Origin: Bacteroides sp. | GTDB lineage: Bacteria; Bacteroidota; Bacteroidia; Bacteroidales; Muribaculaceae | DNA length: 64,000 nucleotides | Direction of reading: 5' to 3' | Assembly: GCA_023666905.1 (NCBI GenBank) | Contig: JAMPBC010000001.1 | Span: forward strand, 593,542-657,541 | Translations under genes and position numbers: made by a program | Part shown: one piece after another, positions 1 to 64,000 of the stretch | Position numbering within the stretch: the stretch's first letter is position 1 | Layout of the letters: each line of letters starts with the position of its first letter | Notes under the pieces: model-generated | What the model saw: only the letters and a program-made list of their open reading frames with translations | What the model was told of the DNA's origin: nothing | Database searches by the model: none

Positions 1-623
1 ACGACTTGATTGACGGTGTGGAAATAAACGAAGCCGGTGATACGACCCGTACCGTCAGCTATGCCGACAGAATAATGCTTGGACGGCGTGCGCACGAAGC
101 ATTGCGGGCTTTCGACGCGGCCTCGGCTCAAAACGACACAGCGGCAATGGCTGCAGCCTCCTTTGAACTTGAAAAATATTACCCCTATTTCGGTTACGGG
201 TATCTTGACTCTCCTTACGAGGCTGTGCCCCCGGTTGGCATAACGTTCTATGCGTTCCACATAATGGTGATTATTGGCGGCTATCTGCTCATTTTCATGT
301 TGGCTGCTCTGTGGATGGCTTACCGCCGTACCGGTTGGCTGGACAACAAGCTTGTGTTGTGGATTGGCATGCTGACCATTCCGCTGGTTTATGTGTGCAG
401 TCAAGCCGGATGGGTAACTGCCGAGGTTGGCCGTCAGCCATGGATTATACAAGATATAATGCCTTGTAAGGCGGCTATTTCCGATATAACCGCGGGCGAT
501 GTGCAGCTCACGTTCTGGATGTTTGCCGTGGTGTTTACCGCCTTCTTTGCGGCCGAGGTGGGCATTATGCTCAGGGCTATATCAAAGGGTTCTAAAAAAG
601 ATTTCTCATCGCTTAAAGACTGA
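1..623 (+). CDS. cydA: Cytochrome bd ubiquinol oxidase subunit I, C-terminal part (5' end lies outside the window)
   Basis: ORF 6..623 contains the CydA Q-loop motif GRQPWIIQD and hydrophobic TM segments. The next gene is an unmistakable CydB. Confidence 0.85.
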   Translation, partial: DLIDGVEINEAGDTTRTVSYADRIMLGRRAHEALRAFDAASAQNDTAAMAAASFELEKYYPYFGYGYLDSPYEAVPPVGITFYAFHIMVIIGGYLLIFMLAALWMAYRRTGWLDNKLVLWIGMLTIPLVYVCSQAGWVTAEVGRQPWIIQDIMPCKAAISDITAGDVQLTFWMFAVVFTAFFAAEVGIMLRAISKGSKKDFSSLKD

Positions 624-628
624 ACGCT

Positions 629-1771
629 ATGAATTTATTAGAATATCTTCAGATGTATTGGTGGCTCCTTATAGCCGTGTTGGGTGCACTGTTGGTTTTT
701 CTGCTTTTTGTGCAGGGTGGCCAAACCATGCTGCTTGGCAAAATGCCGCAGGTGGAGCGCACCATGATGGTTAATGCGCTCGGGCGCAAGTGGGAACTCA
801 CATTCACCACTCTGGTGGTGTTCGGCGGTGCGTTTTTTGCTTCCTTCCCGCTGTTTTATTCCACCAGCTTCGGTGGTGCCTACTGGCTTTGGATGCTCAT
901 TTTGTTCAGCTTCATAATTCAGGCCGTGAGCTATGAGTTCCGCTCGAAGCCGGGCAATATTTTCGGCACCGGCACCTACGATGCCTTTCTGTTCATTAAC
1001 GGATGTGTGGGTTGCGTGCTGCTTGGTGTTGCCGTGGGCATGTTCTTTTTCGGAGCTGAATTTGAGGTCGTTAAAACCAATTTGCTCAACGGTGCTTCGC
1101 CTGTGATTTCGCGGTGGGCTCCTACCCACGGACTTGAAGCCATTTGCAATTGGCGCTGTCTGGTGCTCGGGGTGGCCGTTCTGTTTCTTGCCCGCACGCA
1201 AGCTTCGCTCTATTTTCTTTCGGCCATAGGGCACGATGACAGCTTCCACAGCAGTCAGCGCAAGTCGGTGTTGGTCAACGGCGCCATTTTTGTGCTCTTC
1301 TTCCTTCTGTTCCTTTTTCTGTTGCTTACGGCGGATGGCGTTCAGGTTGACTCGGACGGTTCCATGCGGTGGGTGTCTAACAAGTATCTGTGGAATTTCA
1401 TTGATATGTGGCCTGTTGCCGTGGTGTTCCTTCTCGGAGTGGTCAGTGTGCTGACGGGCGTAATCGGGTCATCGCTTCTGCCGCGCTTCAAGGGTGGCAT
1501 CTGGTACTCGGGAATCGGTACGGTGTTGGTGGTGATATGTTTATTCCTGGTTGCAGGATATAACTCCACGGCCTATTATCCCTCGCTGATTGACGTTTCA
1601 TCGTCGCTCACCATACAAAACAGCTCATCGTCGCTGTTCACACTCAAGGTTATGAGTTGGGTGTCACTGATAATTCCGTTTGTTGCGGCTTATATTGCTT
1701 ATGTGTGGTTCAAGATGGACCGCAAGCCCATCACGCCGCACGAAATGGAGTCAACTTCACATAAATATTAA
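629..1771 (+). CDS. cydB: Cytochrome bd ubiquinol oxidase subunit II
   Basis: 380 aa, polytopic, typical CydB N-terminus MNLLEYLQMYWWLLIAVLGALLVF. Starts 6 nt after the cydA stop. Confidence 0.85.
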   Translation: MNLLEYLQMYWWLLIAVLGALLVFLLFVQGGQTMLLGKMPQVERTMMVNALGRKWELTFTTLVVFGGAFFASFPLFYSTSFGGAYWLWMLILFSFIIQAVSYEFRSKPGNIFGTGTYDAFLFINGCVGCVLLGVAVGMFFFGAEFEVVKTNLLNGASPVISRWAPTHGLEAICNWRCLVLGVAVLFLARTQASLYFLSAIGHDDSFHSSQRKSVLVNGAIFVLFFLLFLFLLLTADGVQVDSDGSMRWVSNKYLWNFIDMWPVAVVFLLGVVSVLTGVIGSSLLPRFKGGIWYSGIGTVLVVICLFLVAGYNSTAYYPSLIDVSSSLTIQNSSSSLFTLKVMSWVSLIIPFVAAYIAYVWFKMDRKPITPHEMESTSHKY

Positions 1772-1815
1772 TGTTATTTATGAATTAAGGTGTTGCAAAG
1801 GGGCATTTTATGTTG

Positions 1816-1823
1816 TAACTTTG
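1816..1823 (+). promoter_or_regulatory. Candidate Bacteroidetes sigma-A -7 box (TAACTTTG = TAnnTTTG) upstream of the GH92 gene
   Basis: Motif match 54 nt upstream of the ATG at 1878, in an AT-rich intergenic stretch. Confidence 0.35.
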
Positions 1824-1877
1824 TAAAAACCATAAACCACGATTATTCATAACCAATAAAAACACGCTAATTAATAC

Positions 1878-4214
1878 ATGAAAAAGCTTCTTTCCATGTT
1901 TCTGTGTTGTGCTGCGGCCGTGCAGATGTCGGCCACCGAACCTGTTGACTACGTCAGCGTTTTGGTGGGCACACAGTCGGAATACGCATTGTCAACCGGA
2001 AACACCTATCCTGCCATTGGCCGCCCCTGGGGCATGAACTTCTGGACGCCCCAAACCGGGAAAATGGGCGATGGCTGGACTTATACCTACGATGCCAAGA
2101 AGATTCGCGGTTTCAAACAAACCCATCAGCCCAGTCCTTGGATTAATGACTATGGCCAGTTTGCCATTATGCCTGTTACGGGCGAAGTGCGCTTTGACGA
2201 GGATGCCCGCGCAAGTTGGTTCGGTCATAAGGCCGAGGAGGCTACGCCTTATTCATACAAGGTGTATCTGGCCGACTATGACGTGACTGCCGAGGTGACC
2301 CCCACCATGCGCGCTGCCGCTTTTCGCTTCACATTTCCCGAATGTGAACTGTCAACGGTAGTTGTCGATGCGTTCGACAAAGGTTCCCGGGTGAGCATTG
2401 ACCGCGCCAATAACCGCATAGAAGGTTACACCACCAAGAACTCGGGCGGTGTTCCCGATAATTTCAAGAACTACTTCGTAATTGAGTTCGACACCCCGTT
2501 CACCTACGTTGCCTCCGTTGCCGACGGCAAAATTACCGAAGGAGGAACCTCATCTACGGCCGAACATGCAGGCGGCATTATCGGCTTCCGAACTCATAAG
2601 GGGCAAGTGGTGAATGCCCGCGTGGCCTCCTCGTTCATCAGCCTTGAACAGGCTCACCTGAATTTGAAAGAACTTGGCGACGGCAACTTTGACCGTGTGA
2701 AGCGCGAGGGTCGCGACCGCTGGAACGAGGTGCTCGGACGCATTGAGGTGGAACCTGTGCCCGCTTCGGCCCAAACCATCGACCGCATGCGCACATTCTA
2801 TTCATGCCTGTATCGCTCGGTCATTTTCCCGCACTCGCTCTATGAAATAAACGCTCAAGGTGAAATTGTGCACTACAGCCCTTACAATGGCGATGTGCTT
2901 CCCGGATATATGTTTTCCGACACCGGTTTCTGGGACACATTCCGCTGTCTCTTCCCCCTGTTGAACCTTGTTTACCCCTCGGAAAACGAGAAGATTCAGG
3001 CCGGTCTGGTGAATGCTTATCTTGAAAGCGGTTTCTTGCCCGAATGGGCAAGTCCCGGCCACCGCGGCTGCATGGTGGGCAACAACAGTGCTTCAGTGGT
3101 TGCCGATGCCTATCTTGCCGGGCTTCGTGGCTATGATATTGAGAAACTTTGGGAGGCTGTTACTTCCGGTGCTCATAAGGTGCACCCCGAAGTGAGCTCC
3201 ACCGGTCGTCTTGGCCACGAGTATTACGACAAGCTTGGTTATGTGCCATACAACGTAGGCATAAACGAAAGCGCTGCACGCACCTTGGAGTATGCCTACG
3301 ACGACTGGTGCATCTATCAGCTCGGCAAAGCGCTTGGCAAGAGTAAAAAAGAGCTTGAACCATACGCCAAGGCTGCCATGAATTATCGTAACCTCTTCGA
3401 TGCCGAACACAAACTTATGCGCGGCAAAAATGAGGACGGCACTTTCCAGAGTCCCTTCAACCCGCTCAAGTGGGGCGATGCCTTTACAGAGGGTAACTCA
3501 TGGCACTACACATGGTCCGTGTTCCACGACCCTCAGGGTCTCATTGACCTCATGGGTGGCGACAAGGAGTTTAACACCATGATGGACTCCGTGTTCAACG
3601 TGCCCCCTGTTTTCGATGACAGCTACTACGGTCAGGTTATCCACGAAATCCGCGAAATGCAAATAATGAACATGGGTAATTATGCTCATGGTAACCAGCC
3701 CGTGCAGCACATGATTTATCTCTACAACTGGTCGGGCGAGCCCTGGAAAGCCCAATATTGGCTGCGTGAAGTTATGAACCGCATGTACACCCCCGGCCCC
3801 GACGGCTATTGCGGCGATGAGGACAACGGTCAGACTTCGGCATGGTATGTGTTCTCGGCACTCGGATTCTACCCCGTTGCACCCGGCACCGAGGAATATA
3901 TTCTTGGCGCTCCGCTCTTCCGAAAGGCCAAAATCCATTTGGAGAACGGTAAAACCGTAACCATCGAGGCCCCCGCCAACAGCGACACCAACCGCTACAT
4001 TGACCAATTGAAGGTTAATGGCGTAGTGTCGGATCTCACCTACCTCACCCTTTCGCAGCTGCAGCAGGGACCCACGCTTGACTTCACCATGGCTGCCAAG
4101 CCCAACACAGTGCGCGGCACTGCCAAAGAATCGCGTCCCTACTCATTCTCCAATGCCCCCGACGCTCCCGTTATAAAAGCGGCCAAGCAGTCAAAGAAAA
4201 AATCCAAAAAGTAA
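1878..4214 (+). CDS. GH92 family alpha-1,2-mannosidase, secreted
   Basis: 778 aa. Signal peptide MKKLLSMFLCCAAAVQ, then the characteristic GH92 N-terminus (YVSVLVGTQSEYALSTGNTYPAIGRPWGMNFWTPQT) and full-length GH92 architecture. Confidence 0.9.
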   Translation: MKKLLSMFLCCAAAVQMSATEPVDYVSVLVGTQSEYALSTGNTYPAIGRPWGMNFWTPQTGKMGDGWTYTYDAKKIRGFKQTHQPSPWINDYGQFAIMPVTGEVRFDEDARASWFGHKAEEATPYSYKVYLADYDVTAEVTPTMRAAAFRFTFPECELSTVVVDAFDKGSRVSIDRANNRIEGYTTKNSGGVPDNFKNYFVIEFDTPFTYVASVADGKITEGGTSSTAEHAGGIIGFRTHKGQVVNARVASSFISLEQAHLNLKELGDGNFDRVKREGRDRWNEVLGRIEVEPVPASAQTIDRMRTFYSCLYRSVIFPHSLYEINAQGEIVHYSPYNGDVLPGYMFSDTGFWDTFRCLFPLLNLVYPSENEKIQAGLVNAYLESGFLPEWASPGHRGCMVGNNSASVVADAYLAGLRGYDIEKLWEAVTSGAHKVHPEVSSTGRLGHEYYDKLGYVPYNVGINESAARTLEYAYDDWCIYQLGKALGKSKKELEPYAKAAMNYRNLFDAEHKLMRGKNEDGTFQSPFNPLKWGDAFTEGNSWHYTWSVFHDPQGLIDLMGGDKEFNTMMDSVFNVPPVFDDSYYGQVIHEIREMQIMNMGNYAHGNQPVQHMIYLYNWSGEPWKAQYWLREVMNRMYTPGPDGYCGDEDNGQTSAWYVFSALGFYPVAPGTEEYILGAPLFRKAKIHLENGKTVTIEAPANSDTNRYIDQLKVNGVVSDLTYLTLSQLQQGPTLDFTMAAKPNTVRGTAKESRPYSFSNAPDAPVIKAAKQSKKKSKK

Positions 4215-4242
4215 CGTCCCCCGTTACATATACCCCATAACC

Positions 4243-4277
4243 AAAGAGGCAACCTGCAAGTGCGCCGGTTGCCTCTT
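4243..4277. terminator. Bidirectional intrinsic terminator between the convergent GH92 and M48 genes
   Basis: Perfect 11-12 bp stem AAAGAGGCAACC / GGTTGCCTCTT with a 12-nt loop, followed by GATTATTTT on the plus strand. Confidence 0.55.
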
Positions 4278-4302
4278 GATTATTTTAACTGATTGCGGGT
4301 GA

Positions 4303-5145
4303 TTATTTTCGTTTGGATTTTGTGGCCGCTTTTTTAGTGGTGGATTTGGTGGAGGAGGATGTGCGCACGTAGCCGTCCTTTTTGCAGCGTTCGGTCATGC
4401 GTGCTATGCGGGCTTTGGAGTCGGGGTGCGACGAGAACATTTTGCCCACGTAATAGTTAATGCCGCTTCCTTGCTGCTCCATCTGGCTTAATTTTTCAAA
4501 TGCGGCAACCATGCCCCAGGGATTTTTCCCTTTTGAAACAAGGAAATCGTATCCGCAATCGTCGGCTTCGCTTTCCTGTGAACGGGAGTATTTGGCACTT
4601 ATCAATGTCTCGCCAATGGCACCGAGCTGCGAATCAGTCAGGGCTGCAGCCCGGCCGCCGGTGGAGGCTATCGCATCGTGCAACGCGCCGGTGTACAACT
4701 GATTTTTAAGAGCGTTTTTGGAATGATGCTTGAGCACGTGGCCAATTTCATGGCCGATAACGCCAAGCAGCTCATCGTCAGTCATTACGTCCATCAGTCC
4801 GGTGAACACGCGCACACTGCCGTCCGGACACGCAAATGCGTTCACCTCTTTGGTTTGATACACTTTGAAATTCAAAGGGATTCCACCGGCATTAGTTATC
4901 CCGGCGGTCAGTCGCTTGAGACGTTGTGTGTAAGGGCTCGATGCCGGAAGCACGGTGTTTTCCTTGTCCATCTGTGCAACCGATGCCTTGACGTACTCGG
5001 CCATCTGGGCATCGGTCAAAGTCATGGCCTGGCCGGCTTTCACCAGCCCGCTCAATGCACGCGTCCAACTGAATTGTGCGCTTGCGGGGACGCTTGTGGC
5101 GCCTAAAGCAAGGCAAAGGGCTATGCTTATTAATATCTTTTTCAT
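4303..5145 (-). CDS. M48 family zinc metalloprotease, secreted or lipoprotein
   Basis: 280 aa. Signal peptide, HEIGH zinc motif (GVIGHEIGHVLKHH), basic C-terminal tail. Confidence 0.85.
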   Translation of the reverse strand: MKKILISIALCLALGATSVPASAQFSWTRALSGLVKAGQAMTLTDAQMAEYVKASVAQMDKENTVLPASSPYTQRLKRLTAGITNAGGIPLNFKVYQTKEVNAFACPDGSVRVFTGLMDVMTDDELLGVIGHEIGHVLKHHSKNALKNQLYTGALHDAIASTGGRAAALTDSQLGAIGETLISAKYSRSQESEADDCGYDFLVSKGKNPWGMVAAFEKLSQMEQQGSGINYYVGKMFSSHPDSKARIARMTERCKKDGYVRTSSSTKSTTKKAATKSKRK

Positions 5146-5193
5146 ATTATTATATACGATTTTCAGGCGCCAAAAGTTTTTAATACTCCGGCA

Positions 5194-6321
5194 TTAACCG
5201 TAGAGGAACGAGGTGTAGTGAACGGCAATATTCCTGTAGATTAGTTTCCCGGATTTGTTGTAGATGTCAACATAGCTATCTTCGTTTATATTAGAGCCAA
5301 AGTACTGACAGATAATATAATTGTCTACATCCATGATGATGGTATATTTCATGGGTACAACAACTTTACCTTTGCGGTTGACAAGGCCGGATAGCCCTCC
5401 GCGTGATTTTAAGAACAAGCCGGGCGCCCGCTCAAAGCGTAAGGGCTCGGTTCGCAGTCGTTTGCCGGTTGAGCTGTATATTGTTTGTTTATCTATGCTA
5501 TAATCCATGGCGGTTATATCACCATTTGTCGGATTTATTTCTATCCATGTATATTTGAAGGGAACCACGGTTCGGTTGTTTTTATTTATTGCGCCCATCG
5601 CACCGTTCTTCAACACAGGACAAGTTCCCTTGACGAACATTAGTGGCGGTTCGCCACCGTCATCGTACCAGGTATCGTCGTCGTCATACTTGAAAGGAAT
5701 CACCACCCGGCCGGTTTTGTTTATGAAGCCCCACTTGGAGTTTTTTTGAACTGCGGCAAGGCCTTCGCTGAAGTCGCAAACTTCAGTATAAGTAGCAGGA
5801 ATCACAACTTTTCCAGAGGCGTTTACAAATCCGCATTTTTGATTGCGGTAATAGATAATCAAGCCATTGGAAATCTTTTCCCCACATCTTCCGCTCACAG
5901 CCCGGCTCTTTGTCCCGGTATTGCTGTTCCATATCGTGAAACTCGGCTTGCCGGTCTTGCTATTTTCGGTTGTTAATCCATACAGTCCCTCTCCGAGGTT
6001 TGTAATGTGCGAGTTTCCGGCGTTTAAGATGGTTTCTCCCTGCAAGTTCACAAGACGCATTTTACCACGTTGCGTTACGTTGACCAGGTTGTTTGAAGAG
6101 ACCCCCATTGCATCTTCGCTCTTGATGTTCGGGATGATTTTCCCGTTTTTCATCAAGTACCAGGTCATGGTTTTCTTACCATCAGGGTTGAAGGCGCTGT
6201 CGTAGGAAACTGAAAAATACCCATTGCCGGCATACATAATATTAGTGTACTTTGCGGCGGCAACTTTTGATACTGTAAATATCAGCATCAAGGCAAGAAG
6301 TGCGAACGTTGATTTTCTCAT
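5194..6321 (-). CDS. WG-repeat-containing secreted protein
   Basis: 375 aa. Signal peptide and repeated KWGFINKTGRVVIPFKYDD-type WG motifs. Confidence 0.7.
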   Translation of the reverse strand: MRKSTFALLALMLIFTVSKVAAAKYTNIMYAGNGYFSVSYDSAFNPDGKKTMTWYLMKNGKIIPNIKSEDAMGVSSNNLVNVTQRGKMRLVNLQGETILNAGNSHITNLGEGLYGLTTENSKTGKPSFTIWNSNTGTKSRAVSGRCGEKISNGLIIYYRNQKCGFVNASGKVVIPATYTEVCDFSEGLAAVQKNSKWGFINKTGRVVIPFKYDDDDTWYDDGGEPPLMFVKGTCPVLKNGAMGAINKNNRTVVPFKYTWIEINPTNGDITAMDYSIDKQTIYSSTGKRLRTEPLRFERAPGLFLKSRGGLSGLVNRKGKVVVPMKYTIIMDVDNYIICQYFGSNINEDSYVDIYNKSGKLIYRNIAVHYTSFLYG

Positions 6322-6323
6322 GG

Positions 6324-7556
6324 CTATTCAAGGTTGTAGTCTTTGATTTTGCGGTAGAGGGTGCGCTCGGAGATGTTGAGCTCGCGTGCGGTGTCCTTGC
6401 GTCGGCCGCCATTGTTTTCAAGTGCCCGGCGAATGGTTTCGCGCTCGGTTTCCTCAAGTGTCATTGCGGGAGCTGTGTGAGTCGCTTCCGGTTTTAGGGT
6501 GGGGAAGGAGTTTTCGGAGGGAGCTGTGTATTTCACCAGACTTGTGGGGACTTCAATCACTTCCACAGGGCGGCTTTGCGGTTGAGCGGCCGAAGATTGC
6601 TCGGTTTCTTCGCGGTCAAGGCGGCGGTGCAGCCGGTCAATTTCCTCCTGCATCCTGAACAGCATGTTGAACAGCAGTTCCCGTTCCTGGTCGTAGGTGT
6701 GGGCCGAGCGTGAGCTCACGGCGGGAGTATAGTCCATGTCTGAGTCAGGCAGATAGGATTTTATAACCGAGCCATCAATCTTCGAGCCGGCTTGGAACAG
6801 GGCCATTTGCTCGGTCACGTTCTTAAGCTGGCGCACATTGCCCGGCCAGCGGTAATGCAACAAGGCCCGTTGGGCCGATTCCTCAATGTTGATTGGGGGC
6901 ATGGAGTATCGTTCCGAGAAGTCGGAGGCGAACTTGCGGGCAAGCAGCAGAATGTCGTTTCCGCGGTCGCGCAGCGGCGGCACGGAAATCTGAACTGTGG
7001 AGAGGCGGTAAAACAAATCCTCTCTGAACCGGCCCTGGCGCACGGCTTCAACCATGTCAACGTTAGTGGCTGCCACAACGCGAATGTTGGTTCGCTGCAC
7101 CGTGGATGAACCCACCTTCAGGAACTCGCCCGACTCAAGCACACGGAGCAGGCGTGCCTGGGTGGTGAGGGGAAGTTCGGCCACTTCATCAAGGAAAATT
7201 GTTCCGCCGTCGGCTTCCTCAAAATATCCTTTGCGGGCTGAAACAGCACCGGTGAACGAGCCCTTCTCGTGTCCAAACAGTTCGGAGTCAATGGTTCCCT
7301 CGGGTATGGCGCCGCAGTTAACTGCAATGTAGCGCGCATGTTTCCTTGGCGAAAAGGCGTGGATTATCTGGGGAAAGAACTCCTTTCCGGTTCCGCTCTC
7401 GCCCGTTACGAGCACTGAAAGATCAATGGGAGCCACCTGAATGGCTCGCGTCACTGCTGCAATCAGGGCCGGGGCGTTGCCAATGATGCCAAAGCGCATT
7501 TTGGCTTGCTGAACCTCGGGAGTTATTTCGGGTATGTTTAACGGCATATTGTTCAA
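6324..7556 (-). CDS. Sigma-54-dependent Fis-family transcriptional activator with no N-terminal receiver or sensor domain
   Basis: 410 aa. Begins almost directly with the AAA+ sigma-54 interaction domain (Walker A GESGTGKE; ESELFGHEKGSFTGA matches the GAFTGA-type motif). C-terminal Fis-type HTH. Confidence 0.85.
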   Translation of the reverse strand: MNNMPLNIPEITPEVQQAKMRFGIIGNAPALIAAVTRAIQVAPIDLSVLVTGESGTGKEFFPQIIHAFSPRKHARYIAVNCGAIPEGTIDSELFGHEKGSFTGAVSARKGYFEEADGGTIFLDEVAELPLTTQARLLRVLESGEFLKVGSSTVQRTNIRVVAATNVDMVEAVRQGRFREDLFYRLSTVQISVPPLRDRGNDILLLARKFASDFSERYSMPPINIEESAQRALLHYRWPGNVRQLKNVTEQMALFQAGSKIDGSVIKSYLPDSDMDYTPAVSSRSAHTYDQERELLFNMLFRMQEEIDRLHRRLDREETEQSSAAQPQSRPVEVIEVPTSLVKYTAPSENSFPTLKPEATHTAPAMTLEETERETIRRALENNGGRRKDTARELNISERTLYRKIKDYNLE

Positions 7557-7592
7557 AGAATAAGTGAGTGAAGTGATGTGGATGCCGCAGAA

Positions 7593-8648
7593 TCAATGCG
7601 TGGCTTCTGTCATTTCACCGCGCAGAGATTTGGGCAATCGCTTGGCCACCTCGGCGGCATCAAGGCCTTGTCCGAAGAGAAACATCATTTTTGCAATGGC
7701 GGCCTCGGTGGTAATGTCGGCACCGGAAATCACTCCGGCGTGTGCAAGAGCATCGCTTGCCGCATAAAGCCCGGGCAAAACGCTTCCGCCAACACACTGG
7801 GTTACATTGAACACCACCAATCCGCGTTCCACGGCATCCTTGAGCCCGTTGACAAACCATGGGGCCGTAGGCGCATTGCCGGCACCGAATGAACGGAGCA
7901 CAACTCCCTTGGTGTCGGGCATGTTGAGAGCGTAGCGAAACACTTCGGCTCTCATGCCGGGATAGAGGTCAATTACAACAATGCGTTTGTCAAGACCGTA
8001 GTTCACTCTGAACGGTTCGTCGCCTTTCAAGCGGTAAAGGGCTTCCTCGTGGAAATTTATGTCAAGTCCAATCTTTGCCAACTGCGGATAGTTATGGCTT
8101 TTAAAGGCATTGAAATTGTCGGCCGAACGTTTGGTCGAACGGTTGCCGCGCCACAGATAGTTCTCGAAAAGAATGGCCACTTCCTGCACCATGGGTGCTC
8201 CATGGCGGTCAAGCGCGGCTGCAATCTGCACGGCTGTTATCAGGTTCTCTTCACCGTCTGTGCGCACCTCGCCAATAGGTAGCTGCGAACCGGTGATAAT
8301 TACCGGTTTGCGCAGATTTTCAAGCATGAACGATAGTGCCGAGGCGGTGTAGGCCATGGTGTCGGTGCCGTGAAGCACAACAAAGCCGTCGTAGTTATCA
8401 TAGTGCTGCTCCACCACCCGGGCAATCTCCTCCCAGTGTTCGGGACTCATGTCGCTTGAATCGATGGGAGGATTGAATGAAACGTTGTCAATCACATAGT
8501 TGAGCATCTTGAGCTTGGGAACGTTGTCAATCAGGTGATCAAAGTCAAATGGTTGAAGTGACTTTGTGTCAGCGTTCTCAATCATGCCGATGGTGCCACC
8601 GGTATATATTAAAAGTATGCGCGGTCTATGCGAGTTGTTCTGGTTCAT
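7593..8648 (-). CDS. ansA: L-asparaginase, type I
   Basis: 351 aa. N-terminal threonine motif ILLIYTGGTIGM and full asparaginase fold. Confidence 0.85.
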   Translation of the reverse strand: MNQNNSHRPRILLIYTGGTIGMIENADTKSLQPFDFDHLIDNVPKLKMLNYVIDNVSFNPPIDSSDMSPEHWEEIARVVEQHYDNYDGFVVLHGTDTMAYTASALSFMLENLRKPVIITGSQLPIGEVRTDGEENLITAVQIAAALDRHGAPMVQEVAILFENYLWRGNRSTKRSADNFNAFKSHNYPQLAKIGLDINFHEEALYRLKGDEPFRVNYGLDKRIVVIDLYPGMRAEVFRYALNMPDTKGVVLRSFGAGNAPTAPWFVNGLKDAVERGLVVFNVTQCVGGSVLPGLYAASDALAHAGVISGADITTEAAIAKMMFLFGQGLDAAEVAKRLPKSLRGEMTEATH

Positions 8649-8670
8649 GATTTGTTGCCGTGATGTTACA

Positions 8671-10713
8671 TTATTTTACTTGGGCTCCGGGCACCACAGG
8701 TGCTGTGGGGCCAATGACCACAAGGGAGCCGTCGGCGTTTTCAGCCGAGAGTATCATGCCTTGGCTTTCAATGCCCTTGAGCTTGCGCGGCGGAAGGTTG
8801 GCAATGAAACAAACCTGCTTGCCCACCAATTCCTCGGGCTTGTAGTATTTGGCTATGCCCGAAACGATTGTGCGCTGCTCCAGGCCGTCGTCAATGAGGA
8901 ACTTGAGCAGTTTGTCGGCCTTGGGCACTTTTACACATTCCAGCACCGTGCCCACGCGCAGGTCGGCTTTCATGAATGTCTCGAAGTCGACGTCGGGAGC
9001 CTGCGGAGCTGCTTTGTAGTTCTTGATTTTGTTCTCCTCTTTGATGCGTTCGAGGCGGTCAAGCTGGGCCTGGATGGCTGAATCCTCAATTTTTTCAAAG
9101 AGCAGCTCGGGCTTGGCAAGAGTGCTCCCGGCAGGAATCAGATTGTCGCTTCCAAGTTGTGCCCATGTGAGTTCGCCCATACCTAACATTGATGAGAGTT
9201 TGTCGGCCGAGAATGGGAGGAACGGCTTGATGGCCACGGCAATGTTTGCGCAAATCTGCAGGGCCATGTTCAGAATGGTGGCGGTGCGTTCCATGGAGGT
9301 CTTGGACACTTTCCATGGCTCGGTTTCCTGAAGATAGCGGTTGCCTATGCGGGCAATCTCCATGGCCTCTTTGAGTCCTTCGCGGAAGTGGAATGTTTCA
9401 AGAGCCGCTGTGAGTCGGTCGGCTGCTTCGTTGATTTCGCGCATGGCATTGATGTCCACGTCCTCAAGCTCGCCGCGTTCAGGCACGGTCCCATTGAAGT
9501 ATTTGTGAGTGAGAACCATAGCGCGATTCACGAAGTTGCCCAGAATGGCAACGAGCTCATTGTTGTTGCGGGCCTGGAAATCGGCCCAGGTGAAGTCGTT
9601 GTCCTTTGTTTCGGGCGCGTTGGCGGTGAGCACGTAGCGCAGCACGTCCTGCTTGCCGGGGAAATCGGCGAGATATTCATGCAGCCACACCGCCCAGTTG
9701 CGCGATGTTGAAATCTTGTCGCCCTCCAGGTTCAGGAATTCGTTTGCCGGAACATTGTCGGGCAACTGATAGCCGTCGCCATAGGCCATGAGCATTGCGG
9801 GGAACACAATGCAGTGGAACACAATGTTGTCCTTGCCAATGAAGTTGATTATTCTTGTTTCGGGGTCTTTCCAATATTTCTCCCAGCTGTCAGGCAGTAG
9901 TTCTTTTGTGTTGGAAATGTAGCCTATGGGGGCATCGAACCACACATAGAGCACCTTACCTTCGGCGCCTTCCACCGGCACGGGCACGCCCCAGTCGAGG
10001 TCGCGGCTCACGGCGCGGGGTTGCAAGCCAAGGTCGAGCCATGATTTGCACTGGCCGTAAACGTTGGTTTTCCACTCTTTGTGTCCGTCCAGAATCCATT
10101 TGCGCAGCGCATCTTCCCAGCGGTTGAGCGGCAAATACCAGTGAGTTGTTTCACGCATTGTCACCGGGGCGGAGGTGAGGCTTGAGTGGGGGTCGATAAG
10201 GTCAGTGGCGTTCAACGATGTCCCGCAAGCCTCGCACTGGTCGCCGTAGGCACGGTCGCTGCCGCAGTGAGGGCAAGTGCCGGTTACGTAGCGGTCAGCA
10301 AGGAATTGCCCGGCCTTTTCATCGTAAGGCTGGAGAGAAGTCTGCTGCTCGAACTGTCCGTTATCGTAGAGCCGGCGGAAAAATTCCGATGCGGTTTCGT
10401 TGTGTATGCTGCTTGTGGTGCGCGAGTAAATGTCAAATGAAATGCCCAGGCCCTCCATTGAGTCCTTGATTATGGTGTGGTAGCGGTCAACGATGTCCTG
10501 AGGTGTGACGCCCTCGTTGCGGGCTTTGATGGTGATGGGCACTCCGTGCTCATCGCTTCCGCCAATCATTATCACGTCTTCGCCGCGCATGCGCAGGAAA
10601 CGGGCGTAAATGTCGGCAGGAACATATACTCCTGCAAGGTGGCCAATGTGCACGGGGCCGTTGGCGTAAGGTAAGGCTGTGGTTATAAGGGTGCGTTTAT
10701 GGTTTTTTTCCAT
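8671..10713 (-). CDS. metG: Methionine--tRNA ligase with C-terminal EMAP/tRNA-binding domain
   Basis: HIGH motif ([14 protein letters not shown]), KMSKS region, zinc knuckle [19 protein letters not shown]-terminal tRNA-binding domain. Start placed at the internal MEKNHKRT (ATG ending at 10713) because a -7 box sits inside the longer ORF. Confidence 0.9.
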
Positions 10714-10740
10714 AATGTTGACAATGTTTTTTATAATTTG

Positions 10741-10748
10741 CAAAATTA
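10741..10748 (-). promoter_or_regulatory. Candidate -7 box (TAATTTTG on the minus strand) for metG
   Basis: Reverse complement of CAAAATTA at 10741-10748. It lies about 28 nt upstream of the proposed metG ATG. Confidence 0.4.
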
Positions 10749-10844
10749 CAAAAAATCAGATTACAAGCCTACACAATCGGCTGAAATCTGCATCAGTCGC
10801 GCAAGCGTTTGTGAGTTTGTGCGGGGGGGGTGTCTGGCGAGGTA

Positions 10845-11071
10845 TATAAAAAACTAAGGAAAGTCTCACGACTTCCCTTTAGCTTCAAATACACAATTAT
10901 CTATAAAACAACTATTGTACGTCTGTCTATCTTTATGAGGCGAGCGGTTGGCAACATAATTAATCGCGCCGATTGTTCACCTGCGTTGATTGGGATTTCA
11001 TTCAGCGATGTCTCTTTTTTGAGCGTCTCTCACATTATTGATTTATCCCTTTCAAACACGGTGCAAAAGTA
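10845..11071 (-). ncRNA. Candidate stand-alone small RNA of about 210 nt, with its own promoter and intrinsic terminator and no convincing ORF
   Basis: Minus strand: -33 TTTG (fwd 11091-11094), 19-nt spacer, -7 TACTTTTG (fwd 11064-11071). Downstream hairpin GGGAAGUC-GUGA-GACUUUCC (fwd 10858-10877) followed by UUAGUUUUUUAUAUA. Longest ATG ORFs inside are 13 and 18 codons. Confidence 0.3.
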
Positions 11072-11179
11072 AAAAGTTAATTTTAATTTGCAAAAAGGTT
11101 AAATGAATTTTAACTAAAAAATAGTTATGTTAAAATTTGACACGGTTTTGAAACTTGTTTGCTTGTGAATTGTTGCAGG

Positions 11180-12421
11180 TCAGTCAAGGCAAAAGTCAAG
11201 GGCATCGGTGATTGCTGCGCGATCCATGTTTCGGCCAATGAACACGAGTTTCTGCATTCGGTCGCCATATTCGGGATCCCAGTCGCGCATCAGGCCGGGT
11301 TCATGTTCCATGAGTTGCTTGAGGTCTTCCTCGGGCGCGGTGGCGTACCATTGGCCAACGGCCGTGAGTTTTTTCTGGACGCCGGCCTGTTCGAACAGAT
11401 AGCTCATTTCAGGCTCGTCGGAGAAGTAGCACACGCCTTTGGTGCGGATAACGCCTTCGGGCCAATCGCGGTCAACAAAATAATCGAATTTGTTGATTGA
11501 GAACGGGCGGCGGCGATAGTACACGAACGTGCTTATGCCATACTCCTCGGCCTCACCCTCCTCACTGTGGTGATGATGATGGTGGTGGTGATGATGATGT
11601 TCATGTCCGTCGTGCCCATGATGTTCATCATGTTCGTGGTCATGTTCATGGTGGTGCTCATGCTCGTCCTGTTCTATTTCGTGGAGTGGTTTTTCAATTT
11701 CCTTGATCCAGGTGGCCGATGTTGCAACTTGTTCAAAATTGAACATGCCGGTGTTTAGAATTTTGTCCAGAGGTACGTCGGCATAGTCGGCTTCAAGAAT
11801 TTCGGCCTTGGGCTGGATGGCGCGGATTGTAGAGCGGATTTGGTTGGCTTCCTCGGCCGATACTTCTGAAATTTTATTGAGCACCACAATGTTGCAGAAT
11901 TCAATTTGCTGGATTATGAGGTTCTCAAGGTCCTCTTCGCCAATGTTGCCGGCCGTGAGAGCCTGTCCGGAGTTAAATTCGCTTTTGAGGCGCAGGGCAT
12001 CGGCCACGGTTACAATGCAATCGAGGCGAGGCGTGCCGAAGCGGTTCACTTGTGGCCCCATCGAGGGCATGGAGCAAATGGTTTGGGCAATGGGTTCGGG
12101 CTCGCAGATTCCGCTTGCTTCAATCACAATGTAGTCAAAGCGGTCGCCCTCCATCAGGTCAGTGAGCTGTTGCACCAGATCCATTTTCAGAGTGCAGCAA
12201 ATGCATCCGTTTTGCAGAGCCACCAGACTATCGTCGTCGCCACCCACAATGCCATCGCGGGCAATGAGGTCAGCGTCAATGTTCACTTCGCCAATATCGT
12301 TGACAATCACGGCAAACCGGATGCCGCGGCGATTGCTGAGTATGCGGTTCACCAGAGTGGTTTTGCCGCTCCCCAGATAGCCGGTGAGCAGCAATACGGG
12401 CATTTCTCTTTTCTTTTCCAT
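11180..12421 (-). CDS. COG0523 (CobW/ZigA/YciC-type) GTPase metallochaperone with an internal poly-His tract
   Basis: 413 aa. P-loop GYLGSGKTT, CobW C-terminal domain, and an insert HEHEHHHEHDHEHDEHHGHDGHEHHHHHHHHHHH. The 11 consecutive His codons at 11567-11599 are a CAT/CAC microsatellite. Confidence 0.8.
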   Translation of the reverse strand: MEKKREMPVLLLTGYLGSGKTTLVNRILSNRRGIRFAVIVNDIGEVNIDADLIARDGIVGGDDDSLVALQNGCICCTLKMDLVQQLTDLMEGDRFDYIVIEASGICEPEPIAQTICSMPSMGPQVNRFGTPRLDCIVTVADALRLKSEFNSGQALTAGNIGEEDLENLIIQQIEFCNIVVLNKISEVSAEEANQIRSTIRAIQPKAEILEADYADVPLDKILNTGMFNFEQVATSATWIKEIEKPLHEIEQDEHEHHHEHDHEHDEHHGHDGHEHHHHHHHHHHHSEEGEAEEYGISTFVYYRRRPFSINKFDYFVDRDWPEGVIRTKGVCYFSDEPEMSYLFEQAGVQKKLTAVGQWYATAPEEDLKQLMEHEPGLMRDWDPEYGDRMQKLVFIGRNMDRAAITDALDFCLD

Positions 12422-12478
12422 GTTAGTGTTTTCGGATTATGTCTAAGAGTAGGTTTTTTACTGAATCTTGATTTGCCG

Positions 12479-12486
12479 CAAAATTA
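12479..12486 (-). promoter_or_regulatory. Candidate -7 box (TAATTTTG on the minus strand) for the COG0523 gene
   Basis: Motif match about 57 nt upstream of the ATG at 12421. Confidence 0.3.
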
Positions 12487-12544
12487 CGCATTTGGAGTTT
12501 ATCTCGCAAGTTTCAAAGCCTGTTACAAAAACATATTTCATCAA

Positions 12545-12557
12545 CACATATAATATG
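12545..12557. promoter_or_regulatory. Perfect 6-1-6 AT-rich palindrome ACATATaATATGT, a possible metalloregulator (Zur/Fur-like) operator
   Basis: Perfect 13-bp palindrome in the 158-bp intergenic region upstream of the His-rich COG0523 gene. It resembles Fur/Zur box architecture. The location suggests a role but there is no functional evidence. Confidence 0.25.
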
Positions 12558-12579
12558 TTGCGTGTTCAACTGTGCGGCA

Positions 12580-13794
12580 TCAGTGTTCCCGGCGTGTGAG
12601 GTTGTCAAGACCGTTGCCCATTGAGGCCATGCGGATGTTGTTGGAATCCGGTAGCGATTTGTTGAGGTTGTCAATGGTTTGCATTAGCCGGTTACGCTTG
12701 TCTTCGCGCGAGGAGTCGGTGAACAGGTTGCGTTGCACCTCGTTACGCGGCGAAATCCGGCTTAAGGTCACGCCTGCACGCTTAAAGCCGTAGCCCTCGC
12801 GATAAATCTGATTCAGCGCTGCAATCGCAGCTTCGGCAAGCAGGGGCGTGTAGTCGGTGGGGTCGGGAAGTTTAATGGTGCAGCTGTTGTTATACTGAGG
12901 GTCGTGCTCATGAAAACGGTTGGTACGGAGGAAAACGGTGATTTCTGCCGCCACACTTCCTTGCCGGCGAAGCTTACGGGCCACTTGCGACGTGAAAGTG
13001 CACACCGCGCGGCGAATCGGCTCGGGTTGGCGAATGTCGCTGGCAAATGAGCGCGACGATGTTATGGTTCGGTTTTCCGGTGTGGCGTCGCGTTCAATGC
13101 ATGGCTCGCCGTTGAGTTCGCGCCATGTCCTTACGCCTGAAACGTTGAACAATCGCTCCACAACATCGCTTTTAAGCATGGCAAGATGCAGGGCCGTTGT
13201 TATGCCGCGATCGGTCAGCTTTTTGCGTAATCGCCGGCCAATGCCCCACACATCGCACACGTTTGTGAGCTCCAGAGCCTTGAGCCGTTTCGGTTCGGAG
13301 TCAATGAGACAGACTCCGCGATAGCCCTTGTGCTTTTTGGCAAAGTGAGCCGCCATTTTGGCAAGCGTTTTGGTTGGCGCAATGCCCATTGACACCGGAA
13401 TACCGCCCCGGTCCATAATGCTGTCCACCACATAGTGTCCGAAGCCCTCCACATCACCCGTGCCGGCGGGTATCTGTAAGAAGGCCTCGTCAATGGAGTA
13501 GACCTCGATTTCAGCATCGGTCAAGGTGCGCAGCAGTTGCATTACTTGCGCTGAAATTTCGCCATAATAACGGTGGTTGCCTGAGAGCACAGCCACCGAA
13601 TTGACTTCGCAGATAGGTTTTATTTTGAAAAATGGGTCGCCTCGTTTTATGCCAAGTGCTTTAGCTTCGTTTGACAGGGCCACGGCACAACCGTCGTTGT
13701 TGCTGAGCACAATCACGGGGCGCGAAGCAAGCTCCGGATGCTTCACGCGTTCGCACGACACAAAGAAGTTGTTGCAGTCAATAAGGGCAATCAT
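12580..13794 (-). CDS. dinB: Y-family DNA polymerase (DinB/UmuC-like, DNA polymerase IV)
   Basis: 404 aa. N-terminus [17 protein letters not shown], conserved SIDEAF segment, little-finger domain. No umuD-like gene adjacent. Confidence 0.8.
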
Positions 13795-13830
13795 GGTTGG
13801 AAGAGAGGTTTTTCGGTACGGGCTGATTGG

Positions 13831-14841
13831 TTAATGCACTTCAGCACGAAGATTGTAAGTGTTGCGAAGTTTCTCGAAGTCGCCGGGATTGCTGCGGAGC
13901 ATCCGGGTGTCGGTGAGCGGATTATAGCTTTTCAGGACAGCCTCGGCCGTGACCCGCTCCGGAGCTTGTCCCGGAATAGGTACGCTCATGTGAGGTTTAG
14001 GCAGCTGCAGGGCCTTGGCCACTGCTTCCACCGCCATGGCTGTGGCACGGATTTTACCTTCGCGGGAATAACCGGCAATGTGGGGTGTGGCAATGAAAGC
14101 TTGCTGAAGAAGTTGCAAGTCTATGTCGGGTTCACCTTCCCAGCAGTCGATGACCACTTGGCTCACGCGCCCGGTGTGAATTGCCGCTTTCAGAGCGGCG
14201 GTGTCGGCAATAGGTCCTCGGGCCGAGTTTATGACCATGGGCTTGCGCTGAAGCGAGTTGAAAAATTCCGCGTTCAACAAGTGGTGTGTGGCAAATGGGC
14301 TGCGTTTGGTGTAGGGGGTATGCACGGTTATTACATCGGCTTCGCGGGCAATGCGGTCCATTGAGCAGAATCCTTCGGAGCCTTCGGCAAGAGCGCGCGG
14401 AGGGTCGCAGGCCAATACATTCATTCCCAGTCCGGCGGCCCAGCGTTGCACAATGCTCCCCACGTGTCCCACCCCGATAATGCCGAGGGTGAGTCCTGAA
14501 AGATTGGTGCCGTGGGCCTGGATGATGGATGCGAGCACATATTGGGCCACTGCCGGCGCGTTGCATCCGGGAGCATTTCGCACCTCTATTCCGGCATTGC
14601 GACACCATTCCGTGTCAACATGGTCCAGCCCTATGGTGGCCGATGCAATGATTTTGCATTTTGATCCGGAGAGGAGCGCTTCGTTGCAGCGGGTACGGGT
14701 GCGCGTAATGAGGGCATCGGCATTGGCCATTGCCTCCGGAGTGATTTCGGCCGGCGACAGGTAACTCACGCGGGCCACATCATCGAAAAGGCCACGAGAG
14801 AAAGGGATGTTGCTCTCTATTATTATATGAGGATGCTCCAT
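13831..14841 (-). CDS. pdxB: 4-phosphoerythronate dehydrogenase (D-2-hydroxyacid dehydrogenase family)
   Basis: NAD-binding GIIGVGHVG, catalytic domain, and the DVWEGEP-type motif (IDCWEGEP) and C-terminal dimerisation region typical of PdxB. Start set to the internal MEHPHIIIE, which avoids overlapping the upstream gene. Confidence 0.8.
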   Translation of the reverse strand: MEHPHIIIESNIPFSRGLFDDVARVSYLSPAEITPEAMANADALITRTRTRCNEALLSGSKCKIIASATIGLDHVDTEWCRNAGIEVRNAPGCNAPAVAQYVLASIIQAHGTNLSGLTLGIIGVGHVGSIVQRWAAGLGMNVLACDPPRALAEGSEGFCSMDRIAREADVITVHTPYTKRSPFATHHLLNAEFFNSLQRKPMVINSARGPIADTAALKAAIHTGRVSQVVIDCWEGEPDIDLQLLQQAFIATPHIAGYSREGKIRATAMAVEAVAKALQLPKPHMSVPIPGQAPERVTAEAVLKSYNPLTDTRMLRSNPGDFEKLRNTYNLRAEVH

Positions 14842-15812
14842 ACGAACATTATGAAATAAATGGCAAGAATGGTGCAAACGGTGATGTAGCCGCGGTTTTC
14901 GTAATTTATGCGGAAGTTGAGGGCCGTTTGATAGGCAATGCAGCAATTGAGCAGCGGCAGATAAGCGGTGACGTTGGCAAAGTCGACCATGGTGAGCAGC
15001 AACGTGGCCACGGTGACCGTTACGAGCAGTCCGGTGAATGAACGCGAGCGGGCATTGTAGCTGTAGATTTTCACCATGTTGGTGAGGGTGAGCGCAAATC
15101 CTATTATCACGGAAACTATTATAACGGCAATAAGTTGCGCCTTGTCGGCAATGTCAAGGTGGGTGAACACGTTCAGCCCGGTGGGAAACGTGATGTCGGA
15201 AATGGATATAATGCCCGGTCCCAAGGCAATCCACCATGGTACAACCATGCCCACCACAGCCGCCAGAAGTGTGCGGAAGGAGAAACAGCGCATTTGGGCG
15301 CAACCGGCCAGGAACACGGGTATGTAAGCCACAAATGCATATTGCATCATGGCTCCGGCCGATAACAATGTGAAGGCAAGGAAAATACGTTTGGTCCCTT
15401 CAACGGGGCGCTGGTAAACGGAGTACATAAGCCCCATGGCGCACAGCACCGTAAGTGCCACAAGCAGTCCCGCGCAAATGCGGGTGGATATGATGGGGTT
15501 GGCAGCTTGCAGAATGGCAAATACTCCCAAAAAAAGTTGTGATGAGGTGCGCAGAAGGTTGTAAGCCTTGTTAATCAGGGCCATGGCGAACATGATTATC
15601 GCGGCCATGGACAGCGCTCCAAATAGCGATAGTGGACCCGTGAGAAAGTCGGGCGATGAAGCCCCGGTAACCAAGCCACGGCCGGTGGCGACCGCCGGCA
15701 GTTTGGCCACCCCGGCGGCTATGAGCACGGCCATTGTGCCCAGGAATATCAGCAGGTAAGTTCCCAGGCGGCTGCGCAGTAGCAGGGTGGCGGTTCGTTC
15801 GAGTGGCTTCAC
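14823..15812 (-). CDS. Polytopic integral membrane protein, about 8 TM, function unknown
   Basis: 329 aa and highly hydrophobic. No recognisable catalytic motif. Sits in the operon between purD and pdxB. Confidence 0.55.
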   Translation of the reverse strand: MKPLERTATLLLRSRLGTYLLIFLGTMAVLIAAGVAKLPAVATGRGLVTGASSPDFLTGPLSLFGALSMAAIIMFAMALINKAYNLLRTSSQLFLGVFAILQAANPIISTRICAGLLVALTVLCAMGLMYSVYQRPVEGTKRIFLAFTLLSAGAMMQYAFVAYIPVFLAGCAQMRCFSFRTLLAAVVGMVVPWWIALGPGIISISDITFPTGLNVFTHLDIADKAQLIAVIIVSVIIGFALTLTNMVKIYSYNARSRSFTGLLVTVTVATLLLTMVDFANVTAYLPLLNCCIAYQTALNFRINYENRGYITVCTILAIYFIMFVWSILI

Positions 15813-15833
15813 GGTTAGGCTGAGCGATGAGGA

Positions 15834-17108
15834 TTATTTGAGGACGTCGCGGCCAATGTCGCGGCGGAAATATGCACCGTCAAACCTGATTTTATCAACG
15901 GAGTTGTAGCTGCGGGTCAGGGCATCCTGCAAAGTTTCGCCGAGAGAGCTCACGGCAAGTACGCGGCCACCCGATGTGAGCAACTGCCCCTCGGCGTTGC
16001 GAGTGGTGCCGGCATGGAACACAAGGCTATCAGTGACATTTTCCGTTCCTTCAATGAGTTTTCCTTTGGGATAACTTCCCGGATAGCCTCCGCTCACCAT
16101 CATTACCGTGGCGGAAGCCAGCGGGCTGTGGCGCAGTTCAAGGTCTCCGAGATTTCCTTGGGCGGCAGCTTTCATAAGCTGAACCAAATCGGAGTCGATG
16201 CGCAGCATAACGGCTTCTGTTTCGGGGTCACCCATGCGGACGTTGTATTCAATAACCATGGGGTTAGAGTCAACATTGATGAGGCCAAGGAAAATGAAAC
16301 CGCGGTAGGTTATGTTTTCTTCAGTCAACCCCTTGATTGTGGGTTCAATGATGCGCTCGCGCACTTTGTCCATGAAAGCTTCATCGGCAAACGGAACAGG
16401 GCTCACGGCTCCCATGCCGCCGGTGTTGAGGCCGGTGTCGCCTTCGCCAATGCGTTTGTAATCCTTGGCCACGGGGAGCACACGGTAGTTGCCGTTGCCG
16501 TCGGTGAGCACAAACACAGAGCACTCGATGCCTGAAAGAAATTCCTCAACAACAACGGTGGCGCTTGCCCCTCCGAACATGCCCGAAAGCATTTCCCGGA
16601 GGCTCTGCTTGGCTTCTTCAAGGTTGTTTATGATTAGCACTCCTTTCCCGGCAGCAAGTCCGTCGGCTTTAAGCACGTAAGGAGCCTTAAGAGTTTCAAG
16701 GAAACAGCATCCTTCGTCGGCTGTTTCGGCAGTGAACGACTGGTAGCGTGCCGTGGGAATGCCATTCTTCATCATGAATTGTTTGGCAAAATCCTTGCTT
16801 CCCTCAAGCCGGGCCCCCGCCTTTGACGGGCCTACAACAAGCAGTTCGGGCAATTCAGCGGCCATGTAGTCGAAAATGCCGGCTACAAGAGGGTCCTCGT
16901 TACCCACCACCACCATGTCAATGCCGTTGGCTTTGACAAATTCCTTTATGGCATCAAAGTCGAGCGGGCTTAGCTTCACGTTGGTGCCGTAGGCTCCGGT
17001 TCCGCCGTTACCCGGGGCAATAAATAAATTTTCGGTGAGAGGACTTTGATTGATTTTCCATGCCAAGGCCGATTCACGGCCGCCTGAGCCGAGCAGTAGA
17101 ATGTTCAT
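15834..17108 (-). CDS. purD: Phosphoribosylamine--glycine ligase
   Basis: 424 aa, ATP-grasp, classic PurD N-terminus MNILLLGSGGRE. Confidence 0.9.
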   Translation of the reverse strand: MNILLLGSGGRESALAWKINQSPLTENLFIAPGNGGTGAYGTNVKLSPLDFDAIKEFVKANGIDMVVVGNEDPLVAGIFDYMAAELPELLVVGPSKAGARLEGSKDFAKQFMMKNGIPTARYQSFTAETADEGCCFLETLKAPYVLKADGLAAGKGVLIINNLEEAKQSLREMLSGMFGGASATVVVEEFLSGIECSVFVLTDGNGNYRVLPVAKDYKRIGEGDTGLNTGGMGAVSPVPFADEAFMDKVRERIIEPTIKGLTEENITYRGFIFLGLINVDSNPMVIEYNVRMGDPETEAVMLRIDSDLVQLMKAAAQGNLGDLELRHSPLASATVMMVSGGYPGSYPKGKLIEGTENVTDSLVFHAGTTRNAEGQLLTSGGRVLAVSSLGETLQDALTRSYNSVDKIRFDGAYFRRDIGRDVLK

Positions 17109-17135
17109 GATTCAAGTGGGGGTGTGAGAGTTTTA

Positions 17136-18764
17136 TTATTGGTTGTTGTTTTCAGTTTCGTTGTTGCTGCCCGGACGTTTCCAGCCGCGGCGAGGGCGGA
17201 AAATGGGTGCATTCTTGTCTTCCGACAGCGACGGCTGCCTACCGGTAATGGACTTGAGCGCCATTTCATTGCGGCGCACAGCCAGCGGATTCTCCGATGC
17301 CGGAGCTCTGTCGGGCTCGTCGTTGAACCGATGGGCGAACCGTCCCTTTTGAGGGCGGTAGCGTTCTTCTCCGCGGCTCAATGTGCCGTGGCTCTTTTCG
17401 GAGCGGTGGAAGTCGTTTCCGCGCTTGAACTCGCCGGAGCGGGAGTCGCCTGCACGTTTACGGTCAAGTTTCTTTCCTCCAAAACCGGCTTTGCGGGCAT
17501 CCTCGCGCCATTCGCGGTCGCCCTTGTAGCGACGGGGCTCTTTTTCGCGGCGTTTCTCTCGTTCGGTTTTCAGGTGTCCTCCTTCGCGGCGGAATGAGCG
17601 GTAGTCCCCTTCAAAGATAACGTATTCGCGCAGTTCACACTCCAGCGCGCCGTTGTAAATTGGTTCTTTTGTAGAGGGCGCAAGGCCTATTTTCTGGAAG
17701 TATTCCTCGCGGTAGCCAATTATCCACGCATGATAGCCGGTGAACACTTGCTTGAGTTTGGTGCCGATGAGAGCGTAAAGGCCCTCCATGTCGGGCGAGC
17801 TGATTCGTTCGCCGTAAGGTGGGTTGGTGACAAGAATGCCGTCGGCCGGAGCTTCGGTCCATTGCGAGAGCGGTTTGACTTCAAGGTGTACCCACTTGCC
17901 CACGCCGGCGCTCTTTACATTTTCCTGAGCAATGGCAATGGCTCGCGGCGACATGTCGCATCCTATTATGGGTTGGGTTACGGTGCGTTCGTTTGACTCG
18001 TCGTTGTAGATTGCATCGAAGAGTTCCGGGTCGAAATCGGCCCATGTTTCAAAGGCAAAGCGGCGGCGATAGACTCCGGGCCAGATGCCGGCTGCAATCA
18101 TGGCCGCTTCTATTACAAATGTTCCGGAGCCGCACATGGGGTCGACGAAAGGACAATCGCCGCGCCAGCCGCTTTTGAGGATAATGCCTGCGGCAAGCAC
18201 TTCGTTGATTGGGGCTTCGGTTTGGGCCACGCGATAGCCGCGTTTGTGTAGCGACTCGCCCGACGAGTCGAGCGACACCGTGACACGTTCGCCCTGAATG
18301 TGCACATTGATGCGCACGTCGGCATCCTGAAGGCGCACACGCGGACGTGATTCGGGCCCTATTTTGTCGCGGAAATAATCAACAATTCCATCCTTGACTC
18401 TGTAAGTGGCATAGCGGGAGTGATTGAATTCCTCGGAGTTTGCCACAGTGTCAATTGAAAAAGTTTTGTCGAGACTCAACACCCGGCTCCAATCGTAGGC
18501 TTTGATAAGCTCATAGAGTTCATCGGGGTTGCGGGCAATGAACTTATAGATGGGTTTGAGGATTCGCAGAGCTGTACGGCAACACATGTTGGCTCTGTAA
18601 AGCATTGCTTTGTCACCTTCAAAGGAAACCATGCGGAGGCCGGGCTCCACGTTCAGTGCGCCGAGTGAGCGCAATTCTTCGGCCAGCACCTCTTCAAGTC
18701 CTTGAAAAGTCTTGGCCACCATCTCAAATTGCTGAGTCTGCATCATGAATAGGAATAATGTCAA
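17136..18764 (-). CDS. THUMP-domain class I SAM-dependent RNA methyltransferase (RlmL-like) with an Arg/Lys/Gly-rich disordered C-terminal tail of about 150 aa
   Basis: The N-terminal roughly 390 aa hold THUMP plus the methyltransferase (DPMCGSGTF, NPPYGER motifs). The C-terminus is low-complexity KREKEPRRYKGDREWRED...RGG-like. Confidence 0.8.
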   Translation of the reverse strand: MTLFLFMMQTQQFEMVAKTFQGLEEVLAEELRSLGALNVEPGLRMVSFEGDKAMLYRANMCCRTALRILKPIYKFIARNPDELYELIKAYDWSRVLSLDKTFSIDTVANSEEFNHSRYATYRVKDGIVDYFRDKIGPESRPRVRLQDADVRINVHIQGERVTVSLDSSGESLHKRGYRVAQTEAPINEVLAAGIILKSGWRGDCPFVDPMCGSGTFVIEAAMIAAGIWPGVYRRRFAFETWADFDPELFDAIYNDESNERTVTQPIIGCDMSPRAIAIAQENVKSAGVGKWVHLEVKPLSQWTEAPADGILVTNPPYGERISSPDMEGLYALIGTKLKQVFTGYHAWIIGYREEYFQKIGLAPSTKEPIYNGALECELREYVIFEGDYRSFRREGGHLKTEREKRREKEPRRYKGDREWREDARKAGFGGKKLDRKRAGDSRSGEFKRGNDFHRSEKSHGTLSRGEERYRPQKGRFAHRFNDEPDRAPASENPLAVRRNEMALKSITGRQPSLSEDKNAPIFRPRRGWKRPGSNNETENNNQ

Positions 18765-18910
18765 TTATTCTGCAAAATTAGCGAAAATCTTCAACAAATT
18801 CCGCTATTGCGAAAAAATAGATGTCAAAAAACGGCGCAAAAAAAGCCGGCTCGATGTTTGGCCCTGATTCATGGGCTGTTCACCAAACCGGCAGTGAAAG
18901 TTATTTGCGT

Positions 18911-20407
18911 TTATTCAGTTACGAACACTTTTGAAGTTTTTGTTCCTTTGCGAACAATGTAAAGGCCTCCGACTTCGGGATGCTCAACCTTGATGCCCTG
19001 GAGGTTGAAGTATTCCTCGGGCTCGTTGGCATTGCTGATTTCAATGCTTTCAATGTCTGAATATCCTTCGGGCATGGTTACAACAAAGTCGGTTCGCATG
19101 GTCACCGGAGAGCCGCCGTTGAAGTCTGAACTCCACATTCCAATGGCATCGCCCGGAATGTCAATCACGTTGTTTGCCAAGGTCCCGTAACCATTGAGTT
19201 GCTTGATAATCATGTTGCCATAGTACATGTCAAGTCCCACAGGCCATTCCTCAACATATACTTGCTTGGGATTCTCGGCGTGAATGTAAAGGTAATGGTC
19301 GAGCGAGCAGTAGTGAATGTCGTACTCGGCAATATACTCGTTGGGATTGTTCAATGCCGGGTTTACAATGCGGTAAAATCCCGGAGTGTTGACATTTTCC
19401 TGAATTTCCACCTCGTAGGTGTTCGGGCCGTAGTAGTCGCCGAAAAATGCCAGGGCAAATCCTTCGGTCATTGTTGCCTGACCAAGGGAGGTCCAATTGG
19501 CATCGTTGTCGAGATTGCGGAAGAAAGCCATTGAAAGTGTTGCTTTCAAGTTTCCTTCGCTGTCAAAGCAGTTGGCTCTGAACAACCATTTGCCATGTTT
19601 GTCGGCCGGGAACTGGAGTTCCAGGTTACCGTTGTCCGGAGTGGCAGAGTTTATAACGTCGGGAGTCTGGTTCTCAAGCCCCATTGTGTAAGTTACGGTG
19701 GCAATGTCGGCGCCGGTGGTGATTATTATGTCGGCCGTTTCGCCGTTAAGGCAGCTTTCGCTTCCTGAAATGGAGGCTGAATAATCTTTGGCTCCGGGGA
19801 GGTAAAGAGTGAAGTTGGCATCGTTGTTGCTTGTTAGCCAGCCTTGCGATTGTGTCATGCAGTTAAGTCCGTTTGAGGGAAATGTTATTACAAGGTCCTC
19901 AAGCACACCGGGTGAATAAGAGCGGCCCCAAACCATTTCATCGTTAGCGTAGTAGGGCTTCACACCGGTCTCAAATTCGGGAATGTACACATTCTGCGCA
20001 TCGGTGGCATCCACAATCATGTAGTAATCCTTGGACATGTCCACTTCATCGTAGTCGGCGGCGTAGGAGCATCCCAAATAGGGGTTTACAACTCGGTAAA
20101 GCCCGGAGTGAGAGGCCGATTCCTCAACTTCCACTTGCCAGGGGGCCATCTCATAGCCGGTGTCCTGAGCCGCCCATGCAACGAAGCCGTCGGTGTAACG
20201 GCCGGTGCCGATGCTTTGCCAGTCGGTGATGGCTTCGTAATCGGAAGCAGCACTGCCGATTGCACGAGGAGCTGTAACTTTAACAGAAGGTTGTGTCGGA
20301 GCCACGCGAACGCCTCGCGGTGTTGATGCATCTATGTTAGCCGTTCCACTAACAAGGGCGGCAACAGTGCAAACCAATGTTGAAAATTGGAGTAAAGAAT
20401 GTTTCAT
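18911..20407 (-). CDS. Secreted protein with a type IX secretion C-terminal sorting domain (T9SS cargo) and an internally duplicated domain
   Basis: 498 aa. Signal peptide, two paralogous about 110-aa segments (GLYRVVNPYLG... and GFYRIVNPALN...), and C-terminal CTD motifs YFNLQGIKV, GLYIVRKG, KVFVTE. Confidence 0.7.
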   Translation of the reverse strand: MKHSLLQFSTLVCTVAALVSGTANIDASTPRGVRVAPTQPSVKVTAPRAIGSAASDYEAITDWQSIGTGRYTDGFVAWAAQDTGYEMAPWQVEVEESASHSGLYRVVNPYLGCSYAADYDEVDMSKDYYMIVDATDAQNVYIPEFETGVKPYYANDEMVWGRSYSPGVLEDLVITFPSNGLNCMTQSQGWLTSNNDANFTLYLPGAKDYSASISGSESCLNGETADIIITTGADIATVTYTMGLENQTPDVINSATPDNGNLELQFPADKHGKWLFRANCFDSEGNLKATLSMAFFRNLDNDANWTSLGQATMTEGFALAFFGDYYGPNTYEVEIQENVNTPGFYRIVNPALNNPNEYIAEYDIHYCSLDHYLYIHAENPKQVYVEEWPVGLDMYYGNMIIKQLNGYGTLANNVIDIPGDAIGMWSSDFNGGSPVTMRTDFVVTMPEGYSDIESIEISNANEPEEYFNLQGIKVEHPEVGGLYIVRKGTKTSKVFVTE

Positions 20408-20532
20408 AAAAGATAATGATAGGTTTGGTAAAAAGATTTGTTGGTCCTAAAAAGCGTGCAAAAATACAAAAAAAATTTTTATAGGCGAATAAAAAATATC
20501 ATTAAGTCACGCATAAACGCTGAGTTATGATT

Positions 20533-20540
20533 ATCTTTGC
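20533..20540 (+). promoter_or_regulatory. Candidate -7 box TATCTTTG for the sialidase gene
   Basis: TAnnTTTG match 52 nt upstream of the ATG at 20592, in an AT-rich region. Confidence 0.4.
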
Positions 20541-20591
20541 ACTGACATGGAACCATGTTTTCAGATGTGAAATTCAAAATAATCAAATGCC

Positions 20592-21758
20592 ATGAATATT
20601 TTCAAATCAATCATTTTCTCAGCATCGTTGGCTTTGGCTGCCTATGCCATGCCTGTTGCTATTCAAGCCCAAACGGCAGTCTGTTACGCCGACGGCCCTA
20701 TTGTCCGCTCACTCGTGATGGACAAAGGCGATTTCGGTTCTAAATTTTACCGTATCCCTGCAATTACAACTCTGCCCGACGGCACAATTGTTGTAGTGGC
20801 CGACAAGCGCATTGACAAACTTGACGACCTGCCCGGACGCATTGACGTGGTGGCCCGTCGGAGCACCGACGGCGGCCGAACATGGGGACCCTACATAACC
20901 GTGGCCGAGCATGATGAAACCGGTGGTTATGGCGATCCGGCAATTGTTTACGACCGCCGTACGGGTGATTTGATTGTGATTTCGTCGCATGGCAATGGCT
21001 TGTGGGACAAGTCGCCCAGCCACACAAGTGTGTCGCGCAGCCGCGACGGTGGTCTCACCTGGGAAAAGCCCGTTGATATTTCTGACCAGATTTTCACCAC
21101 CGATCCCAATGGAAAACAACCCATAAAGCTCACAGCCGCATTTGCTTCATCGGGCCGTGCTCTCCAACTCAAAAACGGCCGGCTGATGTTTGTTCTGGTG
21201 ACACGTAAAGAGGGTGTTGACCCATTCCCTTGCTATGCAATTTACAGCGATGATGGTGGCAAGAACTGGAAGGTGTCGAAAACACCGGCAACGCTCGATG
21301 GTGATGAATCGAAAATAGTGGAGCTTCCTAACGGCGATTTGCTCATGAGCATCCGGGCACGTTTCAAAAACACCCGCAAGTTCTCACTGTCAAAAGATAA
21401 AGGCGTGACATGGACGGAACTGACCGACGGTTACGATAATTTGAAGGATGTGAAGTGCAACGGTGATATTATTTCTTTAAAGCATAACGGTCGTGATGTG
21501 TTGCTTCAGTCGCTCCCTGCCGGACCGTGGCGCAGCAATATCACCATCTACGCAAGCTACGACGGAGGGAAAACCTGGCCGCACAGCTATCAGGTGATGC
21601 ATGGTCCGGCGGCATATTCCACAATGACCCTTTTGCCTGACGGGAAAACAATAGGCATGGTCACCGAAGAGGGTGTGCACGATGTTAATGACCGTCATCA
21701 TCAGGGCTATCGCCTTTGGTTCACTTCAATACCGGTTTCAGATATTTTGGGAGAATAA
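20592..21758 (+). CDS. Exo-alpha-sialidase (GH33, BNR/Asp-box repeats), secreted
   Basis: Signal peptide. RIP motif (YRIPAITTLPDG) and four Asp-boxes (STDGGRTW, SRDGGLTW, SDDGGKNW, SYDGGKTW). Confidence 0.85.
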   Translation: MNIFKSIIFSASLALAAYAMPVAIQAQTAVCYADGPIVRSLVMDKGDFGSKFYRIPAITTLPDGTIVVVADKRIDKLDDLPGRIDVVARRSTDGGRTWGPYITVAEHDETGGYGDPAIVYDRRTGDLIVISSHGNGLWDKSPSHTSVSRSRDGGLTWEKPVDISDQIFTTDPNGKQPIKLTAAFASSGRALQLKNGRLMFVLVTRKEGVDPFPCYAIYSDDGGKNWKVSKTPATLDGDESKIVELPNGDLLMSIRARFKNTRKFSLSKDKGVTWTELTDGYDNLKDVKCNGDIISLKHNGRDVLLQSLPAGPWRSNITIYASYDGGKTWPHSYQVMHGPAAYSTMTLLPDGKTIGMVTEEGVHDVNDRHHQGYRLWFTSIPVSDILGE

Positions 21759-21777
21759 CCCCATCCGCTAATACATT

Positions 21778-21825
21778 AACGCCCGCCGGAACGTGAAAAA
21801 GCGTCCGGCGGGCGTTGAGTTTTTG
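21778..21825. terminator. Strong bidirectional intrinsic terminator between the convergent sialidase and der genes
   Basis: 13-bp perfect GC-rich stem AACGCCCGCCGGA / TCCGGCGGGCGTT with a 13-nt loop, followed by GAGTTTTTGG. Confidence 0.7.
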
Positions 21826-21835
21826 GGGTGAAGAG

Positions 21836-23152
21836 TTATTTTTCCCTCAGATATATGTTTATGGGAGTTCCGGAGAAGTCCCAGTTCTCACGAATCTTGT
21901 TCTCAAGATAGCGCCTGTAAGGCTCCTTGACCCATTGCGGCAAATTGCAGAAAAAGATAAATGTGGGAATCTGCGCGCCTTTAAGCATGGTGACATATTT
22001 GATTTTCACATATTTTCCCTTGTTGGCAGGAGGCGGATATGCGGCGATGGCCTCAAGCATCACATTGTTGAGTTGCGAGGTGGGTACGGTGCGTTTGCGA
22101 TTGTTATAGACCTCGACGGCTGTTTCAAGCACTTTGTATATGCGCTGCTTGGTGAGGGCGGAGCCGAAAATAATTGGAAAATCGGTAAAGGGTGCGAAAC
22201 GTTCGCGAATGGTGTCGCGGAAAAAGTTAATGGCTTTTTCCGATTTATCTTTGACCAAATCCCATTTGTTGACGCACACAACCAATCCTTTTTTATTGCG
22301 CTGAATGAGAGAGAATATGCTCACATCCTGCGATTCTATTCCTCGGGTGGCGTCAATCATGAGTATGCACACATCCGAGGCTTCTATGGCTCTGATGGAG
22401 CGAATCACCGAATAATATTCAATGTCTTCGTTGACCTTGCTTTTTTTGCGGATACCGGCGGTGTCGACCAGATAGAAGTCGAAACCGAACTTGTTGTAAC
22501 GCGTGTAAATGCTGTCGCGGGTGGTTCCGGCCACGTCGGTCACAATGTTGCGCTCCTCGCTTATGAAGGCATTGATTATCGATGACTTTCCTGCGTTCGG
22601 ACGTCCCACAATGGCAAACTTGGGTATGTCGTCAAGCTGCTCGGCGGTGTCTTCCTCCACAGGTGGGAGTTTTTTCACAACTTCGTCAAGCAGGTCGCCT
22701 GTGCCGAATCCGTTTACGGCCGACACCGGGTATGGTTCGCCGAGGCCGAGAGCGTAAAATTCAGGCACGTTGTAGAGCCAGTCGTTGGAATCGACTTTGT
22801 TTGCCACGAGAAGCACCGGTTTGCGCGATTTACGCAGAATTTCGGCCACATGGTCGTCAAGATCGGTCACGCCGTTCATGGCATCGACCACAAACATGAT
22901 TTCGTCAGCCTGCTCAATGGCAAGATGAACCTGCTTGTTGATTTCCGATTCAAAGATGTCGTCGGAGTTCACAACCCATCCGCCGGTATCGACAATGGAG
23001 AAGTCTCGTCCGTTCCAGTCCACGTGGCCATACTGACGGTCGCGGGTGGTACCGGCCGTGTCGTCGACAATGGCCGAGCGGCTGCGTGTCAATCGGTTGA
23101 AAAGTGTGGACTTGCCCACGTTGGGGCGCCCTACAATGGCTATGAGTGACAT
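21836..23152 (-). CDS. der: Ribosome biogenesis GTPase Der (EngA), tandem GTPase domains plus KH
   Basis: Two G domains (GRPNVGKST and GRPNAGKSS) and a C-terminal KH-like domain. Confidence 0.9.
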
Positions 23153-23193
23153 TTGGTTACTTGTTTTGGTGTGAGCGGCAAAGTTACGAATTT

Positions 23194-24084
23194 TTATTCA
23201 ATGTAACCGAATGCTTTAAGTTTGTTTTCGCGGTTACGCCAGTTAGGTTCCACTTTTACAAAGAGTTCCAGAAACACTTTCTTGCCAAAGAAGGTCTCAA
23301 TGTCTTTGCGGGCTTCGGTGCCCACTTTTTTTAGCATGGCGCCGCCTTTGCCAATAAGGATGCCCTTCTGCGAGTCACGTTCCACATAAATCACGGCCAT
23401 AATGTGGATGGCTCCCTCTTTTTCATCGAATTTCTCTACAATCACCTCTGTGGAATAGGGCACTTCCTTCTGATAGTTCAGCAGGATTTTTTCGCGGATT
23501 ATTTCCGTTACGAAGAATCGGGCGGGCTTGTCGGTTAAAGCATCCTTTCCGAAATAGGGGGCGCTGACAGGTAGCAGCTCCACAATGCGGTTCATTATGT
23601 TCTGAACATTGAAGTGCTCCAGTGCCGATGTAGGGAACACTTCAGCGTTTGGCAACAGCTCTTTCCAGCGGGCCACAATCTCTTCAAGCTGCGATTGTTC
23701 CCTGAGCAGGTCAATTTTGTTGATTACCAATAAAACGGGCACTGTTTCTTTAGCAACTCGTGCAAGGAAGTCGGCATTCTTTGTGGGGTCCTCCACCACA
23801 TCGGTAACGTAGAGCAAAATGTCGGCGTCGGTCAGTGCGCCTTCGGAGTAGTCGAGCATGCTCTCCTGAAGTTTGTATTTGGGCTTGAGCACACCGGGAG
23901 TGTCCGAGAACACAATCTGGTAATCGGGGGTGTTCACAATGCCCATTATACGGTGACGGGTGGTTTGAGCCTTAGAGGTGATTATGCTTATGCGTTCGCC
24001 AACAAGGTCGTTCATGAGGGTTGACTTACCCACGTTAGGGTTTCCTACAATGTTTACAAAGCCGGCTTTGTGATTATCTGTCAT
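23194..24084 (-). CDS. era: GTPase Era
   Basis: 296 aa. G1 GNPNVGKST and a C-terminal KH domain. Confidence 0.9.
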
Positions 24085-24197
24085 GATGATTTTGTTTTGG
24101 TTATGAGGTTGCGCGGGAACAAGCTCCCGCAGAATAAAAACACAGATAGCACCTGAAAAGATGCTATCCGAGTCTTATTTTTTGCTAAAAAGGTGAA

Positions 24198-25181
24198 TCA
24201 AATGTCCCAAATCACGTACATGGCACCCCAAGTGAAGCCGGCGCCAAATGCGGTGAGCACCAGTTTGTCGCCCTTCTTGAGCTTGCTTTCGTTCTCCGAA
24301 ATGCACAATGGGATTGATGCGGCCGATGTGTTGCCGCGATATTCAATGTTCACAAGAACCTTTTCAGGAGCAATGCCGGCGCGTGAAGCCACAGCCTCGA
24401 TTATGCGCAGGTTGGCTTGATGAGGAATGAGGTAGTCAACAGAGTCCATTGTGAGGTTGTTGCGCTTGCAAACCTCGAGGGTTGACTCGAGCATGTCCAT
24501 CACGGCATGTTTGTAAACAAAGCGGCCGTCCTGATAAACAAAGTGGTCACCGGCATCGACTGTTTCGTGGCTTGCGGGAAGCACTGAGCCTCCGGCACGC
24601 ATCAGAAGGTGCTCTTTGCCAATGCCGTCGACATGGAACACAGCGTCCATCACGCCCACTTCGCGGTCAGTGGGCTCCAGAAGCATGGCTGCTGCACCGT
24701 CGCCAAACAGCGGGCAGGTGGTGCGGTCAGTGTAGTTGACCATTGACGACATCATTTCGGCAGCCACCACCACAACTTTTTTGCGAAGGCCTGACTTTAT
24801 GTAAGCCGCTCCATCCTGAAGGGCCACGATGCATCCGGCGCAAGCGGCCTGAATGTCGTAGGCATAGGCATTTTTAAGGCCGCAACCATAGGCAATGATT
24901 GAGCCTGTGGAGGGGAAGCGATAGTCGGGGTTGGATGTGGCGCAAATAAGCAGGTCCACATCTTCGGGATTGGTTCCGGTTTTTTCAAGAAGGGTTTTCA
25001 CTGCCTGGATGCCCATGTAGGATGAGCCTGCGCCCTCTTTTTTGAGGATTCGGCGTTCTTTTACTCCCACGCGGGTTGTGATCCATTCGTCGGACGTGTC
25101 GACCATCTTGGAAAGCATCTCGTTGTCAAGTATATCCTCCGGCACGTACGATGCCACGCCGGAAATTCTTGCATGTGTCAT
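24198..25181 (-). CDS. fabH: 3-oxoacyl-ACP synthase III
   Basis: 327 aa. Active-site Cys context AACAGC. Typical position in the yceD-rpmF-fabH cluster. Confidence 0.9.
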   Translation of the reverse strand: MTHARISGVASYVPEDILDNEMLSKMVDTSDEWITTRVGVKERRILKKEGAGSSYMGIQAVKTLLEKTGTNPEDVDLLICATSNPDYRFPSTGSIIAYGCGLKNAYAYDIQAACAGCIVALQDGAAYIKSGLRKKVVVVAAEMMSSMVNYTDRTTCPLFGDGAAAMLLEPTDREVGVMDAVFHVDGIGKEHLLMRAGGSVLPASHETVDAGDHFVYQDGRFVYKHAVMDMLESTLEVCKRNNLTMDSVDYLIPHQANLRIIEAVASRAGIAPEKVLVNIEYRGNTSAASIPLCISENESKLKKGDKLVLTAFGAGFTWGAMYVIWDI

Positions 25182-25306
25182 ATATTGGGTGGTGTTTTGT
25201 GTTAATTTTATGCAATTACAGGCGGCGATTAAGCAAGTAAATCACCGCCGGTTATCATAATACCTGAAATTGTTTCGGCATCGGGCCGCATGGGCCTGCG
25301 AGCTGG

Positions 25307-25492
25307 TTAGGCCATTTCGGGTTTTTCGATGGCTATTTTGCCACGATAGTATCCACATTCACCACACACGGTGTGATAGATGTGCCATGCGCCACAGTTG
25401 GGGCAGAGTGCCAAAGTGGGAGCCACTGCCTTGTCGTGGGTGCGACGTTTGGCTGTGCGGGTCTTTGATTGTTTGCGTTTGGGATGTGCCAT
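25307..25492 (-). CDS. rpmF: 50S ribosomal protein L32
   Basis: 61 aa, MAHPKRKQSKTRTAKRR with a CxxC...CxxC zinc ribbon. Confidence 0.9.
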   Translation of the reverse strand: MAHPKRKQSKTRTAKRRTHDKAVAPTLALCPNCGAWHIYHTVCGECGYYRGKIAIEKPEMA

Positions 25493-25571
25493 TGTTCTGT
25501 TAAGTTATTGTTATTTGTTTGTTTCTTATTTGGCCGGCGGAAAGCGTGCGCTGCGCGCTTCTGCCGGAGTG

Positions 25572-26165
25572 TTATTCTGTGTCGGTTTTTTCTGAGCCGA
25601 GACCTTTGAGGGCGTCCCAGCGGGGATCGGTGGACTGGTTGTCCGGCTCCGAGTCCATGGAGTCCATTTCGTCGATTAGCGTTTCCTCTAACTCGGCATC
25701 CTCGTCGGCCGGTTGGGTGCGGTGCTTTCTGAGCATCTGGCTCATCTGTCGGTTGCACTTGCCCATTGGGTGAACATGCTTCATGGGAATGGTCAGAGCC
25801 ACGGTGTCGTAAAGCATGTAGGCCACGTTGAGGTAATTGTCGCCATAAGGAATCACCAGCAAGTCGTCGGCCTCGTCATTATAGTCGTCGCCATACTTCA
25901 CGTTGATATTGTAGTCCGTGTCAACGGGCATAATCAGGTCGTCAAGGCAACGGTCGCAAATCAGAGTGATTGTTCCGGTAATTTTGAAGTTGAGCGTGTA
26001 CAAGTCGCGCTTATAGGTCACAGTTAGTGCAACATGAAGGTCGGCATCGTGGATATCCGGGCTCTCCATGTTTTCAAAGAACTTCTTACCGAGGTGATAT
26101 TCAAATGAATGAACGCCTTCGGGGAGGCTCTTTAACGGTAGCTTGAATTCTGTAAACTTTCCCAC
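25572..26165 (-). CDS. yceD: YceD/DUF177 family protein (23S rRNA accumulation protein)
   Basis: 197 aa, acidic C-terminus, conserved position upstream of rpmF. Confidence 0.75.
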   Translation of the reverse strand: MGKFTEFKLPLKSLPEGVHSFEYHLGKKFFENMESPDIHDADLHVALTVTYKRDLYTLNFKITGTITLICDRCLDDLIMPVDTDYNINVKYGDDYNDEADDLLVIPYGDNYLNVAYMLYDTVALTIPMKHVHPMGKCNRQMSQMLRKHRTQPADEDAELEETLIDEMDSMDSEPDNQSTDPRWDALKGLGSEKTDTE

Positions 26166-26347
26166 AGGGACAATAATGGTTGAAAAAACTTTGCAAAGTT
26201 ACAAAATTTATTGAGAATTACCAATTAATTTTTTATTTGCGTTTCGAATTGAATTCTCAGGTTCCATTCCTTATCGGATGGGGCTCTTAGACGAACGTTG
26301 AAACGGACAACCGGATGCGGCAGGTTTCGTCTGGACTTTACGCAAAT

Positions 26348-26390
26348 TATATAAACAAATGTCCCGCTTTATATAAACAAATGCCCCGCT
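26348..26390. repeat. Tandem direct repeat, 2 x 21 bp (TATATAAACAAATGyCCCGCT) with one mismatch
   Basis: Read directly from the sequence. Lies immediately 3' of the terminator hairpin of the frd/sdh operon. Confidence 0.6.
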
Positions 26391-26391
26391 G

Positions 26392-26422
26392 CCGGGAGTT
26401 TTGACAGCGGGACATGTAGGGG
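26392..26422 (-). terminator. Intrinsic terminator of the frd/sdh operon (minus strand)
   Basis: Minus-strand hairpin GUCCCGCUG-13 nt loop-CAGCGGGGC followed by AUUUGUUUAUAUA. 33 nt downstream of the sdhB/frdB stop. Confidence 0.45.
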
Positions 26423-26454
26423 ATGATTGTTTATCAGCTATTATGAGCCGGAAA

Positions 26455-27210
26455 TCAATCGGCTATTTTAGCCTTGATAAATTCGCGGTTCAAACGGGCG
26501 ATGTTGCTCAGCGGAACGTTCTTGGGGCACTCGGCGGCGCAAGCACCGGTGTTGGTGCAGTTACCGAATCCGAGCTCGTCCATGCGGCGAACCATGGCGC
26601 GTGCACGGCGTGCACGTTCCACCTGTCCCTGAGGAAGCAATGCAAACTGGCTCACCTTGGCTGAAACAAACAGCATGGCGGAACCGTTTTTGCAAGCAGC
26701 CACGCAAGCACCGCAGCCAATGCAGGTGGCGGAGTCCATGGCCACGTCGGCAACTTCCTTGGAAATGGGAGTGGCGTTGGCATCGGGAGCACCACCGCAG
26801 TTGAACGACACGTAACCGCCGGCTTGCTGGATTTTGTCGAACGCGTTGCGGTCAACCATCAAGTCGCGAATCACAGGGAAAGCGGCTGAGCGCCAGGGCT
26901 CAATTGTAATGGTGTCGCCATCGTTGAATTTGCGCATGTGAAGCTGGCAAGTGGTGATTCCCTGCACGGGTCCGTGGGGGTGACCATTGATGTAGAGCGA
27001 GCACATGCCGCAAATGCCTTCGCGGCAGTCGTTGTCAAACACCACCGGCTCATCGCCTTTCTCCACAAGCTGCTGGTTGAGCATGTCGAGCATTTCAAGG
27101 AACGAGCTTCCGGTGGAAACGTTGTCAAGGTGGTAGTTGACGAACTGACCCTTTTCTTTAGGACCACGTTGACGCCAAATTTTCAAATTTACGCTTATTG
27201 TAGTTTCCAT
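26455..27210 (-). CDS. frdB: Fumarate reductase / succinate dehydrogenase iron-sulfur subunit
   Basis: 251 aa. 2Fe-2S and 4Fe-4S/3Fe-4S cysteine clusters ([32 protein letters not shown]). Confidence 0.9.
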
Positions 27211-27247
27211 TGATGTCTACTTATTATTAAGGTGGTGAGAAAAGGGA

Positions 27248-29275
27248 TTATGACTTGTAGTTACGTGTTTGAACCTTGATGGCTTCATACTTGAGCGGCT
27301 CTTTGAGCAGGATGGGTTTCTCGTTGTCGCCGGTGTATTTCCAGCAGGAAACGTACATGTAGTGCTCATCGTCACGGGCAGCTTCGCCATCGGCGGTCTG
27401 ATACTCTTCGCGGAAGTGTGCGCCGCACGATTCGTTGCGGTGCAGTGCGTCGATAGCCATCATCTTGGCCATAACAAGGAAGTCTTCGAGGCGGAGTGCC
27501 TTTTCAAGTTCGGTGTTGAGGTCGTTGGCTTCGCCCACAATGCGGAGGTCAGTGTAGAACTCTTTCTTCACCTCTTCAATTTCGTCGACAGCTTCAACAA
27601 GGCTCTGGAGTGTGCGGCCCATACCTACGAGGTTCCACATCACGTGACCCAGACGTTTGTGAATTTCATCGGGGCTCTTGGTGCCCTTGATGTTCATCAG
27701 CTTCTCGATGCGGGCTCTGACATCGGCTTCAGCTTTGTCGAACTCAGGAGTGTTGGTTGTGAAGTGTGGAACTTTAATCTGGTCGGCCAGGTAGTTCTGC
27801 ATGGTGTAGGGGATAACGAAGTAACCGTCGGCCAGACCCTGCATAAGGGCAGAGGCACCAAGGCGGTTTGCACCGTGATCCGAGAAGTTACATTCACCAA
27901 TGGCAAAAAGACCCTTGATTGAAGTTTGCAGTTCGTAGTCAACCCAAATACCGCCCATGGTGTAGTGTGATGCGGGGAATATCATCATGGGAGTTTCGTA
28001 AGGATTGTCGTCGGAAATCATCTGATACATGTCGAAGAGGTTTCCGTAGCGGTCGCGAACCACGTCGGCGCCAAGGCGCTCAATGGCATATTTGAAGTCC
28101 AGATAAACGGCGTTGCCTGTTCCTACACCGTAGCCGGCGTCGCAGCGTTCTTTGGCTGCACGTGAGGCGATGTCGCGGGGACAGAGGTTACCGAATGCCG
28201 GGTAGCGGCGTTCCAGATAGAAGTCGCGGTCCTCATCGGGGATGTCGGTGGGGCGTTTTTTGCCGGCGCGGATGGCTTCGGCATCTTCTTTCTTCTTGGG
28301 AACCCAAATGCGGCCGTCGTTACGGAGCGATTCGCTCATGAGGGTGAGCTTCGATTGGTCCTCACCGTGAACGGGGATACATGTGGGGTGAATCTGAGTG
28401 AAGGCGAGGTTTGAAAGGTAAGCACCTTTGCGGAAAGCCTGGATGGCGGCTGAACCGTTGCAACCCATGGCGTTGGTTGACAGGAAGAAGGTGCGGCCGT
28501 AGCCTCCGGTGGCGAGCACCACAGCGTGGGCGGCGTAGCGTTCGAGTTCACCGGTGATGAGGTTGCGCACAATGATACCGCGGCAGCGGCCATCAATCAT
28601 AACCAAGTCAAGCATTTCGCGACGGTTGAACGAGCGGACGGTGCCTTTTTCAATCTGGCGGTTGAGCGATGCGTAAGCACCAAGCAGAAGCTGCTGGCCG
28701 GTTTGGCCTTTGGCATAGAATGTACGTGACACCTGTGCGCCACCGAATGAACGGTTGGCAAGCAGACCGCCGTATTCGCGGGCAAAAGGTACACCCTGCT
28801 GTACGCACTGGTCAATGATGTTGTTCGACACTTCGGCAAGGCGGTAAACGTTGGCTTCGCGTGAACGGAAGTCGCCACCTTTAACGGTGTCGTAGAAAAG
28901 TCGGTAAACGGAGTCGCCGTCGTTCTGATAGTCCTTGGCGGCGTTTATACCACCCTGTGCGGCAATTGAGTGAGCGCGGCGGGGTGAGTCCTGAATGCAG
29001 AAGTTCCACACGTTGAAGCCCAGTTCGGCAAGAGTTGAGGCTGCCGAAGCACCGGCCAAACCGGTTCCTACTACAATAATGTCGAGGTTGCGTTTGTTGG
29101 CGGGGTTAACGAGCTTCTGGTGAGCTTTGTAATTGGTCCATTTCTCAGCGATAGGACCTTCGGGGATTTTCGAGTCAATCTGATACTCCGGAAGTTTGGA
29201 GCTCTCGATGTCGGCGTAATCCTTCATGATGGGGGTAGAGTCAATCATACCCTTAACGTCTTCTAATTTGGCCAT
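27248..29275 (-). CDS. frdA: Fumarate reductase / succinate dehydrogenase flavoprotein subunit
   Basis: 675 aa. FAD-binding [10 protein letters not shown] and conserved catalytic His/Arg segments. Confidence 0.9.
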
Positions 29276-29287
29276 ATCTTTGAGTTG

Positions 29288-30451
29288 TTAGTTTTGAGTT
29301 GTTACTGAATCAGTTGCTGTTTGGGGTTGTGCGGGAACGCCATCGGCTTCCATGGCAGCGTCGTCCTGCGGCATGGCTGCTTCTGCGCCAACCATGGACT
29401 CTTGGGCCTGACGGTCCAAGCTCATGAATTGCATGGCCATGTTCTGAAGATTGCGCAAGCCTTGTGACATGGGAACGTCGGGGCACTGCTTTTTGTAAGC
29501 ATTTACAATGTTGTTAGCTTTTTCAATGAAAGCGGGAGCTGCCTCTTTGAGGTAGTTCATTTCAGTTTCCCGAGCTTTATTCTGCAGCTGCATCATTGCT
29601 CCCTGGTCGCCACTCATCTGCACGGCTTCAAATTCGGCCTGGAGGGGTGAAAGGGCTTTGGCATAGTTGGCTTCAAAATCTTCGGTGATTTTTTCAGCCT
29701 GCTTGTTCCATGATTCAGCATATTGCTCCTGAAGAGTGGTGTCAGTGAGATATGAGCGGTTGGTTGCCATTACGGAGAACACAACGGCCTGAGCAATGAA
29801 GCATATAACAACAATTGAAGTCCACCAGAGGCCGATGGTTTTGAGGCGGTTGATCCAAACGTCGTTGTTCCATCCGCATGACTGGAACATTGACCAGAAT
29901 CCGTGGTTCATGTGGAACCAAAGGGCCACGAAACCAATGATGTAGACAATGGGAGTCCAGATTTGCGAGAAGGCCATTTGGAGGAAGAGTGTACCCATGG
30001 CCGGCTGGGCGGGAACGCCGTCGATTTGGGGCAGGGCAGACAGGTCTGCGTGAATGAGCTCCTGAAGCTGCATTTTTGCCCAGAATTGAATAAGGTGTAC
30101 CACAAGGAATGCAAGAATCACAATGCCGAGCACGAGCATGTTTTGTGACGACCATTCCACCTGAGGAGGCTTGGAAACCACGTTGTAGCGGTCGTTGCCA
30201 CGAGCCTTGCGGTTTTGGATGGTGAGCCAAACGGCATAAATAATGTGGATGATGAAGAGCAGGGCAAGGCCGGCTGATGCTACCAACGCATACCAATTGG
30301 CGCCCAAAAATTCGCAGACGTCATTGTAGGCAGCGGGGTTGAACAGCGCTACTGCATTCATCACCGCATGGAAGGTTACGAACAGGATAAGGCAAGCTCC
30401 GGTGATTGACATCACAAGCTTCCTACCCACGGATGAACATGTTAACCACAT
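29288..30451 (-). CDS. frdC: Fumarate reductase cytochrome b subunit with a hydrophilic C-terminal extension of about 160 aa
   Basis: The N-terminal roughly 230 aa are a 5-TM cytochrome b, FrdC-like. Residues about 230-387 are a Q/A/M/E-rich, predicted helical, non-membrane extension in the same frame, with no stop. Confidence 0.8.
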   Translation of the reverse strand: MWLTCSSVGRKLVMSITGACLILFVTFHAVMNAVALFNPAAYNDVCEFLGANWYALVASAGLALLFIIHIIYAVWLTIQNRKARGNDRYNVVSKPPQVEWSSQNMLVLGIVILAFLVVHLIQFWAKMQLQELIHADLSALPQIDGVPAQPAMGTLFLQMAFSQIWTPIVYIIGFVALWFHMNHGFWSMFQSCGWNNDVWINRLKTIGLWWTSIVVICFIAQAVVFSVMATNRSYLTDTTLQEQYAESWNKQAEKITEDFEANYAKALSPLQAEFEAVQMSGDQGAMMQLQNKARETEMNYLKEAAPAFIEKANNIVNAYKKQCPDVPMSQGLRNLQNMAMQFMSLDRQAQESMVGAEAAMPQDDAAMEADGVPAQPQTATDSVTTQN

Positions 30452-30583
30452 AGCAGTTAGGGATTTAGTATTGATATAAAATTAGAAATGAAATTCATGG
30501 TTCATTCAATAAGTGCAAAATTAAAATAAATTAACCGTATCAGCAAATTTATTTTGGCTTTTCAATCATGGTGCCAAATGGGT

Positions 30584-31312
30584 TTACAATGAGCGCAACA
30601 CATCAAGGGAGCGTATGGCAGGCAGCGGGGCATAGTGCATGGAAATGTAGTCCAGCTCGGTGTCAATGAGGCGAGCGCGTTGGTTTCGGGTCAGATGCCA
30701 CAGGTGCATGTTGCGGTAGGTGAGTCGCGAGAGTGTCCACACGGCAGTGGCTTCTTCGCCGGTAACAAAATTGGTGTGGAGCGGTGCCGACAGACGAAAG
30801 CGTCCATCGCGCAAGTCAAACACACGCCCCGGGCCGTATTCCGCCACGTCAGGAGCAATTCCGAGACATCGGGACAGGCCGAACAGGAAGCAAACGTGGA
30901 AGTTGGCCACCCGGGCCGGAGGTAGCTCGTTGAGCCGGCCTATGCTTGAAGCTATGAAATGCCACAATGCGGGTTCCGGAGGGCCTTCGCGCAAAACGCC
31001 ACTCAATGTTTCGGCCAAAAACATGGCCACAGCGCTTTTAACCGGGTGTGAGTAGATGGAATGAAGCGCCGCGTCGGCATGGACGCTACGCATGGAATGA
31101 ACTTCGCGGTCGGGGCTTATGTCGGCTTCACATTCCACAACCGATAGAGGCATCAGAAGTGCCCGAAGCCGGGAAGCGCTTTTGCCCGAACCTGCAGTGA
31201 CGGCCATGGCGACGCGTCCCCGTTCAAGCGAGTAGCCTATAAATATATTGTGCTTCTCGTTGTGGCGGATTGTGCGCAGTGCAATTATGTGAAGTGTCTG
31301 TTTCATTTGCAT
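30584..31312 (-). CDS. recO: DNA repair protein RecO
   Basis: About 243 aa from the internal Met MQMKQTLHIIALRTIRHNEKHNIFIGYSLERGRV (OB-fold N-terminus typical of RecO) and a C-terminal helical domain. Called from this family-level similarity, so less certain. Confidence 0.6.
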   Translation of the reverse strand: MQMKQTLHIIALRTIRHNEKHNIFIGYSLERGRVAMAVTAGSGKSASRLRALLMPLSVVECEADISPDREVHSMRSVHADAALHSIYSHPVKSAVAMFLAETLSGVLREGPPEPALWHFIASSIGRLNELPPARVANFHVCFLFGLSRCLGIAPDVAEYGPGRVFDLRDGRFRLSAPLHTNFVTGEEATAVWTLSRLTYRNMHLWHLTRNQRARLIDTELDYISMHYAPLPAIRSLDVLRSL

Positions 31313-31398
31313 GATCCTGTGCAGGACGAACGCAAAGATAACTTTTTTATCTGAGAAATAGCGTAGCGGTTCTTTCAAAAGTTTGTAAATTTGCCGTG

Positions 31399-32556
31399 AT
31401 GAAAAGAAAAGTTTGCATAGTGACCGGCACCCGTGCCGAATGGGGATTGCTCTCGCCCATTGCCGCAGGTCTCAAGCAGCGGGACGATGTGGAGTTGCAG
31501 ATTGTGGCCACCAACATGCATCTGCTTCAGCGCTACGGCCATACAATTGATACCATTCGGGCCGAAGGGTTTACGGTTTGCGAGGAGGTCCCGATGGAGG
31601 CGACCACGGACTCTCCGGCCGATACTGCAGTCGCAATGGGCCGGTGTACAGCCGGAATGGCCGACGCTTTTGCCAGAATCAAGCCGGACATGGTGGTGAT
31701 TTTGGGCGATCGTTACGAAATGTTGGCAGTGGCTTCGGCAGCCGCAGTGATGCGCATTCCCATTGTGCATCTTCATGGCGGAGAGGTGTCCGAAGGGGCG
31801 ATTGACGATTCCATCCGCCATGCCATTACCAAACTTTCAGCTCTTCACCTCACCTCGGCCGAAACTCACCGCCGTCGGGTGATTCAGATGGGTGAAAATC
31901 CCGACATGGTGTTCAACATTGGAGCTGTAGGCGTGGCCAATGTTCTTGCCGTGGAGCCGCTTCCCAAGGAGGATCTGGAAAGCTTTTTGGGCGTAAATCT
32001 CAACAGACGGTCACTCATCGTGACCTACCATCCTGCCACGGCCTGCTCTCAGTCACCGGCGCAACTGTTCGGAAATCTGCTTGAGGCATTGGAGAAGTTC
32101 CCTGATTCAAACGTGGTGTTCACCTATCCTAACAATGATGCCCGCGGTGCCGCTATTATTGGTGAAATCAATGACTTTGTGCGCTCTCACCCCGGCCGTG
32201 CAGTTGCTTTCCCTTCGCTTGGAATGAAGCGCTATCTGTCGGCATTGCACTATGTGGGAGCTGCTGTGGGGAATTCGTCGAGCGGTATTATAGAGGTGCC
32301 CTCCATGGGCATCCCCACGGTGGACATCGGTCCCCGTCAGTCGGGCAGGTTAGCCGCTGAGTCGGTGATACACTGCTCCGATACTGTTCAGGATATTACG
32401 GACTCAATCCGGCGCGCGCTTTCCGATGAGATGCAGCAGTTTGCGGCCCACGCGGTGAACCCTTATTCCAAGCCCGGCACTGTGGCCGAGGCTGTGCGCC
32501 TCATTGCGGAAACCCCGCTTGTGAACCTTAGACATAAAAGTTTTCACGACTTTTAA
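31399..32556 (+). CDS. neuC: UDP-N-acetylglucosamine 2-epimerase, hydrolysing (NeuC family)
   Basis: 386 aa. N-terminal KVCIVTGTRAEWGLLSPI and the overall NeuC/WecB fold. It is the hydrolysing type because it lacks the WecB C-terminal signature and resembles NeuC throughout. Confidence 0.75.
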   Translation: MKRKVCIVTGTRAEWGLLSPIAAGLKQRDDVELQIVATNMHLLQRYGHTIDTIRAEGFTVCEEVPMEATTDSPADTAVAMGRCTAGMADAFARIKPDMVVILGDRYEMLAVASAAAVMRIPIVHLHGGEVSEGAIDDSIRHAITKLSALHLTSAETHRRRVIQMGENPDMVFNIGAVGVANVLAVEPLPKEDLESFLGVNLNRRSLIVTYHPATACSQSPAQLFGNLLEALEKFPDSNVVFTYPNNDARGAAIIGEINDFVRSHPGRAVAFPSLGMKRYLSALHYVGAAVGNSSSGIIEVPSMGIPTVDIGPRQSGRLAAESVIHCSDTVQDITDSIRRALSDEMQQFAAHAVNPYSKPGTVAEAVRLIAETPLVNLRHKSFHDF

Positions 32557-32655
32557 CACCGCCAGCCTGTATCTCCGGCAAAAGTGTTAAATTAAGCCGG
32601 TTGCACTTGTTGCATCCGCATTACATCTATATGATTTGGATGTTTCCGCGTTTTC

Positions 32656-33816
32656 GTGCAACTTTGCATTGTGAGCAAATTATTATCCAACATATTGAAA
32701 TCCAAATTGCAATTTAATTCGCGCAAACTCACGTTTGTGTCAATCCACATTGTGGCTCTGTTGCTGCTCTTCATTGTGCCGGTGGCTTTCATGACATTGT
32801 CAAGCGAGAAAAACAACCCCATGGTGATTGACATTTACGCGAAGGCCTTGATTTGGGTGGCGACTTTTTATGCGAGCTACTATCTTATCACAGACCCTAC
32901 AACCGGTAAGACCCACGCCATTGCAAAATTCGCATTTCAGATTCTGCTTACAGCGGCCATTGCCGTTGCGGCGCAATATGTGGTTCACGTTCTGTGTCAT
33001 CTCATGGGGCATGGACCGGGTCCGCATCACATGGGTCCGCATCATCAGCCTCCGCCTCGCGGAGTGCGCTACGTTCCGGTAATGCAAAACATTTTGGTGA
33101 CACTGCTCACCATAGGGCTGGGGCAGGCCATTAAATTTATGTATCGTTCTTATCGCTCCGAGCAGCAGCGGCGCGAAATTCAGGCCCGTGAACGCGAAAC
33201 TGAACTGAAGATGCTTAAAGCGCAATTGAAACCTCACTTCCTTTTCAATTCGCTCAACACCATCTACGCACTGATTGACATTAATCCTGAAAAAGCCAAG
33301 GTAGCCACGCACAGCCTGAGCAAGCTGCTGCGCTACACGCTCAACGACATACTCACCCCCGTGACTCTCAGCGAGGAAGTTCGCTTCCTTAACAATTACA
33401 TTGACCTGATGAAACTACGCATGTCGGCTGCATTTCCGGTTTCGGTGCTGATTGATGTGGGTGAGTGTGAGAATGTGCAGGTGGCACCGATGCTGTTTCT
33501 CAACATTGTGGAAAATGCATTCAAACATGGGTTGAATGCGGCAACTCCCGGAAAAATTGAAATATCCATAACGGCCAATGATAATAAGGTGAGATGCATC
33601 ACCCGGAACCCGTTCGGTGGTGCATCCGGTTCGCCCGGCGAGAGTAATGGTATAGGCATTAGCAATTTGCGTCGCCGCCTGTCGCTGCTATATCCCAATC
33701 GCCACTCCTTGACAATGGGTGCGGCCGGAAACTTTTACGTTGTCGACCTTATGATTGACATATCCACCGGTCCGACAATGACCCTTGAATCACTTAACCC
33801 AACAAACAATCTCTGA
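32656..33816 (+). CDS. LytS/YehU-family sensor histidine kinase (His_kinase PF06580 plus HATPase_c) with an N-terminal TM region
   Basis: Conserved H-box region LKAQLKPHFLFNSLNTIYALI and ATPase N/G boxes. 3-4 TM helices with a His/Pro/Gly-rich loop HLMGHGPGPHHMGPHHQPPP. The start codon is uncertain; the ORF track start is GTG. Confidence 0.8.
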   Translation: MQLCIVSKLLSNILKSKLQFNSRKLTFVSIHIVALLLLFIVPVAFMTLSSEKNNPMVIDIYAKALIWVATFYASYYLITDPTTGKTHAIAKFAFQILLTAAIAVAAQYVVHVLCHLMGHGPGPHHMGPHHQPPPRGVRYVPVMQNILVTLLTIGLGQAIKFMYRSYRSEQQRREIQARERETELKMLKAQLKPHFLFNSLNTIYALIDINPEKAKVATHSLSKLLRYTLNDILTPVTLSEEVRFLNNYIDLMKLRMSAAFPVSVLIDVGECENVQVAPMLFLNIVENAFKHGLNAATPGKIEISITANDNKVRCITRNPFGGASGSPGESNGIGISNLRRRLSLLYPNRHSLTMGAAGNFYVVDLMIDISTGPTMTLESLNPTNNL

Positions 33817-33821
33817 ACGCC

Positions 33822-34547
33822 ATGAATAAAATAAAATGCTGCGTGATTGACGATGAGCCTCTTGCAGCCCGGTTAATATCAAGTTACATACAGCGAATCC
33901 CGTTTTTGGAGGATGTGGGCTCGTTCTCCTCGGCTCAGGAAGCTGTGAAAATGGTTGTTGACAAAAAGGTCGATCTCATTTTCCTCGACATTAACATGCC
34001 GCAGCTCAACGGACTTGAATTTGCCCGCATTGTTCCCTCCACAACAAGGGTTATATTCACCACGGCCTATGAGAACTATGCCCTTGAAAGCTTTAAGGTA
34101 AACGCTCTTGATTACCTTATGAAACCCATCAGCTTCGAGGAGTTTGGCAAATCGGCCGGGCGGGCTTTAAATTATTTTCAATCCATGGACACTCCCGCAC
34201 GTGAGGAACTTGATTCCATAATTGTGAAAAGCGAGTATAAGCTGTTGCAGATTCCGGTTGACGATATTATATATGTAGAGGGGCTGAAGGACTATGTGAA
34301 AATACGCACGAAAGATTCCTCGGTGATGACGCTGCTCAACATCAAGGCCATTGAACGCTCGCTGCCACAGTCTAAATTCATGCGGGTTCACCGTTCGTTT
34401 ATTGTCAACAAGCAGAAAATCACCGTTATAGAGCGTAACCGCATTGTGTTCGGCAATGTCTACATACCCATTAGCGAAAGTTACAAGCAGGCCTTTTCCG
34501 AGTTTGTCAGCGCCCGGTTGGTGGGCAGCGGCCCGCGGTCCGAATAG
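33822..34547 (+). CDS. LytTR-family response regulator
   Basis: 241 aa. Receiver domain (DDEPLA...D54-type) plus a C-terminal LytTR DNA-binding domain. 5 nt after the kinase gene. Confidence 0.85.
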   Translation: MNKIKCCVIDDEPLAARLISSYIQRIPFLEDVGSFSSAQEAVKMVVDKKVDLIFLDINMPQLNGLEFARIVPSTTRVIFTTAYENYALESFKVNALDYLMKPISFEEFGKSAGRALNYFQSMDTPAREELDSIIVKSEYKLLQIPVDDIIYVEGLKDYVKIRTKDSSVMTLLNIKAIERSLPQSKFMRVHRSFIVNKQKITVIERNRIVFGNVYIPISESYKQAFSEFVSARLVGSGPRSE

Positions 34548-34571
34548 TTTGTATCTGTGGGCATTTGTGCT

Positions 34572-34579
34572 TATCTTTG
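34572..34579 (+). promoter_or_regulatory. Candidate -7 box TATCTTTG for the acyltransferase gene
   Basis: TAnnTTTG match 21 nt upstream of ATG 34601, directly after the LytTR stop. Confidence 0.4.
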
Positions 34580-34600
34580 CAGCAGCAAACAGTAATTGAA

Positions 34601-35425
34601 ATGCCGGCCGATTTAATAGAAATCAATCTGTCACAAGTAATTTCCTCGCGTTTGCCACGTTACAGCCGTTTCATTCCCCGGTGTGTTGTAAGGTGGTTGG
34701 AACGCGTTATTTGTCAAGCTCAACTCAATGAGATGCTGCGGGTTAACCGGGGCAAGCGTGATGCGGAGTTTTGCCGCGGCGTGCTGGAGCATCTGGGCAT
34801 AACCTATTCGGTTGCGGGTGAAGAGCTGATGCCTGAAAGTGGCAGGGCGGTGTTTGTGTGCAATCACCCGCTGGGAGGTCTTGACGGCATGATGCTCATT
34901 GATTTCCTTTCACGCAGATATGGTTCCGGAATGAAGTTTATTGTCAACGATTTGCTCATGGCAATAGAGCCGCTGAGGGGCGTTTTTCTGCCTGTGAACA
35001 AGCTTGGGAAGCAGTCGCGCGAGTCGCTACGTGAAATTGACAAAGCTTTTGAAAGTGACGCTCCGGTAATGATTTTTCCGGCCGGATTGGTGTCGCGGAA
35101 AGGTAAGGGAGGCGTTATTGCCGACCTTGAGTGGCAGAAAATGTTCGTGAACAAAGCCATTGCCTCGCACCGCGATATAATTCCAATGCACTTTAGCGGT
35201 CATAATTCAAAGTTTTTTTATAATTTTGCAAAACTAAGAACGCAATTGGGCATTCCGCTTAACATTGAAATGGTGCGCTTGCCGGCCGAAGTGTTCCGCT
35301 GCTGCGGCAAGCACTTCAGCATCAATGTTGGAAACGCTGTGAAATGGCAGAATCTGAAAGGCGGGCCTATGGCAGCCAAGGAAGCGCTTGCCATCCGTGA
35401 GATTTGTTACTCGCTCGGCTCTTAA
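34601..35425 (+). CDS. Lysophospholipid (PlsC-family) acyltransferase, GlsA/OlsA-like O-acyltransferase for N-acyl amino-acid lipids
   Basis: NHxxxxD acyltransferase motif (FVCNHPLGGLDG) and PlsC-like fold. Adjacent to the hemolysin-like N-acyltransferase, as in the Bacteroides glsB/glsA glycine-lipid genes. Confidence 0.7.
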   Translation: MPADLIEINLSQVISSRLPRYSRFIPRCVVRWLERVICQAQLNEMLRVNRGKRDAEFCRGVLEHLGITYSVAGEELMPESGRAVFVCNHPLGGLDGMMLIDFLSRRYGSGMKFIVNDLLMAIEPLRGVFLPVNKLGKQSRESLREIDKAFESDAPVMIFPAGLVSRKGKGGVIADLEWQKMFVNKAIASHRDIIPMHFSGHNSKFFYNFAKLRTQLGIPLNIEMVRLPAEVFRCCGKHFSINVGNAVKWQNLKGGPMAAKEALAIREICYSLGS

Positions 35426-35492
35426 GGAGTGCCCCGTTGAAGTTTCTGGCTGAGTCAACGAATGAGTAAGTATCAAGTCGTAACCAATTGAA

Positions 35493-36422
35493 ATGAATCA
35501 GGAAATAATCCCGCCCGTGCCATTGAGCCTTCTGAAAGCCGAACTTACGGCTGACCGCTTGCTGCGCGTGAGCAACCGGGCCGGCAACGAGATTTATGTT
35601 GTTGACGGACGCGAGGCCCCCAATGTGATGCGCGAAATTGGCCGATTGCGTGAAATTGCCTTCCGCGCCGGTGGCGGTGGCACAGGCAAAGATTGCGACA
35701 TTGATGAGTTCGATTTGATGGATACCCCCTGCAAGCAGCTCATTGTGTGGAATCCGGAGTCGCAGCAAATAATCGGGGGCTACCGATACATTACCGGTCG
35801 TGACATTGCTTTTCTGCCTGACGGAACTCCCCGTATAGCCACGGCTCACATGTTTCGTTTCTCGGAACGATTCTTGCGCGAATATCTGCCCAACACCATT
35901 GAACTCGGACGCTCCTTTGTAAGGCTGGAGTATCAGAGCACGCGCGCCGGCAACAAAGCCGTGTACACGCTCGATAATCTTTGGGACGGGCTTGGAGCTC
36001 TGACGGTTATACATCCCGATATAAAATATTTCTTTGGGAAAGTGACCATGTATCCCGGCTACGCTCGCGAATGCCGTAACATGATTCTCTATTTCCTAAA
36101 CCGTCATTTCCCGGACCCCGACAACCTTGTGCGCCCCATCACGCCGCTGGTCACTGACATTGACACCGAGGCTATGGCGCGGATTTTCACCGGGAAAGAC
36201 TTCCACGAGGATTATGCCATTCTGCACAAGGCCGTGCGTTCGCACGGGCTAAACATACCCCCGCTTGTGAATGCCTATATGAGTCTGTCGCCAACCATGA
36301 GAGTTTTCGGCACAGCCGTAAACACCGAGTTCGGAGATGTGGAGGAAACCGGCATATTCATTGCCTTCTCCGAGATTCTCGAAGCCAAAAAACGCAGGCA
36401 CATAGACTCCTACCAACCTTGA
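35493..36422 (+). CDS. Hemolysin-like GNAT N-acyltransferase (OlsB/GlsB-like), first step of glycine or ornithine lipid synthesis
   Basis: 309 aa, Acetyltransf_5/OlsB-like (GNEIYVVDGRE...REIAFRAGGGGTGKDCDIDEFD). Gene pairing matches established glycine-lipid and flavolipin loci of Bacteroidales. Confidence 0.7.
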   Translation: MNQEIIPPVPLSLLKAELTADRLLRVSNRAGNEIYVVDGREAPNVMREIGRLREIAFRAGGGGTGKDCDIDEFDLMDTPCKQLIVWNPESQQIIGGYRYITGRDIAFLPDGTPRIATAHMFRFSERFLREYLPNTIELGRSFVRLEYQSTRAGNKAVYTLDNLWDGLGALTVIHPDIKYFFGKVTMYPGYARECRNMILYFLNRHFPDPDNLVRPITPLVTDIDTEAMARIFTGKDFHEDYAILHKAVRSHGLNIPPLVNAYMSLSPTMRVFGTAVNTEFGDVEETGIFIAFSEILEAKKRRHIDSYQP

Positions 36423-36458
36423 TTAATCACTCTCCTAACAATACCACTCTCCCTGAAT

Positions 36459-37052
36459 ATGAGCCCAACTGACGAAGCTTTAAAATCACCTTTTCAACGC
36501 GGTGTTGACTGCGGTTGGATATTCGGCATATATTTTATGGCCATGTTTCTTGCATGGGTCTTTTCGGAATCCTTCACCGTGCTCTTCCTGTTGGTTCCCG
36601 TACTTGCCATCTGGTTCCCATTTATTGTTTACCGATTGCAAAAGTCTGAATATCAAATTAAGAATGCGGAGTTTTTAGGAATGCGTCCCTATGGGCCTTT
36701 TGAGGTTACCGATATGTGGATTTACGGCATTGTGATGATTTCATGCGGAACATTGATAAGTTCGGTGCTCATAATGGTGTACCTCAAGTGGATTGACCCC
36801 GAATATGTGGTGCGCCAGTTGCGCAGGGCCATTGAAGTGTATAATTCAACCTCCGACCCCTCACTCGCGCAGGCGGCGACAATGGCCCGCGCATTGATTG
36901 ACAATCAAGCCGTGCCAACAGCCTCGACAATCACCCTGTCGCTTGGGTTGTTTACTGTGGCGAGCGGTTCGCTGGTGGCCGGACTCATGGCCGTGTTGGT
37001 GAAACTTAGAAGCTATTCTTTTGGCAAAAAGCCTAAAACAATAAAAAAATAA
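36459..37052 (+). CDS. Small 4-TM membrane protein (DUF4199-like)
   Basis: 197 aa with four hydrophobic helices and a basic C-terminus. Immediately upstream of the GT2 gene with a 6-nt gap. Confidence 0.55.
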   Translation: MSPTDEALKSPFQRGVDCGWIFGIYFMAMFLAWVFSESFTVLFLLVPVLAIWFPFIVYRLQKSEYQIKNAEFLGMRPYGPFEVTDMWIYGIVMISCGTLISSVLIMVYLKWIDPEYVVRQLRRAIEVYNSTSDPSLAQAATMARALIDNQAVPTASTITLSLGLFTVASGSLVAGLMAVLVKLRSYSFGKKPKTIKK

Positions 37053-37058
37053 GAAGAA

Positions 37059-38030
37059 ATGGACATATCAGTTGTTGTACCATTATATAACGAAGCGGAA
37101 TCACTTCCCGAACTAGAGCAATGGATTGCCCGGGTGATGAAGGAGAACGGTTTCAGCTACGAGATTCTTTTCATAAACGACGGAAGTACTGATAACTCCT
37201 GGGACGTCGTGAAACAACTTGCAGCCAAAAATCCGGCTGTGAAAGGTGTTTGTTTCCGCAGAAACTACGGTAAATCGCCCGCGCTCAACACCGGATTCGC
37301 CCGGGCCAAAGGCGACGTGGTTATTACCATGGATGCCGACCTTCAGGACAGTCCCGATGAAATCCCCGAACTTTATCGCATGATAACTGCCGATGGCTTT
37401 GACTTGGTGAGCGGCTGGAAGCAGAAACGTTACGACCCGCTTTCCAAAACAATCCCAACCAAACTGTTCAATGCCACCGCGCGCAAAGTTTCGGGCATCA
37501 AAAATCTGCACGACTTTAATTGCGGGCTGAAAGCCTACAGGCAAAAAGTGGTGAAACACATTGAAGTTTACGGCGATATGCACCGCTATATTCCTTATCT
37601 TGCAAAGAACGCAGGTTTTAACAAAATTGGTGAGAAGGTGGTGCATCATCAGGCGCGAAAATATGGCAAATCAAAGTTCGGATTGGACCGTTTTGTCAAC
37701 GGTTACCTTGATTTGACCACCCTGTGGTTCACCAACCGCTTCGGAGTTAAGCCAATGCACTTTTTCGGACTCCTCGGAAGCTTGATGTTTGTGCTCGGTT
37801 TCATTGCCATTGTGGTGGTTGGAGCCATGAAGCTCTACAACATGCATGTGGGCAATGACTACAATCTTGTAACCGAATCGCCCTACTTCTATCTGGCTCT
37901 TGTGACCATGATTTTGGGCACACAACTGTTTCTCACCGGTTTCCTTGGTGAATTGATTGTTCGCAACTCCCCGCGGCGCAATGACTACGAGATTGAAGAG
38001 GAAATAACAGCTTCCGCCCCCGATGCATAA
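37059..38030 (+). CDS. GT2 polyprenyl-phosphate glycosyltransferase (Dpm1/GtrB/ArnC-like) with two C-terminal TM helices
   Basis: GT-A motifs VVPLYNE and DAD (ITMDADLQD), and C-terminal TM helices as in GtrB bactoprenol-phosphate glucosyltransferases. Confidence 0.85.
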   Translation: MDISVVVPLYNEAESLPELEQWIARVMKENGFSYEILFINDGSTDNSWDVVKQLAAKNPAVKGVCFRRNYGKSPALNTGFARAKGDVVITMDADLQDSPDEIPELYRMITADGFDLVSGWKQKRYDPLSKTIPTKLFNATARKVSGIKNLHDFNCGLKAYRQKVVKHIEVYGDMHRYIPYLAKNAGFNKIGEKVVHHQARKYGKSKFGLDRFVNGYLDLTTLWFTNRFGVKPMHFFGLLGSLMFVLGFIAIVVVGAMKLYNMHVGNDYNLVTESPYFYLALVTMILGTQLFLTGFLGELIVRNSPRRNDYEIEEEITASAPDA

Positions 38031-38511
38031 GATTCTGATACCTATATTGACCGTTGTGGCGCTGGCTCTTGCTGCCGGAAGTTGCAACACATCCGGTTGC
38101 ACCGACAATCAGAATGCCCTGCCCCTTGCCGGATTTTATTCATCCTCAACCGGCCAGGCCATTTCGGTGCCCGATTTGGAAATTTACGGTCAGGGTGTTC
38201 CCAACGACTCGGCTCTTTACAACACCGGCGCAGGCCTCTCGGAAGTGTACTTGCCTTTCCGTGCCGATAAGAGCGAGACAACTTACAACTTCAAGTATCT
38301 CCTTGCCGACAGTACCACTGTAACTGATAAGATTTCATTCACATACACCTCCGAGCCCTATTTCGCTTCCGAGGAGTGTGGTGCAATGTATTACTATCAC
38401 ATAAAATCACTCGGCTACACCACCAATTTGATTGACTCTGTGGTGATACTTGATTCATTGATAACCAACGTGGAGAACCAGCGCATTCACATTTATTTCA
38501 GAACCGAATAA
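38023..38511 (+). CDS. Lipoprotein of unknown function (DUF4827-like)
   Basis: Lipobox LAAGSC. 162 aa. Overlaps the GT2 stop by 8 nt, so it is likely co-transcribed. Confidence 0.5.
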   Translation: MHKILIPILTVVALALAAGSCNTSGCTDNQNALPLAGFYSSSTGQAISVPDLEIYGQGVPNDSALYNTGAGLSEVYLPFRADKSETTYNFKYLLADSTTVTDKISFTYTSEPYFASEECGAMYYYHIKSLGYTTNLIDSVVILDSLITNVENQRIHIYFRTE

Positions 38512-38526
38512 TAATCCAGGCAATCT

Positions 38527-39441
38527 ATGGACGCTCTTCGCAAAATCATATTCCTGACGTTGGCCATGTTTGCCATGGTGGCGGCTTCTCCGCAGCTCAA
38601 TGCCCAGCGGCGAGTGACACCCGTTGAGCCTGCACCCGGAACAAAAGGTACCACGCAGCAGGAACCGGCCACCCCGGCCATTGACCCGTCGCGACTGCAG
38701 GAACAAAGAGACGCCAGCGGAAATATCATATTCGTGGACACCGTCACCGGTCAGGAATGGGTGGACACCACCATTGTGAAGAAGAACACCAAAATGATTT
38801 ATCCCAAAATCTATTGCGTGGCTGCCGGGTTGAACATCTGGGACCCGGTGATGAGAATCTTCGGTCAGGACTACGGCGTGGCTTCCATTTGGGGCGAGCT
38901 CAACATGCACAACCGCTATTTCCCCACCTTGGAAATTGGTCTCGGACAGGCCAACATAACACCCGAGGAGATGAACTTCACCTTTAAATCGGGCATGGCT
39001 CCATACTTTAAAATAGGAGCAAGTTACAATGTGTTCTACAACTCCGACCCGCGTTACAAATTTCTGGTGGGACTCCGCTATGGTTTCTCATCATTCTCTT
39101 ACCGGGTTACCGATGTGACTGTAACTGACTCCTATTGGGGAACCACCTCCACTTTCGACATTCCGCGACAAAACGCAACTGTGGGTTATCTCGACGTTCT
39201 TGCAGGCGTGAGGGTGAACATCTTTTCAAATTTCTCGTTAGGGTGGGATTTGCGTTTCCACAAAATCCTGCATGAGAGCAAAGCCACGTATGGTAAGCCT
39301 ATGTACATTCCCGGTTACGGAAAACGCGGAGCTGCACTCACCGGAAGTTTTTCGCTTGTCTACACTTTTCAGCTGAACCGACCGGCCTCCGATGGGGTTA
39401 TAAAAGATAGTGAAACAACCCCTAACATGGAAAAGAAATGA
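38527..39441 (+). CDS. Secreted, probably outer-membrane beta-barrel protein, function unknown
   Basis: Signal peptide, alternating aromatic/hydrophobic beta-strand pattern, C-terminal aromatic residue region. Confidence 0.45.
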   Translation: MDALRKIIFLTLAMFAMVAASPQLNAQRRVTPVEPAPGTKGTTQQEPATPAIDPSRLQEQRDASGNIIFVDTVTGQEWVDTTIVKKNTKMIYPKIYCVAAGLNIWDPVMRIFGQDYGVASIWGELNMHNRYFPTLEIGLGQANITPEEMNFTFKSGMAPYFKIGASYNVFYNSDPRYKFLVGLRYGFSSFSYRVTDVTVTDSYWGTTSTFDIPRQNATVGYLDVLAGVRVNIFSNFSLGWDLRFHKILHESKATYGKPMYIPGYGKRGAALTGSFSLVYTFQLNRPASDGVIKDSETTPNMEKK

Positions 39442-40235
39442 AACGCATCATTATTATTGGAGCATCATCAGGCCTGGGCGAGCGCATTGCTTTGGATTTT
39501 GCCCGTTACGGTTTTTATGTCGGCATAGCTGCCCGCAGGGAGTCAAGACTTAAAGCTGTCAAAGAAAAGTTCCCCGATAAAATTGAATATCTGCCCATCG
39601 ATGTCACTGCCGATGATGCGGTTAGCCGCTTCGAGAAGCTGATAGAACTCAATGGCGGAATGGACACATTGCTTTATTGTTCCGGCACAGGCTTTCAGGA
39701 TGCGGAGCTTCAGGATGTGAACATACACACCACGCTCGATGTTAACGTTACCGGCTTTGCGCGAATAACCGCAGCCGCCTACCGCTATTTCCGCTCCACT
39801 GCTAATTTGCACCGCGGTCAGATAGCAGCCATAACCTCCGTTGCAGGAACCAGAGGCATAGGCATTGCCGCCGCTTACAGCGCTTCGAAGCGTTTCCAGC
39901 AGCAGTTCCTTGACTCTCTTGAACAGTTGGCTTACAGCCAGCAGGTGAATGTGCAGTTTACCGATATTCGCCCCGGGTTCGTGCGCACCGAACTTCTTGA
40001 CCCCGGTAAGAATTACCCCATGATGATGACCGTTGACTATGCCGCTCCGTTGATAGAGCATGCGATTCTCACCGGCCGCCGTCGTGCAACAATCGATTCT
40101 CGCTGGGCCATTCTCACCGCATTATGGCGTGCCGTTCCCCGATGTCTTTGGAAACGCATTAATCTGGTGAGTCTTGGAAAGGACGCCGATCAACTGGCGG
40201 AAGACGCTTCCGGAGCAACGTGTCCGCTAACATGA
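39438..40235 (+). CDS. Short-chain dehydrogenase/reductase (SDR)
   Basis: TGxxxGxG-like IIIGASSGLGERIA and the YxxxK catalytic motif (YSASK). Overlaps the upstream gene by 4 nt. Confidence 0.8.
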   Translation: MKRIIIIGASSGLGERIALDFARYGFYVGIAARRESRLKAVKEKFPDKIEYLPIDVTADDAVSRFEKLIELNGGMDTLLYCSGTGFQDAELQDVNIHTTLDVNVTGFARITAAAYRYFRSTANLHRGQIAAITSVAGTRGIGIAAAYSASKRFQQQFLDSLEQLAYSQQVNVQFTDIRPGFVRTELLDPGKNYPMMMTVDYAAPLIEHAILTGRRRATIDSRWAILTALWRAVPRCLWKRINLVSLGKDADQLAEDASGATCPLT

Positions 40236-40278
40236 TTTCGCTCACTAAGTCAATAAGAACCTCAAAACCAACATAACA

Positions 40279-40737
40279 ATGTCAGAACAAACAACCCGGC
40301 TGGCCATTTGCAGTGACCATGCCGGTTATGAGTTAAAGCAGCAAGTTATAGAGTATCTTAATTCAAAAGGAATAGCAACGGACGATTTCGGCACCCACAG
40401 CGATGCTTCATGTGATTATCCTGACTTCGCCCATCCTTGTGCCGAGGCTGTGGAGTCCGGACGTGATTATCCCGGAATTGCTATGTGCGGGACAGGCAAT
40501 GGAATTGCCATGACGCTGAACAAGCACCAGGGTATCCGGGCCGCTCTTTGCTGGGAGCCGGAATTAGCACGCCTTGCCCGCGCTCACAATGATGCCAACA
40601 TCCTTGTTATGCCGGCCCGGTTCATTGACTTTGATATGGCAAAAGCCATTGTTGACACTTTTCTCGCCACTGACTTTGAAGGCGGACGCCACGAGCGGCG
40701 CATCCAAAAAATCCCGGTGACTCCGGAATGTAAGTAA
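40279..40737 (+). CDS. rpiB: Ribose-5-phosphate isomerase B
   Basis: 152 aa. RpiB/LacAB signature CGTGNGIAMTLNKHQGIRAAL. Confidence 0.9.
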   Translation: MSEQTTRLAICSDHAGYELKQQVIEYLNSKGIATDDFGTHSDASCDYPDFAHPCAEAVESGRDYPGIAMCGTGNGIAMTLNKHQGIRAALCWEPELARLARAHNDANILVMPARFIDFDMAKAIVDTFLATDFEGGRHERRIQKIPVTPECK

Positions 40738-40742
40738 TATTA

Positions 40743-40766
40743 AACGCCCCTAAAACAAGGGGCGTT
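40743..40766. terminator. Hairpin terminator between the convergent rpiB and cysK genes
   Basis: 8-bp perfect stem AACGCCCC / GGGGCGTT with an 8-nt loop and AT-rich flanks on both sides. Confidence 0.5.
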
Positions 40767-40821
40767 ACAAAATCTTTATACAGAAACAAGAGGTTGCTTC
40801 CTTTTACGGGATGTTGTCTTG

Positions 40822-41754
40822 TCAGAAGTCAAAGAGGGGTGTCGAGAGATAGCGCTCGCCCGTGTCAGGGAGAAGCGCAACAATTGTTTTCCCTTCGTTT
40901 TCAGGCTTGCGCGCCAACTCTATGGCAGCAAACAGGGCGGCTCCCGACGATATGCCGGCAAGGATTCCCTCTTTTTGCGCAAGCAGGCGTGACCCTTTGA
41001 AAGCGTCTTCATCTGAAACTTCAATTATTTCATTGACCACGGCGGCATCATAGTTCGCCGGAACAAAGCCGGCTCCTATGCCTTGAATTTTGTGCGGTCC
41101 GGGCTTTCCGCCGGCGAGCACGGGCGAAGAAGCAGGTTCCACGGCCACTGTGGTTATTGCAGGGTTATGTTCTTTCAGTGCACGCGATGTGCCCGAAAGA
41201 GTGCCACCGGTTCCAACGCCGGCCACAAATATGTCAACTTTGCCATCGGTGTCTTTCCATATCTCCTGGCCGGTGGTGCGATAATGGATTTCAGGATTGG
41301 CGGGATTGTCGAATTGGAGAGGCATGAACGCACCGGGGTTCTCTGCTTTGATTTCCTCGGCTTTTTTAATGGCTCCTTTCATGCCTTCGGCTCCGGGGGT
41401 GAGAACCAGTTCGGCTCCAAGTGCTTTGAGCAGTTTGCGGCGCTCAATGCTCATGGTTTCGGGCATGGTGAGAATAAGGCGATAGCCCTTAACGGTTGAC
41501 ACCCATGCAAGGCCAATGCCGGTGTTGCCGCTTGTGGGTTCAACAATGAGCGAGCCCGGCCGGAGTTCTCCTTTTGCTTCAGCGTCCTCAATCATGGCCA
41601 GTGCAATGCGGTCCTTCACACTGCCACCGGGATTGAACGATTCCACTTTTACAAGCAACCGGGCTTTGAGATTCTCACTTTGTTCAATGTTATGTACCTC
41701 CACCAGTGGAGTGGAGCCTATGAGCTCTATCAAATTGTTGTGAATTTTTGCCAT
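40822..41754 (-). CDS. cysK: Cysteine synthase A (O-acetylserine sulfhydrylase)
   Basis: 310 aa. PLP-lysine region [14 protein letters not shown] and GTGGT motif. Confidence 0.9.
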
Positions 41755-41760
41755 AGTTTT

Positions 41761-42636
41761 CTATTGATTGGTTTGAGCTTTGCTTTGAAGAATTTTTGAG
41801 CCGGGAGGCACTGAGGTGGTTAGCCAGATGTTACCGCCTATAATGGAATCGTGTCCCACGGTTATGCGACCCAAAATCGATGAATTGGAATAAATGGTAA
41901 CGTTGTCCTCGATAATGGGATGTCGGGGTATGTTCATTGGATGGCCGTTGCTGTCAAGCGAAAAGTTTTTGGCTCCGAGAGTCACACCCTGATAAAGGGT
42001 TACATGGTTACCGATAATGCAAGTTTCGCCAATAACCACGCCTGTGCCATGGTCAATGGCAAAATATTCACCAATCTCGGCTCCGGGATGGATGTCTATA
42101 CCGGTCATGGAGTGGGCCATTTCGGTGAGCATGCGGGGAAGCACCGGGATTCCGAGTTTCAGCAGGGAGTGTGCCACACGGTAGTTGACCATTGCCTGCA
42201 CCACGGGATAGCAGAGCACAATTTCACCGTAGTTGTCAACTGCGGGGTCGTTGGTGTACATTGCTTCCACATCAGTGTAGAGCAGCCGCTTTATTTCATT
42301 CAGGTTGTTTATGAATTCCAGAGCAAGACCGTCGCTTTGACATTCCACATCGTCGGTGCGGTCATGGTCAAACCGCAGAGCATGGCAAATCTCGGCTTGC
42401 AATATGGTATAGAGCCGTTCCATGGCCACACCTATGAAGAAACTTCTCATGGTGGGGCGGTTGAGCTGCTTGTTGAAAAAGTCGGGAAACACAATGTGTT
42501 TCACCAGCCGGGTCAGTTCTTTTATGGCGTCGAGCGAGGGGAATTTGCCCGTTCCTTTGGGGAGCATGGCTTTCTCTGCTTCGAGAGGGACGGAGAGTAG
42601 TTTGGCGTTTCGCAGAATAATATCCTCGGAGTTCAT
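41761..42636 (-). CDS. cysE: Serine O-acetyltransferase
   Basis: 291 aa. SAT N-terminal domain plus hexapeptide repeats (IHPGAEIGEYFAIDHGTGVVIGET). Confidence 0.85.
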   Translation of the reverse strand: MNSEDIILRNAKLLSVPLEAEKAMLPKGTGKFPSLDAIKELTRLVKHIVFPDFFNKQLNRPTMRSFFIGVAMERLYTILQAEICHALRFDHDRTDDVECQSDGLALEFINNLNEIKRLLYTDVEAMYTNDPAVDNYGEIVLCYPVVQAMVNYRVAHSLLKLGIPVLPRMLTEMAHSMTGIDIHPGAEIGEYFAIDHGTGVVIGETCIIGNHVTLYQGVTLGAKNFSLDSNGHPMNIPRHPIIEDNVTIYSNSSILGRITVGHDSIIGGNIWLTTSVPPGSKILQSKAQTNQ

Positions 42637-42713
42637 TACGGAATGAATTTTCTGTTATGGGGTTATGAATGTGTGTATCTATCAAACGCAGATACGTGGC
42701 AAAGGTTTTTAGG

Positions 42714-44021
42714 CTATTTCCATTTTCTGTAGGCGTAGCCGAAGCGGGCGTAGGCTTCGCGGTCTAATTCCTCGCGGAATTGCGGAGCTGCTACGGAGAT
42801 AAGCAGCCTTGCACGCTCGATAAGATTTTTGCCGCGAAGATTAACGGCTCCGTGCTCTGTGACAACCCAATGGATGCGGGCCCGGGTGGTGACCACTCCG
42901 GCTCCGGCCGAAAGTGTGGGCTTTATTTTGTTTTTTCCGCTTGATGTGGTGGCCTGCATTGCAAGAAACGATTGTCCGCCGCTGCTGCGCGATGAGCCGT
43001 AAACGAAATCGGGCTGGCCTCCTGAGCCGGAGTAGAGGTAGGTGCCGAGCGAATCGGCACACACCTGGCCTGTAAGGTCAATTTCCAGACACGAGTTAAC
43101 TGACACCACACAAGGGTTCTGTGCAATGACAAATGGGTCGTTGACCCAGGCAACATCGTGGAACGACATTTTGCTGTTCCGGTGCATGAAGTCGTAAAGT
43201 TTTCGTGTACCTATTGCCAGCGAAGCTACAGCTACGCCCGGCTTCACCTTTTTCCGACTGTTGTCAATGACTCCGGCTTCAATCAGCGGCACCACGCCGT
43301 CGGTCATGGCTTCGGAGTGGACGCCGAGGTGTTTATGGTCGGTCAGGGCGTGAAGTATGGCATTTGGAATACCTCCAACTCCAATTTGCAAGGTGGCGCC
43401 GTCGGGAATCAGAGGGGCAATGTGGTTGGCTATCTGCAGCTCCTTTTCGGTTGACTCCGATGCCGGAGTTTCGGCAAGCGGACAATCGGTCATCACCGCG
43501 TAGTCAAGGTCCGAGAGATGTATCACTGCGTCGCCCCATGCAAAGGGGACGTGGGAGTTGATTTGAGCAATGACTATTTTGGCCGACTCCACAGCCGAGG
43601 GTGTGAGGTCAGACGATATGCCGTAGGACACATAGCCGTTTACATCGGGTAGCGAGCAGTTTATCATTGCAACATCCAGCCGTATGGTGCCGTCGCGGAA
43701 CAACTCGGGGATTTCGCCGAGCGAGCGGGGCGTTGAAGTGGCAAATCCTTTGTTCACCCATCCGCGCACTGCGTTCGACACAAAGAAAGAGTCGATTAGA
43801 AAGGAGTCGCGGCAGCGTTCATCGCACAGTGGCGATACTCTGCGGGCCAAAGCGAACGCATTGTAAATTCTGACGTTTTCAAGCTCGCCGGCGCGGTCGG
43901 CCAAAGCTGATACCAGCGTTTCGGGAATTGAGGTGCTGCCCTGTACAAACACATGGTGTCCGCTTCTGATAACTTTCACGGCTTCGGCAGCCGTTGTAAA
44001 CTTTACTTTTGTCATATTCAA
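42714..44021 (-). CDS. Acetyl-CoA hydrolase/transferase family protein (4-hydroxybutyrate or succinyl-CoA:acetate CoA-transferase-like)
   Basis: 435 aa. Two-domain AcetylCoA_hydro fold with the conserved GGQxDF motif (SGSGGQPDF). Confidence 0.85.
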   Translation of the reverse strand: MNMTKVKFTTAAEAVKVIRSGHHVFVQGSTSIPETLVSALADRAGELENVRIYNAFALARRVSPLCDERCRDSFLIDSFFVSNAVRGWVNKGFATSTPRSLGEIPELFRDGTIRLDVAMINCSLPDVNGYVSYGISSDLTPSAVESAKIVIAQINSHVPFAWGDAVIHLSDLDYAVMTDCPLAETPASESTEKELQIANHIAPLIPDGATLQIGVGGIPNAILHALTDHKHLGVHSEAMTDGVVPLIEAGVIDNSRKKVKPGVAVASLAIGTRKLYDFMHRNSKMSFHDVAWVNDPFVIAQNPCVVSVNSCLEIDLTGQVCADSLGTYLYSGSGGQPDFVYGSSRSSGGQSFLAMQATTSSGKNKIKPTLSAGAGVVTTRARIHWVVTEHGAVNLRGKNLIERARLLISVAAPQFREELDREAYARFGYAYRKWK

Positions 44022-44932
44022 TCGGGGAGGGGTTTGCGGACAAAAGCATCGATGAAGCTTCCGGGTGTGGCGTTGTATATTTCCACTCCTCTGTGTGAGG
44101 CATAACTCGCTATGGTGAAATAGGAGCGGAATGCAACGTAGAAGCTGTACATTATTTGATGCAGCCGGATGTTTTTGTAGACAGAGGCCACTCGTGAGTG
44201 CTCGGCTTCGTTGTCCTCATAGAAATGGGGCTGGATGCTTACCACCACATTATCTTCAGTCACCTCAAGCGTTTTTGACCAGGAGTGGTCGGCCCCCACA
44301 ATGTAAATTTTTTTGAAACCGGACATGATGGCAATCATGATAGCGGGGATGAGTACATTGCGTGGCCGTGGCATTCCAAGTCCGGCGCTAAAAGCGGCGT
44401 TCTCCATCCAAGCGAATCCCTCTACGCCCACAGGATTAAACCGGTTTACGGTGATGTTTGCCGGCAGTGCAACGGGCAATTTGGATTTTGAGGGGATGAA
44501 AAGGGTCATATTCCAGTCAATTTGCCCGGCAAAATTGTCCCACAGCTTTTTTACGTTGGCATTGGTCAGGTCGGTGAAAAACACCGGATCGGCCATGATG
44601 TAAAAATCGGGGCGCAAATTGTAGAACTGCGGGGCATTCGCAGCGAAGTTCACAGCCATGAGTCGGTTCGCTTTCAGGGCATCGGCATGATTGGCCATTG
44701 TGGTGTTAAGCGACGGGCCGTTACCCATCACCACAAGTATTTCACCGGGGCGGGCAACTTGCCGTATGCGCACGGGGCGTGATTGCAGCATTATTTTTGC
44801 CGCGCTTTTTATTGTCGATGCCAGTTTGCTGAAAAATCCTGATGTGGAGTTGCCTTGTGCCATTTGTTCCGGTGATTGGTTGTGATGAGAATTTGGAAGA
44901 GTGTTACTGGATATAGTCGCGGGCAAGGCCAC
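44018..44932 (-). CDS. Hypothetical protein, possibly DUF115/MptE-like (Maf-type) Rossmann-fold protein
   Basis: 304 aa. N-terminal GNGPSL-type motif (ILVVMGNGPSLN). The stop overlaps the CoA-transferase start (ATGA). The true start may be an internal Met. Family assignment is tentative. Confidence 0.45.
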   Translation of the reverse strand: MALPATISSNTLPNSHHNQSPEQMAQGNSTSGFFSKLASTIKSAAKIMLQSRPVRIRQVARPGEILVVMGNGPSLNTTMANHADALKANRLMAVNFAANAPQFYNLRPDFYIMADPVFFTDLTNANVKKLWDNFAGQIDWNMTLFIPSKSKLPVALPANITVNRFNPVGVEGFAWMENAAFSAGLGMPRPRNVLIPAIMIAIMSGFKKIYIVGADHSWSKTLEVTEDNVVVSIQPHFYEDNEAEHSRVASVYKNIRLHQIMYSFYVAFRSYFTIASYASHRGVEIYNATPGSFIDAFVRKPLPD

Positions 44933-46106
44933 CCTCGCCGGTTTCCTTGTAGATTGAGGGGAGGTCGTGGCCGGTTTGCTTCATCACTTCCACCACACGG
45001 TCGAACGACACGCGGTGGTCGCCGTCGGTAAACGCGGAGTAGAGATTGGTGTCCAGGGCCCGGGCGGCTGCGTAGGCGTTGCGTTCAATGCAGGGAATTT
45101 GAACAAGTCCGCACACGGGGTCGCACGTCATGCCCAAATGGTGCTCCAGCCCCATTTCAGCTGCGTACTCAATTTGGGCCGGGCTGCCGCCGAAAAGCTG
45201 ATTGGCAGCTGCGGCTGCCATTGCACAGGCCACTCCCACTTCTCCCTGACAGCCCACTTCGGCACCCGAAATGGATGCGTTGTGCTTAACAATGTTGCCA
45301 ATGAGAGCAGCAGTGGCAAGTGCGCGATAAATCCGCGAGTTGGAGAAATTGCGGCTCTTTTGAAGGTGATAAAGAACAGCGGGAACCACACCGCATGAGC
45401 CACAGGTCGGTGCCGTGACAATGACACCGCCCGAGGCGTTTTCTTCGGCCACGGCCAAAGCGTAGGCAAACACAAGGCCGCGCGATTGCAAGTTTTGTTT
45501 GTAGCCGGAGGCACGCACATAGTAAGAGTTGGCCCGGCGCCGCAGGCTCAATGGGCCAGGAAGCACACCTTCGCGGTCAAGCCCACGCTCGATACTATTG
45601 CACATAGTGACCCAAATCTCGGCCAGATAGTCCCAAATGTCACTGCCTTCACACTCCTCGACGTACTCCCAGAAAGAGCGGCCGGTGCGCCGGCACCATT
45701 CAAGAATGTCCTTCATGCAATTCATGCCGTAAACGTCGGGAGTTTCCTCGCGTCCCTTGCCCTCCTCGGCAAGAGCTCCACCGCCAACGCTGAAAAGTGT
45801 CCTGCTTTCGGTTACGTTACCTTCACGGTCAATCGCCTCGAATTTCATTCCGTTAGGGTGGAAGGGGAGGAAAATCTGCGGCTGCCACACAATATCCACG
45901 GGAGCCACCGGGGTGAGCGATTCGGTTATGGCCACATCGGTCATGTGACCTTTGCCGGTGGCGGCAAGGCTGCCGTAGAGGGTTACGCGAAACGATGCGG
46001 CATCACTATGGGCGGCCGCAAAGTCTTCGGCCGCACGGCGCGGCCCCATGGTGTGGCTACTTGACGGGCCTGTGCCTATTCTGTAAAGTTCCCTGATGCT
46101 TTTCAT
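44904..46106 (-). CDS. sdaA: L-serine ammonia-lyase, Fe-S dependent, single-chain
   Basis: 400 aa. SDH_beta and SDH_alpha regions, Cys ligands (TAPTCGSCG). Confidence 0.9.
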   Translation of the reverse strand: MKSIRELYRIGTGPSSSHTMGPRRAAEDFAAAHSDAASFRVTLYGSLAATGKGHMTDVAITESLTPVAPVDIVWQPQIFLPFHPNGMKFEAIDREGNVTESRTLFSVGGGALAEEGKGREETPDVYGMNCMKDILEWCRRTGRSFWEYVEECEGSDIWDYLAEIWVTMCNSIERGLDREGVLPGPLSLRRRANSYYVRASGYKQNLQSRGLVFAYALAVAEENASGGVIVTAPTCGSCGVVPAVLYHLQKSRNFSNSRIYRALATAALIGNIVKHNASISGAEVGCQGEVGVACAMAAAAANQLFGGSPAQIEYAAEMGLEHHLGMTCDPVCGLVQIPCIERNAYAAARALDTNLYSAFTDGDHRVSFDRVVEVMKQTGHDLPSIYKETGEGGLARDYIQ

Positions 46107-46196
46107 GTTACAAAGGTAGTGAATATTTCAACACAAAAAAAGATGCGGGGCCGTCGGGCTCCGCATCTGATATGAAGATTAATTATGTTTCAACAA

Positions 46197-49037
46197 TTAT
46201 TTGGCTTCGGGGTCAAGGATAACCACGCGGTAGTTGCCCTGCTTGTTGAGGTCGCGGACGAAGTTCTTGACATCGTCAGTGGTGATGGTTTTGAGTGATT
46301 CCTCGGCGGTGTTGAATGTGTCTATTCCGTTGAGGTTCCAGCCCATCAGGCCGGTGAGCCAACCTGCGTTGCGTTCGCGGCGTTCTTTGTAGCTCTTGAA
46401 TAGATATTCTTTAACTTTGTCGAGCTCGGCCTGGTTGATTTCAGAACCAAGATTGTTGATTTGATCGCTGATGATGTTGAGCACTTTTTCTTTCATTTCC
46501 GGTTTCATGGGGAACGCGGTCATGATTTCAACGTTCTGTGGATCGACGCGGTCCATGCCACCCTGAGCGCTGATTGAGTAAACGGCGCCCTCTTTTTCAC
46601 GGACAATTTCCACAAGGCGAGTTGAAAGAATTTGTCCGGCAATGTCGGCGAGCTGAGCATTTTTAACGCTGTAAGGCTCGGTGCCGAATGTGGTGATGTA
46701 GCACCATGTCTGGGGAGTTTCCATGGGAGTGGTGAAGGTGTCAACACCTTTGCCGCCCTTCTGCTGGAAATTGGGATTGTATTTCTTGATGGTCTTTTGA
46801 GCTGTTTTGGCATTGCCGGGAATGGTGGCAATGTACTGCTCGACGAGCGGACGGAGTTTTTCCAGGTCAACGTTGCCAACAAAAGTGAATGTGTAGTCGG
46901 CGGCATTGGCTGTCATTTGATGAGCAATCTCGATGACTTGCTCGCGAGTGGCGGCATTGACAATTTCGGGAGTGAGTGCACGCAGACGGGGATTGTTGGG
47001 ATAAAGTGCTTCGCGCAGGCTCTTTCCGAACACGTACTGCGGGTCGCGTTCCTGATTGTGGAGCATCTGAGCTTCGGAGCTTTGCATGGCTGCAAACTCG
47101 TCGGGGGTGAAGTTGATGTTGGTGAAGCCCATGTAGATGAGTTCCATGAGCGAGGGGAGATCCTTGGGAGTAGCGTAGCCCGAGAATGAACGGTTATAGC
47201 TTGAGAAGCCAATGTTGAGCATTGCCTGCTTGCCGGCCATGTATTTCTGAAGGTCGGAGTTGGAGTAAGTTCCAAGACCGTATGAACCAAGAGCGTCGGA
47301 GAGGAAGATGATGCTGTTGTCAAGCGATGAGGGGAGTTCGGCGGTGCCGTTAAGGGCTGTTGCCGAGAACAGGATTTCATCGTCCTTGAACTTGGTGGGT
47401 TTCACAATAACCTTGGCACCGTTGCTGAGTGTCCATTCGGTGGCGTCCCACTTGTCAAGCTTCTGTTCCTTAACAATTTTGCCGGGCTTGGGAAGGTTCT
47501 CAATGAGAGGCTCGGCTTTAACTTCCTCTTTGTAGGCTTCGATGGTTTCTTTGTCAACGTTGCCAAGAGCCTGGGCAAACTGCTGTTCGGTGGGATAAAC
47601 ACCGTCGGCATTGTCGGGCATCATGGCCAGGAGCACGCGGTTATCGCCGGTGACGCTCTGTGCAAACTGCTGGTTGATGAGGTCGACACTGACCATGTTT
47701 GCCACCATTTTGGCGGTTTCGTAGGTCTCGTCCATTGTGGGAATGGGGGTGCCGTCGAGGAAGTTGTTTACGTATTGCTGAACGAATGTGCCGTTCTGGC
47801 GCTGGTTGCGGTTGTTGTAGCTGGTTTCCATCTGCGAGAGATATTCGGCTTTAACGCGGTCAAATTCAGTGATGGTGAAGCCGCCGCGTGAGGCGCGGAG
47901 AAGTTCGCGGTAGGCAGCGCCCATGGCCGAGGGAAGCTCGTCGCCCGAGCGGGTAACCACGGCAAGTGTCATGGCATCCTTTGTTTTTGCAAGGATATAG
48001 TCGCCGAAGTAAACGCCGGCGGCAGCGAAAGGTGCATCGGGTTTGGATGAGATGTCATTGAGACGTGTGTTGAGCATCTGGCTGACGGCGAAGTTGCAGA
48101 ATTGTTCAACGTAGTAGGCCATGGTGTTACGGAGTTCACGGGGAAGAACGTCGGATTTAATCATGAGCTGGGCCATGGCCGAGCGCTGTTCCTTGTCGTG
48201 GCCAATGGCGTAGATGGTGCCTTTGGTGTCGTCTACGGGGAGGTAAACGCGTTCAACAGGGTTTTCGGGCATTTCAATGTCGGCGAACATCTCCTTGATT
48301 TTGCCTTCAATGCGGTCCACATCAATGTCGCCAACCACGATGATGCCCTGCTGGTCGGGGCGATACCATTTTTCATAGTAGTCGCGAAGAGCCTGATAAG
48401 CAAAGTTGTCAACCACTTCCATTGTGCCGATGGGCATGCGGTAACCGTACTTGCTTCCGGGGTAAAGGGTGGGAAGAAGTTGCTCGAGAATGCGTGACTG
48501 TCCGCTCTCGCGGCTACGCCATTCTTCGTGAATCACGGCGCGTTCGGCGTCGATTTCAGCCGGCTCAAGCAGCAGGTCGTTTGCCCAGTCGTGAAGAATG
48601 AGGAGGCAGGAGTCCTGAGCGCCTTCGCGTGCGGTGGGGACTTTTGAAATGTTGTAGACGGTTTGGTCAACAGCGGTGTAGGCGTTGAGGTGGGCGCCGA
48701 ATTTCACACCGATTGATTCGAGGTATTTCACCAGCGAGTTGCCGGGGAAGTGTTTGGTTCCGTTGAAGCACATGTGCTCCAGGAAGTGTGCGAGGCCGCG
48801 CTGGTCGTCCTCTTCAAGGATTGAGCCTACTTTTTGAGCAATGTAGAACTCGGCTTGCCCCTTGGGATATTCGTTGTGACGAATGTAGTAGGTGAGCCCG
48901 TTGGGGAGTGTGCCAATGCGCACTTCGGGGTCCACGCCCATTTGGGGAATCTGGGGCATACCCTGGGCCGAAGCCGCGGAGGGAAGCACCATCAGAGCCA
49001 CCAGAATGAGTGAGAAAATAAATGAAATTTTCTTCAT
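46197..49037 (-). CDS. M16 family (pitrilysin/insulinase-like) zinc peptidase, secreted, two-module
   Basis: 946 aa. Signal peptide, inverted zinc motif HFLEHMCFNGT, two M16 active and inactive domain pairs. Confidence 0.85.
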   Translation of the reverse strand: MKKISFIFSLILVALMVLPSAASAQGMPQIPQMGVDPEVRIGTLPNGLTYYIRHNEYPKGQAEFYIAQKVGSILEEDDQRGLAHFLEHMCFNGTKHFPGNSLVKYLESIGVKFGAHLNAYTAVDQTVYNISKVPTAREGAQDSCLLILHDWANDLLLEPAEIDAERAVIHEEWRSRESGQSRILEQLLPTLYPGSKYGYRMPIGTMEVVDNFAYQALRDYYEKWYRPDQQGIIVVGDIDVDRIEGKIKEMFADIEMPENPVERVYLPVDDTKGTIYAIGHDKEQRSAMAQLMIKSDVLPRELRNTMAYYVEQFCNFAVSQMLNTRLNDISSKPDAPFAAAGVYFGDYILAKTKDAMTLAVVTRSGDELPSAMGAAYRELLRASRGGFTITEFDRVKAEYLSQMETSYNNRNQRQNGTFVQQYVNNFLDGTPIPTMDETYETAKMVANMVSVDLINQQFAQSVTGDNRVLLAMMPDNADGVYPTEQQFAQALGNVDKETIEAYKEEVKAEPLIENLPKPGKIVKEQKLDKWDATEWTLSNGAKVIVKPTKFKDDEILFSATALNGTAELPSSLDNSIIFLSDALGSYGLGTYSNSDLQKYMAGKQAMLNIGFSSYNRSFSGYATPKDLPSLMELIYMGFTNINFTPDEFAAMQSSEAQMLHNQERDPQYVFGKSLREALYPNNPRLRALTPEIVNAATREQVIEIAHQMTANAADYTFTFVGNVDLEKLRPLVEQYIATIPGNAKTAQKTIKKYNPNFQQKGGKGVDTFTTPMETPQTWCYITTFGTEPYSVKNAQLADIAGQILSTRLVEIVREKEGAVYSISAQGGMDRVDPQNVEIMTAFPMKPEMKEKVLNIISDQINNLGSEINQAELDKVKEYLFKSYKERRERNAGWLTGLMGWNLNGIDTFNTAEESLKTITTDDVKNFVRDLNKQGNYRVVILDPEAK

Positions 49038-49212
49038 TGGATGAAAGGTTTTTTTATAATTACTGTGTTGTGAATTGTCAGGTATTTCTTATTTGACGCG
49101 GAAATTACTGAAAAGTTTCATTCACCATTAAAAAAATAACCAAAGGGCTCAACCGATTCCGGCAAAGCCCTTGTTATGGATTCAGGAGAATGAATTCAGT
49201 TTTGATCAGGAA

Positions 49213-49362
49213 TTATTTCAGCGCGTCCTTAACGGCATCGTTAGGCACCATCTGTTCCTGGAATGTATAAGCACCGGTTTTAGGTGATTTCACCACTTTA
49301 ATAACCTTTGAGTAGGTGCGGCCTTCACCTTTCTGAAGCGATGCAACGGTTTTCTTTGCCAT
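49213..49362 (-). CDS. Small basic protein, 49 aa (DUF4295-like), downstream of rpmG. It is below the ORF-track size cutoff.
   Basis: Minus-strand translation MAKKTVASLQKGEGRTYSKVIKVVKSPKTGAYTFQEQMVPNDAVKDALK*. ATG at 49360-49362, stop TAA at 49213-49215, 16 nt after the rpmG stop. Confidence 0.6.
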   Translation of the reverse strand: MAKKTVASLQKGEGRTYSKVIKVVKSPKTGAYTFQEQMVPNDAVKDALK

Positions 49363-49377
49363 ATCGTAGAGGTGTTA

Positions 49378-49566
49378 TTATTTGATTTCTTTGTGAACGG
49401 TTACTTTCTTGAGAATAGGATTGTACTTTTTCAGTTCGAGACGCTCGGTTGTGTTCTTGCGGTTTTTGGTAGTGATATAGCGAGAAGTTCCGGGCATTCC
49501 GCTTGCTTTGTGTTCGGTACATTCAAGAATAACCTGTACGCGATTACCTTTAGCTTTCTTTGCCAT
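49378..49566 (-). CDS. rpmG: 50S ribosomal protein L33
   Basis: 62 aa, [20 protein letters not shown]... typical L33. Confidence 0.9.
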
Positions 49567-49570
49567 CTTC

Positions 49571-49828
49571 TTATAAGTCTAAGTATTTGATTTCAGTTAA
49601 ATAACCCTTGTTGACGGCTTGCTTGATAGCAGCGTCAAGACCGTTCTTGTTAATGGTGCGGAGACCGTTGGCGGAGATGGTGAGAGTAATCCACATGTCC
49701 TGCTCTACCCAATAGAATTTCTTGGTGAAGAGGTTAACGTTGAATTTGCGCTTTGTACGACGCTTTGAGTGGCTAACGTTGTTGCCCACCATAGCTTTCT
49801 TGCCTGTAATTTGACAAATCTTTGACAT
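49571..49828 (-). CDS. rpmB: 50S ribosomal protein L28
   Basis: Internal start [33 protein letters not shown] (ATG ending at 49828). 5 nt upstream of rpmG. Confidence 0.85.
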
Positions 49829-50058
49829 GGCTGTTGTTCTGTTACTTAGCTCTATTAAACTTTTTATTATTTCTTTTTTCAGCAATGCTTTGTGGCCGCC
49901 ATCTCAGTCTCATATCACTGCTAAGCGCATCATATTTAACAGCTTTACAGGATGAGCCACAAAACAGAGTGCAAAGTAACAACTTTTTTGGGAAATCACC
50001 AAACATCGGCATAAAAACTTTGCAATCAGGGCTGAAATTTGGCGTAGAGAGGCGGGTT

Positions 50059-52578
50059 CTACATGGGGTCGACGTCGTAGTAAACCACGGCCGATTTTAT
50101 TGCCGGGTGGCGCGAGGCGTGCATCTCCTCGAAGGTGGCGCGGAGAATTTGCTTTACCTGTTTCATGGATGCTGTCACCTCTATCTTGAGCATTATCTTG
50201 CGAATGTAGAGCGTCTGTACGCGTGCCACCAGCGGTTCTTCCGGGCCGAAAACGCGGTTTCCGAAAAGCTCGTGAAGGCGGTTGGTGTAGGCTATGGCCA
50301 GGTCGTTGAGCAGTTGGGGGTCGCGGTGCTTGATGTACACGTAGATGAGGCGTGTGAAGGGGGGATAGAAAAAGCGGCGGCGCTCTTCGAGTTCGGCGTC
50401 GTAGAACGACGGATAATTGTGGGCGGTGATGAAGCTGAACAGCGGATGCGATGGCTGGCGGGTTTGGATTATGACTTTGCCCTGCCGTGAGCGGCGTCCG
50501 GCACGCCCGGCTACTTGCGAAATCATGTTGAACGCCCGCTCGGTGGCGCGAAAGTCGGGCTGGTTTATCATGGCATCAGCGTTGACAATGGCCACGGTGT
50601 CCACGTTGCCGAAGTCAAGACCTTTGGTAACCATCTGCGTCCCAACAAGCACTTGGGCTTTGCCGTGGGAGAAGTCGGTGATTATTTTTTGGTAGCCGTC
50701 CTTGTTGCGGGTGGTGTCAAGGTCCATGCGGAGCACTTTGGTTTCGGGGCCAATTTCAGGACCAATCTCATCCTCCATTCGCTCGGTGCCGTAGCCGTGC
50801 ACTTCCAGAGCGGGTTCGTGACAGGCCGGGCACACGGTGGGGAGGGGATAAATGGCACCGCAATAGTGACACACAAGTTTGTCAATGCGTTTGTGGTAAG
50901 TGAGTGACACGTCGCAGTGTTCGCATTTGGGGGTGTAGGCGCAGAGTTTGCATTGGGCCACCGGGGCGTAGCCGCGGCGGTTGAGAAACACTATGGACTG
51001 CTGTCCTTGCGCTATGGAAGCCCGGATGCGGTTAATGGTGGGTTGAGCCAGCGCTCCTTTCATGAGCGAGGCTTTCCAGGCTTTAGTGGTGTCCACAAGT
51101 TCTATTTCGGGGAGGTTCACCCCGCCGTAGCGTTCCGAGAGCGTCACCAGCCCGTAGCGCCCGGAGGTGGCTTTATGATAAGTGTCAATGGCGGGTGTGG
51201 CCGAGCCAAGAAGCACTTTGGCGCCATGCATACGGGCGAGCACCATGGAGGTGTCGCGGCCATTGTAACGCGGAGCCGGGTCCTGCTGCTTGTAGCTCGA
51301 CTCGTGCTCCTCGTCAACAATCACCAGCCCCAAGTTGGCAAATGGGAGGAACACCGCGGAGCGGGGCCCCACAATGACGGCCGGCTCGTTGGACCGGAGT
51401 ATGCGCCTGTAAAGGTCGACGCGCTCGTTGTCTGAAAATTTGGAGTGGTAAACAATCACGCTGTTGCCGAACACTTTTTGCAGACGCCCGGTGAGCTGGG
51501 TGGTGAGCGCAATCTCCGGCACCAGATAGAGCACCTGCCGGTTTTGGCGGAGCATGAAGTCAATGAGGTGGATGTAGAGTTCGGTTTTTCCGGATGAGGT
51601 CACACCGTGAAGCAGGGTTACGTCGTGGTCGGTCCACGAGGCGTGGAGCTGCGTCAGAGCTTGATTTTGGGCGGGGCTCAGCTGCGGCAGCTCACCGGTT
51701 ACGCTTTCGGTGATGGCAAAGCGGTTAATCTCTTTGTTGTAGATGCTCACGATGCCTTTTTCGCGAAGCGCGGAGATGATGGGGCGAGTGAGGCCGGTGC
51801 GTTCGAGCAGTTGAGTCAGGGGCACCTCCACCAACGGGACGTTCTGCTTCATGAACTGCGACATTTCCAGCAGCGCCAACAGCGCCTTTTGCTGTTTCTC
51901 GGAGCGGCTGACCTGATTGAACATGACGCGCAGGCGAATGGAGTCGTTGCGGTCGGCTTTCACGGCAACGTAAGTTATTTTGCGGGCCACGTAGCGCTCC
52001 ATAAGCTTTTCGGACACCATGAGGATTCCGCGGTCCAGCATCTTGCCGGCGGTGAGGCTCACGTTGTTGAAGCCTGTGGTGCGTTCAATGTCGCTCACCG
52101 ACATTTTTTTGCCGTTGTGAACCAGCGTGTGGTAAATCATGGCCTCGCGTTCTGAGAGAGAGGCGCCGGTTGATTCCTCGTAGTCGGGATTTATTTCCAG
52201 AAAGGTTTCGCTCTCCACTTTCAGGGCCGCCGGCAGAGCGGCTTTCATCACATCGCCCGGTGAACAGAGGTAGTAGTCGGCCACCCATTCCCAAAGCTTC
52301 ATTTGCGGGTGGCGAAGAATGGGGGTGTTGTCAAGAGCCGAGATTATCTCTTTCACCTCATAGTTCCCTTCGGGTTTGCGGGGAGTGATGGCGGTGACAA
52401 TGGCGGTGTAGAATTTCTTTTTGCCGAACTGCACAAGCACGCGGTGTCCGGGCTTTACAAGGGCGGACAGTTGCTCGGGCACGCGATAGGTGAAGGTGCT
52501 TGCGAGCGGCAGCGGCAGGATTACTTCGGCGTAAAGTGTCACGGGCTGTTCTTTTCGGTGAGGAAGAAGTAGCGCCAC
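50059..52578 (-). CDS. priA: Primosomal protein N' (replication restart helicase PriA)
   Basis: 839 aa. Walker A GVTSSGKT, DEEH box, Cys-rich zinc-binding insert (CKLCAYTPKCEHCD...CHYCG...CPAC). Confidence 0.9.
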   Translation of the reverse strand: MALLLPHRKEQPVTLYAEVILPLPLASTFTYRVPEQLSALVKPGHRVLVQFGKKKFYTAIVTAITPRKPEGNYEVKEIISALDNTPILRHPQMKLWEWVADYYLCSPGDVMKAALPAALKVESETFLEINPDYEESTGASLSEREAMIYHTLVHNGKKMSVSDIERTTGFNNVSLTAGKMLDRGILMVSEKLMERYVARKITYVAVKADRNDSIRLRVMFNQVSRSEKQQKALLALLEMSQFMKQNVPLVEVPLTQLLERTGLTRPIISALREKGIVSIYNKEINRFAITESVTGELPQLSPAQNQALTQLHASWTDHDVTLLHGVTSSGKTELYIHLIDFMLRQNRQVLYLVPEIALTTQLTGRLQKVFGNSVIVYHSKFSDNERVDLYRRILRSNEPAVIVGPRSAVFLPFANLGLVIVDEEHESSYKQQDPAPRYNGRDTSMVLARMHGAKVLLGSATPAIDTYHKATSGRYGLVTLSERYGGVNLPEIELVDTTKAWKASLMKGALAQPTINRIRASIAQGQQSIVFLNRRGYAPVAQCKLCAYTPKCEHCDVSLTYHKRIDKLVCHYCGAIYPLPTVCPACHEPALEVHGYGTERMEDEIGPEIGPETKVLRMDLDTTRNKDGYQKIITDFSHGKAQVLVGTQMVTKGLDFGNVDTVAIVNADAMINQPDFRATERAFNMISQVAGRAGRRSRQGKVIIQTRQPSHPLFSFITAHNYPSFYDAELEERRRFFYPPFTRLIYVYIKHRDPQLLNDLAIAYTNRLHELFGNRVFGPEEPLVARVQTLYIRKIMLKIEVTASMKQVKQILRATFEEMHASRHPAIKSAVVYYDVDPM

Positions 52579-53105
52579 AGGGGAGCCAGCATGAGAGCCT
52601 GCTTCATTTCATCGCGCATCATCATGTCCAGCAGTTCACTGCGGCTCAGGGTAAGGGTGGCAATGTCCTCGGTGGTGTCGAGATGAGTATGGCCCGTTGG
52701 CTTCACGCCGCGTGCCAGATAGCAGTAGGTGAGATTATTGGAGGTGGAGGGGTTGCCTGAAATCACGCATTGCAGCTGCCACTCGCCACCCTGGTAGCCG
52801 GTTTCCTCAAGCAGTTCGCGTTTCGCGGCATCAAGCGGGTCCTCGCCATCCTCCACCACTCCGGCGCAGAGTTCGGTGGAAATCACACCAAGCCCGTGGC
52901 GATACTGGCTCACCATCACAAAGCGGTCATCGTCAGTAATGGCTATCACATTTACCCATGCGGGATATTCCAGGACGTAAAATTCCGGGTTGATGGCTCC
53001 GTTGGGCATCAGGAGCTTGTCGCGGCGGGCAGTGAGCCAAGGCCGTTGAAACACGTAGGTGCTTTCCAACACCCGGGGGCGTTTTATGTCAGTGTTTTCT
53101 TGCAT
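52539..53105 (-). CDS. NUDIX hydrolase
   Basis: Nudix box REx2EE-like segment (GEDPLDAAKRELLEETG). Overlaps priA (40 nt) and the Fur-family gene (17 nt). The real start may be an internal Met. Confidence 0.7.
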   Translation of the reverse strand: MQENTDIKRPRVLESTYVFQRPWLTARRDKLLMPNGAINPEFYVLEYPAWVNVIAITDDDRFVMVSQYRHGLGVISTELCAGVVEDGEDPLDAAKRELLEETGYQGGEWQLQCVISGNPSTSNNLTYCYLARGVKPTGHTHLDTTEDIATLTLSRSELLDMMMRDEMKQALMLAPLWRYFFLTEKNSP

Positions 53106-53517
53106 TGTTGTTTTGGCAGTTGGGGCAGATGCCTTTGAGCATGTAGTTTACGGAGTGTGTGGTAAAGCCGTGGGGAAGGCTCACGGCCGGTGCAGGGGTT
53201 CCCTGAAAGCAGTACACCTGGCGGCATTGCTCGCAGTAGAAGTGCACGTGCATGTGGCGGGAGCAGTCGGGGTCGGAGGTGTGGCAGAGTTCATATTTTG
53301 CAATTCCGCGGCCATCCTCCACCGCGTGAACGGCGTGGTGTTCGAGCAGAATGTTGAGCACGCGGAACACACTGGATTTGTCAATGCTGTCAATGCGCTC
53401 CTCCAATTCAATGAGGCTGAGCGGATGCGGACTCTGCATGAGTTCCCTTACCACCAGGATTCTGTTGGCGGTAGGCTTAATGTTGGCTTGTTCCAAAATT
53501 TGTTCGGCGCTATCCAT
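53089..53517 (-). CDS. Fur-family transcriptional regulator (Fur/Zur/PerR type)
   Basis: 142 aa. N-terminal winged-helix domain and C-terminal HxH...CxxC...CxxC metal sites (HMHVHFYCEQC ... CPNC). Confidence 0.8.
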   Translation of the reverse strand: MDSAEQILEQANIKPTANRILVVRELMQSPHPLSLIELEERIDSIDKSSVFRVLNILLEHHAVHAVEDGRGIAKYELCHTSDPDCSRHMHVHFYCEQCRQVYCFQGTPAPAVSLPHGFTTHSVNYMLKGICPNCQNNNARKH

Positions 53518-53629
53518 AATGGGACAAAGTTACAAAAATTCCACTAACAACCGGCACGCCGGGGGCAATAAAAAGGGAAGCGCGGCCTCCGAGAGGGGGT
53601 CGCGCTTCGTAAAGAGTGTGGTGTGGGGA

Positions 53630-54679
53630 TTACTTGTAGTAAACGAACCAGGCGCGGTTCACACGTTGATTAGTGGTGTCAATTTGCCAGAAGATAGCCA
53701 CAATGCGGGTGCTGTCGTTGACAAGCACTTTTACTGTACCATCGTAGGTCCAATCGGGCCACCATGCAATGTTGCTGTACTGGAAGTGGAGTGTACCGGA
53801 CACTTCAGCATCAACAGCAGCAGTTGAGGGATATTCCACTTTCAAGCCGCCGTAATCGGTACCGTAATAGTCGAACCACCAGCCAAGGGTGTGAACGCCA
53901 TCGGCATCGGAGTTCATCCAATCTCCGTAATAACCTCCATAATAGTAGGGGGCATTACCATCGGAAGGATCTTTCACTTGAGCGAAGAGATCGGTTGTTT
54001 TCTGATCAAGGATTGTTTGGATTTCGCCGGCAGTGAAACCTGCATTGGTAAGGGCCTTGATAGTTACGTTGACATCGGTAGAGAAGCCGGACATGTCAGT
54101 GATTGTAATAATAGCCTGATAGGGTTGCATGCGACCAATGGCTTGAAGAGTAACCTCACCGGTTTCGCTATTGATTGTAGCAGTAACATCGGTGTTGTTG
54201 CTTTCAATGGAGTATCCACCGTTGCCTTGGGTTACTTTGAGCCCCTGAATTGTTCCTTGAACGCCAAGAGGTGCTTCGTAAGTGGGGTCGTTTTGGTTTA
54301 CAAGAACAGCATCGTAAGTGTAAACTTCAACGGTAACAGTTTTGTAGTCGCCGTTGGCGTCGGAGATAACCACGTCAGTTGTACCGTTGGCAACACCTTC
54401 AATGTACTGAGTATCGCCTTCGGTGACAACAGTGGCAATTGATGTGTTGAGTGAGAATGCCTTTACTTGCTCGCCGGACTGCTCAACCGGGAGAGCGACT
54501 TTGTTAGCGGCTCCTACCTTCACTTTAAGTGAGTTGGTGTTGAGGGTGATGTCGGGGGAGTCTGTTCCGGGAATCACGTAGACGGGTTCGTCCACTGGAT
54601 CATCATCGTCGCAGGCAGTGAAGCTCACGCAAGCGGTGGCCATAAGGGCCATGCTCAAGAAATAATATTTGAGTTTCAT
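53630..54679 (-). CDS. PUL-associated surface lipoprotein with Ig-like (Big_2-like) domain
   Basis: Lipobox FTACDDDD and a beta-rich Ig-like region (TVVTEGDTQYIEGVANGTTDVVISDANGDYKTVTVEVY). Last gene of the Sus-like operon. Confidence 0.5.
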   Translation of the reverse strand: MKLKYYFLSMALMATACVSFTACDDDDPVDEPVYVIPGTDSPDITLNTNSLKVKVGAANKVALPVEQSGEQVKAFSLNTSIATVVTEGDTQYIEGVANGTTDVVISDANGDYKTVTVEVYTYDAVLVNQNDPTYEAPLGVQGTIQGLKVTQGNGGYSIESNNTDVTATINSETGEVTLQAIGRMQPYQAIITITDMSGFSTDVNVTIKALTNAGFTAGEIQTILDQKTTDLFAQVKDPSDGNAPYYYGGYYGDWMNSDADGVHTLGWWFDYYGTDYGGLKVEYPSTAAVDAEVSGTLHFQYSNIAWWPDWTYDGTVKVLVNDSTRIVAIFWQIDTTNQRVNRAWFVYYK

Positions 54680-54719
54680 TGTTAGAATCAGATTATTTGT
54701 TAGATGTTACAAATTGTAA

Positions 54720-56174
54720 TTACCAGTCCTTAGCGTATGAAGTGCCGTCCCAAACAAGGTCTGCGTTGTAGTAAGTTTTAGCACAACGTTTCAAAGCATC
54801 GACTCTAAGCATACCTTTAGCAGTGTCAAGGTTGGTGTTATCGGGGCCGCAGGCAAAGATAAGCTGACAACCGTAACCGCCGTCAATTTGGATGGTTTTG
54901 AGGTCATTGCCTTGACTCCAAAGTTGGCCTTGGGCAAATTCCATTGAGCAGTAACCTATTCTCTTTTTGTCAAGACCGCCATAACGTGAAGAGATGGGGT
55001 TTGATTGAGGAGTGTCGGGATAGTTGGCGAATGCGAAGTCAATGAAATCGGAAGGAGTGGCGGTTACACCGGTTTCAAGGTCGGTAACTGATTCCATGCG
55101 GATTGCAGAGCCGTAGGCGTAGGTAACCATCCAGCGGTCAGGCATGGCTTTTTTGAGCTCGTAGTAGAGACGTGAGAGCGGTTTTACACCGGGAGATACG
55201 AATCCGGGCCACACTTGTGAATAGTCAGAGTATTCGTCATCAAGCATCACGCCGTCCAGATTGTACTCATCGCACATGGCTTTAACTTCCTGTGCGAAGA
55301 TTTTGGCATTGGCGTCGGAAAGGTTGGCCACACCGGCACGGTCGTGGTTACCGAGAATTGAGAGGATGACCTTGATTCCACGCTCTTTGAGGGGCTTGAG
55401 ATACTTGTCGTAGTTGTCAAGCACGGCCTGAACGTTTTCGTTGTTGTAAACGTAAACTTTCTTGGTTGTGGCATCGTAGTTGATGTTGGATGAGAAAAGA
55501 ATCACGGCATCAAACAGCGGTTTGCCACTACCCTGAAGGGTGAAGACCATGGTGTTGAGCGGGTTTGTGCCATTGACCTCGATACAGTTGAACATCTTGA
55601 TACCTTCCACGAGCTGACCATCGGAATTGGTGATGTACTTGGTGGCTGTGGGAAGACCGGTGATGTCGCGCACAAAGATAATGTGGGTGGCATCGAGTTC
55701 ACCGAGCTGTGCATTGCCTGAAATGGTGGCACGGATGGGGAGAGCGTAAGTGGTGTTGGGGTCAAGGTTACCGGGCGAGGTGAGGGTGAAGTCAACGGAT
55801 GCTTCGGTGGCTCCGGCGCTTATTGATGCAACGCCTCCGTTGGCAAACGAAACCACTGACTCGGGGAGAGCGGGGAAGTCAGTTTCGTTGGCTGAATTGT
55901 AGTTGGTGAGGGCTTCGGCATCGTAGCTGAAGGTAACGGTGCACTCGGTGTTGTTTTTGGGTGAGTGAACCACGAGTTCGGAGGTGGCAGTGTTGGCAAA
56001 GTCAATGCTTGAGAAGAGTCGCTGGCCGTCGGCACTGGTAATGTAGACCACGTTTCCGGTTGGAACATCAAGTTTGCCGGTGTCTACGGAACCGAGGCTG
56101 ACGTCATCGTCGCATGAAACAGCGGCGAGAGCCATGGTTGCCATGAGGCATGATTTGAAAAGCAGATTTTTCAT
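54720..56174 (-). CDS. GH18 endo-beta-N-acetylglucosaminidase (EndoH/EndoF/EndoBT-like) lipoprotein
   Basis: Lipobox AAVSCDDD, an N-terminal Ig-like/DUF1735-type region, and a GH18 catalytic motif of the ENGase subtype LDGVMLDDEYSDY (DGxxxDDEY). Confidence 0.8.
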   Translation of the reverse strand: MKNLLFKSCLMATMALAAVSCDDDVSLGSVDTGKLDVPTGNVVYITSADGQRLFSSIDFANTATSELVVHSPKNNTECTVTFSYDAEALTNYNSANETDFPALPESVVSFANGGVASISAGATEASVDFTLTSPGNLDPNTTYALPIRATISGNAQLGELDATHIIFVRDITGLPTATKYITNSDGQLVEGIKMFNCIEVNGTNPLNTMVFTLQGSGKPLFDAVILFSSNINYDATTKKVYVYNNENVQAVLDNYDKYLKPLKERGIKVILSILGNHDRAGVANLSDANAKIFAQEVKAMCDEYNLDGVMLDDEYSDYSQVWPGFVSPGVKPLSRLYYELKKAMPDRWMVTYAYGSAIRMESVTDLETGVTATPSDFIDFAFANYPDTPQSNPISSRYGGLDKKRIGYCSMEFAQGQLWSQGNDLKTIQIDGGYGCQLIFACGPDNTNLDTAKGMLRVDALKRCAKTYYNADLVWDGTSYAKDW

Positions 56175-56258
56175 TTATGCTTTGTTTTATGAGTCTGATT
56201 AAAATTTTTGTTTGGTTTAATTACGCGTGTGTAAGTGATAAACGTAATTCAACCGGCT

Positions 56259-57440
56259 TTATTTTTCAGGAAGTTGAACTTCGACCCATTTGGGAGCTGC
56301 GGCTTTCTGGTCCCTGTCGTAAACGGTGCAGTTGTAGCCACTTGTGTAGTCCTGGATGAGGTTTCCGGCACCTTCGTTGAATTTCCAGTATGAAACGAGT
56401 CCTTCAGAGTCGGTTTCTACGTAATAGGGCTGGGAGGGTTCGGCGATTTCGGCATCGGTGAGGATGCGGTTCCAAACGCGCACTTCGCTTATGTTACCGT
56501 TGAGCCAACGGTTGGTGTTCCATGAGCGGCCAATGTAGAAGGGCTGGTCATGATTGGGATTAGCCCAGTTGACAACGGTTTGGTAACTTGAAACGCAGGT
56601 TGCTTTCTTAACGCCGTTGATGTACATGGTTGCTTCACCGGTCGATGACTTGAAGGTGAAGGTGATTGCCTGCCATTTCTTGGCTTCGAGTTTCCATGAG
56701 GCGTCAGTGGAGTTGCCGCGGTTGGTGGCAAGCTGAATTTGGTCAGCGGGCATGCCTGAGTCAGAGATACGGAGCAGGAAGTAGCCTTCAACACCAAGCA
56801 GAGTCTGAATGTTGGAGTCGGCACCACCGAACTCGTTGATGTAAACGAGGCACTGTGCGGTGAAGTCGGTAAGACCGTCAAGACCGGTGGCCTGCGAGGG
56901 TTCGTTGAGAGCGGCATAAAGTTCGGTCATGCCGGCAACCACGTTGATAAGCGCGGCACCGCGAACCACAATGTAGCGGGTGGTCATGCTGGGGAGCAAA
57001 GGAACGTTTGAAGTTCCCACGAGCGGAAGCACGTACACTTTATCACCTTCCACATCAAGGTCAAGCAAGCCTTTGATAACCACTTGAACTGCCGATGAAT
57101 TTACTTTACCGGGGTCAAAGATGGCTGTGGGTTGCTTAATCTCGAAGTTGGCTTCGGGAAGCGCAATTGCGTTCTGATTGTAAATGGTGTTGTAGGCCTC
57201 GACTTTGGAGAAGTCAGGTGCGTAGGTGACTTTTACTTCGGTGGCTGAGGGATTGGCCATTTCAACGGTGAACGACTGGGTTGCTTCATCGGCAAGACCG
57301 TCGACAAGCACAGTTGACGGGCTGAGAGCGCCATCATCGAACACACGGTTTTCAACGTCCTCGTAGTCGTCCTGACAAGCGGTGAAAGAACCCACTGCAA
57401 GCAGGGCTGCAAACGGAAGGATATATGATTTTAACTTCAT
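56259..57440 (-). CDS. PUL surface lipoprotein, DUF1735-like N-terminus plus concanavalin-A/LamG-like lectin domain (putative surface glycan-binding protein)
   Basis: Lipobox SFTACQDD. C-terminal region with a LamG-like pattern (ISEVRVWNRILTDAEI, WKFNEG). Confidence 0.5.
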   Translation of the reverse strand: MKLKSYILPFAALLAVGSFTACQDDYEDVENRVFDDGALSPSTVLVDGLADEATQSFTVEMANPSATEVKVTYAPDFSKVEAYNTIYNQNAIALPEANFEIKQPTAIFDPGKVNSSAVQVVIKGLLDLDVEGDKVYVLPLVGTSNVPLLPSMTTRYIVVRGAALINVVAGMTELYAALNEPSQATGLDGLTDFTAQCLVYINEFGGADSNIQTLLGVEGYFLLRISDSGMPADQIQLATNRGNSTDASWKLEAKKWQAITFTFKSSTGEATMYINGVKKATCVSSYQTVVNWANPNHDQPFYIGRSWNTNRWLNGNISEVRVWNRILTDAEIAEPSQPYYVETDSEGLVSYWKFNEGAGNLIQDYTSGYNCTVYDRDQKAAAPKWVEVQLPEK

Positions 57441-57472
57441 GATTTTAATCGAATGAATGTGTTGGAAAAATG

Positions 57473-58522
57473 TTATTTAGCGCTGGGGTTAACCAATTGG
57501 ATGAGATCGCGCACGGTTGTGTAGCCACCGTTGGTGAGGAAGTAGTCCTCGGCGGTGTGAGTTGTGCCGACTGCGCCAATTTTCTGTCCGGCGGCCCAAC
57601 GGCCCATGCCGATTACGGCATATTCACCGGTGGAGAACACTCCGAGCTTTTCAAAAGGAATGGAGGCGACCACACCGATTTTGCTTTCAGGCACGGCATT
57701 TCCGGCGGCAGTGAGAGCAATTGAGAACATGCTTGTGTTGGTGGCATCGAGAGATTCGCTCAGGAATACCATGCGGGCTTCACCGAGCAGTGCATGGTCA
57801 ATGTACTGCGGACGGCCGAGGATGTCGACGGCCACATCGGTGTGACGCTGGTGCCAATCGTAGATAATGCCAAGGAACAGATTCATTTCCTCTTTATAGG
57901 CTGTGATTTCATCGTCGGACATGTAGTTGTTCGCCTGACCTTTGAAACCTGCCATGAGGCAGTCGAAGCCAACGTTGTCGAAGTGCTGAAGCATGTTGCC
58001 GGTTTCCTCGGCAATGAAGCTGTGGCGGTTGGGGTCCTGAAGTTCGGCTGGAATTTCAGCATCCTCACCATTAGCCTCGGTGTAGGCAATACGCTTGGCT
58101 GCCATCTCCTCGCACACTGAAGTGTAGTCGGCAATGATTTGGTCAAGGTCAATGCAGTAGCTGAACTGCTGCCCCTTGTCGGTGCGGGCCTCGTACATTT
58201 CCTGAATCATCTGGTTGGTTACACTCTGAGGATTTTCAAGCACAATGATGTCGACCGAGTCGGGGATTGCGGAGATGCGGTGACCCTGTGAACCGAAAGC
58301 CGATTCAAGGTTCCCGAACCAGGTGTAGACTTTCTTGTGGTTGCGTGAGCGATATTCGCGCAGGTCAGCGAGATATTTCACGTAAGCCTCGGAATCGGCG
58401 TCGACAATGGTGCCGTAGTTGAGGTCAACGTGTTCAGGCTCAGTCCAGTCGTCGCACGCGGTGAAAGTAGTGCCAAGTGCGGCCACCATCAAAGCAGAGC
58501 TGATATATTTTGAAATTTTCAT
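57473..58522 (-). CDS. PUL surface lipoprotein, TIM-barrel/GH18-like fold suspected but no catalytic motif
   Basis: Lipobox FTACDDW. Segment HKKVYTWFGNLESAFGSQG...VDIIVLENP resembles a non-catalytic GH18-like scaffold. This is a tentative call. Confidence 0.4.
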   Translation of the reverse strand: MKISKYISSALMVAALGTTFTACDDWTEPEHVDLNYGTIVDADSEAYVKYLADLREYRSRNHKKVYTWFGNLESAFGSQGHRISAIPDSVDIIVLENPQSVTNQMIQEMYEARTDKGQQFSYCIDLDQIIADYTSVCEEMAAKRIAYTEANGEDAEIPAELQDPNRHSFIAEETGNMLQHFDNVGFDCLMAGFKGQANNYMSDDEITAYKEEMNLFLGIIYDWHQRHTDVAVDILGRPQYIDHALLGEARMVFLSESLDATNTSMFSIALTAAGNAVPESKIGVVASIPFEKLGVFSTGEYAVIGMGRWAAGQKIGAVGTTHTAEDYFLTNGGYTTVRDLIQLVNPSAK

Positions 58523-58555
58523 TTTATAAGTTTTGCTTTAAAGTAGACGAATAGA

Positions 58556-60169
58556 TTAGATGCCGGGTTTGGCAGCCCACCAAAGTTTGGTGGCGAGGTT
58601 GTCGGGACCGTTAAGGTATTCCGAAACGGCTTTCTGAACGTTGACAAGGTTGTCAGTGTACTCAGCCGAGGGATATGGCTGGCGTTGGGGGCCTTTGTTG
58701 ATGTCGACAACGTTCGAGCCGTTGAATGCCACGGGGATGAGTTTGGGATAGCCGGTGCGGCGCAGGTCGGCCCAAGCTTCGTTGCCAAGGGTGAAGTTGG
58801 CAATCCATTTTTGAACAATGATGCGTTCCTGCTTCTGTTCGGTGGTGGCTGATTCGTCCCACTTGATTGTTACCTGAGGCAGTGTGCCGTTCCAGGGGTT
58901 GATGCCTGAGGGATCATAGTAGGTGGCGGGAACAGACTTGTTGTCGGCGAGATATTTGTCAACATCGTCGGCTTTGCCGTTGTCCTCAAACGATAGGCGG
59001 ATACCCTTGTTGTAGAACTCTTCGGCAGTGCCACCCATGTTCCAACCGAACACGGCCACACCTTCGGCGCGAAGGAAGGCAACTTCAGAGGCATTTTGCC
59101 ACAGCAGCGGGTCGGTGCCAAGCACGTTGATGCCGGAGAAGTTTACTGACCATTCGGTTGAGAAGGTGTTCCAACCGCGGCGAATACCAACATATTCAAT
59201 GGGGTTGCCAGCGGGATCCTTCATGATGTTCTTGTCGTCATCGAGCCAGTTGGCTTTAGTGAAGTAAACTTCGCGACGGGGGTCGTTATATCCGTTCATG
59301 TAGCAGATAATGTCGGCAGCGGGACGTGAGTCCTGAGCGTTGTACATGATGGCGGTGCGCATGGGGTTGCCGCCGTTCACGTAGTTTTTCCAGGTAGCAT
59401 TGTCCTCGTTCGATTCAATTACACCACCGTTGGCGGGGTTCACGGCATCTTCAGCTTTCTGCTTTGCAAGGGTGGGATTTACGTATGAGAGACGCATTGC
59501 AAGGCGGAGCTGGAGCGAGTTGCAGAATTTAACCCATTTGGAGAGGTCGCCGGCATAAACTTTGTCGGCCAACGGGCTGATTTGCGATTCCAGATTGTTG
59601 AGAAGAGTGGTACGGGCGTCGGCAAGTTCTTCGAAGAACTTGTTGTAAACGGCTTCCTGTGAATCGTAAGGAGTTTTCACGGCGCCGTCTTCGCCAATCC
59701 CGGAGTAGGGGATGGGTCCGTAGCAGTCGGTGACGCGGTCCATGCAGGCCACCTTAATAATATTGGCCACAGCCATAGGGGTGATTTCACCGGAGTTTTC
59801 ACAAGCGGTTTCCACGAGTGAAATGTTGGTGTAAAGAGTGGAAATTATCTTGGAGTCCTTGAGGAACACCGAAGTCCAGTTGTCAGGAGCGTTGTTGCGC
59901 ACGAACGAGGTGGTGAAGTTGGCACCATCGGCAAAGTAGCCTCCGAGGGGGCCACCGAGCAAGCAGTCAGTGAACTGGTTGCAGTTAACGTCGGCGGGCA
60001 CCACGGCTCCGCAGATGTTGGTCATTGCTGAAACCAGAGCGTAGTCGTCGGCATCAAGGTTGCCGGGCTGGAACTGGTTGGCGTTGATCTCCTCGTAGTC
60101 GCCGGTACAGCCTACCGCAGCCACGGCAAGAGCACCACCGGCAAGGATGTTATAAAATATGTGTTTCAT
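58556..60169 (-). CDS. susD: SusD/RagB-family outer-membrane nutrient-binding lipoprotein
   Basis: 537 aa. Lipobox AVGCTGDYE, TPR-like helical SusD architecture. Directly downstream of SusC with a 21-nt gap. Confidence 0.85.
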   Translation of the reverse strand: MKHIFYNILAGGALAVAAVGCTGDYEEINANQFQPGNLDADDYALVSAMTNICGAVVPADVNCNQFTDCLLGGPLGGYFADGANFTTSFVRNNAPDNWTSVFLKDSKIISTLYTNISLVETACENSGEITPMAVANIIKVACMDRVTDCYGPIPYSGIGEDGAVKTPYDSQEAVYNKFFEELADARTTLLNNLESQISPLADKVYAGDLSKWVKFCNSLQLRLAMRLSYVNPTLAKQKAEDAVNPANGGVIESNEDNATWKNYVNGGNPMRTAIMYNAQDSRPAADIICYMNGYNDPRREVYFTKANWLDDDKNIMKDPAGNPIEYVGIRRGWNTFSTEWSVNFSGINVLGTDPLLWQNASEVAFLRAEGVAVFGWNMGGTAEEFYNKGIRLSFEDNGKADDVDKYLADNKSVPATYYDPSGINPWNGTLPQVTIKWDESATTEQKQERIIVQKWIANFTLGNEAWADLRRTGYPKLIPVAFNGSNVVDINKGPQRQPYPSAEYTDNLVNVQKAVSEYLNGPDNLATKLWWAAKPGI

Positions 60170-60190
60170 TGTTGTAATTCAATGTTAGCG

Positions 60191-63100
60191 TTAGAAGTTG
60201 AAGTTGACATTGAAACCGAAGCTGCGGAGTGAAGGCATCATGAAGTTGTCGATACCCTGGAAGTAGTTGCCGGCAGAAGCCACGGATTCGGGATCGTAGG
60301 GAGCTTTGTTGTAAATCATCCAAAGGTTGCGGCCTACGAGAGAAACTTTGATGTCGCACACATTTCCAATCCAACGACGGGGGATGAGGTAGCTGATGGT
60401 AGCTTCCTGGAGGCGAACGTTGGTAGCGGAGTAGGTGTAGAACTGGGGCACGGTTTCACCGTCGGCAATTACGCTGTACCACTGTTCGGGGTTCACGCGG
60501 TCGCCGTTGTTGAGCAGAACGTAGCCAAGGTCGCGGGCATTGCCGGTGGCTTCAGAAACGCCGTAGGTGTCGAGAACGGCCTGGGTGCGTGAGTAAACGA
60601 TACCGCCGATGCGGGCTGAGAACATTGCGCTTGCCGAGAGGTTCTTGTAGCGGAAGGTGTTGTTCCAGGCAAGGTTGCCTTTGGGAAGAACTGAACCGAG
60701 TTTGATGGGGTTCTCGGCCACAGACTTGGACTGAACGTTGCCGCTGGCGTCGATGAAGATGCGTCCGTTGGCGTCGCGGGCAAGGTCAACCATTGAGTAG
60801 AGGTCGCCCATTGTTCCGCCTTCGCGAAGAATGAAGCGGGTTGCACCTACCTGGGTGTCGGACATTACGAGCTGGTCGATGTTGAGTTTCTCACCGGTAA
60901 CGGGGTTAACGGCGTTGCGGCCGAGTTCAACAATTTTGTTTTTGTTGAAAGAGTAGGTGAGGCCTGTGGTCCAGGTGAAGTCGCCCCAAGTGTGGTCGTA
61001 GTTGAGGGCAAATTCCATACCCCAGTTGCGAACGTTACCTGTCTGGATGTAAATCTTGGAGTATTTACCGGTTGCAATTCCGGGGTTGAAGGTCTGGTTG
61101 TGGGTGTCGGCCTGATACCATGTTGCATCGAGGGTGAAGTCGTTGAACAGGCGGAAGTTCATACCAACTTCCCATGATTTGGTGCGTTCAGGTTTGAGGT
61201 CGTTGACGGGATACTGGGTGAGCACTGTCCATGTGCCGTTGCGCCATTCGTAGCGGGGATTGGCAATGTAGCGCTGGAAGGCGGTACCTACCGATGCCCA
61301 TGAAGCACGGATTTTCCAGAATGAAAGGATGTCAGGGTTGATGTTGATGCCTGCATCGGCAAACATTTGGGTCATAAGCACTGACACACCCACTGAGGGA
61401 TAGAAGAACGATGAACTCTTTGAGTTGGGGCCTGCGAGGGCTGAGGGCCAGTCGTTACGTCCGGTGAGGGTCAGATAGTAGGTGTTGCGGTAACCGAGGT
61501 CGGCACTTGCGTAGAGCGACTGGGTTTGTTCGCGCCATCCATCCTGAGTTTTTGAGGGCTGAGTTGTGATGTTGTTGATGGTGAAGAAGTTGGTCAAGCC
61601 GGGAGTTTGGCCGGGGTAGTTGGCGGAACCGTCGGCAATACCACCGCGAACATCCATTGATTCCATGCGCATGTCGGAGATTGATCCACCGAAGTTGGCC
61701 TGGAGGTTGAAGTCGGCACCAAGGTCCTTGTTGAACGAAGCAAGGAAGTCGGCGTAGATTTGTTTCTCTTTGTAGCGTGCAGTTCCGAAGTAGCCGCGTT
61801 CGGAGTTGTCCGAGAGGTTACCGATTGTCGAAGCGTAGCGCTTGTCGTCGGAAGTGGTGTAAGAGTTGTCGATGCGCACACGTCCGCTAAGAGTAAGGTA
61901 GGGGAGCACCTTATAAGAAAGTTGGCCGCCCATCATGTAGCGATCCTTGTAGCTTTCGCGGAGGTTGCGGTAGTTGACCCAGTAGGGGTTCTGAACGGTG
62001 AGGTTGTAAGCACCGTATTTCCAGTTCTGAACGTTGATTTTACGGGCGGGGTCGTAAACTTCGTACATGCGAACTTCGTCCCAGTCGTTACCGCGGGGGA
62101 AGAGGTATGCACCCACAATGGGGTTCATATAGCTACCCTGGTTGATCATGTTGCGGTCGCTCTGATAGATGTAGCTTGCGTTGAGGTCGAGGGTCAACTT
62201 GTCATCCATGAAGTTGGTGGTGTTGCGGATGTTGAAGTTGTAACGATCGTAGCGGTCGTTGGGCACGATACCTTTTGAGTTAACGGCGGCAGCCGAAGCG
62301 TAAGTCTGGTTCTTTTCAGTACCGGTTGAGAAAGTTACGCTGTTGGTGGCAACGAAACCGGTTCCGAGGTAATCGGAGCCTACGTCGTAGCCTGAATTAT
62401 TATAAGGTGTCATGCGGGCACCCCAGCTGTAGGATGAAGTTGGGTTGTAAGCACCGTTCTGACCTGCTCCGTAGGTGTTCTGGAAGCGGGGGAGAATCCA
62501 GGCGCGGTTCCATTCAAGGTTCGAGCCCACGGTGATTTTGGTTTTACCGGCCTGACCTTTCTTGGTGGTGATTACGATGGCACCATTGGCGGCATCGGAA
62601 CCATAAAGGGCGGCAGCGGCAGCACCGGTGAGGACTGACATTGATTCAATGTCGTCGGGGTTAAGGTCGGCAATAGGCTCGGTGGCACCGGCAGAACCGA
62701 AAGCACCGGAGTCGCCATTGGAGCGTGCAGGGCGCATGGGCATGCCGTCGACCACGTAGAGTGCATTGGATGACTGCATGATTGACTTGGTACCACGCAT
62801 AACCACCTTGGAGATACCGCCTGTACCGGATGAAGATGCGTTGATGTTCACACCGGCCACCTTACCGGCGAGAGAGTTAACAAAGTTGGCGTCCTTGTTG
62901 GTGGTAAGGGCGTCGCCTTTAATTTGCTGAACGTTGTAGGAAAGAGATTTCTGCTCACGTTTGATGCCGAGGGCTGTTACCACAACTTCGTCGAGGGTCT
63001 TGCTGTCCTCCTGCATTGTAACGGAGATGGGGCCTGCGCCTGTAACCTTGACGGATGTGGGTGCATAGCCGATGTAGCTGAAAGTGAGCACGTCGCCCGG

Positions 63101-63358
63101 ACGGGCTTTAACGGAGAAGCGGCCGTCGAAATCAGTGGAAGCAACGCTTCCCTTGCCTTCGATGCCTACCGTTACTCCAATGAGCGGTTCGCCTGACGGG
63201 TCGAGGACTTCACCGCTTACAGTGGTCGCATCGGCGCTTTGGGGCGCGGCTACGGCCGTTGATGCCAGAACTTGATTGCTCTGCGCGTATAGCATGGGGC
63301 CGCAAGCCATGGCGGCGCACAATGCTACAAACTTTGGTCTCATGAAATCTAAATTCAT
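60191..63358 (-). CDS. susC: SusC/RagA-family TonB-dependent outer-membrane transporter
   Basis: 1055 aa. Signal peptide, carboxypeptidase-D-like regulatory domain (VSGEVLDPSGEPLIGVTV), TonB plug and 22-strand barrel, C-terminal F residue. Confidence 0.9.
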   Translation of the reverse strand: MNLDFMRPKFVALCAAMACGPMLYAQSNQVLASTAVAAPQSADATTVSGEVLDPSGEPLIGVTVGIEGKGSVASTDFDGRFSVKARPGDVLTFSYIGYAPTSVKVTGAGPISVTMQEDSKTLDEVVVTALGIKREQKSLSYNVQQIKGDALTTNKDANFVNSLAGKVAGVNINASSSGTGGISKVVMRGTKSIMQSSNALYVVDGMPMRPARSNGDSGAFGSAGATEPIADLNPDDIESMSVLTGAAAAALYGSDAANGAIVITTKKGQAGKTKITVGSNLEWNRAWILPRFQNTYGAGQNGAYNPTSSYSWGARMTPYNNSGYDVGSDYLGTGFVATNSVTFSTGTEKNQTYASAAAVNSKGIVPNDRYDRYNFNIRNTTNFMDDKLTLDLNASYIYQSDRNMINQGSYMNPIVGAYLFPRGNDWDEVRMYEVYDPARKINVQNWKYGAYNLTVQNPYWVNYRNLRESYKDRYMMGGQLSYKVLPYLTLSGRVRIDNSYTTSDDKRYASTIGNLSDNSERGYFGTARYKEKQIYADFLASFNKDLGADFNLQANFGGSISDMRMESMDVRGGIADGSANYPGQTPGLTNFFTINNITTQPSKTQDGWREQTQSLYASADLGYRNTYYLTLTGRNDWPSALAGPNSKSSSFFYPSVGVSVLMTQMFADAGININPDILSFWKIRASWASVGTAFQRYIANPRYEWRNGTWTVLTQYPVNDLKPERTKSWEVGMNFRLFNDFTLDATWYQADTHNQTFNPGIATGKYSKIYIQTGNVRNWGMEFALNYDHTWGDFTWTTGLTYSFNKNKIVELGRNAVNPVTGEKLNIDQLVMSDTQVGATRFILREGGTMGDLYSMVDLARDANGRIFIDASGNVQSKSVAENPIKLGSVLPKGNLAWNNTFRYKNLSASAMFSARIGGIVYSRTQAVLDTYGVSEATGNARDLGYVLLNNGDRVNPEQWYSVIADGETVPQFYTYSATNVRLQEATISYLIPRRWIGNVCDIKVSLVGRNLWMIYNKAPYDPESVASAGNYFQGIDNFMMPSLRSFGFNVNFNF

Positions 63359-63843
63359 ATGATCATGGCACTGGTTAGTGAATAAAAAATGGTTATATAA
63401 AATTGAAATTTTGTCAGACAGTTTTCATGATTTTCACTGCGGATTGCCAATGGCCACGGGCAAACCATGAGACGAGGGGAGTGTGCTGGGTTTCATTAAA
63501 TTAAATAGTTTAATTTTTGGTTAAATTTTAAGGATTTTGGTTAACTTTTTTTCGCTTGCGCGGGGTACTTTCAGTACTGAAGAAGCATGGCATCAGTGCA
63601 TAATGTGTGCTTCGGATGTGTGTTGCGGTTACAACATGGGAGAAAGGTTTTACAAAAATATTACAAAAGACTTGGTAAACAATAATTAGCATTGTTAAGT
63701 TTTCTTAATACCGTGTTTAAATAATGTGTAAAAATGTTAACAGCGAAGGGGCGCGCGTGTTGAACGGTCAAAGGTTATCTGCAGAACTGCAGCCAAAGGG
63801 CGGATTAGTGTGCCGTATGGGGGAGGGTTAACAAAAAATTGTT

Positions 63844-63851
63844 TACCTTTG
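63844..63851 (+). promoter_or_regulatory. Candidate -7 box TACCTTTG for purB
   Basis: TAnnTTTG match 34 nt upstream of ATG 63885. Confidence 0.35.
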
Positions 63852-63866
63852 TGGCTTGAAACCTAA

Positions 63867-64000
<134 letters not shown>

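Follow-up and report, generated by a model that had tools for sequence, protein, structure and literature searches.

The gap upstream of metG in the DNA analysed here, a stretch of 64,000 nucleotides referred to below as the window, probably houses a stand-alone gene for a non-coding small RNA (sRNA) that is conserved in the Muribaculaceae, carries its own promoter and terminator, and would act in trans through an invariant module at its 3′ end. An independently expressed, non-coding unit of about 210 nt had been proposed in the initial annotation as a candidate sRNA, and the proposal is now supported by a predicted promoter, 5′ end and terminator module that are conserved in 14 loci, the window among them. 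Conservation of the whole unit at 13 loci other than the window means that it is a gene and not a chance pattern, and the comparison of these loci, made at the level of sequence, shows a conserved promoter and terminator, the invariant module, the non-coding nature of the unit and its independence from the neighbouring genes. From these signals the discrete transcription of the RNA, its start and its 3′ end are predicted, and it is most likely a trans-acting regulatory sRNA whose working part would be the 3′ module. The sequence features of canonical intergenic Bacteroidales sRNAs are all present, namely a −33 TTTG, a −7 TAnnTTTG, a spacing of 19–21 nt, a GC-rich hairpin followed by a U-run, and no ORF; judged by its sequence, the RNA is of this intergenic type and represents an sRNA family that is absent from the Rfam catalogue.

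Muribaculaceae are among the most abundant bacteria of the mouse gut and are present in humans as well, and a full-text literature search found no papers on regulatory RNAs of this family. Annotators should accordingly treat the long spacer ahead of metG as a gene, not as a metG leader. A 70-nt stretch of the RNA is more conserved than the best-conserved part of the neighbouring coding gene, which suggests that its partner, RNA or protein, is an important one. The invariant module also lends itself readily to Northern probing, deletion, CLIP and searches for targets.

Promoter, predicted transcript and terminator in the spacer upstream of metG

The candidate RNA is found on the minus strand, in the gap between the COG0523/CobW gene (11180–12421, with a Pfam match and its stop at 11180) and metG, for which the ATG at 10713 is the start that agrees with the gene call. 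The spacer, described earlier as unusually long at 436 bp, measures 436 nt with a TTG start of metG and 466 nt with the ATG, and the 466-nt gap does rank as the second-longest in the 64-kb window, where the median gap is 45 nt. The gene order in the window is DinB–COG0523–sRNA–metG, and the nearest relatives of its metG and COG0523 proteins, at about 80% identity, are found in Muribaculaceae MAGs even though NCBI labels the window's proteins 'Firmicutes bacterium'. The only other genome of the window's species has an identical spacer, so that this comparison adds nothing.

A promoter of the Bacteroidetes sigma-A type can be read from the minus strand where the initial annotation had placed it, with the −33 element TTTG at 11091..11094, the −7 box TACTTTTG (consensus TAnnTTTG) at 11064..11071 and a spacer of 19 nt between them. 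The strict pattern TTG-N18-21-TAnnTTTG has only 10 matches on both strands of the 64-kb window. At all 14 loci (the window plus 13) a (T)TTG or TTGC element is found 19–20 nt upstream of the −7 box, and in every homolog the −7 box (TAnnTTTG) lies 188–381 nt upstream of the U-run; in most loci it is the single match within the upstream 420–450 nt, and at one (L118) there is a second match inside the upstream gene. Alignment of the promoters on the −7 box also brings out an A/T-rich element, TTTAGTTAAAA at 11108..11118 (minus strand), some 45–55 nt upstream of the predicted transcription start, with equivalents (ATTTTAGTTAAAA, TTTTATGTTAATTTT or TTTTTTAAGAAAAAA) at the same place in 14 of 14 loci; it may serve as an UP-like element or as the binding site of a regulator.

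The transcription start was set by rule at about 6 nt past the −7 box, with an uncertainty of about 3 nt, and the end of the U-run was taken as the 3′ end, giving a predicted primary transcript of about 211 nt at 10848..11058 of the minus strand. It would begin with the 5′-terminal motif UGUUUGAAAGGGA (11046..11058, minus strand; family consensus YRYWUUUGAWAGG), and UUUGA(W) is found just after the predicted start in 12 of the 14 loci. It is at this predicted start, not in the spacer between gene and promoter, that the sequence conservation among homologs begins. The direct-repeat motifs that had been pointed out at the two ends of the unit are both present, UUUGAAAGGGA near the 5′ end and UUUGAAGCUAAAGGGAA ahead of the terminator.

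An intrinsic terminator had been placed about 200 nt downstream of the promoter, and the terminator scan and the predicted fold agree on it. The hairpin AAGGGAAGTC-GTGA-GACTTTCCTT, followed by AGTTTTTT, occupies 10879–10856 of the minus strand; its core, GGGAAGUC-GUGA-GACUUUCC (10877–10858, minus strand), is lengthened by A-tract/U-tract pairing to an extended stem at 10850..10886, and the U-run at 10853–10848 of the same strand marks the end of the predicted transcript. Situated about 190 nt downstream of the promoter, it is the sole terminator-like site on the minus strand between 10000 and 12000, and a search of the window for the 19-nt hairpin, with up to 3 mismatches allowed, finds no second copy, none being expected by chance. 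The fold check that had been suggested gave −53.6 kcal/mol for the predicted 213-nt stretch, with z = −3.2 against shuffles, and most of the fold stability is contributed by the 3′ module. On the 3′ side of the sRNA terminator, outside the RNA, a −7 box for metG, TAATTTTG, is read at 10741..10748 (minus strand), 27 nt before the metG ATG; a promoter-pattern check found no −33 element at canonical spacing to it, and it is from these elements that we infer the extent to which metG would be transcribed independently of the sRNA unit.

Homologous units, gene neighbourhoods and the near-invariant 3′ module

The hairpin pattern GGRAAGTCGTGAGACTTYCC, run as an exact-pattern scan of metagenome contigs, retrieved 48 loci, and 16 of these share the preceding 40 nt near-perfectly, together with a T-run, while their downstream flanks are unrelated. 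Lack of conservation in relatives had been named in advance as grounds for abandoning the sRNA proposal, and the opposite was found, with 13 homologous transcription units of 188–381 nt recovered from metagenomes and MAGs besides the one in the window. The family set accordingly holds 14 sequences including the window, 11 of them clearly distinct. A comparison of metG upstream regions across the Bacteroidales had also been suggested, and here the outcome went against the link with metG: the element is absent upstream of metG in 80 Bacteroidales genomes, none of which has COG0523 upstream of metG either, which means that the element is not linked to metG and that its present gene order is species-specific. 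The closest COG0523 genes (82% and 80% identity) are followed by a thioredoxin gene or an unidentified gene, and the RNA is absent there.

The usual upstream gene is one for an AraC-family regulator of about 300 aa with an HTH_18 domain, and in most homologs the RNA lies 60–110 nt downstream of it on the same strand; the neighbouring AraC proteins are 62–77% identical among loci. This protein was used as an anchor for finding loci independently of the RNA. Downstream of the three AraC orthologues P0129, P0152 and P0173 (79, 72 and 62% identity, the last from a Paramuribaculum sp.) the module was present in all cases (L140–L146), and it was absent downstream of two remoter AraC homologues (58 and 56% identity). 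In the window's species the AraC orthologue (L139) is on another contig with no RNA beside it, and a rearrangement would have brought the RNA to its present site, flanked by COG0523 and metG; its adjacency to metG there thus reflects history and not function.

Gene order elsewhere is AraC–sRNA–metG at L140 and AraC–sRNA–patatin–AhpC–metG at L104, L109 and L122, where metG is 90% identical to that of the window, and at L118 the gene upstream of the RNA encodes an Ala_racemase_N protein instead of AraC. Downstream of the RNA the genes vary (metG, a patatin-like gene, genes for a 704-aa, a 395-aa or an LRR protein, or convergent genes), and at four loci (L094, L125, L118 and L144) the next gene is convergent on the RNA. 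The promoter is kept where the upstream gene differs, as with COG0523 in the window and Ala_racemase_N at L118, and the RNA unit and its promoter have survived these gene rearrangements. One copy is present in the 64-kb window, and there is one conserved syntenic position downstream of AraC; from these loci the RNA looks single-copy and syntenic, and its distribution seems limited to one bacterial family.

What unites the homologs is the 3′ module of about 70 nt, ACAAUAGUUGUUUUAUAGAUAAUUGUGUAUUUGAAGCUAAAGGGAAGUCGUGAGACUUUCCUUAGUUUUUU, found in the window at 10848..10918 of the minus strand. Preceded by an A-rich linker, it reads ACAAUAGUUGUUUUAUAGAUAAUUGUGUAUUUGAAGCU(A/U)AAGGGAAGUCGUGAGACUU(U/C)CCUU and then the U-run, with the 35-mer ACAATAGTTGTTTTATAGATAATTGTGTATTTGAA as its marker. 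Over 66 nt the sequences average 96% identity, and 10 of the 11 distinct ones show no difference at all in the first 35 nt; for comparison, the best-conserved 150 nt of the AraC coding DNA (the HTH) are 80% identical and the N-terminal DNA 66%. The same invariance was seen in the three loci reached through the AraC protein, independently of the RNA, and the conservation of the module is therefore no artefact of the pattern search. Comparison of the homologs thus shows, as far as sequence identity can, a module under extreme purifying selection. Its 3′ part is the terminator hairpin, the same in every homolog, and its 5′ part is predicted to form an AU/GU-rich hairpin, HP-A (10889..10920, minus strand), of 14 pairs, 5 of them G-U, with a stability of −6.4 kcal/mol that 14 of 500 shuffles equal. 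HP-A contains a stretch weakly resembling the R1 seed of Bacteroides sRNAs, and its sequence is invariant except for a C to U change in L097 that retains the pair as G-U.

Ahead of the module is a 5′ domain of a different character. In the window it covers 10919..11057 of the minus strand and is predicted to fold into an irregular hairpin P1 (11057–10983) and a GC-rich hairpin P2 (10982–10938), joined to the 3′ module by the A-rich linker (10937–10919). Among the homologs its length ranges from 118 to 316 nt, a size variation of about three-fold, and its mean DNA identity is about 40%, so that it is not reliably alignable by sequence. It is more stable than dinucleotide shuffles in 11 of 11 distinct homologs (z from −0.85 to −4.6), with the window's own 5′ domain having the weakest fold of the 11, barely above shuffles at z = −0.85. 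GC-rich hairpins like P2 recur in the predicted folds of relatives with unrelated stem sequences, and the 5′-terminal motif is usually predicted as the 5′ strand of the closing helix P1, a pairing weakly better than in shuffles (mean z = −1.0). These predictions are suggestive of structure in the 5′ domain; its complementarity to the rest of the window gives matches at chance level only.

Alternative readings and proposed mode of action

A coding function was considered along with the possibility that the conserved part acts as DNA, and taken together these readings are very improbable. The longest sense ATG ORF in the unit has 18 codons, as had been stated, and although ORFs of 13–83 codons enter the module in several homologs, they do so in two frames with unrelated N-termini and lengths, and L096 has no ATG ORF at all. 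Antisense to the unit, the window also has an 80-codon GTG ORF, but this lacks both a Pfam match and conservation. A small-protein gene was rejected on these grounds, there being no ORF conserved among the homologs on either strand, which was the finding that would have turned the proposed sRNA into a small protein. An integration or recombination site, or a mobile terminator cassette, would account for some 70 invariant bp between variable flanks, but promoter and terminator always have the same orientation and are conserved together with the module; there is no GC-skew switch at the locus, by which a dif- or terminus-type site was rejected, and there are no copies in viral contigs or phage genomes, by which a phage or mobile origin was rejected too. 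Still less probable is a riboswitch-like leader or attenuator acting in cis, in which the terminator would control metG and the 5′ and pre-terminator motifs would be alternative partners of one switching strand. The RNA does lie directly upstream of metG in the window and at L140, and the −7 box of metG is without a canonical −33 element; metG nevertheless has this −7 box close before its ATG, neither a Met-rich leader peptide nor a match to a riboswitch or T-box is present, and the element is missing from the metG loci of the 80 other Bacteroidales. The unrelated downstream genes of most homologs, several of them convergent on the RNA, led to rejection of the leader and leave this reading largely refuted as far as gene order can tell.

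Derivation from the 3′ UTR of whichever gene lies upstream (COG0523 in the window, AraC at other loci), perhaps with processing to a 3′-UTR-derived sRNA, is a somewhat better alternative, though an unlikely one. The terminator scan found no terminator-like site between the COG0523 stop (11180) and the RNA promoter, which leaves room for read-through from upstream, the RNA mostly follows AraC closely on the same strand, and FopS-14 of B. thetaiotaomicron is derived from a 3′ UTR (PMC11697453). Against this stand the full promoter (−33, −7 and upstream A/T motif) conserved in 14 of 14 loci, its retention despite the swap of the upstream gene for COG0523 or, at L118, Ala_racemase_N, and the onset of conservation at the predicted start instead of in the spacer before the promoter. 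Nor do the known structured RNAs offer a home for the locus: the Rfam search that had been suggested gave nothing above threshold, with no match at gathering thresholds in the whole window or in 18 Bacteroidales metG loci and tRNAs only in the homologous loci, and a housekeeping RNA other than 6S was rejected for want of any matching family.

For the preferred reading, a stand-alone sRNA, the following sequence of events is proposed. Transcription would start from the RNA's own Bacteroidetes-type promoter and end at the strong GUGA-capped terminator, to judge from the conserved signals, yielding a transcript of about 211 nt in the window and 188–381 nt in relatives. The RNA would act in trans by way of the invariant 3′ module, whose AU-rich stretch of about 38 nt may base-pair with at least one target RNA of matching conservation, or serve as the landing site for an RNA-binding protein (for example an RRM-type RbpB homologue), or do both, with the GUGA hairpin and U-tail serving termination and stability. 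The 5′ domain may tune stability or the accessibility of the module, or else be lost through processing, and the usual site just downstream of the AraC-family gene suggests that AraC and the RNA could belong to one circuit. Searches for targets of the module gave no candidates within their range: duplex prediction against about 50 start-codon regions in the window was no better than with shuffled seeds, complementary 10-mers were not in excess in the window, no near-complement was found in about 1.1 Mb of sequence compared, and the AraC start region showed no conserved pairing. In the predicted fold the AU-rich stretch lies inside HP-A, not as an open seed, and the invariant 38 nt are far longer than a usual seed, which favours protein binding or a more complex role.

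Two further readings are each regarded as rather unlikely. The RNA may work within a ribonucleoprotein, or as a sponge or scaffold for protein, instead of as a base-pairing regulator, with the invariant 70 nt as a protein-recognition platform. The length of the invariant stretch argues for this, as do the lack of a detectable target in any of the sequence searched, the defined structural features provided by HP-A and the GNRA-capped hairpin, and an apparently single-copy, syntenic position of the kind that housekeeping RNAs have; it is countered by the lack of a consistently adjacent partner gene save the AraC regulator, of a match to any Rfam housekeeping RNA family, and of a range beyond what is seemingly one bacterial family, the remoter AraC loci being without the RNA. 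Equally doubtful is a modular riboregulator of an undescribed kind, in which an ultraconserved 70-nt effector would be joined to a fast-evolving 5′ sensor or gate, or to a cleaved pro-sequence, and which would serve the Muribaculaceae as a central post-transcriptional regulator, possibly wired to AraC. As a gate, the 5′ domain might work through the UUUGA-type motifs, one at the 5′ end and one directly ahead of the terminator, by letting them pair alternatively; as a pro-sequence, its cleavage would free an sRNA the size of FopS.

Relation to 6S RNA and to the sRNAs of Bacteroides

The size of 6S RNA had been mentioned in the initial annotation as a possible hint, and this suggestion did not hold. 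Like 6S RNA (RF00013, RF01685), the RNA is non-coding and of about 190–210 nt, but its ends are not paired with each other, its 5′ and 3′ domains are separate, its length ranges from 188 to 381 nt among homologs and it ends in a classical intrinsic terminator. With no Rfam 6S match at E ≤ 10 and a fold that is not a rod with a central bubble, 6S RNA was rejected.

The likeness to known Bacteroidales sRNAs that had been remarked upon fared better, as the only Rfam signal at the locus is a sub-threshold one to BTnc231 (RF04180; 26.1 bits, E = 0.003 in a 601-nt search, over 10915–10840). The alignment falls short of the gathering score of 80.4 bits and covers model positions 1–80 only, with 74 of the 154 positions deleted, and no BTnc231 match was found in the homologous loci at E ≤ 0.05. 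BTnc231 itself is an abundant intergenic sRNA of 205 nt in B. thetaiotaomicron (NC_004663.1:5366995-5367200; PMC7366714), validated by Northern blot and bound by RbpB (PMC7366714; bioRxiv 10.1101/2023.12.22.572801). Together with GibS and FopS it shares sigma-A type promoters, intrinsic terminators and binding to RbpB (PMC7366714, PMC11697453). FopS and GibS repress translation by pairing with start-codon regions, the targets being susC-like mRNAs for FopS, where RbpB antagonises, and a glycoside hydrolase mRNA for GibS (PMC11697453). The BTnc231 model begins with a U-rich single-stranded region, after which comes a long hairpin whose core reads GGAAGUC-GUGA-GACUUCC; this is the layout of an R1 seed plus GUGA hairpin seen in GibS and FopS, and a GUGA loop caps the first hairpin of all three.

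On the strength of this layout the RNA might be a diverged member of this Bacteroides "R1" superfamily, acting alike; the idea is compatible with the stand-alone sRNA and would refine it, and it is held as a tentative possibility. The U-rich seed ahead of the GUGA hairpin would then pair with the start regions of SusC-like transporter or glycoside hydrolase mRNAs under the control of RbpB, and the Muribaculaceae module, being at the 3′ end, may be released by processing. The sole Rfam signal speaks for it, as does the same order of elements (a GU-rich run, AUAGA, UUUGAAG/UUUAAGG, an A-tract, the GUGA hairpin and a U-run), and so does a by-catch locus, L134, that is a genuine FopS member (56.3 bits, the gathering score being 56) with a 20-nt hairpin identical to that of the window. 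However, L134 was itself retrieved by the hairpin pattern, so that this identity is partly an artefact of the search, and high-GC elements with no relation to the RNA contain this hairpin as well. Neither the FopS nor the GibS model matches the locus at E ≤ 10, with FopS below its gathering score of 56 bits, and once the hairpin is set aside, the R1 consensus is matched no better than by shuffles for FopS and GibS and marginally for BTnc231, where 115 of 2000 shuffles score as well (p ~0.06). The RNA is accordingly assigned to none of the three families, and a distant relationship to them is conceivable without being likely.

The comparison with each family shows where the resemblance lies. 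GibS (RF04182), the B. thetaiotaomicron sRNA whose two seeds are called R1 and R2, is likewise an intergenic Bacteroidales sRNA, of 140–200 nt, with a terminator and several hairpins, the first of them capped by a GUGA loop, but it differs in having no model match or significant sequence similarity here and in its promoter type, which carries the PM2 motif (PMC11697453). FopS (RF04319) comprises paralogous Bacteroidaceae sRNAs of about 70 nt, in 12–15 copies per genome and with a 5′ R1′ seed, and the whole FopS RNA resembles the 3′ module in size and layout (an AU-rich part of about 40 nt, a GUGA-loop hairpin and a U-run). Here, in contrast, the module is not at the 5′ end of the transcript, the predicted start being 140 nt upstream, a CAU anti-start codon is lacking, the predicted fold has the AU-rich part paired, and the RNA is not multicopy as far as can be seen in the 64-kb window and the AraC loci. 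BTnc231 is similar in its overall make-up: its size is about 205 nt, its promoter is of the sigma-A type, it ends in an intrinsic terminator, and it has a near-identical GUGA-capped hairpin (GGAAGUCGUGAGACUUCC against GGGAAGUCGUGAGACUUUCC), a U-rich AUAGA stretch before the hairpin and A-tract/U-tract pairing at its flanks. It comes from another bacterial family, is not found near metG in Bacteroides loci, and has the shared module at its 5′ end, followed by about 75 nt more that include a 3′ hairpin, whereas here the matched module is the 3′ end of the RNA, with 140 nt ahead of it. GibS, FopS and BTnc231 govern polysaccharide utilisation in Bacteroides, and a link to them, if true, would extend this theme to a second major family of gut bacteria.

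Gene order and taxonomic placement

The order of genes around the sRNA, the predicted non-coding RNA that lies beside metG, is reshuffled within one genus-level group, as seen from the window and from the loci L140 (GCA_947627615.1), L109/L122 and L139. One lineage (L140) has the order AraC-sRNA-metG, with the AraC-family regulator gene as the upstream neighbour, while a second lineage (L109/L122) carries a patatin-AhpC insertion. In the window, DinB-COG0523 replaces AraC beside the sRNA, and the AraC gene of the window species has been relocated and now adjoins uvrA (L139). The NCBI protein names for the window MAG (GCA_023665545.1) and its sister genome GCA_023666185.1 read "Firmicutes/Bacillota bacterium", which is probably a taxonomic mislabel, as the metG, COG0523 and AraC proteins, the promoter type and the sRNA of both MAGs all indicate Muribaculaceae (Bacteroidales).

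Transcript ends and open reading frames

No terminator-like site was found in the interval that separates the stop codon of COG0523 from the sRNA promoter (11100-11179), so transcripts of COG0523 may likewise stop at the sRNA terminator. The A-tract and U-tract that flank the sRNA hairpin on opposite sides mean that the hairpin could serve as a bidirectional terminator where the neighbouring gene converges. Just 3' of the terminator is a run of eight C residues (10823-10830, minus strand), and several homologs (L094, L095, L118 and L121), though not all, carry CCCCC or CCCCCC 5-15 nt past their U-run.

Antisense to the sRNA is an 80-codon ORF with a GTG start (10830-11072, plus strand); it is most likely spurious as a gene, because it lacks a Pfam match and is not conserved among the sRNA homologs. 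The window's longest apparent gap (49038-50058, 1021 nt) in fact contains short minus-strand ORFs that were missed by the ORF filter; by eye, these look like small ribosomal proteins (L28/L33-like).

Other known and possible RNAs caught by the hairpin pattern

The scan of metagenome contigs with the sRNA hairpin, the GUGA-capped terminator core, as the pattern also caught other known and possible RNAs. A multi-hairpin element of about 150 nt surrounds the match in each of some 15 high-GC, soil-type contigs (L093, L099, L105, L106, L107, L110, L114, L116, L120, L124, L127, L130, L133, L135 and L138). Its parts are CGCGGAACGGGCUUUGCCCGUUCCGC, a hairpin GCCGCGCG...CGCCCGGC and CGC[GGAAAGUCGUGAGACUUUCC]GCGAAAG, with compensatory changes in the closing pairs (CGCGG/CCGCG, CGGGG/CCCCG and CGUGG/CCACG). 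Rfam returned no family for the element at the gathering threshold, nor for L106 at E<=1, and the element is possibly a structured RNA not yet described; except for the hairpin core, it is unrelated to the Muribaculaceae sRNA.

The pemK RNA motif (RF02913) was seen in two fermentation metagenome contigs caught by the same pattern, L091 (8914-9118, 41.5 bits) and L112. A bona fide FopS, a member of the Bacteroidaceae sRNA family RF04319 (56.3 bits), is present at positions 6489-6570 (minus strand) of L134, a crocodile gut metagenome contig, with its promoter directly upstream, and the 20-nt GUGA hairpin of this FopS is exactly identical to that of the Muribaculaceae sRNA.
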